From the NCBI GenBank assembly GCA_965112735.1, contig OZ218963.1, positions 1,426,001-1,490,000 on the forward strand: a stretch of 64,000 nt of DNA, in the 5' to 3' direction. The translations under genes were made by a program, and so were the position numbers. This document shows, piece after piece, positions 1 to 64,000 of this stretch (position 1 is the first letter of the stretch; the number at the start of each line of letters is the position of its first letter). A model generated the notes under the pieces. It made no database searches, had not been told where the DNA came from, and was given only the letters and a program-made list of their open reading frames with translations. This DNA comes from Phaeosaccion multiseriatum (lineage: Eukaryota > Protista > Ochrophyta, other classes).

Positions 1-509
1 CATCGGCGGCGAAACCGTTGTAAGCATCCTCCTCGCCATCGGCCATCTGAGGAGCATATGGGCGGGGGGTGAGAGTGCCGAAGAGGACGTCCTGGAGTGA
101 GGGTGGCGAGTTGAGTGAGTGAGTGAGTGAGTGAGTGAGAGGGAAGAGCAGTCGAGAAGGACAGGGAAGGGCAGCAATATGTAAAGTGAAACGAAAGACT
201 GAGCTCATACCTCTGGTGCCCAGAAGCACCACGTTCCCTGCGTGTTGGTGAGCTGCCCTCTGCTCTTACTCCGAGTGACTGCAGAGAGGTTTCGGAAAGA
301 ACGGTCTTTCTCCTCTTGGAAGCTGGAACCGTGAGCATGAAGCACAGAGAGCGCAGATACACAGACAGACAAGACGGATAGAGGCAGATGGACGGGAGAT
401 AGGTAGACAGGCAGGCAGACAGACAGACCGGCAAACAGACGGGAGACAGACAACGGGTGACAGACAGACAGACAGACAGACAGGCAGACAGATAGACAGA
501 TGGGAGAAA

Positions 510-564
<55 letters not shown>

Positions 565-3500
565 CAGGCAGACAGATGGACAGATAGACAGAGAGGCAGG
601 CAGGCAGACAGATAGACAGACAGGCAGGCAGACAGGTAGATGGGAGATAGACAGACGGCAGGCGAGAGAAAAGAGAAAGTCAGGCAAATTTGAGGCGAAC
701 AGAGATTTCAAACAAAAACAGGGGGTGGGGCTGCCTTGTCTCCGCTGTTGGAGCCCTGCTTGGCACTCAAACTCAAGCCAACATACCACAGACCGAGACC
801 GAAACAAGGAGGGAAGGAGGGGAGGAGGGGGGAACGCTGAGGAACACCTTCCCTCTTCATCGTCTTTGTGTCTGACTGCACTGCGGCTCAGCAAAAGTTT
901 GATGTGTAGTGATGCAGTGTCTGACTGTGTGTGTCTCCACCTCTTGCCTCTCTCTCTCTCCCCCTCTCACCTATGGGACACCCCAAAGTCGCTAATTCTT
1001 GCGTTGCCCGCATTGTCCACGAGAACGTTCTCAGGCTTGAGGTCCCTGAAAGGAGAAGACAGAGAGGGGCGAGGCCGGGGGGGGGGGGGTGGGTTTGAAA
1101 AGGAGGGCAGCGCGCATGGCTTGGAAGGGAGGGGGGGCACCGATCGATTGAAGCGCACAAGTTATTGAGAAAACAAGCACGGTGGACCCCCCCCCCCCCC
1201 GTACGTACGTACGTCGTACCTGTGCACAATGTAGTTGGTGTGGAGGAATTCCAGCGCCCCGAGGATCTGCGTAAAGTACGAAGCGGCGGTAGCGGGCGGC
1301 AACGGACCCTGCGAGCGAGGACTCACGTACATAGCTGGCGTTGTATACATATAGGCACACGGGAGAGAGTGACGAGACCATGGCAGCATAAGGCATGGTG
1401 GGTGGTGCATGGTGCAGAAGGGGGGGGCGGGAGAGCAAGGAATGGTTGGTCTCGGTGTAAAGGCAAAGTCGTTGCGAAGCAAGGGAACACGTCGAGAGGG
1501 GCAATTTATCAGTGTATGGGTACAGTACAGCACATCGCACATTCAGTCCAGTCACAGGGTGAACAAGCAAAAAAAGAGCAAAAGAGCAGGCCTCTCCCTC
1601 ATCGGGCGAGAGACACTCAGTCCGACCCTCTCATTCCAATCCTGCCCCACGCGTCTCAACATGGAGATTCCTTACCCCGCTCCGTCCACACGTACAATGC
1701 TCTCCCTCTTCTTCCCCTCGTCTCAACGTCCTATGCACACCCTCCACCTCCCCTCGTTCATCTCAACACTCCTGACCCCGTCCACTCCACCACTCTCACG
1801 CCTACGTAAGTAAGTATGGTCGCATCCGTAAGTGCGTACGTAGGTACTCACCTCTGTCGACGTCGTACTCCATGAGAGGCCCCCCTCTAACGTAGTCAAT
1901 GATGAGGTACAAGTGTCCCTCGTCAGGCACATCAATGACCTCGTGCAGCTGCACAACGTTGGGGTGGATGAGGAGCTTCATCAGGGCCACTTCTCGCATC
2001 GCCTGGGATAGAAGTAAGAAGAGGGAGGGAGGGAGGGAGGGAGGGAGGGAGGGAGGCGCAGCAGAGGGGTACGGGGAGAGGGAGGGGAGGGCGCGTTGGG
2101 GAGGAGGGCGGAAAGAAAAAAGGAGGTGACGACAAGAGGGAGAAGCAGGGCGGGGGGAAGGCGTTGCAGGAGCCGGGCAGAAGGCAGAACCAATCAATGG
2201 GTGTAGTAGGCTCGATTCGATTCAAGGACCGCCTACTCACCCCCACCCCCACCTCCCCACCTCCCCGTCTCTGCAGCGCTGCACCGCATTGGCTCTGACC
2301 TTGAGCAGGCCGTCATCCCCCGCCAGCGATCCCCGGCCAAAGCCGTGCTCCTTCTGCTTCCTCAACACATCGCGCTTGAACATCTTCATCGCAAAGAGTG
2401 CCTTCCCGTCGGTGCTGGCGGCGCTGTCTCTCTCCCCACCACTCCCAGACCTGGCCCGGGGTATCCGAAACTTCCACTTCCTGCTACTCCTCTTGCTCGC
2501 GCTAATATCCTCCTCCCCTCCTGCGTCTGCTCCTCCTCCTCCTCCTCCTCCTCCTCCTCCGTCTATACTGCTCGTGTCTACATTCTCATCCCCAAAGCTC
2601 CCCCTCACGCCTGCCTCTGGAGCGTCGGGGTTTGAACCCGCAGTCGTCGCGCGAAGCCTATCACCGCCGCCTCCATCCGCCTCAGCGGGGCCCTTGTCCT
2701 CGCTGTTAGATGAAGCACCAACGGCTGCACCATCGCCATTTGCGGCGTCGCCAATCATGAAAAGCTTCGCCTTCTCCTCCTCTCTCCGGGCGTCGCAGCT
2801 ACTGCATCCTGCGCCACCACACCCAGAGCAGTCTCGATAGCCTGTTTTGTTTTGTTTGTTGTGGTGCCAATCCAGAGTTTTAGAAATAATATGAGACGAC
2901 AACAACAACAACGTGGCAGGTGGAAAGAGCAAGGACAAGAGAAAGAAGAATCCGTGTGAGTGAGGGAGGGAGAGAGAGGGGGGGAGTTGGTATTAGGGTA
3001 TTCGCTTGTCGTGACTGGGGTTTGGGGGGTTGGTAGAACGGGGGAAACGCTCAGCCCTGTCTCTCTCTCTGCCCCTTCCCCCCACAAAAATAGGGTGAGT
3101 GCCTCCTCCTCCTCGTCGTCGACACCGGCTGCTCTGCTCACCTGGCAGTCTCCCTTCCACCAGGTACACCTTGGCGGTGGCCCCCTCGCCCAGCTGCCTT
3201 ATGACTTTGTACTGGTTCACTTGGCTGAGCCTCCCCTCCGCGGTTGCCTTGGTCTGGGAGTAGGTGGTGTCTGTGACGTGTGACCCGTCCACAATGGAGA
3301 AGCGAGTAGTAGGATGGGCACCTCCTGTTCCTCCTCCTCCTCCTCCTCCACCACCACCACTACCTCCTCCTCCGAGGCTCTCCGCGCTGTAGCTGCTCTC
3401 CACGCGAGGCTTTGCACCAACAAGCATATCTCTCCTGTTGAACCCACCTCCTCCCCCCCCGCCGCTTGAGTCCTCCCCCCCTTTGGCGACGGGCAGTCCC

Positions 3501-3895
3501 GCGCTGGCATTGAGAGAGCTCTCGTCCTGCTCCCGCGGGGTCAGACCGCCTCCTGCATTGACCTGCTTCCCTTGATGGGCCTTGTCCTTCACGCATTGCC
3601 CTGCTCTTGTTGGTGACCTTGCCCACAAGCTTCTTCGAGGCGCATTGGCACTCATCCCCCCCCTAACTCCGTTCTGTTGTTGCGGTTGTTGTTGTTGTTG
3701 TTGTTGTAGCTGCTGCTGCTGCGGCTCTCCCCCCTGTCCAACCTCTGTTTCCTTGCAGTTGGGGTCCTTTGGGGCCCTCTCGAGGGAGAAGAATTTGGGG
3801 GGGGAACCGCCAGGGCTGTTTTCATCGCGATGCAGCAGTGGCGGTGGCGGCGGCTGCAGTGCGGAGTCCTCTTCACTCTCAAGAGTCCCAGTCAT
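1..3895 (-). CDS. CaMKK/GRIK(SnAK)-like Ser/Thr protein kinase, multi-exon, 3' end runs off the window
   Basis: Frame-compatible GT-AG exons: 3895-3142, 2841-2300, 2002-1852, 1334-1220, 1045-971, 322-211, 46-1. Motifs in order: LGEGATAKVYL, FAMK, REVALMKLLIHPNVVQLHEVID, IVHRDLKPENVL, ISDFG, QGTWCFWAPE, YNGFAAD. The 'VNQY' before the domain and 'EVIDVPDEGHLYLIIDYV' are CaMKK/GRIK-like. Confidence 0.9.
395..660. repeat. (GACA)n/(GGCA)n intronic microsatellite
   Basis: Imperfect CAGA/CAGG tetranucleotide array inside the kinase intron 323-970. Confidence 0.9.
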
Positions 3896-4021
3896 CTTCT
3901 CAGCCCTAAACGCCCATCATCATCCCAGCACTGAACACGCCCCTCTCTCTCTGGGCTGTTAAAACTCGAATTTTCAATTTCAATCCTTGAGAGTAAAACT
4001 TGACTTGGCCCCCCCTCCCCA

Positions 4022-4670
4022 CGGCCCCTGACATGCTTCTGAGACAGGCCAGCCCAGAAGCAGGAAGCAGGCCGGCTGGCGCCGGCCAGAGGGAGGGAGG
4101 GAGGGAGGCAGGGAGGGAGGCAGGGAGGGAGGGAGGGAGGGAGGGAGGGAGGGAGGGAGGGAGGGAGGGAGGGAGGGAGGGAGGGAGGGAGGGAGGGAGG
4201 GAGGGAGGGAGGGAGGGAGGGAGGGAGGGAGGGAGGGAGGGAGGGAGGGAGGGAGGGAGGGAGGGAGGGAGGGAGGGAGGGAGGGAGGGAGGGAGGGAGG
4301 GAGGGAGGGAGGGAGGGAGGGAGGGAGGGAGGGAGGGAGGGAGGGAGGGAGGGAGGGAGGGAGGGAGGGAGGGAGGGAGGGAGGGAGGGAGGGAGGGAGG
4401 GAGGGAGGGAGGGAGGGAGGGAGGGAGGGAGGGAGGGAGGGAGGGAGGGAGGGAGGGAGGGAGGGAGGGAGGGAGGGAGGGAGGGAGGGAGGGAGGGGAG
4501 GGAGGGAGGGAGGGAGGGAGGGAGGGAGGGAGGGAGGGAGGGAGGGAGGGAGGGAGGGAGGGAGGGAGGGAGGGAGGGAGGGAGGGAGGCCAGAAGCAGG
4601 AAGCAGGCCCTCTGGCGCCGGCCGGAAGCAGGAAGCAGGGTCGCCTCAGAAGCAGCCATGTCAGGGGCCG
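4022..4670. mobile_element. MITE-like element (family A) with ~22-bp TIRs and an internal ~500-bp (GGGA)n expansion
   Basis: Starts CGGCCCCTGACATGCTTCTGAG and ends CTCAGAAGCAGCCATGTCAGGGGCCG. Both ends match the 77-bp element at 12156-12232 in reverse orientation. (GGGA)n spans ~4089-4588. Confidence 0.75.
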
Positions 4671-4721
4671 AGAAGAGGAGGGGGGAAAACGAGGGTCGCA
4701 TACGTAATAATTACTTACTTA

Positions 4722-4910
4722 CCTCCGACTTCTAAAGGTGGCAATGTGTTCGTAAGAGGCAGGGCCAAGACAGGGAGGCAAGTGCGGCGCCAGTAGTGGC
4801 TAAAGAAGAAAAAAAGCCTCCGACTTCTAAAGGTGGCAATGTGTTCGTAAGAGGCAGGGCCAAGACAGGGAGGCAAGTGCGGCGCCAGTAGTGGCTAAAG
4901 AAGAAAAAAA
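4722..4910. repeat. Exact 95-bp tandem duplication
   Basis: CCTCCGACTTCTAAAGGTGGC...GGCTAAAGAAGAAAAAAA occurs at 4722 and again at 4817. Confidence 0.9.
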
Positions 4911-7900
4911 GGGGGGGGGGGGGGGGGGGTAGGCGCTGTCCGCAAAACGGGTGTGTCCGACCCAGGTATCACTCTTACGTGCAAAAAATAATATGGTATG
5001 CCAGCATATAGTCGCGTGCGAGACAAATACCTTAGTTCTTTCTCTCTCCCACGACTACCCTGCCGGGCAAAACTTTCGAACTCAGACGGATGGAGAGTGT
5101 TGGGTTGGCTGCTATGGCTGAGGTGCTGGGTTGGCAGCTGTCCCCCAATCAATCGTTGAGTTGGAATTTCCGCTTTGTATTGACAGTTATTTATTTACAC
5201 GCACGCGCACACATGTACCGAGAGACACACACCGAGACACACGCACAGACACTCACACGCATCCTCTCTCACACTTACTACCCTCCTACCCTGGTTGCAC
5301 CACTGGTTGCACTACCCTCCTTCCTCACACATACATACAGAGCCTGACACACACACACACACACATACGCACAGACACCCACACACACACCTACCTCTCA
5401 CACTCACTACCCTGCTACCCTGGTCGCACAACTGGTTGCACTACCCTCCTCCCTCTGACCCTCTCAAGCGTCCGCTCCTGAAGCCCCCGAAGCCGCTGCT
5501 CCTCTGTCTTCCTCTTGTCTAACGCCTTCCCACCAATAACAACTCGGAGCCGCTCCTGTGTGAGACCCCCGTAGATGCCAATACAGTCGATGTTGGTGGC
5601 TCTGGAGATGGCGCCACGTAGGTGAGGCCACTCGTGTTCTCCTGTGTGCCCGGAACGAGCACCACCTTTCCCCATGGTTTGACCCTGCGCCTTCCACACC
5701 GTCCACGCCCAACTGAGTCTCAGGGGAACCTCCTTCCGAGTCCTGCTGGCCGATTGGCCACTAGCACTACCTTTCCACTCGGCGACGACTGGAGAGATAG
5801 ATAGGGCCAGATACACTGAGCTTCGCGTGAGCTGCACTGAGCCTGGGTGAGCTTTGCTGTAACGCGACGCGCCCGTCGTCGTCCCCATTCCACTGCTGCA
5901 GACGGAGCGCACGGAAATGGACACGTCTGTTCCACTGCCGCGTGACCCATTCCGCGCTGTCAACATCTGCCCTCGCCTTTGCCAGCAGCTCTTCATCCCC
6001 CTTTTCGCCCCCCTGAGGCTGCCCTCACCTGCGGCAGCAGCTCTTCATCCACCTTGTCATCCTCGACTGAGGCTGCTGCAGCGTGGACGTCTTCTGGTGC
6101 TAGGGCCGGTGCTGGCGCTGCGACTGTACCAACTGCTGGTGCTACTGCAAGTGGAAGAGAGGGTGAGGAAATGCTGTTCCCACACGATCTGCTATCAACC
6201 AGTCCCCTTCGTCCCCCCACGTCATCCTCCTCATCCTCGTCCCCGCTGGTGTTAATGTCGTTCTCAGCAGGGTCGACAGGCTAGATGACCCACCCCTCCG
6301 ATGTGCCCTCCTCCTCACAGCAGGCCATATGCTAATCCAGCTGCCATGGTCACTCCCGTCGCAGGAAGAGTACGATATGAGAAGAGGTGGAAGTCAGAGA
6401 CGCGGGAGCAGCAGCAACCGAGAAGGAAGGAGCCAGACGCACGGGGCTCCACAGGAGTGGCGCTTTGGGGATAGCTGTATCTCTTTCTATTTGCTATGTG
6501 AAGATTTGGTCGATTTGATGAATTTCCCCCCATGGCCATGAAATTTCTGCCCAAAGTGCTCGGAGCGCTGAGAGCGCAGAACAGCCTGTTCAGCAGCGCA
6601 GCAACGGAACTTTGTTTCTCGCGGAACAGAGACGAGGACGAGGTGGGAGACATGGGAGCCAGCAGGGCGAAGCGCCAGCGTAGGTGCTTGGTACCGCCCC
6701 AAGGGGGGGGTCCCCTCTGGGGAGATGTACAGTATGTCAGTGAAGCAGGGAATCGCCTTAGATTTTTCAGAAGAGGAGAGACATTGGCGTGTGCTGTCAC
6801 TTACTGAGGCGGCGGAGACAGAGCCCAGGAAGAGTGGAGCACACTGTCAAGGAGGAGAGTAGATACTGGTGTGGTGGAAAGCGAGCCTCTTGTCCTGGGC
6901 CCGGACAGAGCGCTTGTGTCGGCCAAGGAGGCCTGCCTTGGTGTTGAGAGCCGGGGCCTCCGTGGAAGAGGGAAGAAGAGCTTAGGAGGCTGTGTCGGTG
7001 TTGAGTGCCGACAGTAGCGTCCACGGTGTTGAGTGCCGGACCTCTTCTTTTCTTTCCTTTGCCGGTGTTGCGGGGCTCTATGGCTTGGGACAAGCGGTGT
7101 CTGGTGTTGAGTGCCGACCGCCTCCACGGTGTTGAGTGCCGGCGCCTTTTGCCCTCTTCGCCCTTTCTTCCTTGCTGGTATCGCCGTAGGATCCGCGTCC
7201 GGTGTTGAGGCCGACGCCCTACTCATCTCTCCGCCCTCTCCTCTCTCCCGTGGCCCAAGGTTTGGGGGGTGTGGTCCACGGCATTTTTTGTCTTTTTGCG
7301 AGGCGAAAGGGGCTCCCGGGTGACGGCAGGCCCCTTAGCTCTTCCAGGTGTCTGTCTGTATGTTTGTGTGTGTATGTTTCGACGGTGTTTCTGTGTGTAG
7401 GGTGCGTATTTCCTGTGTTTGGCGTGCGAATAAGGGCCTCCTCCACAAAGGAGGCTGGCTCTGCGCGCGGTGACAACAGCAGCTCATCCCTCGCCATTCC
7501 GGCCCTCAACGGCGGGCGGGGCAGTCCTAGGCAACAGCAGCCGTGGTCACTGCCCCTACACACGATGTGTGTTTGTATCTGTGTGTGCTGGTCTGCGTCT
7601 GTGTGTGCTAGTGTGCGTTTGTGGGTGCTGGTGTCCCTGTATTGTGCCTTTGTCTATATCTGTGTGCCTGTGAATGTTTGTGTACGTCTGCGTGTTTAAG
7701 TGTACCTCCCTTGTTGTTGGAGTGTCTCCCACCTACAACAGCAGTATGGCCAGAAGGAGGCGTACGTGGTCGCCACTGGGCTTGCCTGCAGTCTCTCTGG
7801 ATGGGTGGGGGCGTAGCTGACCTTCGATACGGGAGCTCGCACGGCTCACCTCCGGCAGCTACATCCGAGAGACATATCGGGCCGAGGAGCGGCGAAGGGA

Positions 7901-8446
7901 AGGAGACGGACTACAGCTGTACATCCCTCACCATCTCGAACGCATGGGAGGGGGAGGGGGGGGGTCCGATGGAGGCTCAGCTCTCAGGACAAACAGCAAC
8001 CGCAAGGCAGTTAGTACGAGCGTCAAAGGTGGCAGCATGGATGCGAAGGCAGCTATTCGGGCTGTTGGAAGGAACCGGAGAGCCCTTTGATGGTGGTTGG
8101 CGCCCCGAGTTTGCGTGTGGAGCGGATATGGGACCTGTGGCCATAACAGCGAACCGATGGGCGACAAGAGAGGCACAGCATACGAGGGAGAATTGGGAAT
8201 TGGAAGGCGGCATTGGGAGTGTACGGTACTCGCATTTCGGGAGGTACGGCAGCGTTTGGTGACCGTCTACGGAGTGTACGGCGATGTACGTCGTTCGGTG
8301 CTGAAGGAAATTGGGGCATTGAGCAATCTGGCTACTTACCTGTAATGGACGGCGGAAGCATGACGTTTGGTCGTTCACAACAGCTATGGAGTGGAAGTCA
8401 AGCGTTTCCTGAGCGCTCTGGAAAAATTTGGTGGAAAAGTCGATGG

Positions 8447-8917
8447 CCCAAATTTGCACAGGGGGCACAAAGGAGTCTTTAAAGGTCTTTAAAGGTTCTG
8501 GACCTGAACCTTTGTGCATGAACAAAGGGTTTAAAGGTTTTAGATGAAAAGCCGAAAACGTTAGTAAAGGGTTTAAAGGTTTTGGGGCCTGAACCTTTGT
8601 GCATGAACAAAGGGTTTAAAGGTTTTAGGGGAAAAGCCGAAAACGTTAGTAAAGGGTTTAAAGGTTTTGGGCCTGAACCTTTGTGCATGAACAAAGGGTT
8701 TAAAGGTTTTAGAGGAAAAGCCGAAATCGTTAGTAAAGGGTTTAAAGGTTCTGGGCCTGAAACCTTTGTGCATGAACAAAGGGTTTAAAGGTTTTAGAGG
8801 AAAAGCCGAAATCGTTAGTAAAGGGTTTAAAGGTGCCCGAGAGCACTCCTTTGTCAAAGGAATTAGCACAAATCCTTTGTAAAACCTTTACCTTTGTACC
8901 CCCTGTGCAAATTTGGG
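8447..8917. mobile_element. Foldback/MITE-like element (family B): 27-bp inverted repeats around four ~84-bp tandem units
   Basis: CCCAAATTTGCACAGGGGGCACAAAGG (8447-8473) pairs with CCTTTGTACCCCCTGTGCAAATTTGGG (8891-8917) with 1 mismatch. Units start at ~8488, 8572, 8657 and 8741. Confidence 0.65.
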
Positions 8918-9474
8918 GTGGGTGGGGCGGGGGGGGAAATTTGAGAAATAGAGGAAACATCTCACATACGGTAAGATAGAAAGCGTACTCGCTACGCTCG
9001 CACGCGAAAAAATTGGGGGGGAAATCGGGCGATTTGGGCGATTTTTGATTTTTACATTTTTTCGCAAACCGACTTTTAAAAAAAAAGAAAAGAAAAGAAG
9101 AAGGGTGGAAAAAGTTTTTGGGGGCGATTTGGTGCAAATTTTGTTTTTTGGAAACCCTTGGTGGTGCACATTTGTTTTCTTTTGCCCTTATTGGTGGTGC
9201 CCGAGACTTCCGAGGGGACGGTGGACGGTAAAGAAGTTATACGTAAAGTGATGGAGCTGCTTCTCTGCTGCTCTTGTTGGTCACATTCTGGACTGCCTGG
9301 TGGCCTAGCACCGGGACACAGCCAACAGGAGCGGCAGGTGGGTGGAGGAGGGAAGCAAGCAAGGTGTCATGTTGCGAGCGCCAAACCGCAGTGTTGCACC
9401 CAGGTGCAGCTCCTAGAAAAGGGTGACGCAGCGCGCCGAACTGCGGGGGTGGCCGGGTATCGGAGCATTTGTCG

Positions 9475-9556
9475 CCGCCCCGCCTCTGCAGGAGTGCCTG
9501 TGTGCGTCGCTCATACCGCCCCGCCTCTGCAGCAGTGCCTGTGTGCGTCGCTCATA
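9475..9556. repeat. 41-bp tandem duplication
   Basis: CCGCCCCGCCTCTGCAG(G/C)AGTGCCTGTGTGCGTCGCTCATA occurs twice. Confidence 0.8.
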
Positions 9557-9793
9557 TTTTTTGTGCTGGTGACTGTGCTGGTGACACCCTGGTGTACTGC
9601 TCTGCCTCCGTGTGCTGCCGTGAGCGCCTGGCCGCTGTCCTGCGAAGATTCCGCAGCGTTGACCTTTCGCCAAGCAAGCAACTACGGCCTTTGTCCGCCC
9701 GCACGACCCACCACTTTGCTCACCCCCCCCCCCCGCCTCTTTCTCCTCGCTCCTCCTGGGCCCGTATTGCTTGCTTTCTCCCTGTGACCAGTC

Positions 9794-12700
9794 ATGCCTG
9801 CACGGGCGGTGGACGCCGCGGGGGGTTCGGCGAGGACGAAGGACGTGCTCCTCGCGGCATTATCGGCTGCGTGCGTATTGCTGGCGCTTAGCAGCAAGCT
9901 GGGGGGCAAAGTGGTGGACGGTAATGACCCCTCATCCGCAGTAGGAGCAGTGCCAGGAGGCGTGCTCAGCAGGTCTCTGTCGGTGGGGGGGTCCGAAGAG
10001 CTGCCGCAACGGACGAACGCGTCAATGGCGCTGGTGACCCCGTTCTGGTCGGGAGATGCAACGCTGCTCGAGGAGGCTCTTGGCGACTCCTGGGTCGGCC
10101 TTGATTGCTCCACCACGGGTCCTCCCGAGGCGAAGATGGACCTCATTTTGTACTATGCCTACGGCCCAGACAAGATCAGTGATTCCACGTTGGCTGCTGT
10201 GCCGGACTCCCTGCGCTCGTGCTTCAGGGACGTCAAGTTGGCGTTCGCGCACCTCACGGCTGAAGAGGACGGGTACCCCGCAGGACCTTCGCATCAGTTC
10301 TACAACATCTTCCTCAATGAGGAAGTCAGTCGTGGACGTCTCCGCCTCCTCCCACAGAAGGCTCAGCAAGAAGAACGAGCAGGTGAGAAGACGTCTCCAG
10401 GTTTTTTCTGCTTTTATTTTTTATTTTTATTATTTCTGGTGCCCCGAATAGAACGATTGCGGCGTGCATAGGCTTCCCTGCCCCTTGGCCTAATCTTCTT
10501 GTACCCTCCTCCTCCCCATCATTGCCGTGGGCATCCACAGTCCGGCACGCACATTGTGCACGCCTCCGTCAAGAGCGGAGGCTTCAAGAAGCACCAGGGG
10601 GAGCGATTCCTTGGAGGCGAAGACGAAGACACCTCTGGTTCCTTCACAGACACCGGCAGTGCCAAGGAGCAGGCGCTCTGTGCCGCTCTCGTCAGCACCA
10701 ACCCGCTGCCCGCCGGTATGTCCTACGCCTTTGACGCAACATGCCGGACCGGACCGAGCCAGCGCTGGAACGGGTACCACTGCTACCAGGACGACACCAA
10801 CCCCGAAGACTCGCAGATCTGCCGCCAGTGCTACACCGATGTGGAGCTGGCACAGGAGGCCGAGAGGGCGCTCAGCCTGTCGCACACCGCTTACTCCGTC
10901 AAGCAAGTGCAGCAACACCTCACCGCGGAAACCCCCTCGGAGGGCTCGTGCACCATGAACCCGCACGTGATGATGTGCAGCACCAAGCTTCCACCCCCCG
11001 CCCCCAAGTGTGACGAGCGCTGCCTGTCCGACGGCGGGGGAGTTGCCATCTGTGACTCCCGCTGTACCATCGCTGCTACCACCACTTCCTCGGATGCTTC
11101 TCCATGGCTTGCACCGGGCGCATCCGAGGCGCTGGGGGAGCTGACGGCAGCGTGCAACTTTGGAAACTTTGGAGCCTCGTGCCGCTCCTGCATGCAGAGC
11201 ACTCAGAAGGCGCGGGACGTGCTGCTGAGCCACTCTCCTCTCTCCGTACCCATTCTGTGCGGCACGCTCGAGCCTCCGCTGGCGGCGTCTTGCGGGGTCA
11301 TAGCTGGATCAACAACTGCCACGGGTCGCAAGCTGCAGCTCGACGAGGACACGTGCGTCGACTTGGGGTGCGGGGAGGATGGCAACGCCGTGGACGATGG
11401 TAGATTCTGCGACGAATCTTGCCTCGGCGGGGGCTTGTTGCCTCTAGGATGCCCTTTAGGAGCGGTGGGTAGAAGCGGTAATGGCAATAATGGCATTGGC
11501 AACGGCAACGGCAATGGCAACGGTAATGGCAATAATGGCATTGGCAACGGCGGCAATGGCAACGGTAATGGCAATAATGGCAACGGCGGCAATGGCAATG
11601 GCAACGGCGGCAATGGCAATGGCAACGGCGGCAATGGCAACGGCAACAACAGAAGGAGGAGGCTCCAACAGGCCAGCAACCCTGCCTGCGGCACCACCCC
11701 CGGGTGCGGGGCGAGCCTTGGTTCGAGTGGAGCTGTTCAAACGTGCACAGAGGACCCCGCCTGCGCGACCGCTGGGCAAGGACTCGGCTGCATCCAAGCC
11801 GGTAACGTTTGTCGCTTCTGCGGATTCGGTCAGTTCCTTGACTGCGACGTGCCAATCGGAGGCCCATCGGGGAACGTCCCGACGGCCCCCAGCCCGGCAA
11901 CTCCCACAGCAGCTCCGGTCCCCACCCCTGCCGGAACACCGACACCCGGTACACCCCTTCCCGGAGGCGATGTGTGCGCCGCATTGAATGGGAGGTGTGC
12001 ATCTCCATCTGTATCCTGCATCCTGGACTCCGGCTGCCAGGTACGGTGCATGGGAAAGTCGATGGATGGTGTTGATACTGGCTGGACAAGCAATATAGAA
12101 TCGTCTTTGAGGGTAGCTACTGTGTGATCAAAGTCTCTCTCTCTATTTTTATGTTCGGCCCCTGACATGCTTCTGAGGCGACCCTGCTTCCTGCTTCTGG
12201 GCTGGCCTGTCTCAGAAGCATGTCAGGGGCCGATTATGTGTGTGACTAGCTACACCCACCGTAGCTATTGCTTGCCCCGTGCCGCATCGCAACTCACATA
12301 TTGTACGCACTTCTTTCCCTTCGCTTTTCCTTCTCCCCCTCTCGCTCTCTCCTCTCTCTCGCTCTACCCCTCCCCCTCTTTCTTCTCTCTCCTTCATTCG
12401 CCCTCCCTCCTCCTCCCTCCCTCCCCGTCTCCCTCCCTCAGAAACTGCCCTACGGGACGGGCTGCATTCACCCCTACAACACCGCCTGTCGCTTCTGCGG
12501 TGGGGGCATTGCTCTCGGGTGCGACACGTACCTGCCTCATGGTGGGCCCGTTGGTGGGACTCCGCCACCGCCTACCCCTCCTACACCTACACCACCCACA
12601 CCTACCCCACCCACACCTACCCCACCCACACCTACCCCTCCTACACCTACCCCACCCACACCTACCCCACCCACACCTACCCCACCCACACCTACCCCAC

Positions 12701-15700
12701 CCACCCCTTCCCCACCCACACCTACCCCACCCACCCCTACCCCACCCACACCTACCCCACCCACACCTACCCCACCCACACCTACCCCACCCACACCTAC
12801 CCCACCCACACCTACCCCACCCACCCCTACCCCACCTACACCTACCCCACCCACCCCTACCCCACCCACACCTACCCCACCAACGGGCTGTGCGGGAATC
12901 GCCTCGTGTGGAATCGGCGGCAACACTTGCGTACAAGACCCTGCTTGCGAGCTGGGCGGACCAGGAGGTACCGGATGCATCGCCCCCCTCAGCGCCACGA
13001 ACAGCTGCCGCTACTGTGGAGGCCGCTTCCTTGACTGCGACACGGCTTTGGGTGGCAGCCCCATCTCCCCCACACCTACGCCCCCCTCTCCCACCCCTAC
13101 TCCTCCTACACCTACCCCACCCACCCCTACCCCACCGACACCTACCCCACCCACCCCTACCCCACCCACACCTACCCCACCCACACCTACCCCACCCACC
13201 CCTACCCCACCCACACCTACCCCACCCACACCTACCCCACCCACACCTACCCCACCCACACCTACCCCACCCACCCCTACCCCACCTACACCTATCCCAC
13301 CCACCCCTACCCCACCCACACCTACCCCACCAACGGGCTGTGCGGGAATCGCCTCGTGTGGAATCGGCGGCAACACTTGCGTACAAGACCCTGCTTGCGA
13401 GCTGGGCGGACCAGGAGGTACCGGATGCATCGCCCCCCTCAGCGCCACGAACAGCTGCCGCTACTGTGGAGGCCGCTTCCTTGACTGCGACACGGCTTTG
13501 GGTGGCAGCCCCATCTCCCCCACACCTACGCCCCCCTCTCCCACCCCTACTCCTCCTACACCTACCCCACCCACCCCTACCCCACCCACACCTACCCCAC
13601 CCACACCTACCCCACCCACACCTACCCCACCCACCCCCACCCCACCCACCCCTACCCCACCCACACCTACCCCACCCACATCTACCCCACCCACACCGAC
13701 CCCACCCACCCCTACACCACCCACACCTACCCCACCCACACCTACCCCACCCACCCCTACCCCACCCACACCTACCCCACCCACACCTACGCCACCTACC
13801 CCTACCCCACCCACCCCTACCCCACCCACCCCTACCCCACCCACCCCTACCCCACCCACTCCTACTCCACCCACACCTACCCTACCCACACCTACCCCAC
13901 CCACCCCTACACCACCCTCGGGATGTGCCGGAATCGCTTCATGCAGCTTGACCGCATGCGTACAAGACCCGGCCTGCTCCGGCGGGGGAGGGCTCGGCTG
14001 CATTGCCCCCCTGGCCGAGACGAACGGCTGCCGCTACTGTGGGTACAATCAATTCCTGGCCTGTGACGTGGCGTTGGGAGGCGGGCCCATCGCTCCATCT
14101 CCCACACCTACCCCACCCACCCCTACTCCTCCTACACCTACCCCACCCACCCCTACCCCACCCACCCCTACACCACCCACACCTACCCCTCCTACACCTA
14201 CCCCACCCACACCTACACCACCCACACCTACCCCTCCTACACCTACCCCACCCACCCCTACCCCGCCCACACCTACCCCACCCACCCCTACCCCACCCAC
14301 CCCTACACCACCCACACCTACCCCACCCACACCTACCCCACCTACCCCTACCCCACCCACACCTACCCCACCCACCCCCACCCCACCCACCCCTACCCCA
14401 CCCACTCCTACCCCACCCACCCCTACCCCACCCACACCTACCCCACCCACCCCTACCCCACCCACACCTACCCCACCTACACCTACCCCACCCACCCCTA
14501 CCCCACCCACCCCTACCCCACCCACACCTACCCCACCCACACCTACCCCACCCACCCCTACCCCACCCACACCTACCCCACCCACACCTACCCCACCCAC
14601 CCCTACCCCTCCTACACCTACCCCACCCACACCTACCCCACCCACACCTGCGGCCACTGCTGCCCCTTCCAATTTTGGTAAGTTGACAAAGGCGAGAGGC
14701 GAGGTTGGCTGGTCACTATGGCTCAGTGTGTTGTGAGAGCAAGCTGCCAAGAGGTTGTGTGAGTGTGAGCAGATATATACGCGCTTGATGAACTTTGTCT
14801 GACTTTGCTCGGTGCCTTCCCGCCGTCCCGACCCCTCTTCTCTATCTGTCTCCTTCTCCCCCCCCTGTCGCTCTCTGCTCGGTAACATGATGCAGAGCTC
14901 ATTCTCGTGCCAGAGACCGACGAGGACGAGATTGGCACAGAACCTAGCTACGCATGGACTCAAGAGGCAAGCATTGACGAAGCGCCCCTCCTGGATAACG
15001 AGGGGTGTGGTGAGGCTGAACCTGCCTCCGACCAACCCACCGTGGAGTACACTTTCTCCACTCCCGTGGACGGGTTGCTGACCATTGACACCTGCGGTTC
15101 GGATACGAACTTCGACACTCAAATTGCTCTCTTCACTGCTGATACCCTCACGTGCCTGCCCGGTGTGGTGGGTGGGAGTATCGAGGGTGGTTGCACCGAT
15201 GGAGGCTTCATTGTGGCAGACGTGCCTGTCGTGGCGGGCGGAGAGTACGTCGTTCGCGTGTACGAGTCTCCGAGTTCGACCCGACGAAGGAGGAGGTTAC
15301 AGTTCGGACTATTGAAGAACTTCGTACTTAGGCTTGAATTGGTGACACGTGAGTGAGCGAGTGGGAGGGAGAATGGGTCCAGGCAGGGTGGAGCCATGTG
15401 CAGCGCACATGCTTCCACACGACTTTCATTCGCCCTCTCTCTCCCACTCCCTCCGTTCCTCCTTCCTCCCCGTACGCCTCCAACCTCCCACCCACAGCCC
15501 TAAACGCCTTGTGCCGCTTTTGCTACTCGACCGAGGCGGAGCTGTTGGCCGCTGAGGTGCAGTTTGCCGGCGAGTTCTCAGCCGGCGGTATCTTGTGCTC
15601 GAATGTTGGTGCGACCCCAAGCCCGGCGCCAGCCCCGACCCCTCCTCCGGTCTACGTGACGGCCGCAGGAGCCACGCGTGGTCTGTCCGTCGCCACTCGA

Positions 15701-18296
15701 CAGCTGGCCCACCTGCTCGACAGCGAGCAAATGAAGAGCAAGGAGGAGGAGGAGGAGGAGGAGGAGGAGATGCCCATCACCCTGGACGACGCCCTCAGTG
15801 GAGAGGGTATGTGCGTGTTTATGACGGCGTACGCGGACTTCCACGCAGAGGCGGCGGAGTCTGTACGGTCCCTGGAACTTCACTGGCCTAGTGTGGACAA
15901 GATTGCCATTGGCGTTCACCCGCACGACTTCTTCGTCTTCAACCGCACTATGGGGGGCCGTCTCTCGGCAGGCACTGTCGTCCAAGTGAGTGCGTTGGTG
16001 GTACAGACAGAGGGAGGGAGGGGAGGGAGAAAGAGCACGCACACACATAGGCATACATACGCACACTCACTCACACACACCCCCTCCCTCCCTGTATCAC
16101 CAACAGGTGCACAACTCCACCATGCCCTCCCTCACCGCCCTGTGGGCCGACGAGTACTGCGGACCCGACACGTCTATCATCTACTACCTCACCGTGGGCA
16201 CCGTGCTCACCCGCCCACCCCTGCGAAAGGATGTGTACGACATCAACGGAAATCTCCTGCTGGACTGGGCCCCACTGGCCATCGCCCAGGGCAGCACTGC
16301 AGAGGAAGCCCAGATTGTGGAGGAGTCTAATCTGTTCGTTCGCGAGCTGTTCGGCTTCGAGGCCAAGGCCTTTGGTGGGGACAGCTCCGAGGTGCTGCTG
16401 CCCGCGGATGTGAACAAGCGCCTCCGGGATGAGCTGCCCAAGTTCTCCTCGGCACTCCAAGTCGAGGAGGCTGCTCTCGCTACTATCGATGACGAAAGCC
16501 TCCTGCTGGACGGAGTGGACGACGACATCAAGCGTCTGCTCCACCCCTACGCCATCAATATGGTGCAGCTCCTGTGCCAGATGGCCTTCTCGCAGCCGTC
16601 CGCTACCATCCCCATGGGCTTCCACAACCCCTCCGCGTGGAACGAGTACAATGTGTTCAGCAGCGACGTCAAGGTGTGGGACATCCCCCCCAACCGTCCG
16701 CCCTTCACCTGCCGAGCGGACTTGCAGCTCGCCAAGACGCACAACATCGCCCCCGAACTGCGCAAGATGGCGGAGGGGAGTCGCCACTGCGAGTTCGGAT
16801 GGCTGCTGTCCCTCAGGGACGAGGCCGAGGATGGGAGGCTGCCCTGGAAGGAGGACGTGGAATTCTCGGAGGAATGGGATGTGTCCATGCCCGACATTGC
16901 CTCCGACCCCGCCTTTGCCGTCAGCGTCGTCCTCCGGGCCGTGGTGGGTGGCATCAACCTTGTCCCCACGAGCCTGAGCTCCATCATTGCCCGCGTGCCC
17001 TTCGCCACCGAGGTGGTGGTGTTGGGTACCGAGGCGGACCAGGCCCAATTGCAAGAGGTTGTGGCCTTCTTCCTGCACGGCAAGACACCTCCTCCCTTCC
17101 CCATCCGACTCATGATCGAGGAGGAGGAGGAGGGCATGGATGCGTACGCCCAACAGCAGTACAACAAACTGCGCTCTGACCTCTTCACCTCCCCGGAGAG
17201 TGCCTTTGTCCTGCACATGGACTCCGACAAGGTAAGAAGGGGAAGGGAGACAGATATGAAGGGATGGAAGAAGGGAGAGAGGGAGCATCACTCACTCATC
17301 GCACTCACTCACTCGCACAAGCACCACTCGCTCACTCACTCACTCTCTCCCTCCTTCCCCCGCCCACTCCCTGACCCCGACAAGGTGATTTTCGAGGACG
17401 TCGACTACCGCCACCTCTTCCGCTTTGGCAAGCCCGTGCTGCCGTACCGCTCCTACACGGACGACGAAGGAGACGCAATGGTAAGAGAAGGAAGGAGCAA
17501 AGGCTATGCATACTGTGGTTTGTGGTTTCTGGAGGGGGCTGGTGGGGGGGAGGGTGGCGGATAGTGTCGGCAGTACTTGGAGGTTGCTTCTTCTGTGGCT
17601 CTTGTGTTACTTCTGGAGCCGCGAGAAGCAAATGCATTACTTTTTCGACAGCTACCTCAATCCCCTTCCCCTCCCCCTCTCTACCTCCCCTCTCCCTCTG
17701 TGTGAGCTCAGGTCTGCTGGCAAGCGGGCACATCCAAAGCGATGGGCGCTTGGCAGGACCTCGACTTCTCCCTCTACGACACCCTCGTGTACCCCAAGGC
17801 CATGTACCCGGCCCTGCGCGAGCACCTCAGCGAGCAGAACGGCATGAGCTTTATGGACTTCATGCGCTCTCGTCAAGAGGGCTCCTGCAGCGGCGATGCG
17901 CTCAAGGCAGCCCGCAAGTGCGCTACTGAAGGCACCCTGCACAACTGCCCCGGCGCGGAGACCCTCTTCTCCGACGCGAGTGCCATGGGCGCCTTCCTTC
18001 ACGCCTTCATGTCGGAGGAGGTGGAGGCCATTCCCGTGGACCCCTGGGGGCGAACGGCCTCGTCCTACGCTCGCACCACCACCATTCTCGACTGGGCATG
18101 CCAGGCCTCGGCTCCGCTCTTCGCTGGGCTGAATGAGAAGCAGCGTACCAGCTACCTCACAAGTCTCGCGAGTGTGTCTTCGGACAAGGATTGCAAGGCG
18201 CTGGCCTATGCGTGGGACTCTGCGGTGGCCAAAGAGCGTATGGAGAAGAAGGTCGCTCAGGGCAAGGTCTTCAAGCCGCTGTCGGCGAGGCAGTAG
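9794..18296 (+). CDS. ~2,300-aa membrane-anchored/secreted mosaic protein: GT-like N-terminus, Cys-rich modules, (PTPPT)n rods, PPC-like beta domain, C-terminal glycosyltransferase-like domains
   Basis: All junctions are GT-AG and phase-compatible: 9794-10324, 10541-12040, 12442-14677, 14896-15348, 15498-15985, 16107-17231, 17385-17480, 17712-18296. N-terminal hydrophobic anchor VLLAALSAACVLLAL; repeated C-x-x-DP-x-C...G-x-GC...CR(F/Y)CG modules; TIDTCGSDTNFDTQIALF; QQYNKLRSDLF...VLHMDSD (DxD). The exon 1-exon 2 join is the least certain. Confidence 0.8.
12156..12232. mobile_element. Minimal 77-bp MITE (family A) in an intron
   Basis: Perfect 22-bp TIRs: CGGCCCCTGACATGCTTCTGAG (12156-12177) and CTCAGAAGCATGTCAGGGGCCG (12211-12232). 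Confidence 0.8.
12560..14650 (+). repeat. Coding 15-bp minisatellite (PTPPT)n in four blocks, with a 450-bp internal duplication
   Basis: CCTACCCCACCCACA-type units. The Cys module at ~12884-13090 recurs essentially identically at ~13334-13540. Confidence 0.95.
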
Positions 18297-18660
18297 AGAC
18301 CCAACTGGCGCAGCACCAGCAGCACGGAACAGAGGAGGGCACACCTGTCTGCTGGTCTTCGATTGTTCGAGTATTGCATATTTAGGGTTTTTTTTTTATA
18401 GGGAAGGAGGGAATGGAAGGGAAGAAACCGTGTGGGGGTGGCGCGGGGCTGTGTGGCAGCACATCGGTCGTGGATAGCGATCGGACAGTGCGGAAGTCCG
18501 TGAAACTACGAAAGTACAGTACTTAATGAGTGTCCACCCTCAATTTGTCAGTGTCAGTTTTTCCGCAGCGGGAGGGGGGCTTTATGTTTGTCAGCCTCCG
18601 CCCCGTTTATTATCTGTGATATACACTTGTAGTTTGTTTTTTTTCTTTCTCCTTCATCTA

Positions 18661-19025
18661 CTGCGATTTCGCGGTTGAGTGGCACTTTTGACGCCCCGTG
18701 AATTTTTTTTGACGCCAAATGACGATTGCTTTGACGACGTTTGACGACGTTTGAACCCCTTTTTTACCCACTTTAAAGCCCTATTTGACGCACCCTTTGA
18801 CGCCCTTTGACGCCCTTTCCCGTGATTTTTTTTTACGTGATTTTTTTTAGACGAAAATAAGGCGAATGAAGATAAAAAAAAGGGCGTCAAAGGGCGTCAA
18901 AGTGCGTCAAATAGCAAATAGGGCTTTTTGGAGTGGGTAAAAAAGGGGTACAAAAGTCGTCAAACATCGTCATTTGGCGTCAAAAAAAATTCACGGGGCG
19001 TCAAAAGTGCCACTCAACCGCGAAA
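18661..19025. mobile_element. Palindromic TGACG-rich MITE (family C), right end slightly truncated
   Basis: Preceded by TA. Left arm CTGCGATTTCGCGGTTGAGTGGCACTTTTGACGCCCCGTGAA is mirrored by TTCACGGGGCGTCAAAAGTGCCACTCAACCGCGAAA. Same family as 48121-48842. Confidence 0.85.
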
Positions 19026-19124
19026 AAAACTGAACCACCTCAGAGGGTTCTTCGTCAAAGAAAAGCGCTAGTAAGGCCATCCTCTCCATCCTCCCTCCCT
19101 CCTCCTTCTTCTAGACCTCAACCA

Positions 19125-20590
19125 ATGTCCCTCTCATTTTCCCTCACGAGGGCGGCAGCCTTTCAGAGGGCTTTAGCCGCGGCAAGAGCAGCCGCGTCGG
19201 CAGCTCCGGCTCCAGTGAAGAGGGGAGATGCAGCAGCAGGCTATGTGTCCCACAGCTGCAGCACTGGCACCCTCGTGTCCTTTGCTACGACTGCTACTGT
19301 GGTGAGGGGGGGAAGATGTGCCCATAGCAGTGGTTGCCGGAATTTTATCGTTAATAGCAGCAGCAGCAGCAGCAGCAGCGGGAGTGGGAGTGCGGGAAGA
19401 GCAAAGGAGGGCTCCATCCGAATCGGAGGTGGCGGAGGGGTGCGGAGGAGGTGGTTGAGTAGCACTAGCGGCAGCGGTAGCGGCCCAGTAGCAGGAGAAG
19501 GAGAAGCAGATGCGGATGGATCGACGAGAGGGGGGGGAAGCGGGGCAGAGGCAACAGAAGGAGGAGGGGGAGGGGGCGGGGAGAGTGAAGACGATCTGCG
19601 GGAGGAACTGGATCGGTGTCAGGAAATGCTCGCCACCCTAAAGGGAGAGATGGACGATCTGGCAGAGGAGAACAAGAAGACCAGGGAGAAGATGCTGTAC
19701 ACGTTGTCCGAGGCGGAAACCACGCGCTCCATTGCCAAGCGAGATGTGGAGAATGCCAAAAGGTGGGCCTTCTTTGTCTATCTCAAGGGCAATGGCAGAG
19801 AGGGTTGCTAGGAGGGATTCAATGCTAATTACATGCCACTCCCTCTCTCCTGCTGCGTCTGTCCCACCCCCGCGTGCAGGTTCTCCATCACGAGCTTTGC
19901 AAAGTCCCTTCTGGACGTGGCGGACAATCTGCACCGCGCGATCGATGCCGTCCCACCGGAGGTGAGTGCCGTGCAGTGGGGTGACGCGTTATATGCAATT
20001 AATTGTGTACTCCCTTCCTCGCCCTCTCACATTCTCTCCGTCTTCCTTCCCTTCAGGAGAAGATTTCCAACCCCCAACTGGCGACTCTCTTGGAAGGCGT
20101 GGAGATGACAGAGGCGAGTTTGCAAAAGGCGTTTGCTTCGCAGAAACTGACGCGGTACGGGGAGATCGGAGACACCTTCGACCCGGAGCTGCACGACGCC
20201 ATGTTCGAGTATCCTGACCCCAGGTAGGGAGAGAGGGACAGGGAGAGACGGTTGAGCACGGCCCACCCACCCCCCCCCAACGCCCTCCAATTCCTCTCGT
20301 CATGTACGCATACGTACGTCCATCACGAGACATACAGGCCTCTACATGCCTCCTCCTCCTAGGTCTTATCTCACCCAACCCTTGCCCTTCCTCCAATCTG
20401 GCTCTCATTTATTTTTCTCTCTATGCGGCCATCTGTCTTCCTCCGTTTAATTCGACTTTCCCAACTGTTGAATCGACCCCCCGCGTGCAGCAAGGAAGCG
20501 GGCACCATTGGCCAGCTCGTCAAGCCCGGATACACGCTGAACGACCGCGTCATCCGAGCTGCCAATGTAGGCGTCGTTAAGAAGAACTGA
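19125..20590 (+). CDS. grpE: GrpE nucleotide-exchange factor, probably mitochondrial
   Basis: Exons 19125-19762, 19880-19961, 20057-20223, 20491-20590. Motifs FAKSLLDVADNL, FDPELHDAMF, GYTLNDRVIRAANVGV. Arg/Ala/Ser-rich presequence-like N-terminus. Confidence 0.95.
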
Positions 20591-20892
20591 GGGACCATAG
20601 CGAGCATGCGATCTGCGCGCAGATTTTTTTTTGCTGCTTCACCCTTCTCGATCGTCTGTCGGTATCGTAGTCAGGTACATGATGATGATGATGATGACGA
20701 TGATGATCGATTCCCCCTCCTTTTCCGTCAGAAGAGGAGATACTTTGCCCCTAATCAAAGACGACAAAGCAAGTCTTGTCCCTTCGGACTAACGTACGTC
20801 TCGGGCTTGTCTCTTCGCTCTTGATGAGAGCAAAATATCAAGGCCCCCTAAGCCCCAAGTCAAGTACATCAACAGGGGGAAGAAACGTGCCC

Positions 20893-22610
20893 TCACACCA
20901 GCCGCTTTTTCTTGAAGAACCTGGTGAGGTGCCGCACTTGATACAGTCCCGTACACAGCAAAATGAGCATCTGCATTGCGGGCCACCACAGGGCGGCGGC
21001 ATTCATCGACTCGGAAACTTTGTGAAACACCATCTCCTTGGTCTGGCGGGGAGGTTGGGAGAGATACAGAGACGGGCAACGACAGACACAACAAAGAAAA
21101 GTGGAAGATTAAACCAACCCAGCTGCAAGCAATGGTGAGCCTCTCCACCCACGCGAGGCAAGAATACGATGGTGAGTTGAAAGCCCCCACACAAGCCGAT
21201 CCCTAGTCGATCACCTCCTTCCTATTCATTCTCCTTCGCCGAACGGCCTAAAAGCGCACAAACCACACATGCTCCCGACTACTCGGGTCGCACTTGGTCC
21301 AAAATTCTCTTCCGGCGAATACAATCGGTGGTGCCCAAAGCGCACGTACACGTACGTACGTACCTTCATGAAGTCAGCCTCGTTTAGAATGGCCGCGATT
21401 CTGTCATTGAGCTTGAGCAGAGCAAGCGAAATGGCGTCTAGACCCTGGTCGTCTGCTACCTGCACGCAAGCACGGCCGAGGGCGGAGGGACGGAAGGGGG
21501 GGGGGGGGCTGTATGTAAGGGTGAGGCGATGGCAGCAAGGACAATCATCTTCTGCTGGTGCACATCCCTGCTGATGGTGGTGCTGCTGCTGCTGGACGCG
21601 TGTGCTCACTCACTCACTCACTCACTCACTTGTTGGTACTGCTCCTCTGACTTGGCAAAGTCGATGGCAACGTCCATGGCTGTCGGGCGTCCTGTGATCA
21701 TCTGCAGACAGAAGTTGTACGTCCCGTCCACCTTCACGCTGCAAGCAGACAGTCACGCATGAGACGAGTGGCCAGGGCGTGAGCACACCAAGATGCACAC
21801 AGTATCCACGGGCAGGGTGTGAGAAAAACAGGACAAACACAGTATGTTTCTACGATCGTATACCCACGGTCTCAAAGGGCCAAACAAGTGGGAGCGCATC
21901 GAGCTGTGTCGTGAGGGGCGAGGGGCGGGGCCTTAGTAGAGAAGAAGCAGTAGAATGACCCATGATGATACCTCTTGACAAAGCCCACTTACGTGTAGAC
22001 AAACGTCCCCTCGCGTTTTGCCACCGGTATCCTCTGTCGGACCTGTGCATCGAGCGTAGGAGAACAAATCGATCCTGAATGCGGTATCCTTTCCCTTCCC
22101 TCACTCTCTTTTCTCCTTCTCTGCTACCCTCCTCTCCCTATCTTGTCTTACAGGTTTGACGAGCCCGCTGTTGCCTGCGTCCACTGGCACGAGCACCTCG
22201 GCGGCAGAGATGGTGAGGCCGACTTCTTCGCCCTCTTCCGCGCCGGCAGCGGGCCCGCGGAATCTATGTCTGGAGGGCCGGAGGGAGGGAAGCGGACGGG
22301 TGGGTGTGAATCCAGTGAGTGCGCGTGGGACAAGAGGAAGGGCGGAGGTAGCAAGAAGGGAGGAGGAGACGAGGAGGAAAGAAGGAGAGGGGGGGTGAGG
22401 TGCGTGCAAAGAGACGGAGGTGAAAGAGCGGATCAGGCAGAGAGAATGTCCTGACCCATCTCACCTAAAGTATACATCAGTGTCCTTCGGCTTTTCTATC
22501 ACCATGCACTGCCTATCGTCAGGGCTGACCACTATGAAGGTCGCAAAGGCTTGGGTCAATAGTAGGGGGAGCAACAGCAGCAGGGGCGGCACTACCCCCC
22601 CATAGATCAT
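20893..22610 (-). CDS. p24/emp24/gp25L (GOLD-domain) cargo receptor
   Basis: Exons ~22610-22465, 22269-22152, 22042-21993, 21738-21630, 21459-21364, 21042-20893. Signal peptide, GOLD cysteines (RQCMV, GTYNFCL), coiled coil, a transmembrane segment and the tail YQVRHLTRFFKKKRLV*. Confidence 0.9.
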
Positions 22611-22991
22611 CTCCTTCAAGAGCAGCAACAATAAAAGCTTGCTCGTCTTAGTATTTTGCAAAGTCTTTTGCACCGAGACGGAGCAGAGAAGAGAGAGAGA
22701 GAGAGAGAGAGGAGAGAGGAAAAAAAAATATGTTTGCCATCCACTGCCATCCACCAACCCTTTCCTTTCTCCCTTCCCCCCTTACAAGCTCTGAGGGCCA
22801 GAGAAGAGAAAGAGAAGACCAGTTGGGCTCACGGAAGATGTCGAGGTCTTCTTCGTGGCATCTCCTCTCCGGGTAGCCCTCGTCACTCAACGTCGGAGGA
22901 GAAAAGGACGCCTCCTCATGAGCCATGAGGAGGACGATTCAGGGGCATCTCTTTCGCAGCCGGACGACTGCTCCATCCATCGCCTCTTGCC

Positions 22992-23617
22992 ATGGGGGGA
23001 GGGAAGCTTTCGCTCTGCAGCGGTGTCTGTGGCGGACAAAAGGACGGGGCTGCACAAGGTAGGGATACGCTTGCTGGGGAAAGAATGGCCCACTTCAACG
23101 AGCGATTCCTGGGCCATGGATTGATCTTTGGCTCCACTCTTACCATACCAACCCCCTCCTCCTTGTTCTCTTACTCTACTGGACCTCTTGGCGGCACGCG
23201 GCAGGCTCCCCACATTCTGCAAAGGTGAGCTTGAGCTTTTTAGTCTCCCCGTGCGTAGGTGAATACCGCACTCTCGTGCTCAGCCACTACCTTCCCCCCC
23301 CTTCCTCCTTTGGCAGGATGAAGTGGGACTGTGGAGTCGCCTGCGTACAGATGATTCTCAGGCGCCGCCGGAGCAGCGGCGCCAGCAGCAGCAGCGGTCA
23401 CAGCAACAGCATTAGTGCCACCGAAGCTGGCTCCGATATTTCCGCAGAGCGATCCAGACTCCTCGGCCTCGTCGGCACCACCAGCGTGTGGTCCATCGAT
23501 CTCGCTATGCTGTTGACAAAGTACGTTAACGGCGGGCTTGCCCGGCCCCCCTCTGGCGTTTACCCTTCGTATGAAGCATGTCTGCCCATGCGGAAGAGCG
23601 CTGTGGTCGATGTTGTT

Positions 23618-23651
<34 letters not shown>

Positions 23652-24941
23652 GTTGCTGCTATCCTTGGCCCTCAGACTGTGTGTTTTCTCCTCACCGCCG
23701 CCCTCCCTCTGCACGTATGCCGGCATGCTTCCCGCAGAGGCGGAGTGAGGTGCCTCTTCTTCACCAAGACGGTGGGGGTGGAAGCGAGTTACGGCACCGT
23801 CGCCTTTTACCGCAGGGAGTTTCATGCTGATGCTAACCGCGTCAACAGGCTCTTCAGGTTAGTAGTATCTTGCGCAATATAGACACAGAGGAGCACTGCA
23901 TTAGTATATGCCTGGGGAGGGAAGGGAAGGGGAGGGGAGGGCGCACAAGGCGTTGGTAGGCTAGAGTCGGGGGCGGTATAATAATAGTCCAAGGAAGTGT
24001 CTGCACGGACCCACGCTCGCCGCTTGACGTGTTGCTCTTGTTGTGTGCACGGCACAGGGAGGCGCTGACGGAGCAGGAGGGAATGGTTCGGAAGAGGAGC
24101 TTCGCGGCGGCCGAGCTCGCAGCGCTGGCCCAGAGGGAGGAGATTGTGCTGCTCTTGCTCGTGGACAGCAAGAGGCTTCCGCCCCGCTTGGATAGACAGC
24201 AGCAGCAGCAGCAGCATTGCATGGGTCAAGGGGAGCAAGCCGCTGGGGAAGGGCTGGGCACGATGAAGACAGGATACGGCAGCAGCACCAGCAAGAGCAG
24301 GAGTTGTAGCAGTAGTAACAGCATGCACAGCGGGGGCGGTGGTAGTGGCAGCAGGGGTGCGCAGCATGGCCCTTGCGTTGACGATGGCCAAGGCAATCCT
24401 GCTCAGACTGCTCGGGCTGGTGCTGCAGGTGTAAGAGGAGAGCCCTCTGCGAGTGTTGGGAGCCGCAGGAGCTCTGCAGGCCCGCTGGCCTTCTCTGCAG
24501 CTTCTTCTGCTGCGGGCGAGAGAAGGGGAGAAGGTCAGCAATGGCGTGAAGCTGCTGGACCAACAGCAGCTGGGGAGGAGGGCCACAGTGGCCGAGATGA
24601 TGCCGAGCAGAGAACAGAGAAAGATAACGCGGCAACATCGGAGACGCCACCTACTGCTTCCCCGTACCCATGCAATGCTGCGGACAATGCGGGGTATCGG
24701 GGTCATTATTTGCTGGTGACTGGATTCTTGGAGCGGGAGCAGTGCTTTGTCCTCCGGGATCCCGCGTGGAAGGTGAGAAGTTGATTCAGTCAGTGATGTT
24801 TGAGCTTGTTCCTACGACTTGATCACGGCAGGGAGCAGCTCCAACAAAGCAGGGGGGTGATGAGACACTCAAGGGGCGAAAGCTGTGGCATCGCCCCTCT
24901 TCCCTCTAACGGGGTATCGTTCTTCCCCACCTCTCTGCCTG

Positions 24942-24976
<35 letters not shown>

Positions 24977-25979
24977 ATCTGTCTGCGTGGTGCTTCGTCC
25001 ATCCCTTTAGAACGAGGGCGTTGCTCTGAGTCCCGCCGACCTGGACTACGCGAGAGGGGCCTACGGAACTGACGATGACGTCATTGTCATCGATGTGAGC
25101 ACTGTGCCGTTCCCTCCTACCAGCAGCGGCAGCAACGTTAGCAGCGGCGGAGGAGGCATCAGTGGCACCCGCGGAAGATCTGTGACGAGGCAGGATGAGC
25201 GACTGGCAGGAGGTGTCAGGGAGGGCGCGGCATTTCAGCCTCATCAAGTAGATGAAGTGCGTCCTTTTGCTGCTGCGGCTGCTGCTGCGGCCTTGCAAGG
25301 GTCGAAGGAAGCACAAGCAGATGAGGCTTCGACACATGTGGTCGTTGATGGGACAGGCTCGGCTGCTGCTCGTGGTGATGGTGGTGGTGGTTGTGGTGGT
25401 CTTGCTGGTATTGGTGCGGGGAATGATGATTACGGCGGTGCTGCTGATGGCAGGGCGCTCGTGTGGCCCCTGTCGAACACCTCGTCACCGGCCCTTGAAG
25501 AAGCGTTGGCGCAGCTCGGGATTGGCGCGGAGTGCGTCGTCCGCAGCAAGAGCGCTCGGCTCATCCCCCTGGCTCCGACCTGGGGGTCTGGGTGGGGGGG
25601 GCTCTCTGACATGCTGAGTGGTGAGGAGGGAGAGCAGGATATACGGCTAAGACTACAGCGCAATTTCCAAGCCGCTGCGGCCGTGATGTCTGCAGCAATG
25701 GGGGCGGCGGCTATGGCGGCCAGGGAAGGCGCGGGGGCGGCGGCTATGGCGGCTAGGGAAGGCGCGGAGGCGGCAGCAGCAGCGGTTGTGCTTCCCAGCT
25801 ATCTAGGGGGGGTGAAAGAGACCTCTTTTCGGCAACAGATGATGGTAGAAGAGGAGGGGGGGAGGCGGGAGAAGAAGAAAGAGGAGGAGGAGAAGGAGGA
25901 GGAGGAGGAGGAGGAGGAGGAGGAGGAAGAGGAGGAGGAGGAGGAGGAGGAGGAGGAGGAGGAGGAGGGTGGGGAGGAG

Positions 25980-26011
<32 letters not shown>

Positions 26012-26348
26012 GGAGGAGGAGGAGGAGGAGGAGGAGGAGGAGGAGAAGGAGGACAAGGAGGAGGAGGAGGACAAGGAGGAGGAGGAGGAGGAGGAGGAGG
26101 AGGAGGAGGAGGAGAAGGAGGACAAGGAGGAGGAGGAGGAGGAGGAGGAGGAGGAGGAGGAGGAGGAGGAGGAGGAGGAGGAGACGAAGAAGGAGAAGAA
26201 TAAGGATCTCGACGAGGAAGGGGTGCCGAACAGTGAGGACTTGTCTCGATTCCTCAGTGCAGACGACCCCTTCATGATGGAGAGCGTGATGCAGTGGGTT
26301 ACCGACCGAATAAAAAACGGTCCAGAGGAAACACCGCCTCCAGACTGA
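22992..26348 (+). CDS. GUCD1: GUCD1/AtGC1-like protein (papain-like C39-related fold) with a long acidic C-terminal extension
   Basis: Exons ~22992-23224, 23317-23520, 23738-23857, 24058-24772, 25011-26348. Motifs HILQR-MKWDCGVAC, SVWSIDLAMLL, DANRVNRLF, YRGHYLLVTGF, RDP, GTDDDVIVID. The start codon is uncertain (22992 or 23085), as is read-through beyond 25095. Confidence 0.82.
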
Positions 26349-26413
26349 GGAATGCACCCCACCTGACTGAGGAATCCACCCCATCTGACTGAGGAATGCA
26401 CCGCACCTGACTG
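26343..26413. repeat. ~21-22-bp tandem repeat x3 overlapping the GUCD1-like stop codon
   Basis: GACTGAGGAAT(G)CACCCCA(C/T)CT repeated three times. Confidence 0.75.
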
Positions 26414-27149
26414 ATTCGCTTGAGGCCCCTTCGCTGCCTTTCTTGCAAGACCCACTGTGCAAGGGCGCGACGAAGGAAGATGATCACGAGAAGGATCTCA
26501 AACAAGGAGAGGACAGAGGGCGGCTTCCTGCCGGGCGGTGAAGAAGCAGAAGAAGAACGAAGAAGAGGACGAGGAAGGAAGGCGGTTTACAGGAATGGCG
26601 CCCGGCAATCGATTTGGCTGCTGCTTTGTCTTAACGTCAAGCAGAGGAGGCGAGAGGACAAGATGCGCTGCGGTGAGTCGCATCCCTCCCCCGGGGAGAC
26701 GCATCCTCCGAGAGGGGGTGCACAAAAGCTTCCTCAGAAGGTTCCGCAGAAGGTTCCTCAAAGCACTCGTGCGATGACCGTCGCGTTGGGTGTGAGCCCC
26801 GCTTCCCTTAGAGTCTGGGAGCTGTCATCGTGAACCTGTGGACGTAAGGGTGCGTCAGTCGTAGGGAGCGTCAACGATTCCAATGCGATACCGCATGTTT
26901 ACGCGTGAGTCAATCCTACCTTGGGAGGAAAAGCGGTCCATATTTGAAGGGCCGTAGTGGCTGCAGGGCAGAGGCTGAGCTGCCGACCAAGCTATGGCGA
27001 CAAAAAGTACCGAGGAGCGAGAACGGTAATCAGAAACAAATGGAGTCAGCAATAGAAGACACCACTCCAGCAGGCTCTCTCCCTTCAGTGTTCAGTGCCG
27101 ACATAGTACAAGATTGACACACCGCGAGGGGGCTCCCCACAAGAACTGA

Positions 27150-28720
27150 AACATGTAATAGATTGTTGCGTTTCCAGCCAGCTCAAGCCTCCCCGCAGTA
27201 CCAAGTCTCACACAACTTCTATCAACCTCCGTGGTCGTTGAAGGCGGAGCAGTACTCTTCCCAGCACATACACACACACACACGCACGCAGCAAGCCAAG
27301 CGCCTCAAGTCTTCTCTGTCCCTCATCCCATTACCTCGATTCTCAGCGCGTCGATGGTGTCGTCGAATCCCAACTCCACTCGGAGCTTTGTTCCGTGGCC
27401 ATAAACGACTTGCACCACAGCACGGCTCCCCGCGGCTCGATCTCGGGTCTCACCTCCCGTTCTAGTTTGCACATTTCCGGCGGCGGTAGGCACTGCTGCT
27501 GCTGTTGCTGCTGCCACTGACGCCACTTCTTGAACTTCTCTTACTGACCCGTTAGCTTCCCTTTCGTGTTTCCGGGAGGGGGTAGTTCCTCCCCGTGGGG
27601 CATCTCCCTTGCCGAGGCGGTGTCCATGACCTGCAAAAGGGCCGCCGAGTACGCCTCCCGAGGTGGAAACCGTCCTGAGGGGGTCATTGACTTAGGTTGA
27701 GCCTCACATACTATCACGATGAATATCGACTTATGTGACTGAGCACTATATCGTACTACTTGGCCTGTCACTGTTTCTGTAGAGGGGATATCGCAACACG
27801 ACAGCTGTCCTGTAGGGGGTATCGCAACACATACGCCTTCCTACCCCAACTCAGAAAGGAGGTTAAGTAAGGTACCTACGGACCTCGAGTCCCGTATTTC
27901 GAAGATGAAGCCGTCGGGATATTCCGTGCGGAACTCTGAAGGGAAGTACCTGGGAGACAGACAACAGAGGGAGCGGGGGGGAGGAAAACGTTTGGTTTCA
28001 TTCAGTCTTGCCCTAACACATCTGTGAAGGGGAGGGGCGGGAGAGGGCGGGGTCAGGAAGTGGCACACATCGAAGGATGCTGTTAAAGGGACCTGAAGAG
28101 AGTAGTCATAAGAAGAAGGTTTCTCACCCATCGAGCAAGTCTCGCACGAAGAGCTGCGTCTTGGGGTCGCAAAACAGCCGCAAATCGGAGCTGGCCTCCA
28201 AAAGACTTGTTCCGGGCCTTCCGGGGCCGAAGCTTCCGACTCGAACAGCATCCGAGAAGAGCTGAAGGGGAACCCGTCCGATGGACTGAAACTGGGCCTT
28301 GCGGCCACCGTCGGAGATGACCATTTCAGTGCGCTCTTGGGCCATAGAGGCGTTGAGCTCCTTGACCTTGCCGATAAGGTGGTCAAAGTCCACGAGGAAA
28401 CCACCCCCTCTACGCACTTCATCGCCTCCTCCACCTCCTTCTCCACCTCCTCCACCTCCTCCTCCTCCTCCTCCTCCTCCTCCTCCTCCTCCTCCTCCTC
28501 CTCCTCCTCCTCCTCCTCCTCCTCCTCCTCCTCCTCCTCCTCCTCCTCCTCCTCCTCCTCCTCCTCCTCCTCCTCCTCCTCCTCCTCCTCCTCCTCCTCC
28601 TCCTCCTCCTCCTCCTCCTCCTCCTCCTCCTCCTCCTCCTCCTCCTCCTCCTCCTCCTCCTCCTCCTCCTCCTCCTCCTCCTCCTCCTCCTCCTCCTCCT
28701 CCTCCTCCTCCTCCTCCTCC

Positions 28721-28757
<37 letters not shown>

Positions 28758-29812
28758 GCAGCAACTGCGGCTGCTGTTGATGCATCTCGGACTTCCCGCC
28801 TGGCAGGGCGGGTAAGGTGCCCCTCCGCCGCCGTAGAGCTGCCAGCTCCAACCCATCTCAGTCCGCAGTCCTCCAGAAACTGCTCCATATCCGCAATCTG
28901 CTTCTGCATTCTCCTATTCTCCGCCAGTACCTGCGGCAACTGTTCCAACAGGGCCGTAGTAGACGTGACAGGCCCCGGGCCCCAACTTGCCCTTGATTTC
29001 CCCCCTCGCCCTGCATTTTGTCCTTCCGATCCGGTAGCCTGTGACCCCGACTGCCTTTCGCCCCTCCCCTCCTCCCCCCCCTCCTCCTCCTCCTCCTCCT
29101 CCTCCTCCTCCTCCTCCTCCTCCTCCTCCTCCTCCTCCTCCTCCTCCTCCTCCTCCTCCTCCTCCTCCTCCTCCTCCTCCTCCTCCTCCTCCTCCTCCTC
29201 CTCCTCCTCCTCCTCCTCCTCCTCCTCCTCCTCGTCTTGCTCCTTCTCCTGCTGCTGCTGCTGCTGGTGAAATCCATTCTTTGCTCTAACGGCTTTTTCA
29301 CCTGCGCCACCCCGTGCAGCTGCTGCTGCCGGTCCCGCCTTGACTGCCGGCAAACCGGCCTGTAGCTGCTCTATGAGGCAGCGCTTTTCCCTCCGCATGG
29401 TGATGATCTCCTTGTCCCGGACGATGACTTGCTCCCTCATGGAACGCAAGCTGCCCTCTAGTGTTCGGATTCGGTCGCCGATGCTGTTCAATAAGCTGCA
29501 GTCTGCCGCATTTGAAGCTGCGCAGAAAACCGGACAGAGCATCGGAAGATGAGCGAATCCAATCAAAGCCAGGGGGATGGATGTGTCCAAAGTATCTAAC
29601 TAAACAAGGGCCAGACGCAGAAAGAGAGCGAAGCGCGGTGAGTGACTGACCTGACGCAGGGCGCAGCAAACCTGGGTCGCTGTCGCTGTCTCTGTTCCTA
29701 ACCCGCCTGTCTCTCCAGCTCGTCAACACAGTGGCCCCCCTCCGTAGAGCCCGGGGGGGAGCAGATGGTCCATGAGCCCTCTCTCAAACGGGTGATGCTG
29801 CTCCTCTCCATC
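27150..29812 (-). CDS. UBXN11: UBXN11-like p97/Cdc48 cofactor (coiled coil, SEP domain, probable UBX domain)
   Basis: QIADMEQFLEDCGLRWVG, VDFDHLIGKVKELN, FVRDLLDG|YFPSEFRTEYPDG (intron 28127-27950), and UBX-like KLRVELGFDDTIDALR. First and last exons are not resolved, so the ends are approximate. Confidence 0.7.
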
Positions 29813-30527
29813 TTCCTCCCGGTCTATCCTCCCCCACAAGCGATCATTTTTTCCTACTTGGAATCCTTCCTTTTCCCCCATGCGCCGTTATGCTAGCGAC
29901 CCCGCCGCTGCCGCCGCCGCTGCTGCTGCTGCTGGTGCTGCTACTTCTACTGCCACTGCCACTTGATTAGCGTACACGGGAGGGGATAGATGAGAAAAAC
30001 AATCCGCAGACGATGAACGAACAAACGAAGACGTGCCGTTTCGGAATCAGTTTGAGTAAAAGTATCATGGCTTCACAGGCAGTTCAGTTTCAATTTCAAT
30101 TTCATTTGATGACATACTTGAACGTTTCACCTCCCTTTTTTCCCTCTCTTTGCTGCTCCGAGCTTGCTGCTGCTCACTCTCCATCTCCCACCACGTCTAA
30201 TATATAGCTGTCAAAGTAGTTCAAGGAGAAGGTGCGAGAGAAGTTTTGGTTGGGACGGAATAAGGACAGCAAAGTTTCCTTCCAAAAGAGTAGACCCTTC
30301 CCTGTTTCTCAACGTCGCCTCCCCTGTTGTCTGTGTCGCTCCCCTCTGTTGTTTGTGATTTCGTTCTGACTGCCGTGTGAATCAACGGTAGAGCGGTTAT
30401 TCTGCTACCGGCCTCAAAACCGCTGCTGGGTGTATTGACTTGACTGTCGGAGTGAGAGGGGAGAGAGGGAGACGGGGAGGAGGAAGAGGCCATCTGACGG
30501 CGGAGGGAAAGCGCAGACGGCTCAAAC

Positions 30528-30631
30528 ATGGTAAGCAACGAGAAAAGGGGAGTGGTAAATGTAGAGCGAGGAGAGAGGGAGTAGAGCGCGCGCGCGGAAA
30601 GAGGCACAGAGGCACCGCACCGGAGAGAGAG

Positions 30632-30707
<76 letters not shown>

Positions 30708-31950
30708 ACAAGGAAGAGAGAGAGAGAGAGAGAGGGAGGGAGGGACAAAAGGAGCTAAGATGATTATGGGGGAGGGCCACGATATCCGCGCCACACACGG
30801 AGCGAGAGGGAAAGATGGACAGGAGAGAGCAAATCCAAGTGTATAAAAACGCAACACGACGACCAACGTACCTCCCTGCTTTCTGTCCGCCCTCATCCTG
30901 GACTCGAAACCCCCTCCCGCTCCTCAGTCTGACGTGGAGGAGACGCTTGAGCGCATCAAGGTTCAGCCCGGGGTAGAGGGCTACGTCATTTGCAGTATGG
31001 ATGGACAGGTACGCAAGCTTCGAGGCAAAGCATTGTGAAGGAAAGCTCGCTCCTTACTAGTCTTAAATACTCTGTTGTGAAGACTGTGTTAAATCTCCGG
31101 CCCGCCCGTACTCTTGGTTGTCTCTCCTAACTAACTCGCTTGCCCATGGTTTGCCCCCTCGTCAGGTGCTCCGACGATTTCCAACCATGTCGCAGGAAAC
31201 AGCAGAGATCTACGCAGAGGCCATGATGCATTTGTCTTCTAAGGCGAGGTAAGAAGGCGTATCGGCAAGCAGAGGGACAGGCGGCTACAGCCGGGACGGC
31301 GGTCGCCACACGCGCAAAGGAGGGAGCGGCATGGAACCATCATGCTTTGAGAAAGGGTTGGATCGCTAGTTCGAGGGGGGTTGAGACGGGACGAACTGAA
31401 AAGTCTATTTCTCCCGGCGGTAGTACACACACCCACACAACATGCAACACCTACACAAACCGAAGGGCTTATCTTCTCATCCCCCGGCTGCGGCGCCCCC
31501 CTTGTGTTACCCTCGCGTACATCTTGTCCATCCATCAGGGGAGTCGTCCGAGACCTGAGCCCCAAGGACGAGCTGCGCTACTTCCGGATAAGAGCTAAAC
31601 GCCACGAAGTCATGGTGGCTTTCGGTGAGTAACGGGCTTGGCCTGATCTTTGCGTGCACGTCCATCATCTTTCTCAAGTGGTCTCTACGTAGAGGGGAGA
31701 GTTTAAGTGGCTTATATAGGAATCAACCTAAGAGGGGGGGATGTGTGTTAGAGGGGACGAGGTGCAGGGATGTGCTGCGGCGTATTTCGGCTTTTCTCAT
31801 CTTCCCCAGACAGTCAAGTCCGTGTGTTGATTCGCCTTACTGATGGCCTACCGGGTCTCACTCTTTCTGTGCTCGCCAACATTGCTCCCTGCTGTTACAG
31901 ATAAAGATTTCTTAGCACTAGTGATACAGCGATGGGTACCAAGCCCATAA
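30528..31950 (+). CDS. DYNLRB: Dynein light chain roadblock (LC7)
   Basis: Exons 30528-30530 (ATG only), 30928-31008, 31166-31248, 31539-31624, 31901-31950, giving MSDVEETLERIKVQPGVEGYVI...ARGVVRDLSPKDELRYFRIRAKRHEVMVAFDKDFLALVIQ. Confidence 0.95.
30634..30735. repeat. (GA)n intronic microsatellite
   Basis: Direct observation. Confidence 0.9.
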
Positions 31951-32422
31951 AGGGACCAGTATTCACAGGTAGTGGCGGACAGGGAGCGCTGAGAAGCTTA
32001 TGGTTGCACGTGGGGGTTTTCAGCACAAAGGGGGCAGGATTGAGTTCGTAGTACATAACAAGAGAGGGAGAGAAGAGAAGAGCAGAGGAAAGGCGTGCGG
32101 GCGAAGTCGAGAGGCATACATCCGTCACAATGGAACGGATGGGGGAGACGGGCAGCAGCAGCCTCAGCCCCTTATCAGGAGAGACAGGCTTGCTAAGAGA
32201 CGCCCCGAACCATGAATAATGAGATGCCCATCGATCCATGGTCTTCCGCCTTTCCTCGCTTTTTCCCTTCCCTACTTGTCAGCATTGCTGCAAGAGGACT
32301 CCCCCTTGCCGCCCGATCCCTAAAAAACGGGCGATTTGGGCGATTCTTACCACACAAATCGAGTGTTAAAAAGTTAAAATAATAGTGAGAAGAGCTTTGC
32401 ATTGAGTTGACTTGCACGCTAT

Positions 32423-34429
32423 TTACTGCTCGGCCTCGACCTCCTCCTCCTCGTTCTCGAAGCGACCGATGACGCAGTTATTCTTGGTCAGCGGCCCACG
32501 CGCGCTGCGGTATTTGACAATGTTTCCGTCGTTCTGCAGCCACCCTTCCTTTCGTCCCTTGACGTACTCCTCGCGGCTCCAGGCGGTCATGCCCCACTTG
32601 TTGGAGCGCAGAATCTTCTGGCGTCCAGGGAACTTGAACTTGGCACGGCGAAGGGCCTCGATCACCACCGCCGCGTGGTTGTCCTTGGCGCGGACGGACA
32701 GAATGATCTGGCCAATGTCGATACGGGCGGCGGTCTCCATGGGCTTGCCGTAGGAGTGGCGCATACCACTAAGGGAGAAAAAGAAAACGTCGTGTGGAGA
32801 CGGCCCAGCCACGGGAGGAGTCGAATTAAACCGGACCCCAAAGAGAGCAGAGAGAAGAAAAGAGGCAGCGAACGGACGGACCGAAAATGACGTTCTCGGT
32901 TAGGGCGCGTTGCAAAGCCTCCGACAGTAATGGCTGGGAAGCAACCCCGCCCACCCCCCACGATTCTTCAGCCAATGACGAGCGGGGTGTTCCAGACCGC
33001 CCGCCACACACGGCCTCTATCCCAAGTAACGGAATGGAGCAGCAGCAGTCGGTGTGTCTACAGCCCCACGTATCTATCCAAGTAACGGAGTGGAGCAGCA
33101 GCACCGCCACCACCAGTCGGTGTAACTACAGCCACACGTACCTGGACAGACGATCGGCGCCGGCGCACGAAAGCATTTTGTTCTGGCGGATGACGTGGAA
33201 GGGGTGAGCGCGCACGCGGATGTGGAAGTTATCCTTACCAGCGAACTTGACCATGTACTTGTTGCAAGTCACTCGGGCCGCCTGCGCGCAAGCAGCAGTC
33301 GACGAATGGAGATGGGGGGGGGGGGGGGTGGAGAGACACAGAGGGGGGGCAGAGCAGCGGAAGGGTGAGTTGCGCCGTCTTTTAAGAGCCATGAGGAGAC
33401 AATTGGAGTCAGAGGGGGCAAGGAAGAGCACGGCACATATTCCGCCCGGAATCTCTTCCCCTTGCTTCTGCCGGCTGGAGCTGCTGCTGCCCACCCACCC
33501 ATCCCTCCAATCGTCCGTAAAGCACCACAATGACATGCCGCCCTCCACCCGCTCTCCTCCCGCTTGAGAGTGTATTCAGACGCTTCCACACTTCCGCGAA
33601 GCGATCGGCACAGCTTCGACCACGCTGTAGCGGAGCCCATTCCACTCTTTCCCTCTCTCTGCGAACTCTAAACGTGAGCAATAAGTCTGCATCCCTTGCG
33701 CGCCCTAAAGGCCCTCAGAGTGTCTCGCATCTGCGACAGGCGCTTCCCCAGCCTTGCCACATCGGCGGCACAGCGGAGGCACAGAGGAAAATGCACAAAA
33801 ACCAACTCAACCCGCCCACAGGAAGGAGTGGAGGGCAGGATCGTACGAGAAAGGGTACCCACCACGCACCTCGAGGGCGCAGCTGGTGAGCTGTTCCTTC
33901 TCGTCCGAGACCAAGTGCCCCGCGAAGGGGAAAAGGTCCACAGAAGCACTCTTGTTTCCGCAGTCGAAGATGCGGATCTTCGGGTCCGGCACACCGCGGC
34001 AGTACCGCGACTTAATGAAGGGCTTATTCTTCTGGAAGCGCATGCATCGTGCCGGTCCTACGGAGAGAGAGGGCAGTAGAGCGGAGGGAAGAGGGGGGTT
34101 AGTAGGGAGCGGAGGGAAGGAGAGGGCTGTAGGGGCGAATGAATTGCAACGCTGATGTGGCGAATAACCCCACCAACAACACCACTCCATCTCCCTCATC
34201 CCGCAGTAGCTGCACCGCCGCTACGATGCTGCCCCCGACACCCCCCGCTGGCCCCTCCCAGCTGCGGGGCGGTATACTCTCCTGCTCCTGCTCCTCCTCC
34301 TCATCCTCTCTCGATCTCTACTCCTGCTTCTGCTCCCGCTACTTTCCAAACACCCTCACGTCCCCTCCCTATCAACCGACAAATAGTCACGTAAAGGACC
34401 CCCTCCCCCTCCTACTTACGTCGTCCCAT
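32423..34429 (-). CDS. RPL10: 60S ribosomal protein L10 (uL16)
   Basis: Exons 34429-34420, 34057-33870, 33281-33142, 32768-32423: MGRRPARC...[17 protein letters not shown]...[11 protein letters not shown]...[16 protein letters not shown]. Confidence 0.98.
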
Positions 34430-34555
34430 GGCTACCGCTCTCCTCGCTCACTGCCGCACCAGTCCCAGACCTCACTTCCACCCCGGGGCAAACTTACACT
34501 TGGCGCGCACTACACGTGTTGTACTTCACTATGGTGTAAAAATCAAAAAAATGAA

Positions 34556-34807
34556 ATGGAGGACGAGGACGCTTTCGGAGGTGCGGCTTGGAGGGCCTAT
34601 TACTGTGATCACACAATAATGCTTGAGTTCCCCTTGTTGTTCCTTCCCCTCGGCAGCGCTGGAGCTGAGTGATCCCGCTCAAGAATTTGGCATTAAGCTT
34701 CCCCTCCGAATCGTGCTTCGAGGCCAAGCGGTGACTCTGGGAAGAAGCCATCACGCAGGTTAGGGGAAGAAGTGCTTTCCTCTATTTTTTGGAGTCCTGT
34801 CTCAATG

Positions 34808-34840
<33 letters not shown>

Positions 34841-36134
34841 CTATCCGTACTCCTGCGGCATCCGACAAGATGTGCAACTAGACCTGGGGAAGGAAGGAGC
34901 TGTGAGCATTTCAAGGAAGCATGCACAGTTTTCTCGAGTATCAGGCTCGAGCTCAACATGTATCGTCACCGATTTGGTACGTCCCGTTGTGGATGGAGGT
35001 GTCGCACGTGGTTTTTAGCCGCCACGACCAGGGGGGACATCCATGGTTGAAGGCTTGATGCAGCGGTGGTGCTAACGCTCGCCTCGGCTCACTTCGCATT
35101 TTCTCGTCAAACAGAACAGCACCAACGGGGTGTGGGTCAATGGCATCAAAGTCCTGTCCACGATCTTGGTTGCTGGCGACGTAGTGCAGCTCGGCGGAGC
35201 GGCGGGTCTGAAGGTCGGCGAGAAGTTCCTCGGAGGGAAGTCCAATGTGCGCTATACTTACACGCAGGTGCCAGGAGTAGAGAGATCGGGAGCAGCAGCA
35301 ACACCAGCAACACCAGCAGCAAGTTCTCCCGAAAAGAAGAGCCGCAAGAGGCCACGGCCAGGAAGCGGAAAGGGTGAGCAGCAGCAGCAAAAGGAAACGC
35401 CAAAGCCCAAGCCCAAGCCAAAGCCGACGCAGGCATCTGTAGCGGGTGTTGCGCGACAAGCATCAGGCTCAGGAGGTAGTGCTGCCAAGACTTGCTCAGA
35501 AGCTGCCTCGAGTGGGACGCGTGGCAGCCGCACTGGGGCTTGTCCCTCGGAGCACGCCGCCGTGTTGCAGGAGAGCAAAGCCGCTACAAAGGAGGCTGAG
35601 ACGCACGACAAGGTCCTTGAGGCGTTGCGCAGTGATTGTGATGCAGCGATAAAGCGGGCACTGAAACTCAAGGCGGAAAAGAAGGCCGTGCAAAGTGCGT
35701 TGGACGCCGCGGAGGAGAGGGCGGAGAAGGCTGGCAAACTCCTCAAGGAGGAGAAGGGAAAGGTCAAGGAGGCTCAAGCCGGGAAGAAGAGGCTCCGCGA
35801 GGAACTGGCAAAGGCGGCAGCAGCAGCAGAAGCAGCAGCAGCCGCAAGGGGGGGGGGCACAGCGGCAGCAAGAACAGACTTGGAGACGCACAACAAAATG
35901 TTGAGGGAGAGAATCATGGCGGAGGTAATGTGCCCGCTCTGCGGCGATGTTCTGCTCGACTCAGCAGTGCTGGAGTGCTCACACGCCTTTTGCTTGGGAT
36001 GCTGGAAGGAACGTTCGGCCACGGAGGGCGGCAAGGGGGGCGACTGCTGCCCGGTGTGCATGTGAGTGAAGTAAACGATTTTCTTGTGGGTGGGTGGGGC
36101 AATTTCGAAGGTGGGCACAATGGTGCCCTGAGGG

Positions 36135-36199
<65 letters not shown>

Positions 36200-37008
36200 C
36201 GTGTGTGTGTGTGTGCTTGTGTGTGTGTCTGTGCTTGTGTGTGTGTGTTTCTGTGTGGGTGTGTGTTTGAGTGTGTGTCTTGTGTGTGCGCGTACTTGTG
36301 CGTACGTGTGTGTGCGTGCGTGTGTGTGTGTGTTGGGGGGGGGGGGGGAGGTGCGTACTTGTACGTGTGTGTGTGCGTGTGTTTGCCCCAATTTCCCTCA
36401 ACAGGCACTGACACGCCGAACCGCTTCGGTTGTTCGCAGGCAAGCCCTGTCCAAAGAGGGCAAGAAGGCCAGGCGGAGCGCGCACCTCGACAACGTTGTG
36501 GGCATTGTCGTCGCCAACCTGGGGACTCCGGATGACAAGGATGCGTGGACGAGGCGACAGGCAGCGAGGGAGGATTCGCTCTACATTGTGAGTGCTGTCG
36601 GGCAGTGTCAATCGCATTAGCAGTGCTCATCCCCCCTCCCTTTGCCGTATGTAGCCAAGCGTTGGCCTGGCCTCGCTCTCTCGCGTTGAGTATACGTACA
36701 CTTGTTTGACGGCAATGAATGCAATGCACTCGTCTGCTGACCGTGCAGGAGGAGGCAAACAGAGGCAGCGGCGATGGAGGAGGGGCTGCTACTGGAGATG
36801 CAGCCACAGCGACAAGGAGGAGGAAGAAGACAAGGGAGGAAAGATGCGAGGGCTGCGACGAAGTTGGGCACTCCCTGGATACCTGTCCCCACCGCAGCGA
36901 TAGGTGAGTCGCATAGAAGCTTACGAATGCCTCACGCTTTCCTACTCTATGGAATGGAAATCACTCGCGTTCTGTTCTGACAACGGTGCGTGGGCTCTTT
37001 TTTGCTGC

Positions 37009-37039
<31 letters not shown>

Positions 37040-37209
37040 CTCCTGACCCTCTTGTTTCACCAACCAACCTCAGTGCGCTGGAAGAGGAAGAGGAGGAGAA
37101 GGAGGAGGAGGAGGAGGAGGAGGAGGAGGAGGAGGAGGAGGAGGAGGAGGAGGAGGAGGAGGAGGAAGAGGAGGAGGAAGAGGAGGAGGCGAGGTCGGAG
37201 AGCGGTTGA
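34556..37209 (+). CDS. FHA + coiled coil + RING E3 ligase (RNF8/CHFR-like) with a C-terminal CCHC zinc knuckle and acidic tail
   Basis: FHA motifs VTLGRS, ISRKHA, NSTNGVWVNG lie across exons (~34556-34580, 34657-34758, 34870-34976, 35115-36061). RING: CPLC...LECSHAFCLGC...CPVC. Later exons 36440-36587, 36749-36903 (CEGCDEVGHSLDTC) and 37074-37209. Confidence 0.88.
36135..36380. repeat. (GT)n intronic microsatellite
   Basis: Direct observation. Confidence 0.9.
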
Positions 37210-37986
37210 GGGCGTCGGGGCGACGGATTTGAGAAGCAGACCTCTGTCTTTCGACAACACCCTCACCCTCTGCACAATTGCTTCGGGGGCCTCGATCATC
37301 AGGCTCCAATTCCCTTGTCCCGGCCGCCTTCCTTCTCCTCATCTGTTAATACACAAATGATACCACACAAAAAGGCATGTATTGCATTCGGGCATGTATT
37401 GCGTTCAGGCGTCGCCAGCTGAGGCACCGGAAAGAAAAGCAAACTGAAACTTCGGCCACGGCTGGCACTTGTGGCTTCTCGCTTCTCTCTTCTCAAGTGC
37501 GGGTAAGCCTACAGGGGTGGGGATCCCTAACGACGTAGTGGTGTGCGGTGTGCTGCGTTGCCGCTCGCGTTCTTCGTTCTCGCTTGTTCTTAGAATTGTT
37601 CGTTGTTCTTTTCCCCCCTCTTCCTCCTTCCTCTTTCCCTCTTCCCTCTCTCTCTCTCTTCTTCCAATGCTCCTTTGCTTTGTGTGCGAAGAGCTCTCGG
37701 AGTACGTGCCGAGTGCTCGGAGGCGTGAGGCCTAACCCCATTCTCGGAGGGAAAGTTTCCTCCCCTTTTGGGTCTCTGGACCTTACCGCCCCGCGCCTCC
37801 CTGACACCACACCACACTCTCCTCGTCCTTCTTGCTTCATTCCTCTCCTCTCTATGTCCCTACCATTGCTACCCGCCCCTCTAGGTTCCGCACTTGCATC
37901 GCCAGGAGAGCATCACGGCACCAGCGCCTCGAGAAACGTACCCTGAAGTGCTTATCACCAAATACGCTGCCTCCGCGGGATTCATC

Positions 37987-40470
37987 ATGCCCCCCTCTAA
38001 ATATCGACTCAACATTACGGTCGCGGACCCCGTGGAGCATAAGGAGGTAAGCAGATTGAGTAGAATGACTGTGGCGTGTTTGTGCCTCCCCCCCCCCCGG
38101 CGAAAGCGCGCGCTCTCTCTCAAGCAATGATGAGTCTCTATTTGAACACAACATATACAGGGGCTGCACGCTTACGTAACATACAAGGTCAAGACGTCTA
38201 CGGATCGGCCCGAGTTCCAGTATGGCCAATTCAACGTCATTCGGCGCTTCAAGGACTTTGAGTGGCTGCACTTCAGATTGGGGGAGGAGTTCGCCGGAGT
38301 ACTCATGCCTCCCTTGCCGGAGAAGAAGCCCAAGATTGCAGGGGGCATGGACAAGGGCTTCATCGACCGTCGGATAAAGGAGTTGGAGCGTTTCATGAAC
38401 AGGGTGGCTGTGCACGAAGAGCTGAGCGGAGCGGAGAGCTTCCGAACGTTTCTCTGTGCCGACGACGCGGTAGGCGCCCAGCACACACCCCATCCCGCAC
38501 CCCTCTCGTCTTGCCTCTTTTGTACAGTATCTTGTTTCCTTTGTCTGTGCTGCAGCAGAGCCCCTTTCACGCTCTGCATGTGCCTGCAACGGCCCGGCCC
38601 CGCAAACTTTTCTCTTTTGTCAAGTCCCTCACCTCCTCTCCTCTTGCCTCCCTGTGCTCTCCCCCCCCCCCCCCCCACGCTGCGAAACGTCCTCTCTCTT
38701 GCTTGGGCTTGGGCTGGCTCGGCTTGAACCACAGGGGCTGGCGGAGACCAAGGAAGCAGAGAAGGCCGTCCGGCGCTCAGGGACTGGTAGTGGCATCAAA
38801 AAGTGGTTCGATGACTCGGTGACCATCGTGGGCAAGAAAGTCGTGGAGGTGCATCAGGTGCGTGGAGGGGTCAGCAATGCTCTTGGGAGAGGCAAGGGGT
38901 GGCGGCCGAAGGTGCAGCTTGGTATGGTGTTGTGGGCCTGGGGGAGGGGGTATGGAGAAGGTCCCTATATTACCTTGAGCGCCATCTATGGGTTGTCTAA
39001 AAGTAACGTTTCACCTGCGCCCTGGGCACTTAGTCCCCGAGGTCATATCCCTCCGACTCGTCAGTCCTCCCCGTCGGGAAAGTTACACACGGAACAGGAG
39101 AAGGGTGGAAATGCAGTAGCCTGCCACTGCGCACTCGAGAAAAATCCATTTTCTCCTCGTGTCTTTCCCTCACTCGCCCCGTGTCCTCCCTTTCATTGTC
39201 ATCTCGCAGCACGCTGCCCAGAAGGAGTCTGCTCCCAAGACGCCCGCGGACATGAAGTTTGAGGAGATATCCGCCTATGTCAACGAGCTCTGTGCCCAGC
39301 TTCGAAATGTGGCCGAGCACAGCAGCAACCTTGTGCGAGGCAAAAATAAGATGGTACGTACCTGAGGGTAGAGAAGGTGTCCGACATATGGGGGGGGGGG
39401 GAGACTTGGGTGTTCACTCCATTCCCATCACAACCAAGACTTTTCGAAAGGCTCCACACCCACCCACTCTCTACGTGTTTGCTTGCCACCGCAACCTCCT
39501 CCATCCATACGTGTACCGCACTTCCGTGTATCCCTTGTCAGGCAAATACACTCTACGAGTTCGGATTCGCCTTTACGCAGCTCGCCAAGGCTGAGGAGGA
39601 GAAGGCCCCCCTGGGGCAGGCCCTGCTGCACATGGGCCATTGCGCAGACGACGTGTCGGTGCAAGTCCGCGAGCAGTCCGGCAAGGAGGCAGAGCACTTC
39701 GAGGGGCCCATGCGGGACTATGTGCGAATCGTCGAGAGCTTGAAGGTAAGGCGCGGTCCGAGCGATCCGGTGCGGATTCGACCTTGGGTGAAGTGGTGTC
39801 ACTTACCCCCCCCCCCCCCGAGAGAAGAGAGGGAGGAGGTACTGGTTGTCATGATGATGCTTGCCCCGTTTTCATGGACTTGCTCGCGGGACCCTATCTA
39901 TATTAGGATACTTTACTAGAGATTGTCTGAAGAGGTCACGTTTCAATGCTACAATGTCTTGTCTCATGGCATTCGAACATACATGTGTGCTTCTCTGCTC
40001 TGCAGACGGCGCTGCGCAAGAGACAAGAGAAGAAAATCTCTGCCCTCACCGCTGGACACACCCTGGAGGCCAAGAAGGCTCAGCACGGCAAACTCGAGGG
40101 GCTGGGGGGCAAGGAAGACAAGGTGATTGTGGCCGAAGAGGCCGTGGCGATGGCTCAAGAGGCGCAAGAAGCGGCGCAAGAGGAGCTCAAGACTGTGAGC
40201 GAGCGCGTGCTGCATGAGTTTGAGCGTTTCAAGGCGGAGAAGGAGGTGGATGTGAAGAAGGTCCTGCTGGACTTTGCTCTCATTCAGGTGGACTATGCGA
40301 AGCAGCAGGAGGCTGCGTGGCAAGCCCTTATTCCTCAGATCGAAGCTTCGGCGTCGGTGTCTACTGGAGAAGGAGGGGGCTCCACCACAGCAGGCGTGCC
40401 GTCGTCGTCATCACCCAACAGTGCCTACACGGTGCCTGCCAACTCTGAGGAGGATCTTGTGGGTGTATAA
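37987..40470 (+). CDS. Sorting nexin (SNX1/2/Vps5-type PX-BAR)
   Basis: Exons ~37987-38046, 38161-38469, 38735-38857, 39210-39353, 39542-39745, 40006-40470. PX: ITVADP, YVTYKV, VIRRFKDFEWLH, PPLPEK, FIDRRIKELERFM. BAR: EFERFKAEK. The start may lie further upstream. Confidence 0.92.
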
Positions 40471-40656
40471 AGACGGGGAGAGTGACTGAGCAGGGCAGCT
40501 CCTTCGAACCACATTTTTGCTACAGTTTACAATGCGATGAAAAGCTCGGAGGCTGACGGATACTGACCAACCAAATCCTCCTTTGACCAAACAGCGTGCC
40601 AGTATGAATATTATTTCGATTTCGCCTCTCCCCAAGACAATTTATTGCCTCGTGCC

Positions 40657-42597
40657 TCACACGTATGTATGCCACAGATGCGGCAACTGTGGGTCGGACC
40701 CCCCTCTGTCTATCCGATGGACATGTCCACCCTCTCCTGTTGCCGCGGCCACTCCATGCTGTTGCAAAGACGCCCCACAAACCATACCACCACCACTTAG
40801 CCCCTTCCCCTTGCTCCCGTCGGGAGTGACGAGCGCGGCCACGTTTCTCACCAGGGGCGGCTGCTGCTGTGCCTCTTTCGCACAGGGAGAGGAGGGCACG
40901 GAAAAAGTCCAACGAATGTCCCGCACCCCCTCCGCACACGGCGCTGATAGGCTCTGATCCGGAGCCCCCCCTGGACACTTCTCCTCCTCCTCCTCCTCCT
41001 CCTCCTTCTCATCGACCACCACCCCCTCGTGGGTGCAGTCGCTCGCCGCCATGCTCCTCGGCCTAGTACGGCTACTCTGAAGATCCCTTCCATCATCGGT
41101 GTTACGAGCTGATCCCCCCTCGCCCTGAAGCCCCCCCTGCGCTGGAGGTGGCTGCTGCTGTATCATCAACTGCTGCAACCCCCCTGCCTCCTCCTCGATC
41201 TGCAGCCCTTGCGCCTGTCGCATGTCCACTTCCTCCTTCACAACCGCCTGCTCCCAGACCGTCCGGATTCGCTCCGCGTCAGCATGCACCTCTTGTTCTT
41301 CACGGGAGGCAAATGATGTGCGGACTCTTGCCTGACGGTGCTCCTCTCCTGCACCTCTTCTGCTGATTGCAGTTGCGATAGTAGTAGCAGTGGCAGAGCG
41401 GAAGGCCTCTGACCTCAGCGATAACGGCCGCCGCCCTGTGGCGACCTTCGCCGAGGCCCTCAGTGCCTGGTGGCGGTAGGCCTCCAGCACCAGAGCTTTG
41501 CGTTGAGCGCTCTGCATAAGGGGGTGCGGCTCCACTATTTGCGCGAGAAACGACGCGGGTATGAGTGAAAAGCGAACGCACTGTAACAGCGCTCCAGCCA
41601 CACTCCCCCCTCCCGCCTCGTCCTCCTCCTTCTCCTTCTCCTCCTCCTCCTCCTCCTCCTCCTCCTCCTCCTCTTCCTCGTCGTCGCGGTCCTTCCCACC
41701 GCCACGTGAAGCACGATCGCCCAGTGAAAAAGCTGCGCTCCAACCTGTGTCGTCATCAGCAACCACTGTGCACGTCGCTGATCCTCCCGCATCCACTCCT
41801 CCCCCTCCCCCTCCTCCTCCTCCTCCTCCTCTTCCTCCCTCTCGTCCCGCCTCAGTCCTGGCACGGTGCAAGATCCAGGTCGTCACGGCCTGGAAAGCAA
41901 ACTCTTCCGTGGTCTGCAGATCTTCCGCGGTTAAAAGCTGTTCAACGGTTTCGGACCAGCGGGAGGGCAAGAGAGGGTGAAGCAAGTGTAAGGGGGATTG
42001 ACAATAGAGGTGGTGCTGAAAGCATGTACTTAGCGCGTTTCCGGCTGCCCTCTCACCTCCTCCAAGAGACCACTTGGCAAAGACAAGAAGCCGTCTGAGA
42101 ACGTCGGGAGCAGAGAGTCATGCTTGGTGCTAGCAGTCGTGACTGACGCATTCGTCGAATCCACAAGGGAGGCCCCTCCCTCGCTGCTCATCGCGACCAC
42201 CCTGAAATGCTTGAGAACGAACTGAAACAAGCACTTTCGAAGGGCCTGGGCACACACGTAGCAGCGACTACCCTTGCCCCGCCTCTCTCGCCCCGAGCCT
42301 GAGGACACTTTCACCGGAACCTTCCCCGCATACGCCTGTGCACGCGCCCGTTCCCGCTCTGCAATGGCCAGGAGCAGACACGCATTCTCCGGTGTCACAG
42401 CGGATGCGATGAACGAGCAGCAGACCTCGTGCAGACTTTCCACAAGCAGCTCTGAAGAAAGACACAAGAGGCTCTCCACATTGGCGACGCTCAGACTGAC
42501 GCTGTGATCGTAGAGGAAGTCCAGGAGGCGTGCTGCGGCTTCGGGAGCATGTCCACGCAAGGAGAGCATGAGCAGGCGGCGTGGTTGTTGCTGTTGC

Positions 42598-42638
<41 letters not shown>

Positions 42639-43493
42639 ATGATGACCCAGTGGGGTGACAGAGCCCAACTTTAGTAGTTCTGTCGACCGCAGGTCGCCTC
42701 GTCTCCTCTCAGACCGTGCCCCTCCTCCTCCTCCTCCTCCTCCTCCTCCTCCTCCTCCTCCTCCTCCTCCTCCTCCTGCTGCTGCTGCTGCTGCTGCTGG
42801 TGTTGCTGCTGCTGCTGCTGCCACTTGTTTTTCCTCCTCGGAACAGACTTCCACCAGTACCGGCATCGTAAGCCCAGGCGAGTGTGATGCTGGAAGGAGA
42901 GGACACAAGTGTAGCAGCTCATCTCTGATGAGGGGGCTGGCCGCGGCAAGTATGCAAGCGTGAGCCATAAGCTGTAGGTCGCCCGCACTAACGACAACGT
43001 CCTTGAGGGACTCGTTCCGTCTCAGCTGCTCAAACATCCTCTGCAGCCCCCGCTCCCCGAGGCTAGCTCCACCACCCCGTCCCCGGCCGTTCTCACCCTT
43101 CTGCTGCAGCCAGCCTCCCCGCACTTCTTCTTCTTCATCAGCGCCATCCTCTCCTGGCAGGGTGATTCTAACGCGCTGCCTCTTGCCTCGATCTTTCCTT
43201 CTACTGCAAGTGCTGGTGCTGCTGACATTAACGGTGCTTGTGGAGGCCCTCCGACGGACAAGAGCTGCCCCCAAGAAAAGGGACATGCCAACGAACACGA
43301 GCCTCCTGTTGTCCCCCATGCCCTCCCATTTCGACACCAGTGTCCCCAAGAATACTCGCAGGCTTCGTCGCCAAGTCGAGGACACGGAAGCCGCGAGGGT
43401 CAGCAGCCATCGGACCAACCCAAACGGGAGGCGGCTCCTCTGATCAAGAGCAACCGCCCTCCCGTCAAGTGAAAGAGTTTTCCAGCTGGCCAT
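40657..43493 (-). CDS. BTB/POZ-BACK domain protein with low-complexity inserts
   Basis: DVVVSAG..LMAHACILAAASP, LLDFLY...NVESLLCLSSELLVESLHEVCCSF, ENACLLLAIAE, FLSLP..LLEE|LLTAEDL...AVTTWI, LLQCVRFSLI. Intron 42056-41938. Confidence 0.85.
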
Positions 43494-45259
43494 GAGAGAC
43501 TCCAGCGGTAGAGCAGCCTGTCCTCGCCCCCTACAAAATTAAGGGGTGATACGGACAGAGGAAGAGAGGAAGAGCTCTCGCTCTCCCTTAAACTTCCCTT
43601 CGTTTGAACCACATTGAATCCAACTGAAACTTCGCACATTGTTTGTTGGCGCCATCCCGCCGCCGCCCGACCCAGGCCATGGCTGGTGGATGGAACGTTT
43701 CATGTGAACGCCATGATCGCAGGTGCTGTACACCCCGTGTGCATAGGCTTGGTTGACGAGGACAACCCAAACCCTACGCTGTCCGTGCGCACTCTGATCC
43801 ATGCTTTGTCGTACCCAACATCAGTGAAGAAGGGGAGGGAGATAGAAGAGGAGCATGGGAAGAGAGGCATAGGAGAAAAGCAGAAGATGCCCGTAGGAAT
43901 TGATGCGCTCCCTCTCTCCCTCCCCCCTCCGTCCCTCCAGCTCAAAGCTCCGCAGAGGCAGCGCCGAGACCGCACAGCAGCAGTAGCAGCAGCTGCAGGA
44001 GAGGCATCACATCACGCCGCTCGTCATGTCATGCAGGTGGGTGGGTGAGAGAGGAAGAGTCCTTTGGGGTGGGGAGGGAGCACAGAAGGGGAGCATGGGA
44101 AGAGAGGCGTACAAGTAGAAGACGCCCGTAGGAATTGATGGAGTGGGGGAGTCCTCGGTGGACAGAGGTGCCGCAGCCGGGCGACGACCAGAGAGGGGAG
44201 AGTTGTTAGCGAATTGTGCGATCGACTTTGACCGCTGGGCTTGCGTCTGGAACAAGGGCTGCAGTGACGAAAGGACTCGGCAAGTGGAGCAACGTTTTCC
44301 GCAAGTCGAGTGCACATCTGCGCCAGTATCACGACCTGCTGAAGAGGAGGCAGCCTGACAACAGACTTGAGGCGACCGGCGCCTGGGAGGAGTTCACCAC
44401 TCCGTCTTAGAGCCACAACCGACGTGCCCATCGCCAGGACAGCTCGAGCAACTGAGGCTGAGGGAGGAGCCTATGTCTTTGGTAGCAGCAACTGCTGCGG
44501 CTGCGGCTGCGAGTAGCGCCGAGGCGTGCACCCTGCGGGAGCAAGCCCCCTAATTAGGGTGGAAGCGTGCCTAAATAGCGGTGCTAGTGGTCGACCGGCC
44601 ACACTTCGCGCTGAATCACAGCGGAAGTGGGCCTGTAAGATGTGCAAGAAGTGTGGGCATTAGCAGGAGGCTCGGAGGGATGGCGTGGGCTTGCACACAG
44701 GGAAGGAGAAGACTTGTTGCATACCGACAAGCGGACCTGGAAGCGCAATCGCAATGGCGAGCTCATTCCAGCGACCCAGTCCGCCAGCAAGATGTATGGT
44801 GGGCCCTGTGAGTGTGTATTCTGCAGTTCATTCGCAGCTTCTAAGCCATAGAAAGGCCAATTCAGGGCCAATAAAGGGGGGCAAAGTCTCTTCGCTTGTT
44901 GTAATCCACTAGCCAGTCGCCAGTTGGGGTGGGGGAATTTGAATTTAATTCTAAAGAATTCAAGTTGGTTAAGATGAGACAGTCAATAAGCCAGAGAGCG
45001 GGGGGAGTAGGACGAGAGGGAGAGAGAGAGGCAGAGCGCGAGAGGGAGGGAGCGGGAGCGCGACTGATTAGGGGTCAAATGAACTGAAACTGAAACTATA
45101 CTGGCTAAGGCCTAACAAACTAAACTCCGCGGGCAGGCCGACTTCTCTCCTCCGCTCTACTATAGCTAATCAAGAGCCAGGCCTGGCTCAGCCAGAATCA
45201 ATAATCAGGCCAGCTGCGCTGGCCATAATTAATAATCAGATAATCATAATGTAGAAAGA

Positions 45260-48053
45260 TCACGCAAGATGGCCATTTGCCGCGTAGACATTGGCCAGTT
45301 GTTCCGCCAACTTTGCGGAAACGATCGGCGAACGATCATCCCTATTCACTGGGAACCACGACCTTCCTCCATCCGCGAGAGCGATGAGTGGCAGTATCTT
45401 GCCAAAGGGGTTGCAACCCCGCCCACAAGAGGGGCAAAATATCTTGAGCCCACGGCTGAGGAAAGCGGGTAGCTGTCCGAAAGAGCTCGTAGCAGAGATG
45501 ATGACGTCGGCGTTGGCCATGCACCTGCACGCAACAACGCATGACGAGATAGATATGACGGGGTTTGTCGATTGCCGTTACGTTACGCCCCAATGGGGTG
45601 GTGGGAGGGGGAGGAGGGGACCGGGTTTGTGTAAAGAGCTCACCTTATTGCAGTGTTCTCGCGGCCATTCAAATGTAGGACTGTATCGTAGTTCTTGCCC
45701 TGGCTGGAGACGAAAAAGTGGGCCTCAGGCCGATTGCATACTCCGCCCATTTCTCTTTCCTGACAATGCTCAGGGGGCTTGGCAGCAAGGCAAGCCGCAA
45801 CCTATTGAAGGTGTGCACGGACAGCCATGGATGGGGTCACAAACAAAGCGGGAGGGGATGGGTGGGAAGAAAGGAGGACAGGAGGAATACTGGACGAACC
45901 AACCCAGGCATCCTTTCGAGCCATCCCCCTGTCAACCCACCCAAGCCCCATTCATAAATACCCAGCATGACACATACCTGTTCGTGACTGATGTGTAGGT
46001 GTGGAAACTCCCGAAAGTATCCCAACTGATTTGGGCATGGCTCCCGAGACTCGGAGTAAACGTGGACCCTTGGCGGCTCACGGTCAAGCTCTTCCGCGGC
46101 GGCCGCGATACGAGAAACGAGGGCCCCAACGTCCATATCGAAGCCCTCCACCGTCTGATCTCTGGTCATGTCACATTTTTTTAGCTCTCTTCGTCGTGGC
46201 GGTGCTGTCTTTCTTACGTAGTCTCCCTGGCGCAGTTGAATGGCGACATTTAACCGGGCGTACGGAAATTCACAGCCGTCGTAGGGGTGATACCTGGATG
46301 CAGACAGGGAAACGAGAACCGAAAGAGTGCCAGTGTGGCAAAGAACAGTGTGGCAAAGCAAAACACGGGCATATAGAAGGGCGGTCCATGAGGGGCTGTG
46401 AGGATTGACGAACTACAGTGTGTGCCTCGAGGTAGAGGGTTGGCAACGAGGCTCAGCAATAGTAGCAGGGTACAGAGCAGACCTAAACGAAACGAAAACA
46501 ATTTCCTCCTTATTCCCCTTCTCTCCCGCCCTGGGCCAGCTCCTCCCCCCCCCCCATCCTGCCCCCCATGTCCTTACCCCGGCCGAGGTGCGTGAAATGC
46601 GTCGCGTATCCGATCTCGCCCCGCTAGGATGGTCGAGGGTAAGGCCACTAGTACGTCCAGACACGAACGACAAAACAGAGAAAAAGCGTTGGACTGACGA
46701 TGGGAAGAAAATGGCCTCTCAAGACACCTGGTGTTCGTTGAACAATTCATAGCTCATACCTGCAGGGTCCAGTCCATTTCGCCACGGCTGACCTCGCAGA
46801 ACTGCGTTGATAGGCTCCTTCGGAAGGCACATCACATTCACCTTTGGTTTCGCCCCTGGATGTTCTTTCATCGACCTCAGCCATTCCTCGAACACTTCAA
46901 GGTCGACAATCTCCTCCTTCTCGTGGAAACAATAGGGAAATGCGCGTGTGGCGGGGTCAGCAAATTTGGATCCAAATCAGCAGCAGCAGAATCTGATGCA
47001 GAAGTCAGTGCCCAGCAGCCACTGGCGACGAAAAAGGGCAGTCGCAGGTGGTGGACATATAGGAAAGAGTGAGATAAGGAACTACACAGACACGGAGCAA
47101 GAGCCTGATAACCTCACCCTCGAGTTCGTCATCTTCTTCCAATGGACAAAGCTACTCACCGGCTTAGGGACAGCTTCCACAGCATACGCCCTAATGTTGA
47201 AGAACTCTTCCCAATCCGACACTACGCATCGGAACACTGACGAGAGGTTCTCATAACTGGTGTCCTCGGGGTTGGACAATCCCACAACAACCGTGCGGTG
47301 GCAGTAAAGGGTGCCATTACGCCAAACGGCGCCTCGTCCTTGTTGAGCGTTGAAAGAGGCAAGACTCTCCTCCAACACCAGCCGATCCTCTTGCTGTCAG
47401 TCGGTGGGCATGCGAGAGTCGAGCGAGAGGTACATCCTAAGCCAGGGGAGAAACTCCTTCCTTTCTGTTCATTTACTTACCGCCACCTCCGTGTGCTCCA
47501 TAACCGCCGGAATGACACTCTGACAACCAAGGCCTCCCGCGAGGATCACACTCCAGAACCAACGCAGAAACGAACCCCCTATGCCATCGTGCGTTCTCTC
47601 AACAACAAGTGTGCAAGATATTTTCAGGTCCTGTGTCGTCCGCCACAGGTTCAGCCATGTCGTGGACGAGTTCATTTGGATCACATCGACCTCTTGGAAA
47701 CCGTCCTCCCAGATGTCCATCACCCTTCGCGTGTCATCCAAGCTCCATCGGGTTGTTCCTTCATCTGCTCCTCCTCCTCCTCCCCCTCCTCCTCCTCCTC
47801 CTCCTCCTCCTCCTCCTCCTCCTCCTCCTCCTCCTCCTCCATCTCTCTCCCCCTCCTCTACCTCCCAATCTCTCCTCCCCCTCGACTCAAGGTCATGTGG
47901 TTGTCTTGACTGAGGGCTTGCGTGGGCCAGCAAGGGGTGACAGGTGAGATTGGCGAGGCTGCTGATGGCCGCGATGGCTAAGGCTGTTGTCAAGGTTTGG
48001 AAGACGGAGTATCGTTTGATGTGTACGCATTTGCTTGCCGTCCTCTCACTCAT
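45260..48053 (-). CDS. Putative type II membrane glycosyltransferase (fucosyltransferase-like GT-B motifs), multi-exon
   Basis: N-terminal hydrophobic anchor (TLTTALAIAAISSLA), HDGIGG, NVAIQLRQGDY (resembles the H-x-R-x-x-D motif), RVHVYSE, ADVIISATSSFG. Donor at 47480; internal exons only partly resolved. Confidence 0.65.
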
Positions 48054-48120
48054 TCGATTCGCAGCTAGAACTAAGTGTCTTGAGGGGGAGGGGGAGTTCC
48101 CCTTCCTATCGTTCGTGCTA

Positions 48121-48842
48121 CTGTGATTTCGCGGTTGAGTGGCACTTTTGACGCCCAATTACGCCCCATTAATTTTTTTTACGCCAAATGACGATTTTTT
48201 TGACGACGTTTGACGACGTTTGACGACGCTTTAGCCCCCTATTTGACGCCCTTTGACGCCTTTTTGACGCTCTTTGACGCCCTTTGACGCCCTTTTCCGT
48301 GATTTTTTTTTACGTGATTTTTTTTAGACGAAATTAAGGCGAATGAAGATAAAAGGGCGTCAAAGTGCATCAAAGGGCGTCAAAGGGCGTCAAATAGGGG
48401 GCTAAAGCGTCGTCAAACGTCGTCAAACGTCGTCAAAAAAATCGTCATATGGCGTAAAAAAAAATTAATGGGGCGTAATTGGGCGTCAAAAGTGCCACTC
48501 AACCGCGAAATCACAGTAATTTTTTTTGACGCCAAATGACGATTTTTTTGACGACGTTTGACGACGTTTGACGACGTTTGACGACGCTTTAGCCCCCTAT
48601 TTGACGCCATTTGACGCCCTTTTATCTTAATTCGCCTTAATTTCGTCTAAAAAAAATCACGGAAAAAAAATCACGGAAAAGGGCGTCAAAGGGCGTCAAA
48701 GAGCGTCAAAAGGCGTCAAAGGGCGTCAAATAGGGGGCTAAAGCGTCGTCAAACGTCGTCAAACGTCGTCAAAGTAATCGTCATTTGGCGTAAAAAAAAA
48801 TTAAAGGGGCGTCAAAAGTGCCACTCAACCGCGAAATCACAG
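48121..48842. mobile_element. Two adjacent, oppositely oriented copies of MITE family C
   Basis: Copy 1 (48121-48516) has TIRs CTGTGATTTCGCGGTTGAGTGGC.../...GCCACTCAACCGCGAAATCACAG and TA on both sides. Copy 2 (~48519-48842) has the asymmetric core reversed and lacks the outer left arm. Confidence 0.88.
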
Positions 48843-48951
48843 CACGAGCATTTAAAAAAAAAAAAAAATTCAAAACCATAATTTCGTGGGGCAGGTGCCC
48901 CACTTCACGGTACTATTAGACATACGGACTACAAAAACTTAACTACGCACT

Positions 48952-49019
48952 GCACTCACTCACTCACTCACTCACTCACTCACTCACTCACTCACTCACT
49001 CACTCACTCACTCACTCAC
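48952..49019. repeat. (CACT)n microsatellite
   Basis: Direct observation. Confidence 0.9.
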
Positions 49020-49900
49020 CTACGCATGCACGCACACGTCATCCGCGGGCGGAGAGCGGAGAGTCGGAGAGAATTGACTGGTCAGAGGGTAAGAGGGAGA
49101 AAGCTTGGCCTCAAAGGGTAACCGGGGGAATAGAGGGGAAGAAAGGGGGGGGAGCCGGGGACTAGAGGAGACTCCTTGAGCTTGCCAAGCAGGCGGTCTG
49201 GGGCCGATGAGAGTGAATTGTTGGTGTTTGAATGTGCTTAGAGGATACGGCCTCTTTGACCTCTTGAGACGCCTTTCGGTTGCTGGCTTCTGGCAAGGCA
49301 ACACAAATGGTGATGGAGCCGACTGCCTGGGGCCGACCAACCCCACGCCGTGCATGTCCCGGCATCCTGCTTGCCCCTCACTTTCGATCACGTGGGTTGA
49401 GCAACGCATTCCAGCCATCTCGTCATTCACCCCTGCCCCCCCGGGTGTCGCGCTCAGGGGCCGAGTCTTCATCCACAGGGGCGCTGGAATGAATGGATGG
49501 GTCACAGAAGTCGAGCCTCCCTCAACCCCCGCCCTCGGCCTTGGAGCAACACATGCCCTCCGTGTGGGGCTCAGTGCTAGTACAGGTTGTACGCAAAAGA
49601 AGGGAAAAACCCTTTATTGACTTATAGAGTAGAGAACTGGCGGTTTGGCTTCCGCTTCCTCGCGCCCCGTCGTGGCCCTTCTGTCATGGGACTGCACCCT
49701 CTGGAAGCAAGGGTGCAAGGATGGATAAGTCAAGGAGCGAGGGTGGAGGTCTGGTGTGGGAACCTGCTCATTTCCGTCACGGCCTCCGCCACGGCCTCCC
49801 TCACCTTCTCAGGGTGTCATGTGAGCAGAAGCCCGGTAGGGGGGAGGCATCAACATAGACGGATGAGGCCAGATGCCTCCAACCTCAGATGATGAGATTC

Positions 49901-52041
49901 TCAGGCGACCACCCACTGGCCTTGTTCGTCGTAGGCCCCCTCCACCCCTTCCTCCTCAGCCTGCTGGCCAGCAGAGCGTTCCTCTCCAGCACCCAATTGT
50001 TCGAGGGACTGTTGTCCCGTTCCACCCTTAAGGAACTGTGAGAGAAGGGGCGACGTATTGGAAGGGATCGGTCAGCGAAAAGCGGGACAGGGAAGAGATG
50101 GAGGGGTGCCAAAAGTAGTCCATCAAGCTATGCATGTTGAGGAGGAGGGGCGTTCCAAACCCCTCTCGACGACTGAAGTCGAAGCAAGAAGCAGCAAGTC
50201 CCCTCCTCCTCTCTCGTGTCTGAGTTGCAGGCGGAGGCACACACTTGCGTCGATCTCAAGCTAAGCCCACCCGGACACAACATACGTATGCATGCGTGCG
50301 TTTTCCTCCCCAGCAAGCAACAACAATAACACCCCCCCACACACACACCTTGGCCTTGACCTCCTCGGCGTTTTCAAGCTCCACCTGCGCCCAGTCCCTC
50401 AGGCCGCCCATATGCTGCAGCATGCTCACGGCCTCGATGAGCTCCTCCTCCTTCTCGAACTGCTTCTCCTTGAACAATACACGCGCCCGCGCCACTGCGG
50501 AGCCCAGTTTGGCGTAGGTTGGGCTCTCAACGAGCTCCTTCAGATATGGCATTTGCTCCGATCGAGACAACTCATCGAAACTTGAGGCCTTTTAGTGACG
50601 ACAGGGAGCAAACATTGCATTGCGTTAGGCAGGAGGACGGAGGACGGGGGGGGGGGACGTTTGCTCGCGCGATTGCTACGGAGGGAGAGTTCCGCTCTTT
50701 GTCCATATTCATTCCACGGAATCACCTTCCTTGCACGAAAGAAAGGGCCGAATGGGCGACGTACACCCCGACAGTACAACATATGAAGACCCCAGCGCTG
50801 TGTGTGTGTTTGTGTGTGTGGTGCTTAGCTGTCTCTCTCTTTCTCACACACACACACACACAAACTCTTTCTCACACACACACACACACAAACACACACA
50901 CTCACCTTCTGGCACATCTCTCTTGAGAAGTAGCAGGCAAAGCGCAAGTCGTCAAGCAGCGCCTTCTTGGCCTTGGCCTTGGCCTCCGCGTCGTCATCTT
51001 CGAAGCGTGGGTCTTCGTACTCCACCTCCTGCGTCTCGTTATTGATGAAAACAATGTCAGCGTTCTCGTCCGATGCCATCGTCCTACGACAAGAAGGGGG
51101 GGGGAGGGGCAGTACAGGGTGGGGTAGGGTAGGGTAGGGTAGGGTCCAAAGGTCAAACAGGAGTTACATACAGGCAACAGAAGAGCATCTTGAGTTACAT
51201 ACAGGCAACAGAAGAGCATCTTGAGTTACACATATACACATGCAGGCAACAGAAGAGCATCTTGAGTTACACGTATACACATACAGGCAACAGAAGAGCA
51301 TCTTGAGTTACACATATACACATACAGGCAACAGAAGAGCTTCTTGAGTTACATACAGGCAACAGAAGAGCATCTTGAGTTACATACAGGCAACAGAAGA
51401 GCATCTTGAGTTACATACAGGCAACAGAAGAGCATCTTGAGCACGTCGGTCACAGCACAGAGGATGGATCTTAGCTCGTGGGGTGCGAAAGAGGTAGAGG
51501 GGGGGGATGTCGACTGAGAGAGTAGAGAGATGAGAGATATAGTGGGGTGGGGCATCAACTCCCTGCCCTTGCTTGAGGGGAGGGAGGGGGGGACTTGTCC
51601 TTGTCCAGTGACAGATGGCAGTGACGGACGTACCATTGCTCGGCATTCTCGTGCGCGTATCGGATAACGCCGGATTGCTCGTCGAACCTGCAAAGGAGGC
51701 GCAAACATGCACAAGCGAGCCATTGTATTGCATTACATGTGTTAGGTCAGCCGGCAAAGTACGGTACGCAAGTGGAGGGAGGGAAAGGTGGGAGGGGGGC
51801 GTTGGCAGGGTAGTATGGGGGATCGGAAAAGAGCAGAGGGGCACGGCTTGAAGGAGGGCATGAAAAGAGAGGAGAGGGGTATGTCTCAACCACGGGCAGG
51901 TCCAGCAAGAAGGGCAGAGGGACGGGGAAGCAGTGCCCACACTCGGTATGTAGGCACTTTAGACGAAGCCTCCCAGTATGTACATGTACGTGTGCTCGCC
52001 TTGGCACACGAGATATGTACACACTAGTCCGTCTGTGCACG

Positions 52042-52080
<39 letters not shown>

Positions 52081-54355
52081 TCGCACTACTCACACTCTCA
52101 CTAGTCTGTGCTCACACTCACCACTCACTCGTACACACACACTTGTACACACACACGCACACACACACTGCTCCTCCCAAACGCCCTTCTTGCGAGTCCT
52201 ATACGCCACGCCCTCTCCTACCCCGCATGCCCCGCGCACCCCCCTGCCTGCAAACATGGAACGACCAACGTGGGTCGTACGTACCAGCGCATCTTGCCGG
52301 CTTGCTCGTCCCACAGCTTGACCCATCTTGTGTCCTGAGCAAAGAGGACGAGGTTGGCCGCCTCCTTCTTGCGCAGCGCCGCCGCTCGGAGCTTTTGCCG
52401 CACCACGTCGGGGTCCACGGTGTTTCGGTACTCCACCCACACCTGCGCACGCACACACACAGGGAGAGAGAGAGCCACCGCAGCATCGCGTGAGTGAAGC
52501 CGAAACGAAACTGCAACCCAAGCAAGACACACGCCCGACGAGCTTGAGGCTTGAGGCTTGAGGCTTGAGGCTCAGAAGTAGGCAGAAAGAGGTAGACGTG
52601 CCCATCATCTGCCCGACTTTGAACATGTCGCGCACATCGTCACCAAAACAGAGTCAAACGGGGTCACGAGAAAGAGAGAGGAAGGGAGGGGGGGGAGGGA
52701 GAGGAAGAGGGACAGCGAAAAAGAGAGAGGGAGAGGGAGGACTAGATGGGACACGCATCGATCGCTGCTCACCCCGTTGGTCTGCAGTGAGATGCGTTCC
52801 TGGTTGGCGTACAGGTCCATCCACTCGTGGTCTCCATCTTCGTAGTCGAGGCGGTGCTTTCCTGATTGTGAGTGGATGCGTGAGTGAGCGAGTGAGTGAG
52901 GTGAGCCGTGCGTGAGGGAATGAGTGAGTGAGTGAGTGAGTGAGTGAGTGAGTGCGTGAGGGAGTGAGCGAGAGAATGAGCGAGTGAGTCCGTGGGCGTA
53001 AGAGGAAGAGCGCAGATCGCAGACGAGGACGAGGGGATGCTATCATTGTCGTCCATGTGCAAAGTTAGGAGTCCAAGGTATGGATGGCCCAATGAGCCCC
53101 GCACCTCTCCCCCTGTGGAACTTTTGTGATGGTGCACATGAAGGAAGCTTGTTCGCTGGGCCAATACACATTCGCAACGCGGCCGATGAGGCCCGTCTCG
53201 AAGCCGAAGGGGCGATGGTCTGCGAGGGGTAAGGACACGCGAGAGAAAGCAGAGCAGAAGGACGGCCAATGGAGGAAACAACAAGAGCCCAAGTAGGGGT
53301 CTACGTGAAGGAGGCTGCTGGATCACAACTGAATCACAAACTGCGGCTGCACTGCTGCTGCACTGCGGCTGTACTGCTGCTACCCTGTCGGTCGGCGTGA
53401 TGAGGGCCCCACCGGCTCGCACGCACCCACCTGATCTCTCGTTGAGTACGGAGTTGAACCAGTAGGCCATTTGCTGCACCTCGTCCCAGGCCTCCTCCCA
53501 ATACGCGTCCGCCTCGTCCACCTCCTCGTCCTCGCTGCACATAAGAAGCAGCAGTGCGGCAGCAGCAGTAGTGCGGTAGTAACAGAAGCAGCAGCAGTAG
53601 TGGAGCAAGTAGTAGTAGTAGCGCGCAGTAACAGCAGCAGCAGCAGCAGCAGCAAGCAGTAGCAGTAATGGCAGCAGCAGCAGTCGCAGTAGCAGTCGCC
53701 GCAGCAGTCGCAGCAACAGTTGGCAGTAACAGCAGCGAGGGGCGTGGTGAGCGGGGTCAAGGGATCGCACGTCGGGACCGCATGCGAGGAGGAACAAAAA
53801 CAAATCTGAGGGACACAACTGGTACCCGGAGGGAAGACACTTTTGCCAACGTGAAACTGAAAACTGTGCGTTTTCAGTTGGTAACTCAGCGCACTCACAC
53901 GCCCACCACGCACCTGCAGGAGTCCCTGTTGTAATCCTCCACGTGCTTCCTCCACCTGGGCACAGGGGCAAAGAGGCCGCCCGCAGAGACAAGTAGGTCA
54001 GCATGCGTAAGGTCACGGTCCATGAATGAGCAAGCAGAGACAAGCAGGTCAGCACACGTAGGGTCGCGTTAGCATGGATAAGTAAAGCAGAGACAAGTCA
54101 GCAAGTCAGCACACATCAGAACACTGACGGACTGCCTGTCTGCCTGATTGACTGACCTGGTGCTGACCATCTCCGCCCGCTCGTCCACCTCGAGCTCCTG
54201 TCTCTTCAGCACATACGCGGTGACGGCATTGAGGCGCAGGAGTTGCCAGCTCATCACTCGGCTGCCTCGGAAGGTTCTCTGAATGTCCGTGGCGCACGCT
54301 GTGTGGTGCGTCCAGATTGTGAACCTGTCTCAACACACACAGATTCATACACGGC

Positions 54356-54387
<32 letters not shown>

Positions 54388-57300
54388 AGAGTAGGGGGGG
54401 GGGTGACAAGGTAGAGAGAGGAAGGGAGGGAGGGGGGGGGAGGGGGACAGGCGGGGGCAGAAAGAGATGAAATTGCGTCGAAGACATCAAAGAAAGCTCC
54501 TCTGAAGGACGTCTCGAGCACTTCCTCTGAAGGAAAATGGGATACAGGTAGGTAGGTGGGTAGGTAGACAGGCAGGTAGAAAATATCACTTTTGCATGGC
54601 CGCACCTTCTCCTCCACTCCATCCTGGCCAGCATGCCCCTGAAGGCCGCTTGGATGACGATGGCCTTTCTGTGACGGGCCCTCTTGAGCCGCATCATCTC
54701 CTTGAGCATGACGGCCCCATTGTACTTTCCTAAGCAGCCCCTCCAAAAGATCTGTTTGAGTGGAGAGGTCGTATGTGTATGGGATGTGCATGTTTCAAAA
54801 GAGAGGGGAGAAGGTTGCGATGCACGGCCAGTCAGTCAGTCGGTTACTCAGACAGGTCGGGCGGTCAGTCAGTCAGTCCTTCAGCCGGTCAGCAGGACGG
54901 TCAATCCAGTCAGCCAGTCAATCAGTCAGTCAGTTAGTCCGTTTGTCAGTCGGATAGTCAGTCCGTGAGTCAGTCTGTTGGAGTGATGCGTACCTGTATA
55001 ATTTTGGCCGCTCGGAGCTCGAGTTGCCGCTGCACCTCTCTCTCCACTTTGAGCCGCCGCAAGACACAGCAGCTAATATACACCCGAGCCACTGCCTACG
55101 GGAGGGGGGGGGGGGCGATAGATATTGGGATGAGGAAAACACAGGCTCTTTAAAGGGGGCTCCGAGGGCCTCCCCAGGGAGGGGGTCCACGGGGAGAGGA
55201 GCAAGTCCTGCGCTCAATGCACCCAAAGAAGCATTCATCCAAGAGCTCCTCTCCTCCGCACACTCCTACCCCTCCCCATCCTTCCCCTCCCCTCTGTCCC
55301 TCCCTCTCTCCGTCCTTCCCTTCCTCCCTCCCTCCCGCCCCTCCCCACCCCACCTGGATACACTTTGCCGAATGGTCCTCGTCCCTCCGCCTCTGTGTCA
55401 CCACCTCACTCCACGCGGCGCACTTTCTCGAGGACAAGAAGTAGCGCAAAACCGCAGCGATGCGAACTGCCGCGGCGTTCTGTTGAGGGGAGGAGGGGAG
55501 GGGGGGAGGGGAGGACGGAGCAGGGGAGGATGGATTTTGGGAGGTTGGTTGGCTGGTTGGTTGGTTGGTTGGTTCGTTCTCATGCGTTCATGGGGGGAAG
55601 GTGGGCGGGGATGGTGACCCTTGTACGTGAGGAAGGAGCCGGGGGGGGGATGATGGTACGCAGGAGGGGGACAGCGGTGGGCGGTGAAACGCGTACTGGC
55701 AAGCCCTGGCAAGCGCGCCCCATGTATCCTCACAGCAAACAGAAATAGTACACACTAGGGGTGACACGTTCACACACGCCATAAGGTGCCATCCTATTGA
55801 CAAACGAGGCGTTTCAGAAGGCCGTGCGGGCCTGCCTCACCTGCAGCTCCACTTTCCGATTGCGGTGGACGATTTGGAGCGCCATGTGCACAAATTGGTC
55901 CTGCCGACGCACAAGATGACCCCTGCACAGCGGCAGGAAGCAAGCAAGCAAGAAAGCAAGCAAGAAAGCAAGCAAGGAAACAAGATGCAAGCAGGCAGGC
56001 AGGCAGGCAGGCAGGCAGGCACGCAGGTACGCAGGCAGGCAGGCCAGTAAGTGTGCAAGCAAGTAAGTAAGCAAGCAGACAAGAAAACAACCAAACAGGT
56101 GGGGGGTGATGTGAGTCGGAGGGAACACACCCCGACACCCCGCATGGGCACGGCACTCTCATGCTCACTTCCTTACCTGAATGCGGCCTGGATAGGAATG
56201 GCATTCGCTCCTTTGGCCATGAGCTGTGCCCTCTCTACTCGGCACTCTGCCGCAAAGCACCGCACTCTGTGCCAAGCAAAGGAGAACCCCCAAATCAACC
56301 CCCCCCCGAGCGGGTGGTAAACATGTGGTAGAGAGAGGGGGGTGAGAGAGACAGAGAGAGAGGTAGAGAGAGACAGATAGAGAGAGAGGCAGACAAGAAG
56401 AAAGCGTGTGAGAGAGAGACGGGCAGGGATGCCGACTTTTGGGACTTTGGACCGTCGCGGCCTCCCCTGCAACAGACACGCCTCACAAGATGCGGATCCG
56501 AATAATGGGGGTGGTCAACCGACCCCCCAAGTCTTCCTCCCCTCCTCCCCTCCCATTCTCGCAGAAGGACAACAGAAGAAACGACGCAAGACTTTCACAC
56601 GAGGCGAAATACTTGCCTGTAGCCCCGATACACCCTCTGGACAAGTCGTGCCCCGATGTCCGCCTCCCTCCAGTACACCTTCTCCTTGATAGCCGCAGCC
56701 CGCAGGTGCCGCTGAAACGCCATTTGTATCTGCAGAGCCGCATTGTCCAAGCGCTCGTTCTCTTGCCGCTCTTGCTCGCGGAGGCTGTGGCGGAGGGAGG
56801 GGGGGGGGGTGAGAGCCTCTAAGTGGTGCGTAGTGCTTCGCTTACCCCCGGTGGCAGTAGGAGTAATTGACGTATCGGAAGACAACGTGCAGGGGGGGAG
56901 GGGGGGGTCGAGGAAATACGATTGTATGCCCTTCTTCAAGCGCACGGCCACACACTGCCCATACATATACAGAGTACATGCATACAAAGCCCATGCATGG
57001 CACACACATACACAGCAGGCTCGCCCTCTGCTTTGACCGATGCGGGGCTTTTGTCTCCCACCGAACCAAAAACAAATGTTACGCACCTACTCCAAAAGCT
57101 TCCCCAGCGTTTCTGAATGAGCCGCGCCGCCGCCGTCTCCACCTGATACTGCGCTTCTTCCACTCTCTGATGCACCAAGTCTGGGCGAGGCAAAAAGCCA
57201 AAGAAAGTGCGCGCCTGTGCAGTGCGTGCCCAGCGCAGGGGGGGGGGGAAGGGGGGAAGGGAGGAAGGGAGGGAGGGAGGAGGGAGGTAGGTAGGAGGGA

Positions 57301-59117
57301 GGGAGGGAGGGAGGTAGGAGAGAGGGGGGGGAGGAGGGTCTCTACACATCAGTGGATGATAAGAAGCGTCTCTCGCGGCCCATCGACGAAGCACTGCAGC
57401 GCTAACCCCATTCAGCCCCCCCCCAGACCATCTCTCTGAAACTGTCCACAGTGCGTGTGGAGAAGAAGGAAGGCAAATCCCCCTCTTTCCCCCCCACCGA
57501 GCTCTCATCGCCCTTCCCCTTACGTACTACCCTTACGTTCTACTGTTTACCTCTCCTTGCGTACTACTGCTTACCTCCATGACAAACGCCTTGCCCACCC
57601 CGTCCACGAGTGCTCGGAGTCCGTTGGTGGACACCTCCATACAGCCGGTGATGTTGAGCGTCTGTAGAGAGGGGCAAGCCTGTGCCACCACACACAGGCC
57701 TTTCTCGGACACCGCTCTGGCGCTGGCAATGTTCAGGGCCTAGTGCAGTAAGGAGGGAGGAGGGAAGTAGGGAGGGAGGTACGGAGGGAGGGAGGGAGGG
57801 AGGAATGGAGGAAGGGATGGAGGTAGGTAGGTACGAAGGAAGGGAGGGAGGGAGGAAGGGAGGGATGGAGGTAGATAGGTAGGTAGGTAGGTAGGTAGGA
57901 GGGGGGGGGGAAGGAGGGAGGAAGGGAGGGAGGGAGGCAGGTTGGTGGGTAGGTAGGTAGGTCGGTAGGTAGGTCGGTAGGTAGGAGGGAGGGAGGGAAG
58001 GAGGGAGGTAGGTAGGTAGGTAGGCAGGGAGGAGGGAGGTAAATAGGAATGGGGGGAGATGGTGTAGAGGGGCTGAATGTGGCGGCGCTAGGCATGGGCG
58101 CGTGCGGGAGTGTATGGCGCAACCTCCACGCTCGAAAGAACGCACACATAGCAAACACCCCCCGTCCTCGACAAGACCAACCTGAAGGTGGGGGCAGCCC
58201 CGAGCTAAGGCCGTGATGCCCCTGTCGGTCACCCGGAAGGACCCGGGAAGGGCCAGCGACTTGAGCTCGGGGCAGCGTCTGCCGAGCGCGTGCAGACACG
58301 TGTCGCTGAGCTCAAAGCAATGGCTCACGTTAAGAACTTGAAGCTGCGGGCAGCCCTGCGGTGCGTGCGGAAAGAGGAAGAGTAAACGGGGCCAGCGGAG
58401 CGAAGCCTGATGGGTTGGTGATTTGACGGAAACAATGCCCGCAATAGCTCCCATACAATACCGACAATAGCTCCTCGGCTGTGTGTATACAGTTCCGAGC
58501 ACCACCCCGATCCTTCTTCCTCCTTCCAAGTCGCTCCGTGATTGATTTCAGCTCCGCTTGGACGCTTGCTGTTAACCCCCCCCCCTGGACGTACCTTGGC
58601 TATAGAGACGATTCCCTTGTCGCTGACATTCTCACAGCTGTCGAGGCTGATAAACCTGAGATTCCGGCAGGCCCCGCTCGTCCCCCCTCCTTCCCTTTCC
58701 CCCTTTCTCTGGAAAGGCCGGCCCCTTTCTCTGGTCTGGCTGTTGCTTGCCCCCCTGCCGCCGCCCCTCCGCCCCTTTGCCGTGCTCCTGCTCATGCCTT
58801 CGTCCTCAAGCTGCTGGCCGCCTCGCCGGAGGGAGGGGTCGAAATTCGCAAGTCCCCTGTCCGAAACCCCATTACATTGCTTCATAGAGAGGGACTGCAG
58901 CAAAGAACAAGCGGTCCCGAAACCGATCGTACCAGTGATGTATCCAAGGCACTCGTCCGTGAGTCTGCGCCGGGTCGACAAGAGAGGACAGGAACAACAA
59001 GGGGGGGGGGGGGCAGAGAGGTTTAGAAATGTACACGGAGGGATAGAGAGGTGTAAATAGTTCATGTTCGTTCGTTTCAGTCCGTCAAGATGCCGAAGAT
59101 AGCGTTGCAGCTGATTG

Positions 59118-59165
<48 letters not shown>

Positions 59166-59855
59166 TACACACACACACACACACAAACACGCACACACAC
59201 ACCTTTGGCAGCGGGAGAGATTGAGGCTGGTCAGCGTTGGTCCGCAGCTCACGGCCACAGCTCTGCAGCCCTGATTGGTGACAGAAAGACAGTCCGAGAG
59301 GTCGAGCGAGGCTAGCGCGAAGAGGCGAGGCACAAACACCTCAAGCATTGCGTCGGTCACGGCCGTACGGGCCAGGCTACAGGACTTGAGGGTATAGCCC
59401 TGGGGCGGAACAGAGGGGATGGGGTGGTGAGGGAAATTGTGTTGGTTGGGACAATTTGTGCAATGAGCCCAACGAAGGAAAGGGGGAAGGGGGCAGCCGA
59501 ATGGTTTGAGAGGGGACGGAACGAGGTGGTGCCTCATCCACAAACCGAACTTTGCGGTAAGCGTTTCCTTCACACCGTTCTCTCTATTGAAGGCGGTTTC
59601 TTAAGGCCGTGGAGGATATACCACGCACATACCAACACCCCCTTCCCTCCTCTTACCGAAGATAGATTGAGACTCCTCAAGGCACTGACGCTGACCCCCT
59701 GCTCCGGCCCGCCCCTCCAATCGCTAAAGTCGGCCGTCTCCAAAGGGTGGGTGTGCCGTAAACCGTCCCACATTTCTCCCTCATGGAGCCCCTCGATGCG
59801 CTGCGCACGGACATCGACCCGCTGCACGGACGGAGGAAGCTCTGCCAACACTGCC
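49901..59855 (-). CDS. Large Cys-containing-LRR (FBXL/AMN1-type) + IQ calmodulin-binding + WW-domain protein; 5' exon(s) not found in the window
   Basis: LRRs: LASLDLSDCLSVTNQG, LRFISLDSCENVSDKG, LQVLNVSHCFELSD, LKSLALPGSFRVTDRG. IQ: LQIQMAFQRH, LVQRVYRGY, IQAAFRGMLAR. WW-like: WVKLWDEQAGKMRW, YWEEAWDEVQQMAYWFN, FINNETQEVEYEDP. The last exon ends ...GQWVVA* at 49901. Confidence 0.8.
51161..51440. repeat. Intronic minisatellite with 31-bp and 43-bp unit variants
   Basis: GAGTTACATACAGGCAACAGAAGAGCATCTT, about 8 copies; three carry a 12-bp CA/TA insert. Confidence 0.9.
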
Positions 59856-59914
59856 CTGGGAGTGGAGGGGTGTTGCGATATCTCCTCTACGATGACAGGG
59901 ACAAGCTAGAGTAG

Positions 59915-62290
59915 TGTCAACTCGTGTATTAATAATACCTACTGAGAGATGCGTTCAAGGAAGTGATGGCCGTGGCCATACATGAATATCGATATCCACA
60001 TCGATATTGTACGTCGATATAGTGCTCAGTCACAACTGGCGATGCTCATCACAACACCCTCCTATGACTGAATCACTATCTCTCTTGATAGCTGACACTC
60101 TACTACAAACACAATGAGGAAACACCTGACTTGCCCTAAAACCCCCCGAGACAAAGTCCTGAAAACCTCATACTAAAACTACTGAACTAAAACTAGTCCC
60201 CCCCTTTCCTGTCTCCCTTCTTGAGCATCTGCCCCGCCAGACCGCTGTGTACCTGAGGTGCCAATGCCTTGGTCATGATGTCCCCAAGCTGGTCCTTTGT
60301 GCTGATGTACTGAAACCGAACGTGTCCCTTGTCCACGTGGTACTGCAGGAAATGATAACGAATGTCGATGTGACGTACGCGCTTGGTGCCCGCGTTGCCA
60401 TTTGCCATCTGAATGCACCCTTGATTGTCCTCGTGCACAATCGACTCCGTCATGTTGGCTCCTGGAAACAGAAACTCCAGAATCCCTCTGTAAAACAGCA
60501 ACTCCTTCACGTCATCTGCCCAGCTCGAGTCTGTACAGATCTTGCTCGCACCGAACCCTCGTGCCACGCTGACCCCTTCCGTACTTCTCTGTGGGTAGCG
60601 CATCCCAGTCCGTCTCATGTGCGCCTCTGTCACCCTCACTGGTTGTCTCATACGTCCAATAACGACTGGCCTGCATAGTCTCCAGGTTCTGCTCTGCCTT
60701 GCTGTGATCTGGCTGCTCTGCTCTTGCTGCTCCGTTCTGCCTTGCTCTGATATGGCTGCTCTGCTCTGCCTTGCTCTGCTCTGGCTGTTCTTCTCTTGCT
60801 GCTCTGCCCTGCCTCGCTCTGCTCTGGCTTGCTCTGCTATGCCGCACTTCCTGCTGCTGCTCGGCTGTTGGACGCCTCTGTGTCTCTGCTGTCTCTGCCT
60901 GCTGCCGCTTCCGCTGTGCGACTGGCTCTGCCTGTCTGTTGTCTTTGCCCCTTTCGGGAGTGGGCCCGTCCCTGCACGACGCTGCATATACTCTCCCGCC
61001 CGGCAGCGGAATGTCCGATGCTGCCTGTGCCTCGAGTCTCATAGACTTTCTCGTTGGTGCCACTGCCTCTCCGTGCAGGTCTGCTTTCCCTACTTCTGTC
61101 GGCTTTTCTTCCTGTGCTGCCTGCTGCTGTTTGCGCTGCTGTTCGCGATGCTGTTCGCGCTGCTCCACCAGTTGCTCCGTGTTTTCTCTGACTCCCTCTC
61201 TCTCTGTGGGACTCACGTCAGTCCCCACAAGCCCGCGGCTTGCTCCTACCCCTACCAAGTTCTCTACTCCTGGGTATATCTGGATGGCCTCCAACTCTGC
61301 CATCGACTCTGTTTTCCCCGGCTCTCGCTGCCGTGGCTCAGCCTGTTTCGGCTCTGGTTGCTGCTCTGCCTCTCCCGGCTCTGCACGCTCTGGTTGCTGC
61401 TCTACCGCTCCCGGCTCTGCACGCTCTGGTTGTTGCTCTACCGCTCCCGGCTTTGCACGCTCTGGTTGCTGCTCTGCCGCTCCCGGCTCTGCACGCTCTG
61501 GTTGTTGCTCTGCCGCTCCCGGCTTTGCACGCTCTGGTTGTTGCTGTTCCTCGGGCCGGTCTACTGACGAACCTTCTCCGTGGCTCCCGCTGTCACCACT
61601 TCCCCCCTCCGCACTGCTTCTACTTCGTCCCCAGGGTTGGCTCTCATCCTCCCTGTCTTCTCCCTCTTGCGACTGGTTTGACACCGATACTTCCGGTGCC
61701 ATTGCCACCCCCTCCGGCCTGCTGCTGCTGCGTCCCCAGGGTGGGTCTTCTTCCTTCCGCGTGATCTGACTTCCCGCATTTTGCTCATCGTCCCCCCCAC
61801 CCCCTGTATCACCAGGTGGGGCATTTCGTGCTGGCGCCGCTGCACTGACCTTCCTGACGCTGTATCTTGGGGATGGTGCTTGTGCACCGCCCCCCCCTAC
61901 TCTGTAGTAGTCTGAGGGTTCACTGATAGACTCTGCACCAGTGTTCCACTCTCTCCGCGGGATCTGACTTCCCGCATTTTTTCTCATCCCCCCTTCCCCG
62001 GTGTCGCCGGGTGGGGTGCGGGGGACTGGTGCCGCTGCACCTGTCCCTCCTCTGCCCGAGCTGCTACTGCCACCTCTGCGGCTGCTGCTCGAGTTTACTC
62101 TGGCCTTTGTGGCCCCCAACACTGTTCCTCCTCCCGAGGTCTTGCTGGCCGACGCTGCCGCGGTCTTATTTCCCCCGCGCAGTGCCCTAAGTGCTTTCGT
62201 CTCGCTGTTCTCTGTGTGGTAGATTGTCCTGCCTGAGGGTTTCCGGTCACACATTCTGGGGTATAATAAGAATGTCGGTTTCCTAGGCAC
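59915..62290 (-). mobile_element. Internally deleted Ty1/Copia retrotransposon (3' part)
   Basis: Copia RNase H: IVHEDNQGCIQMA...KRVRHIDIRYHFL...ISTKDQLGDIMTKAL (60193-60510). RT remnant VARGF and RNase H start TDSSWADD. Candidate 3' LTR on the minus strand reads AGGAGGG|TGTTG (60056) ... TGACA (59915). Confidence 0.85.
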
Positions 62291-62529
62291 GCCCCGAGGG
62301 GGTTCAACGGCTCTAGCGTTTCACCCTCCTCTTTGTGGGCACAAGCTTTGCATCAGCAAGTAGTAGAGATATATTATCAATACGGACACTGACGCCCCAC
62401 CATAGGCGCAGCATATACTTAGTCCAAACCCCGCAACGTTTCTACTATCTTAGCTTAGCACAGAACTAGTTCTCGCTTTAGAAAAGCTTTGGAGAAGGAT
62501 TTTCTCGGACCGATTGGAGGAGCGGCATC

Positions 62530-64000
62530 ATGGCGGTTCAAGGCATCATCATGAGGGACCCAACCCATTGTCCGGAGATACGGACGCCTCTATGTGCGGA
62601 AGTCGTCAGCGAGTTCTTACTGCAGTACGATCAGTCCGCGCTCAGGGATAGGGACAAGCCGCTGGATATCCCCAGCATGGTGCAGCTCATCGAACCAGCA
62701 CATCGTTTTGGAATAGCCATCGCCAATAAAGTGTCGGAGGCTCAGCTAACGTCCAAGATGGTACGGGATTACTTGGAGAGGTGGTTGAAGAAGAATCGCA
62801 GGGAGGACGTCAACGGCAACGCCACTCTTAATGAGATCATCAGGAGGACGGTAATCGAGTACGACCCAGACCCTCTTCAGTTCAAGCACAATCTCCAGTA
62901 TATGTGCCAGCAATACCTTCGCGCGATTCACGAGTCGGCAGCAAGGAAGGAGTACCTGAACTTGAACCCCACCGATACGAATTACCTTGGTCCGAACGGA
63001 AAGCACGCTGCCAAAGGGATGCAGCGAGGCTTGCTTACCATCATCAAGAATTATGACCCATGCATGGAGAAGATGCTGGTGGACGCGTTCAAAGATGGAC
63101 AGAAGGACTGGGGAGAGCATCACGGGGAGTGGATGGAGAAATTCGTCAAACACTTATGCCAGTGGGCCACCATGAGAGCGGCAGCACGGCGTATCGGCGG
63201 TAAGGCCGAACATTTCCTTCCCGGACTCAAGGGTGACCAAGGGGCATCTGGAGGCGGCGGGGGGGGGGGGGTGGGCAAGGCAAAGGTGCAGGCGGCAAGC
63301 GCAAGTGGCAGCAGGAGCAGCAGCCAAAGCGTACGGGTGCAGAGACCTCCTCGAAGGAGACAGCGGCGGGCAAAGAGACAGCCAGCAACCCATTGAAGAA
63401 GGCCCGTACTCCGAAGTGCTGGGCCTGCGACAAGCCGCATCGGATTGACGACTGCCCTACAACCACTGCCGAAGACAAGAAACGCATCAAGGCAGAGAAA
63501 CAGAAGGCATGGGAGCAGAGGAAGGCTGAGGCGAAGAAACCGGGGGTGACGTCCGTCTCATCTTCTTCGGCTGCGGCAGGTGTTTCTTTGCCAGGGCCAG
63601 TTGCTATGGACCTCACGGGAGACCGCATGAGCGTGGTTCTCGTGAATGACACGACTCCGGAGGTGCGGATGTCGGCGCAAGCCCTGTTTGACAGCGGATG
63701 CGATGTGGGTATGGTCATGGGTGGTGACCTGGCTCGCACGTGGGTCGGAAAGGGTGGTGGCGTACTAGAGGCCTGTGAGCCTTCGGAGTGCGTCACTGCT
63801 GCTGGACCTGTGACTGCCAACGAAGTGTTGTGCGGCAGTCACCTTGAGATAGAGCTGAGTCATGGAAGCGTGAGTACAGCGCAGCTGGACAAGGAGTTCA
63901 GATCCATATTGGTTCTTGAGAGCTTGGGCAGCAGACTGATTCTGGGCCGGCCTTTGCATAAGGCACTGGGCTTGGAGTCTTTGACTGAGCAATTGCACAG
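62530..64000 (+). mobile_element. Ty3/Gypsy-like retrotransposon gag-protease region, truncated by the window end
   Basis: Intronless ORF from 62530. After a frame change at the G-run 63259-63271 the reading continues to the window end with CWACDKPHRIDDC (CX2CX3HX4C), aspartic protease ALFDSG and LILGRP. RT and integrase are not visible, so the superfamily is inferred. Confidence 0.78.

Follow-up and report, generated by a model that had tools for sequence, protein, structure and literature searches.

An uncharacterised protein family with three GT-A-shaped domains in Phaeosaccion multiseriatum and brown algae, and a copy with an N-terminal deletion

What kind of protein would join glycosyltransferase (GT)-like domains, Cys-rich modules and long Pro/Thr rods in one chain, and does a single gene encode it? 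The question is raised by positions 9794-18296 of the window, a 64,000-nucleotide stretch of contig OZ218963.1 from Phaeosaccion multiseriatum (Table 1). Judged from the sequence of the locus and its relatives, this is a single eight-exon gene and not a chance fusion; with three others it makes up the set of full-length paralogues of this microalga, which is related to the brown algae. Its family is uncharacterised: unstudied, small, and common to this alga and brown seaweeds.

Exon structure of the gene

A frame of 2,337 codons is open across the gene, solely by way of a weak donor. The eight phase-compatible exons of the preliminary description hold for exons 2-8, all of which have GT..AG borders and compatible phases, whereas the only in-frame route from exon 1 to exon 2 is the non-consensus donor GAA/GTCAGT at 10325; from the ancestral donor CAG/GTGAGA (10383), the frame that begins at the ATG at 9794 stops at codon 260. 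Residues 18-36 form a hydrophobic 19-mer (Kyte-Doolittle mean 2.1), which bears out the signal anchor described at the N-terminus.

Table 1. Features of the gene, in positions of the window
Feature	Coordinates	Strand	Content
Exon 1	9794..10324	+	Start codon, signal anchor (nt 9845-9901), first half of N-terminal GT-A domain; aligned to brown-algal N-domains
Deletion junction	10331..10332	+	~809 nt missing relative to the C14b paralogue
Exon 2	10541..12040	+	Brown-alga-type Cys-rich modules (CRQCY at 10820, CRSCM at 11180); Gly/Asn repeat 11476-11647; first CRFCG module 11744-11845; start of a module completed in exon 3
Exon 3	12442..14677	+	Four (PTPPT)n rods: 12559-12885, 13057-13335, 13507-13920, 14095-14670; 8-Cys CRYCG modules between rods: 12928-13038, 13378-13488, 13957-14064
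Exon 4	14896..15348	+	PPC/galactose-binding-like beta domain, RRRRRLQ at end
Exon 5	15498..15985	+	Cys-rich module tail (CRFCY), acidic linker, start of C-terminal GT-A domain 1 (without DxD)
Exon 6	16107..17231	+	Remainder of GT-A domain 1 (YYLTVGT at the DxD place), inter-domain region, first half of GT-A domain 2 up to DxD
Exon 7	17385..17480	+	Post-DxD strand of GT-A domain 2 (VIFEDVDY...KPVLPY)
Exon 8	17712..18296	+	C-terminal half of GT-A domain 2, stop codon

It is highly improbable that two or three adjacent genes were wrongly merged in the original reading. The exon 1-2 join does require a weak donor, but the exons are separated by gaps of just 121-401 nt with GT..AG borders and matching phases, and Cys modules straddle introns, with intron 2 splitting one of them and exon 5 opening in the middle of another. 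The domain order is also kept in the paralogues on contigs C14, C5 and C3 and in single predicted proteins of Ectocarpus, Scytosiphon and Phaeothamnion. Intron 6, which carries a 10-nt direct repeat (CCGACAAGGT) at both flanks, was considered as a mobile introner and rejected, since its 157 genome matches cover only its TCAC microsatellite.

Relatives and predicted folds of the family

The three other paralogues in the genome lie on C14 (at 1.34 Mb; hereafter C14b), C5 and C3, and share with the window copy an order of anchor, N-terminal GT-A domain, CRxC[YF] Cys modules and duplicated C-terminal pair, from which the window copy lacks the second half of the N-domain. Relatives from Ectocarpus, Hapterophycus, Scytosiphon and Phaeothamnion and two contigs from public run assemblies have these parts in an identical arrangement; in the more complete relatives a single predicted protein unites the N-domain with the Cys modules and the first of the C-terminal domains. 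Thus Ectocarpus CBJ32724, an 'expressed unknown protein', and several unnamed proteins of Ectocarpus, Scytosiphon and run assemblies show the N-domain, CRxC[YF] modules and C-terminal pair in shared order, while in the cluster of Ectocarpus Esi_0117_0034 (CBJ28663) only the Cys modules and the C-terminal region were seen. Unlike the window copy, the brown-algal and Phaeothamnion relatives retain the whole N-domain, and they lack both the PTPPT rods, in place of which they have short or K/W-rich linkers, and the PPC-like exon. By HMMER, named proteins matched exon 6 with E values down to 1e-27, and the best match overall, to a run-assembly protein that has no name, reached 8e-43; when exon 6 was used in a word-based search of proteins, no match came up within the length band searched. 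All named relatives come from brown algae or Phaeothamnion, and the family appears to be lineage-restricted. The architecture had not been recognised as characterised; no Pfam family covers it, and a literature search, including one for the Ectocarpus accessions, found no paper. The ESM Atlas neighbours of the N-domain are rich in viruses; tblastn of this domain against phage genomes gave no match.

No glycosyltransferase was found by sequence in Pfam, NCBIfam or PDB profile searches. Pfam and NCBIfam returned sub-threshold noise on every exon (PipA, GtgA/GogA, MscK, zinc ribbon, DUF7451), and PDB-sequence profile searches with the queries A1, A2 and A3 returned nothing or a chance katanin match at E 0.95. 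The evidence for the fold comes by proxy, from the intron-free C3 paralogue (35-64% identical per exon) and from P0010, a relative from another organism found in a public run assembly. Over 16107-18296, the region for which a GT fold had been proposed, the C3 paralogue is 47-64% identical to the window copy per exon, with 35% in the last exon, and its AlphaFold model (pLDDT 78.9, pTM 0.70) folds the matching region as two GT-A domains, with Z 12.5-16.6 against many GT-A structures, so that the refuting outcome named in the preliminary description, a region with no predicted GT fold, did not occur. VIA-align of this model gave Z 16.3-16.6 for GNPTAB and CpsY and about 13 for GT6. For P0010, the AlphaFold model yields a GT8 match at Z 13.4 for its N-domain and a GNPTAB match at Z 14.3 for the first of its C-terminal domains. 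These models indicate a clear GT8/GT6-like GT-A fold for the N-terminal domain of the family, a resemblance of fold only, seen in P0010, with no Glyco_transf_8 Pfam match and with the catalytic domain cut in the window copy.

Both C-terminal domains are, in the models, closest in structure to the Stealth/GlcNAc-1-phosphotransferase proteins GNPTAB and Mycobacterium tuberculosis CpsY (Z 16.6, rmsd 3.5 Å over 240 residues; Z 14.3), with a lead over other GT-A families of about 3 Z units for the second domain and about 1 for the first. For the Stealth motifs CR1-CR4 (Pfam Stealth_CR1-4), no exon gave a match at E<=1 and none of ten relatives did at E<=0.01; the likeness is one of fold, and a transfer of sugar-1-phosphate would be hypothetical. 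The relatedness of the two C-terminal regions, suspected from the start, is supported by hhalign (probability 96.2%, E 2.3e-9, 164 columns), as is the placing of a DxD in the second only: its HMDSD (nt 17214-17228) aligns with YYLTVGT of the first. Between the N-domain and either C-terminal domain hhalign gave no signal, and they are therefore taken as separate GT-A lineages. The metal-binding DxD/ExD motif after strand 4 is thus present in one of the three GT-A domains of the window copy. Most brown-algal relatives, like the window, C14b and C5 copies, keep the DxD of the second C-terminal domain and the motifs around it, and the C3 copy has ExD there; the first C-terminal domain lacks DxD family-wide, and several relatives also lack it in the second. 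A GT-A fold is no proof of activity.

Several known proteins combine such domains in one chain. LARGE1 unites a GT8 xylosyltransferase with a GT49 glucuronyltransferase. Like LARGE1 and the chondroitin synthases, the family would be type II-anchored with more than one GT-A domain per chain, and these two-domain proteins are the top Foldseek matches to both models (2.8e-8, for LARGE1 with the C3 model, and 3.7e-8). The family differs from them in having no sequence similarity, a different domain orientation (global TM about 0.2), and three GT-A domains, one without DxD, with a Cys-rich array and rods between. Lysyl hydroxylase LH3, also among the Foldseek matches, has a catalytic GT-A domain beside a degenerate GT-A copy without the metal-binding motif, but this order is the reverse of that in the family, where the degenerate copy precedes the other; the family also lacks a hydroxylase domain and is unrelated to LH3 in sequence.

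Rods, inserted exon and deletion in the window copy

The four (PTPPT)n rods are present as described, with lengths of 109, 93, 138 and 192 aa (532 aa in total, 93 PTPPT units), and in their DNA TRF detected a period of 15 nt with 135 copies and a score of 1185. They consist of 57-61% Pro and 37-39% Thr, arranged as PTPPT units, with nearly no Ser and with Tyr absent. The term 'extensin-like' does not apply, for none of the four rods has the Ser-Pro(3-5) repeats or the Tyr cross-linking motifs of extensins (HRGP). Five 8-Cys CR[FY]CG modules confirm the Cys-rich part. Since the C3 paralogue has short rods or none, and K/W-rich linkers take the place of rods in Ectocarpus, they would act as variable linkers and not as a conserved substrate; from their sequence they look like fast-evolving linkers.

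For exon 4, the PPC-like assignment of the beta domain is tentative: its match to the PPC domain (PF04151) reaches 13.7 bits, below the Pfam cut-off of 25.9, and the nearest named ESM Atlas clusters, a language-model lead, are PPC and GBD_T9SS_assoc at 0.95-0.96, while a PDB profile search gave no match. Among the family paralogues the domain is unique to the window copy, and it also occurs in four unrelated genes of the genome; RR..RRLQ terminates all five copies.

The N-terminal GT-like segment is half present. Taking the C14b paralogue on the same contig as reference, a deletion of ~809 nt has taken out the last part of exon 1 together with an intron and the exon for LEWDN...GHINGNALYN...FPYAW, and with them the ExD-bearing half of the domain, and it causes a +1 frame shift. 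Both this loss and that of the ancestral reading frame were overlooked in the preliminary description; the deletion, like the restriction of the PPC-like exon to the window copy, is a new observation. On the 5' side of the junction the window copy and the paralogue share 99.6% identity (Ks 0), on the 3' side 92%, and the deletion is therefore regarded as recent. An assembly artefact, with the true locus intact like its paralogue, is unlikely: assemblers can mis-join where a flank is so nearly identical, but this is a chromosome-scale assembly of 22 contigs, the bases on the 3' side of the junction are plainly those of the window itself, and the junction shows a 2-nt microhomology, typical of real deletions. 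The deletion may have killed the window copy, which is either a fresh pseudogene or, if the weak donor is used, a gene for a protein with the C-terminal DxD domain as its only possibly active head. Ka/Ks between the two C14 copies ranges from 0.36 to 0.86, with Ks from 0 to 0.36 depending on the segment, a pattern that points to mosaic gene conversion and does not settle function.

Possible functions and significance

The explanation that we favour, with moderate confidence in its parts taken together, is that family members would be membrane-tethered nucleotide-sugar transferases of the secretory pathway. Their plan runs from an N-terminal signal anchor and a GT8/GT6-like GT-A domain with ExD, through a series of Cys-rich modules with low-complexity linkers between them that evolve fast, to a duplicated Stealth-like GT-A pair with DxD in the second only. 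The catalytic heads of such a protein would be two and unlike each other, an arrangement known from LARGE1 and chondroitin synthase, and the remaining GT-A copy would be non-catalytic. In the window copy, linkers have grown into the four PTPPT rods, a PPC-like exon has been inserted from another gene family, and a very recent deletion has cost the N-terminal domain its catalytic half and the gene its ancestral frame. If the GTCAGT donor is used, the product would be a C-terminal DxD head on a long mucin-like stalk, predicted to be O-glycosylated. Against the enzyme reading, a stalk of ~530 Pro/Thr residues fits poorly with a Golgi-resident enzyme.

That stalk would suggest an extracellular location, where nucleotide sugars are absent, and it may be asked whether the whole is a non-catalytic wall or adhesion protein, in which a structural, mucin-like scaffold bears GT-A-shaped domains that act as pseudoenzymes or bind sugars. 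The missing DxD of the first C-terminal domain and its loss from the second in several relatives are consistent with this, but the conservation of the second-domain motif and its surroundings elsewhere in the family makes it rather improbable. About equally doubtful is a polyprotein from which cuts at RxLQ/RRLQ sites would release wall glycoproteins, Cys-rich and PT-rich, and separate the enzyme part from them. RxLQ occurs at module borders (nt 11327, 11657, 15291) as well as at the end of every exon-4 domain copy, and diatom wall proteins lose RXL domains by proteolysis (PMC5525289); yet the motif, which is short and rich in Arg, has been shown to be cleaved in diatoms only, and it occurs at just three sites, of which the one at the end of exon 4 alone lies between the rods and the C-terminal enzyme pair.

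Pro and Thr are classic O-glycosylation sites, and rods made almost purely of them invite the thought that enzyme and substrate share one chain, the GT domains glycosylating their own rods by a glycogenin-like self-priming to form a proteoglycan-type wall molecule. Glycogenin, which glucosylates itself, has the GT8 fold, and the family's N-domain is similar to that fold. Brown algae are described as expressing chimeric AGP-like proteins (PMC11468063, PMC8307928, citing Herve et al. 2016); these are secreted proteins of the lineage that, like the window copy, join Pro-rich stretches of the glycomodule type to further domains, but the rods of the window copy are PTPPT only, and their glycosylation is a prediction. 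This reading is nonetheless unlikely: the rods are not conserved among the paralogues and relatives, the GT8-like head is deleted in the window copy, and nothing ties these domains to peptide acceptors. More of a long shot is the wider proposal that the family is an unrecognised matrix-glycan synthase of brown algae and their relatives, whose GT8-like and Stealth-like heads (the latter possibly a sugar-1-phosphate transferase) could be one of the missing enzymes for fucan or another wall polymer, with rod-bearing copies self-primed and stalk-mounted, building polymer on their own Pro/Thr rods.

The enzymes that build sulfated fucans and other brown-algal matrix glycans are still unknown (PMC11468063). 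A lineage-restricted family with three GT-A-shaped domains is a concrete, testable candidate for matrix-glycan synthesis because it is invisible to Pfam, and the Stealth-like fold seen in the models raises the possibility of sugar-phosphate transfer instead of plain glycosyl transfer. The window copy may be a freshly disabled duplicate, and experiments are better directed at the paralogues that are intact, on C14 (1.34 Mb), C3 and C5. It is also a natural variant in which rod expansion, exon insertion and gene conversion illustrate the rapid evolution of a linker array.

Gene structure and genomic copies

In this eukaryotic window, which spans G000:C14:1426001-1490000 in a 67 Mb genome of 22 contigs, open stretches in three frames on the forward strand between 9794 and 18296 can be joined via short introns. 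Every junction was read, and a scripted check found AG acceptors, GT[AG]NG-type donors and matching phases for exons 2-8. The eight phase-compatible exons of about 2,300 residues proposed in the preliminary description hold at all of these joins, and run to 2,337 codons with no stop if exon 1 (from 9794) is given a donor at 10325. Length and stop codons were counted on the joined exons; searches and folds were run exon by exon or on intact relatives.

The order of anchor, N-domain, Cys array and C-terminal pair is common to four genomic loci. In several brown-algal predicted proteins and public run assembly contigs, the N-domain, Cys modules and first C-terminal domain also lie in a single chain. 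Because the parts keep this order across the four loci and within single chains of relatives, and because modules straddle introns, it is unlikely that separate genes had been merged. A fifth, partial copy lies on C8 and probably represents a gene fragment; neither an N-domain nor a Cys-rich region was found nearby.

Exons of the window gene and copies of its family in the genome
Feature	Location	Strand	Remark
Exon 2	10541-12040	+	borders and phases checked
Exon 3	12442-14677	+	borders and phases checked
Exon 4	14896-15348	+	borders and phases checked
Exon 5	15498-15985	+	borders and phases checked
Exon 6	16107-17231	+	borders and phases checked
Exon 7	17385-17480	+	borders and phases checked
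Exon 8	17712-18296	+	borders and phases checked
Full-order locus, window copy	9794-18296	+	
Full-order locus C14b	C14:1.338-1.348 Mb	opposite to window copy	
Full-order locus C5	C5:0.322-0.334 Mb		
Full-order locus C3	C3:0.663-0.671 Mb		
Fragment, fifth partial copy	G000:C8:2066932-2067704 (L005, L012)		exon 6 pieces only, residues 1-41 and 87-245

The two C14 copies lie about 100 kb apart in inverted orientation, and their comparison (window 10095-18216 against L009, the C14b locus) gives a mosaic, with Ks ranging from 0 to 0.36 by segment (exon 1, 0; exon 6, 0.023; exon 8, 0.13; exon 2, 0.36), a pattern which indicates repeated gene conversion. Intron 6 (17232-17384) is bordered at each splice site by a copy of the 10-nt direct repeat CCGACAAGGT, and the intron-free C3 paralogue lacks this intron; it was rejected as a repeated element, its genome-wide matches being only to the internal TCAC microsatellite. 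The next open frame downstream (18933-19811, +) ends in a coiled stretch that we take to be reminiscent of a GrpE-type co-chaperone.

Relatives and predicted folds

Pfam and NCBIfam gave nothing credible in any exon, and a word-based protein search using exon 6 returned no match. Against 1.84 billion representatives, a full HMMER search recovered 66 relatives (best 8e-43, 38% identity), those named all belonging to Ectocarpus species, Hapterophycus, Scytosiphon and Phaeothamnion, where the proteins are unnamed or labelled 'expressed unknown'. Pfam families are absent from these relatives too, the family profiles match nothing in the PDB by sequence, and a literature search found no paper on the family.

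In the C3 paralogue, the entire C-terminal region is encoded by a single intron-free frame, and its AlphaFold model (pLDDT 78.9, pTM 0.70) shows two alpha/beta domains, for which Foldseek returned LARGE1 (2.8e-8), GlcNAc-1-phosphotransferase, LH3, GlyE and GT6 enzymes. With VIA-align, the second domain is nearest to GNPTAB and CpsY (Z 16.3-16.6, rmsd 3.3-3.7 A, 224-248 residues), followed by GT6 and other GT-A families at Z about 13. The glycosyltransferase fold expected for 16107-18296 is in this way seen by proxy, as two domains with GT-A matches. The two domains are homologous (hhalign probability 96.2%), and the DxD of the second stands opposite YYLTxGT of the first, which bears out the earlier view of two related regions of which only the second has the motif; no relation of the N-domain to either was detectable by hhalign. 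In the AlphaFold model of P0010 (pLDDT 75.3), a relative from a public run assembly, the N-terminal domain is a GT-A fold closest to GT8, GT24 and GT6 (Z 13.4-12.5), and the first C-terminal domain is Stealth-like (Z 14.3).

Cys modules, Pro/Thr rods and exon 4

Tandem Repeats Finder and motif reading located, as described, the four (PTPPT)n rods, all in exon 3, and the Cys-rich modules, in exons 2, 3 and 5. A 15-nt unit in 135 copies (12571-14649) underlies the repeat tract, and the rods of exon 3 (109, 93, 138 and 192 aa; 93 PTPPT units; 57-61% Pro, 37-39% Thr, Tyr 0) share the frame of the 8-Cys modules C..DP.C..GC..CR[FY]CG..C with which they alternate. Intron 2 splits one further module, the tail of another opens exon 5, and in exon 2 a second type of module occurs twice (CRQCY, CRSCM ... 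MC.T..PP), a type also present in brown-algal proteins. Modules 12928-13038 and 13378-13488, offset by 450 nt, are identical as peptides, which indicates a recent tandem duplication of a 450-nt unit of Cys module and rod (12928-13488) and therefore a recent expansion of the array. Exon 2 also contains a Gly/Asn repeat (GNGNGN..., 11476-11647; 42-nt higher-order unit, about 57 aa), where C14b has unrelated sequence.

Linkers differ freely across the family: both C14 copies have long PTPPT rods, whereas C3 has short P/T stretches and Ectocarpus has spacers rich in K and W. The best reading of the rods is as spacers that have expanded and are probably O-glycosylated; the suggestion that the enzyme acts on them as its own substrate finds no support.

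Exon 4 is missing from every paralogue of the window gene and has relatives in four other genes of the genome, all five copies ending RR..RRLQ (alignment A3, L015-L018). Its assignment as a PPC-like beta domain draws on sub-threshold Pfam matches and ESM Atlas neighbours, which fall short of proof and suggest a PPC or galactose-binding-like domain. RxLQ/RRRRLQ motifs at module borders (11327, 11657, 15291) resemble RXL, the processing motif of diatom wall proteins (PMC5525289), and by this analogy the gene could conceivably encode a polyprotein.

A deletion in the window copy and the proposed working of the family

C14b, C5 and C3 all have a second N-domain exon (LEWDN...GHINGNALYN...FDVAIW...FPYAW), which matches the brown-algal half of the domain containing the ExD. 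In the window copy, about 809 nt are absent between 10331 and 10332, comprising the end of exon 1, an intron and nearly all of this exon, of which only the last 37 codons are left. An N-domain is present at the N-terminus, where a glycosyltransferase-like segment had been described, but its ExD-bearing half has been lost. Microhomology of 2 nt marks the junction, which causes a +1 frame shift; use of the ancestral donor CAG/GTGAGA at 10383 then leads to a stop at codon 260. The only in-frame join to exon 2 is by the weak donor GAA/GTCAGT at 10325; the gene's remaining seven donors all have A or G at position +3.

One conversion tract boundary between the C14 copies coincides with the junction, 5' of which 237 nt show one difference from C14b (Ks 0), the 3' side being 92% identical. 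By this comparison of the two flanks the deletion is recent, and it perhaps arose by aberrant conversion. With so recent an event, the intact downstream frame tells little about function, and there is roughly an even chance that the window copy is a fresh pseudogene or defective allele. Provided that protein is made at all, only its C-terminal DxD domain would possibly be active.

According to reviews, the genes for brown-algal sulfated-glycan synthesis remain unknown (PMC11468063). Members of the present family would be membrane-tethered transferases of the secretory pathway, for which sugar-1-phosphate transfer may still be considered, since the predicted fold is Stealth-like. With two putative catalytic heads of different kinds alongside a degenerate GT-A copy, they would follow a logic comparable to that of LARGE1, the chondroitin synthases and LH3.
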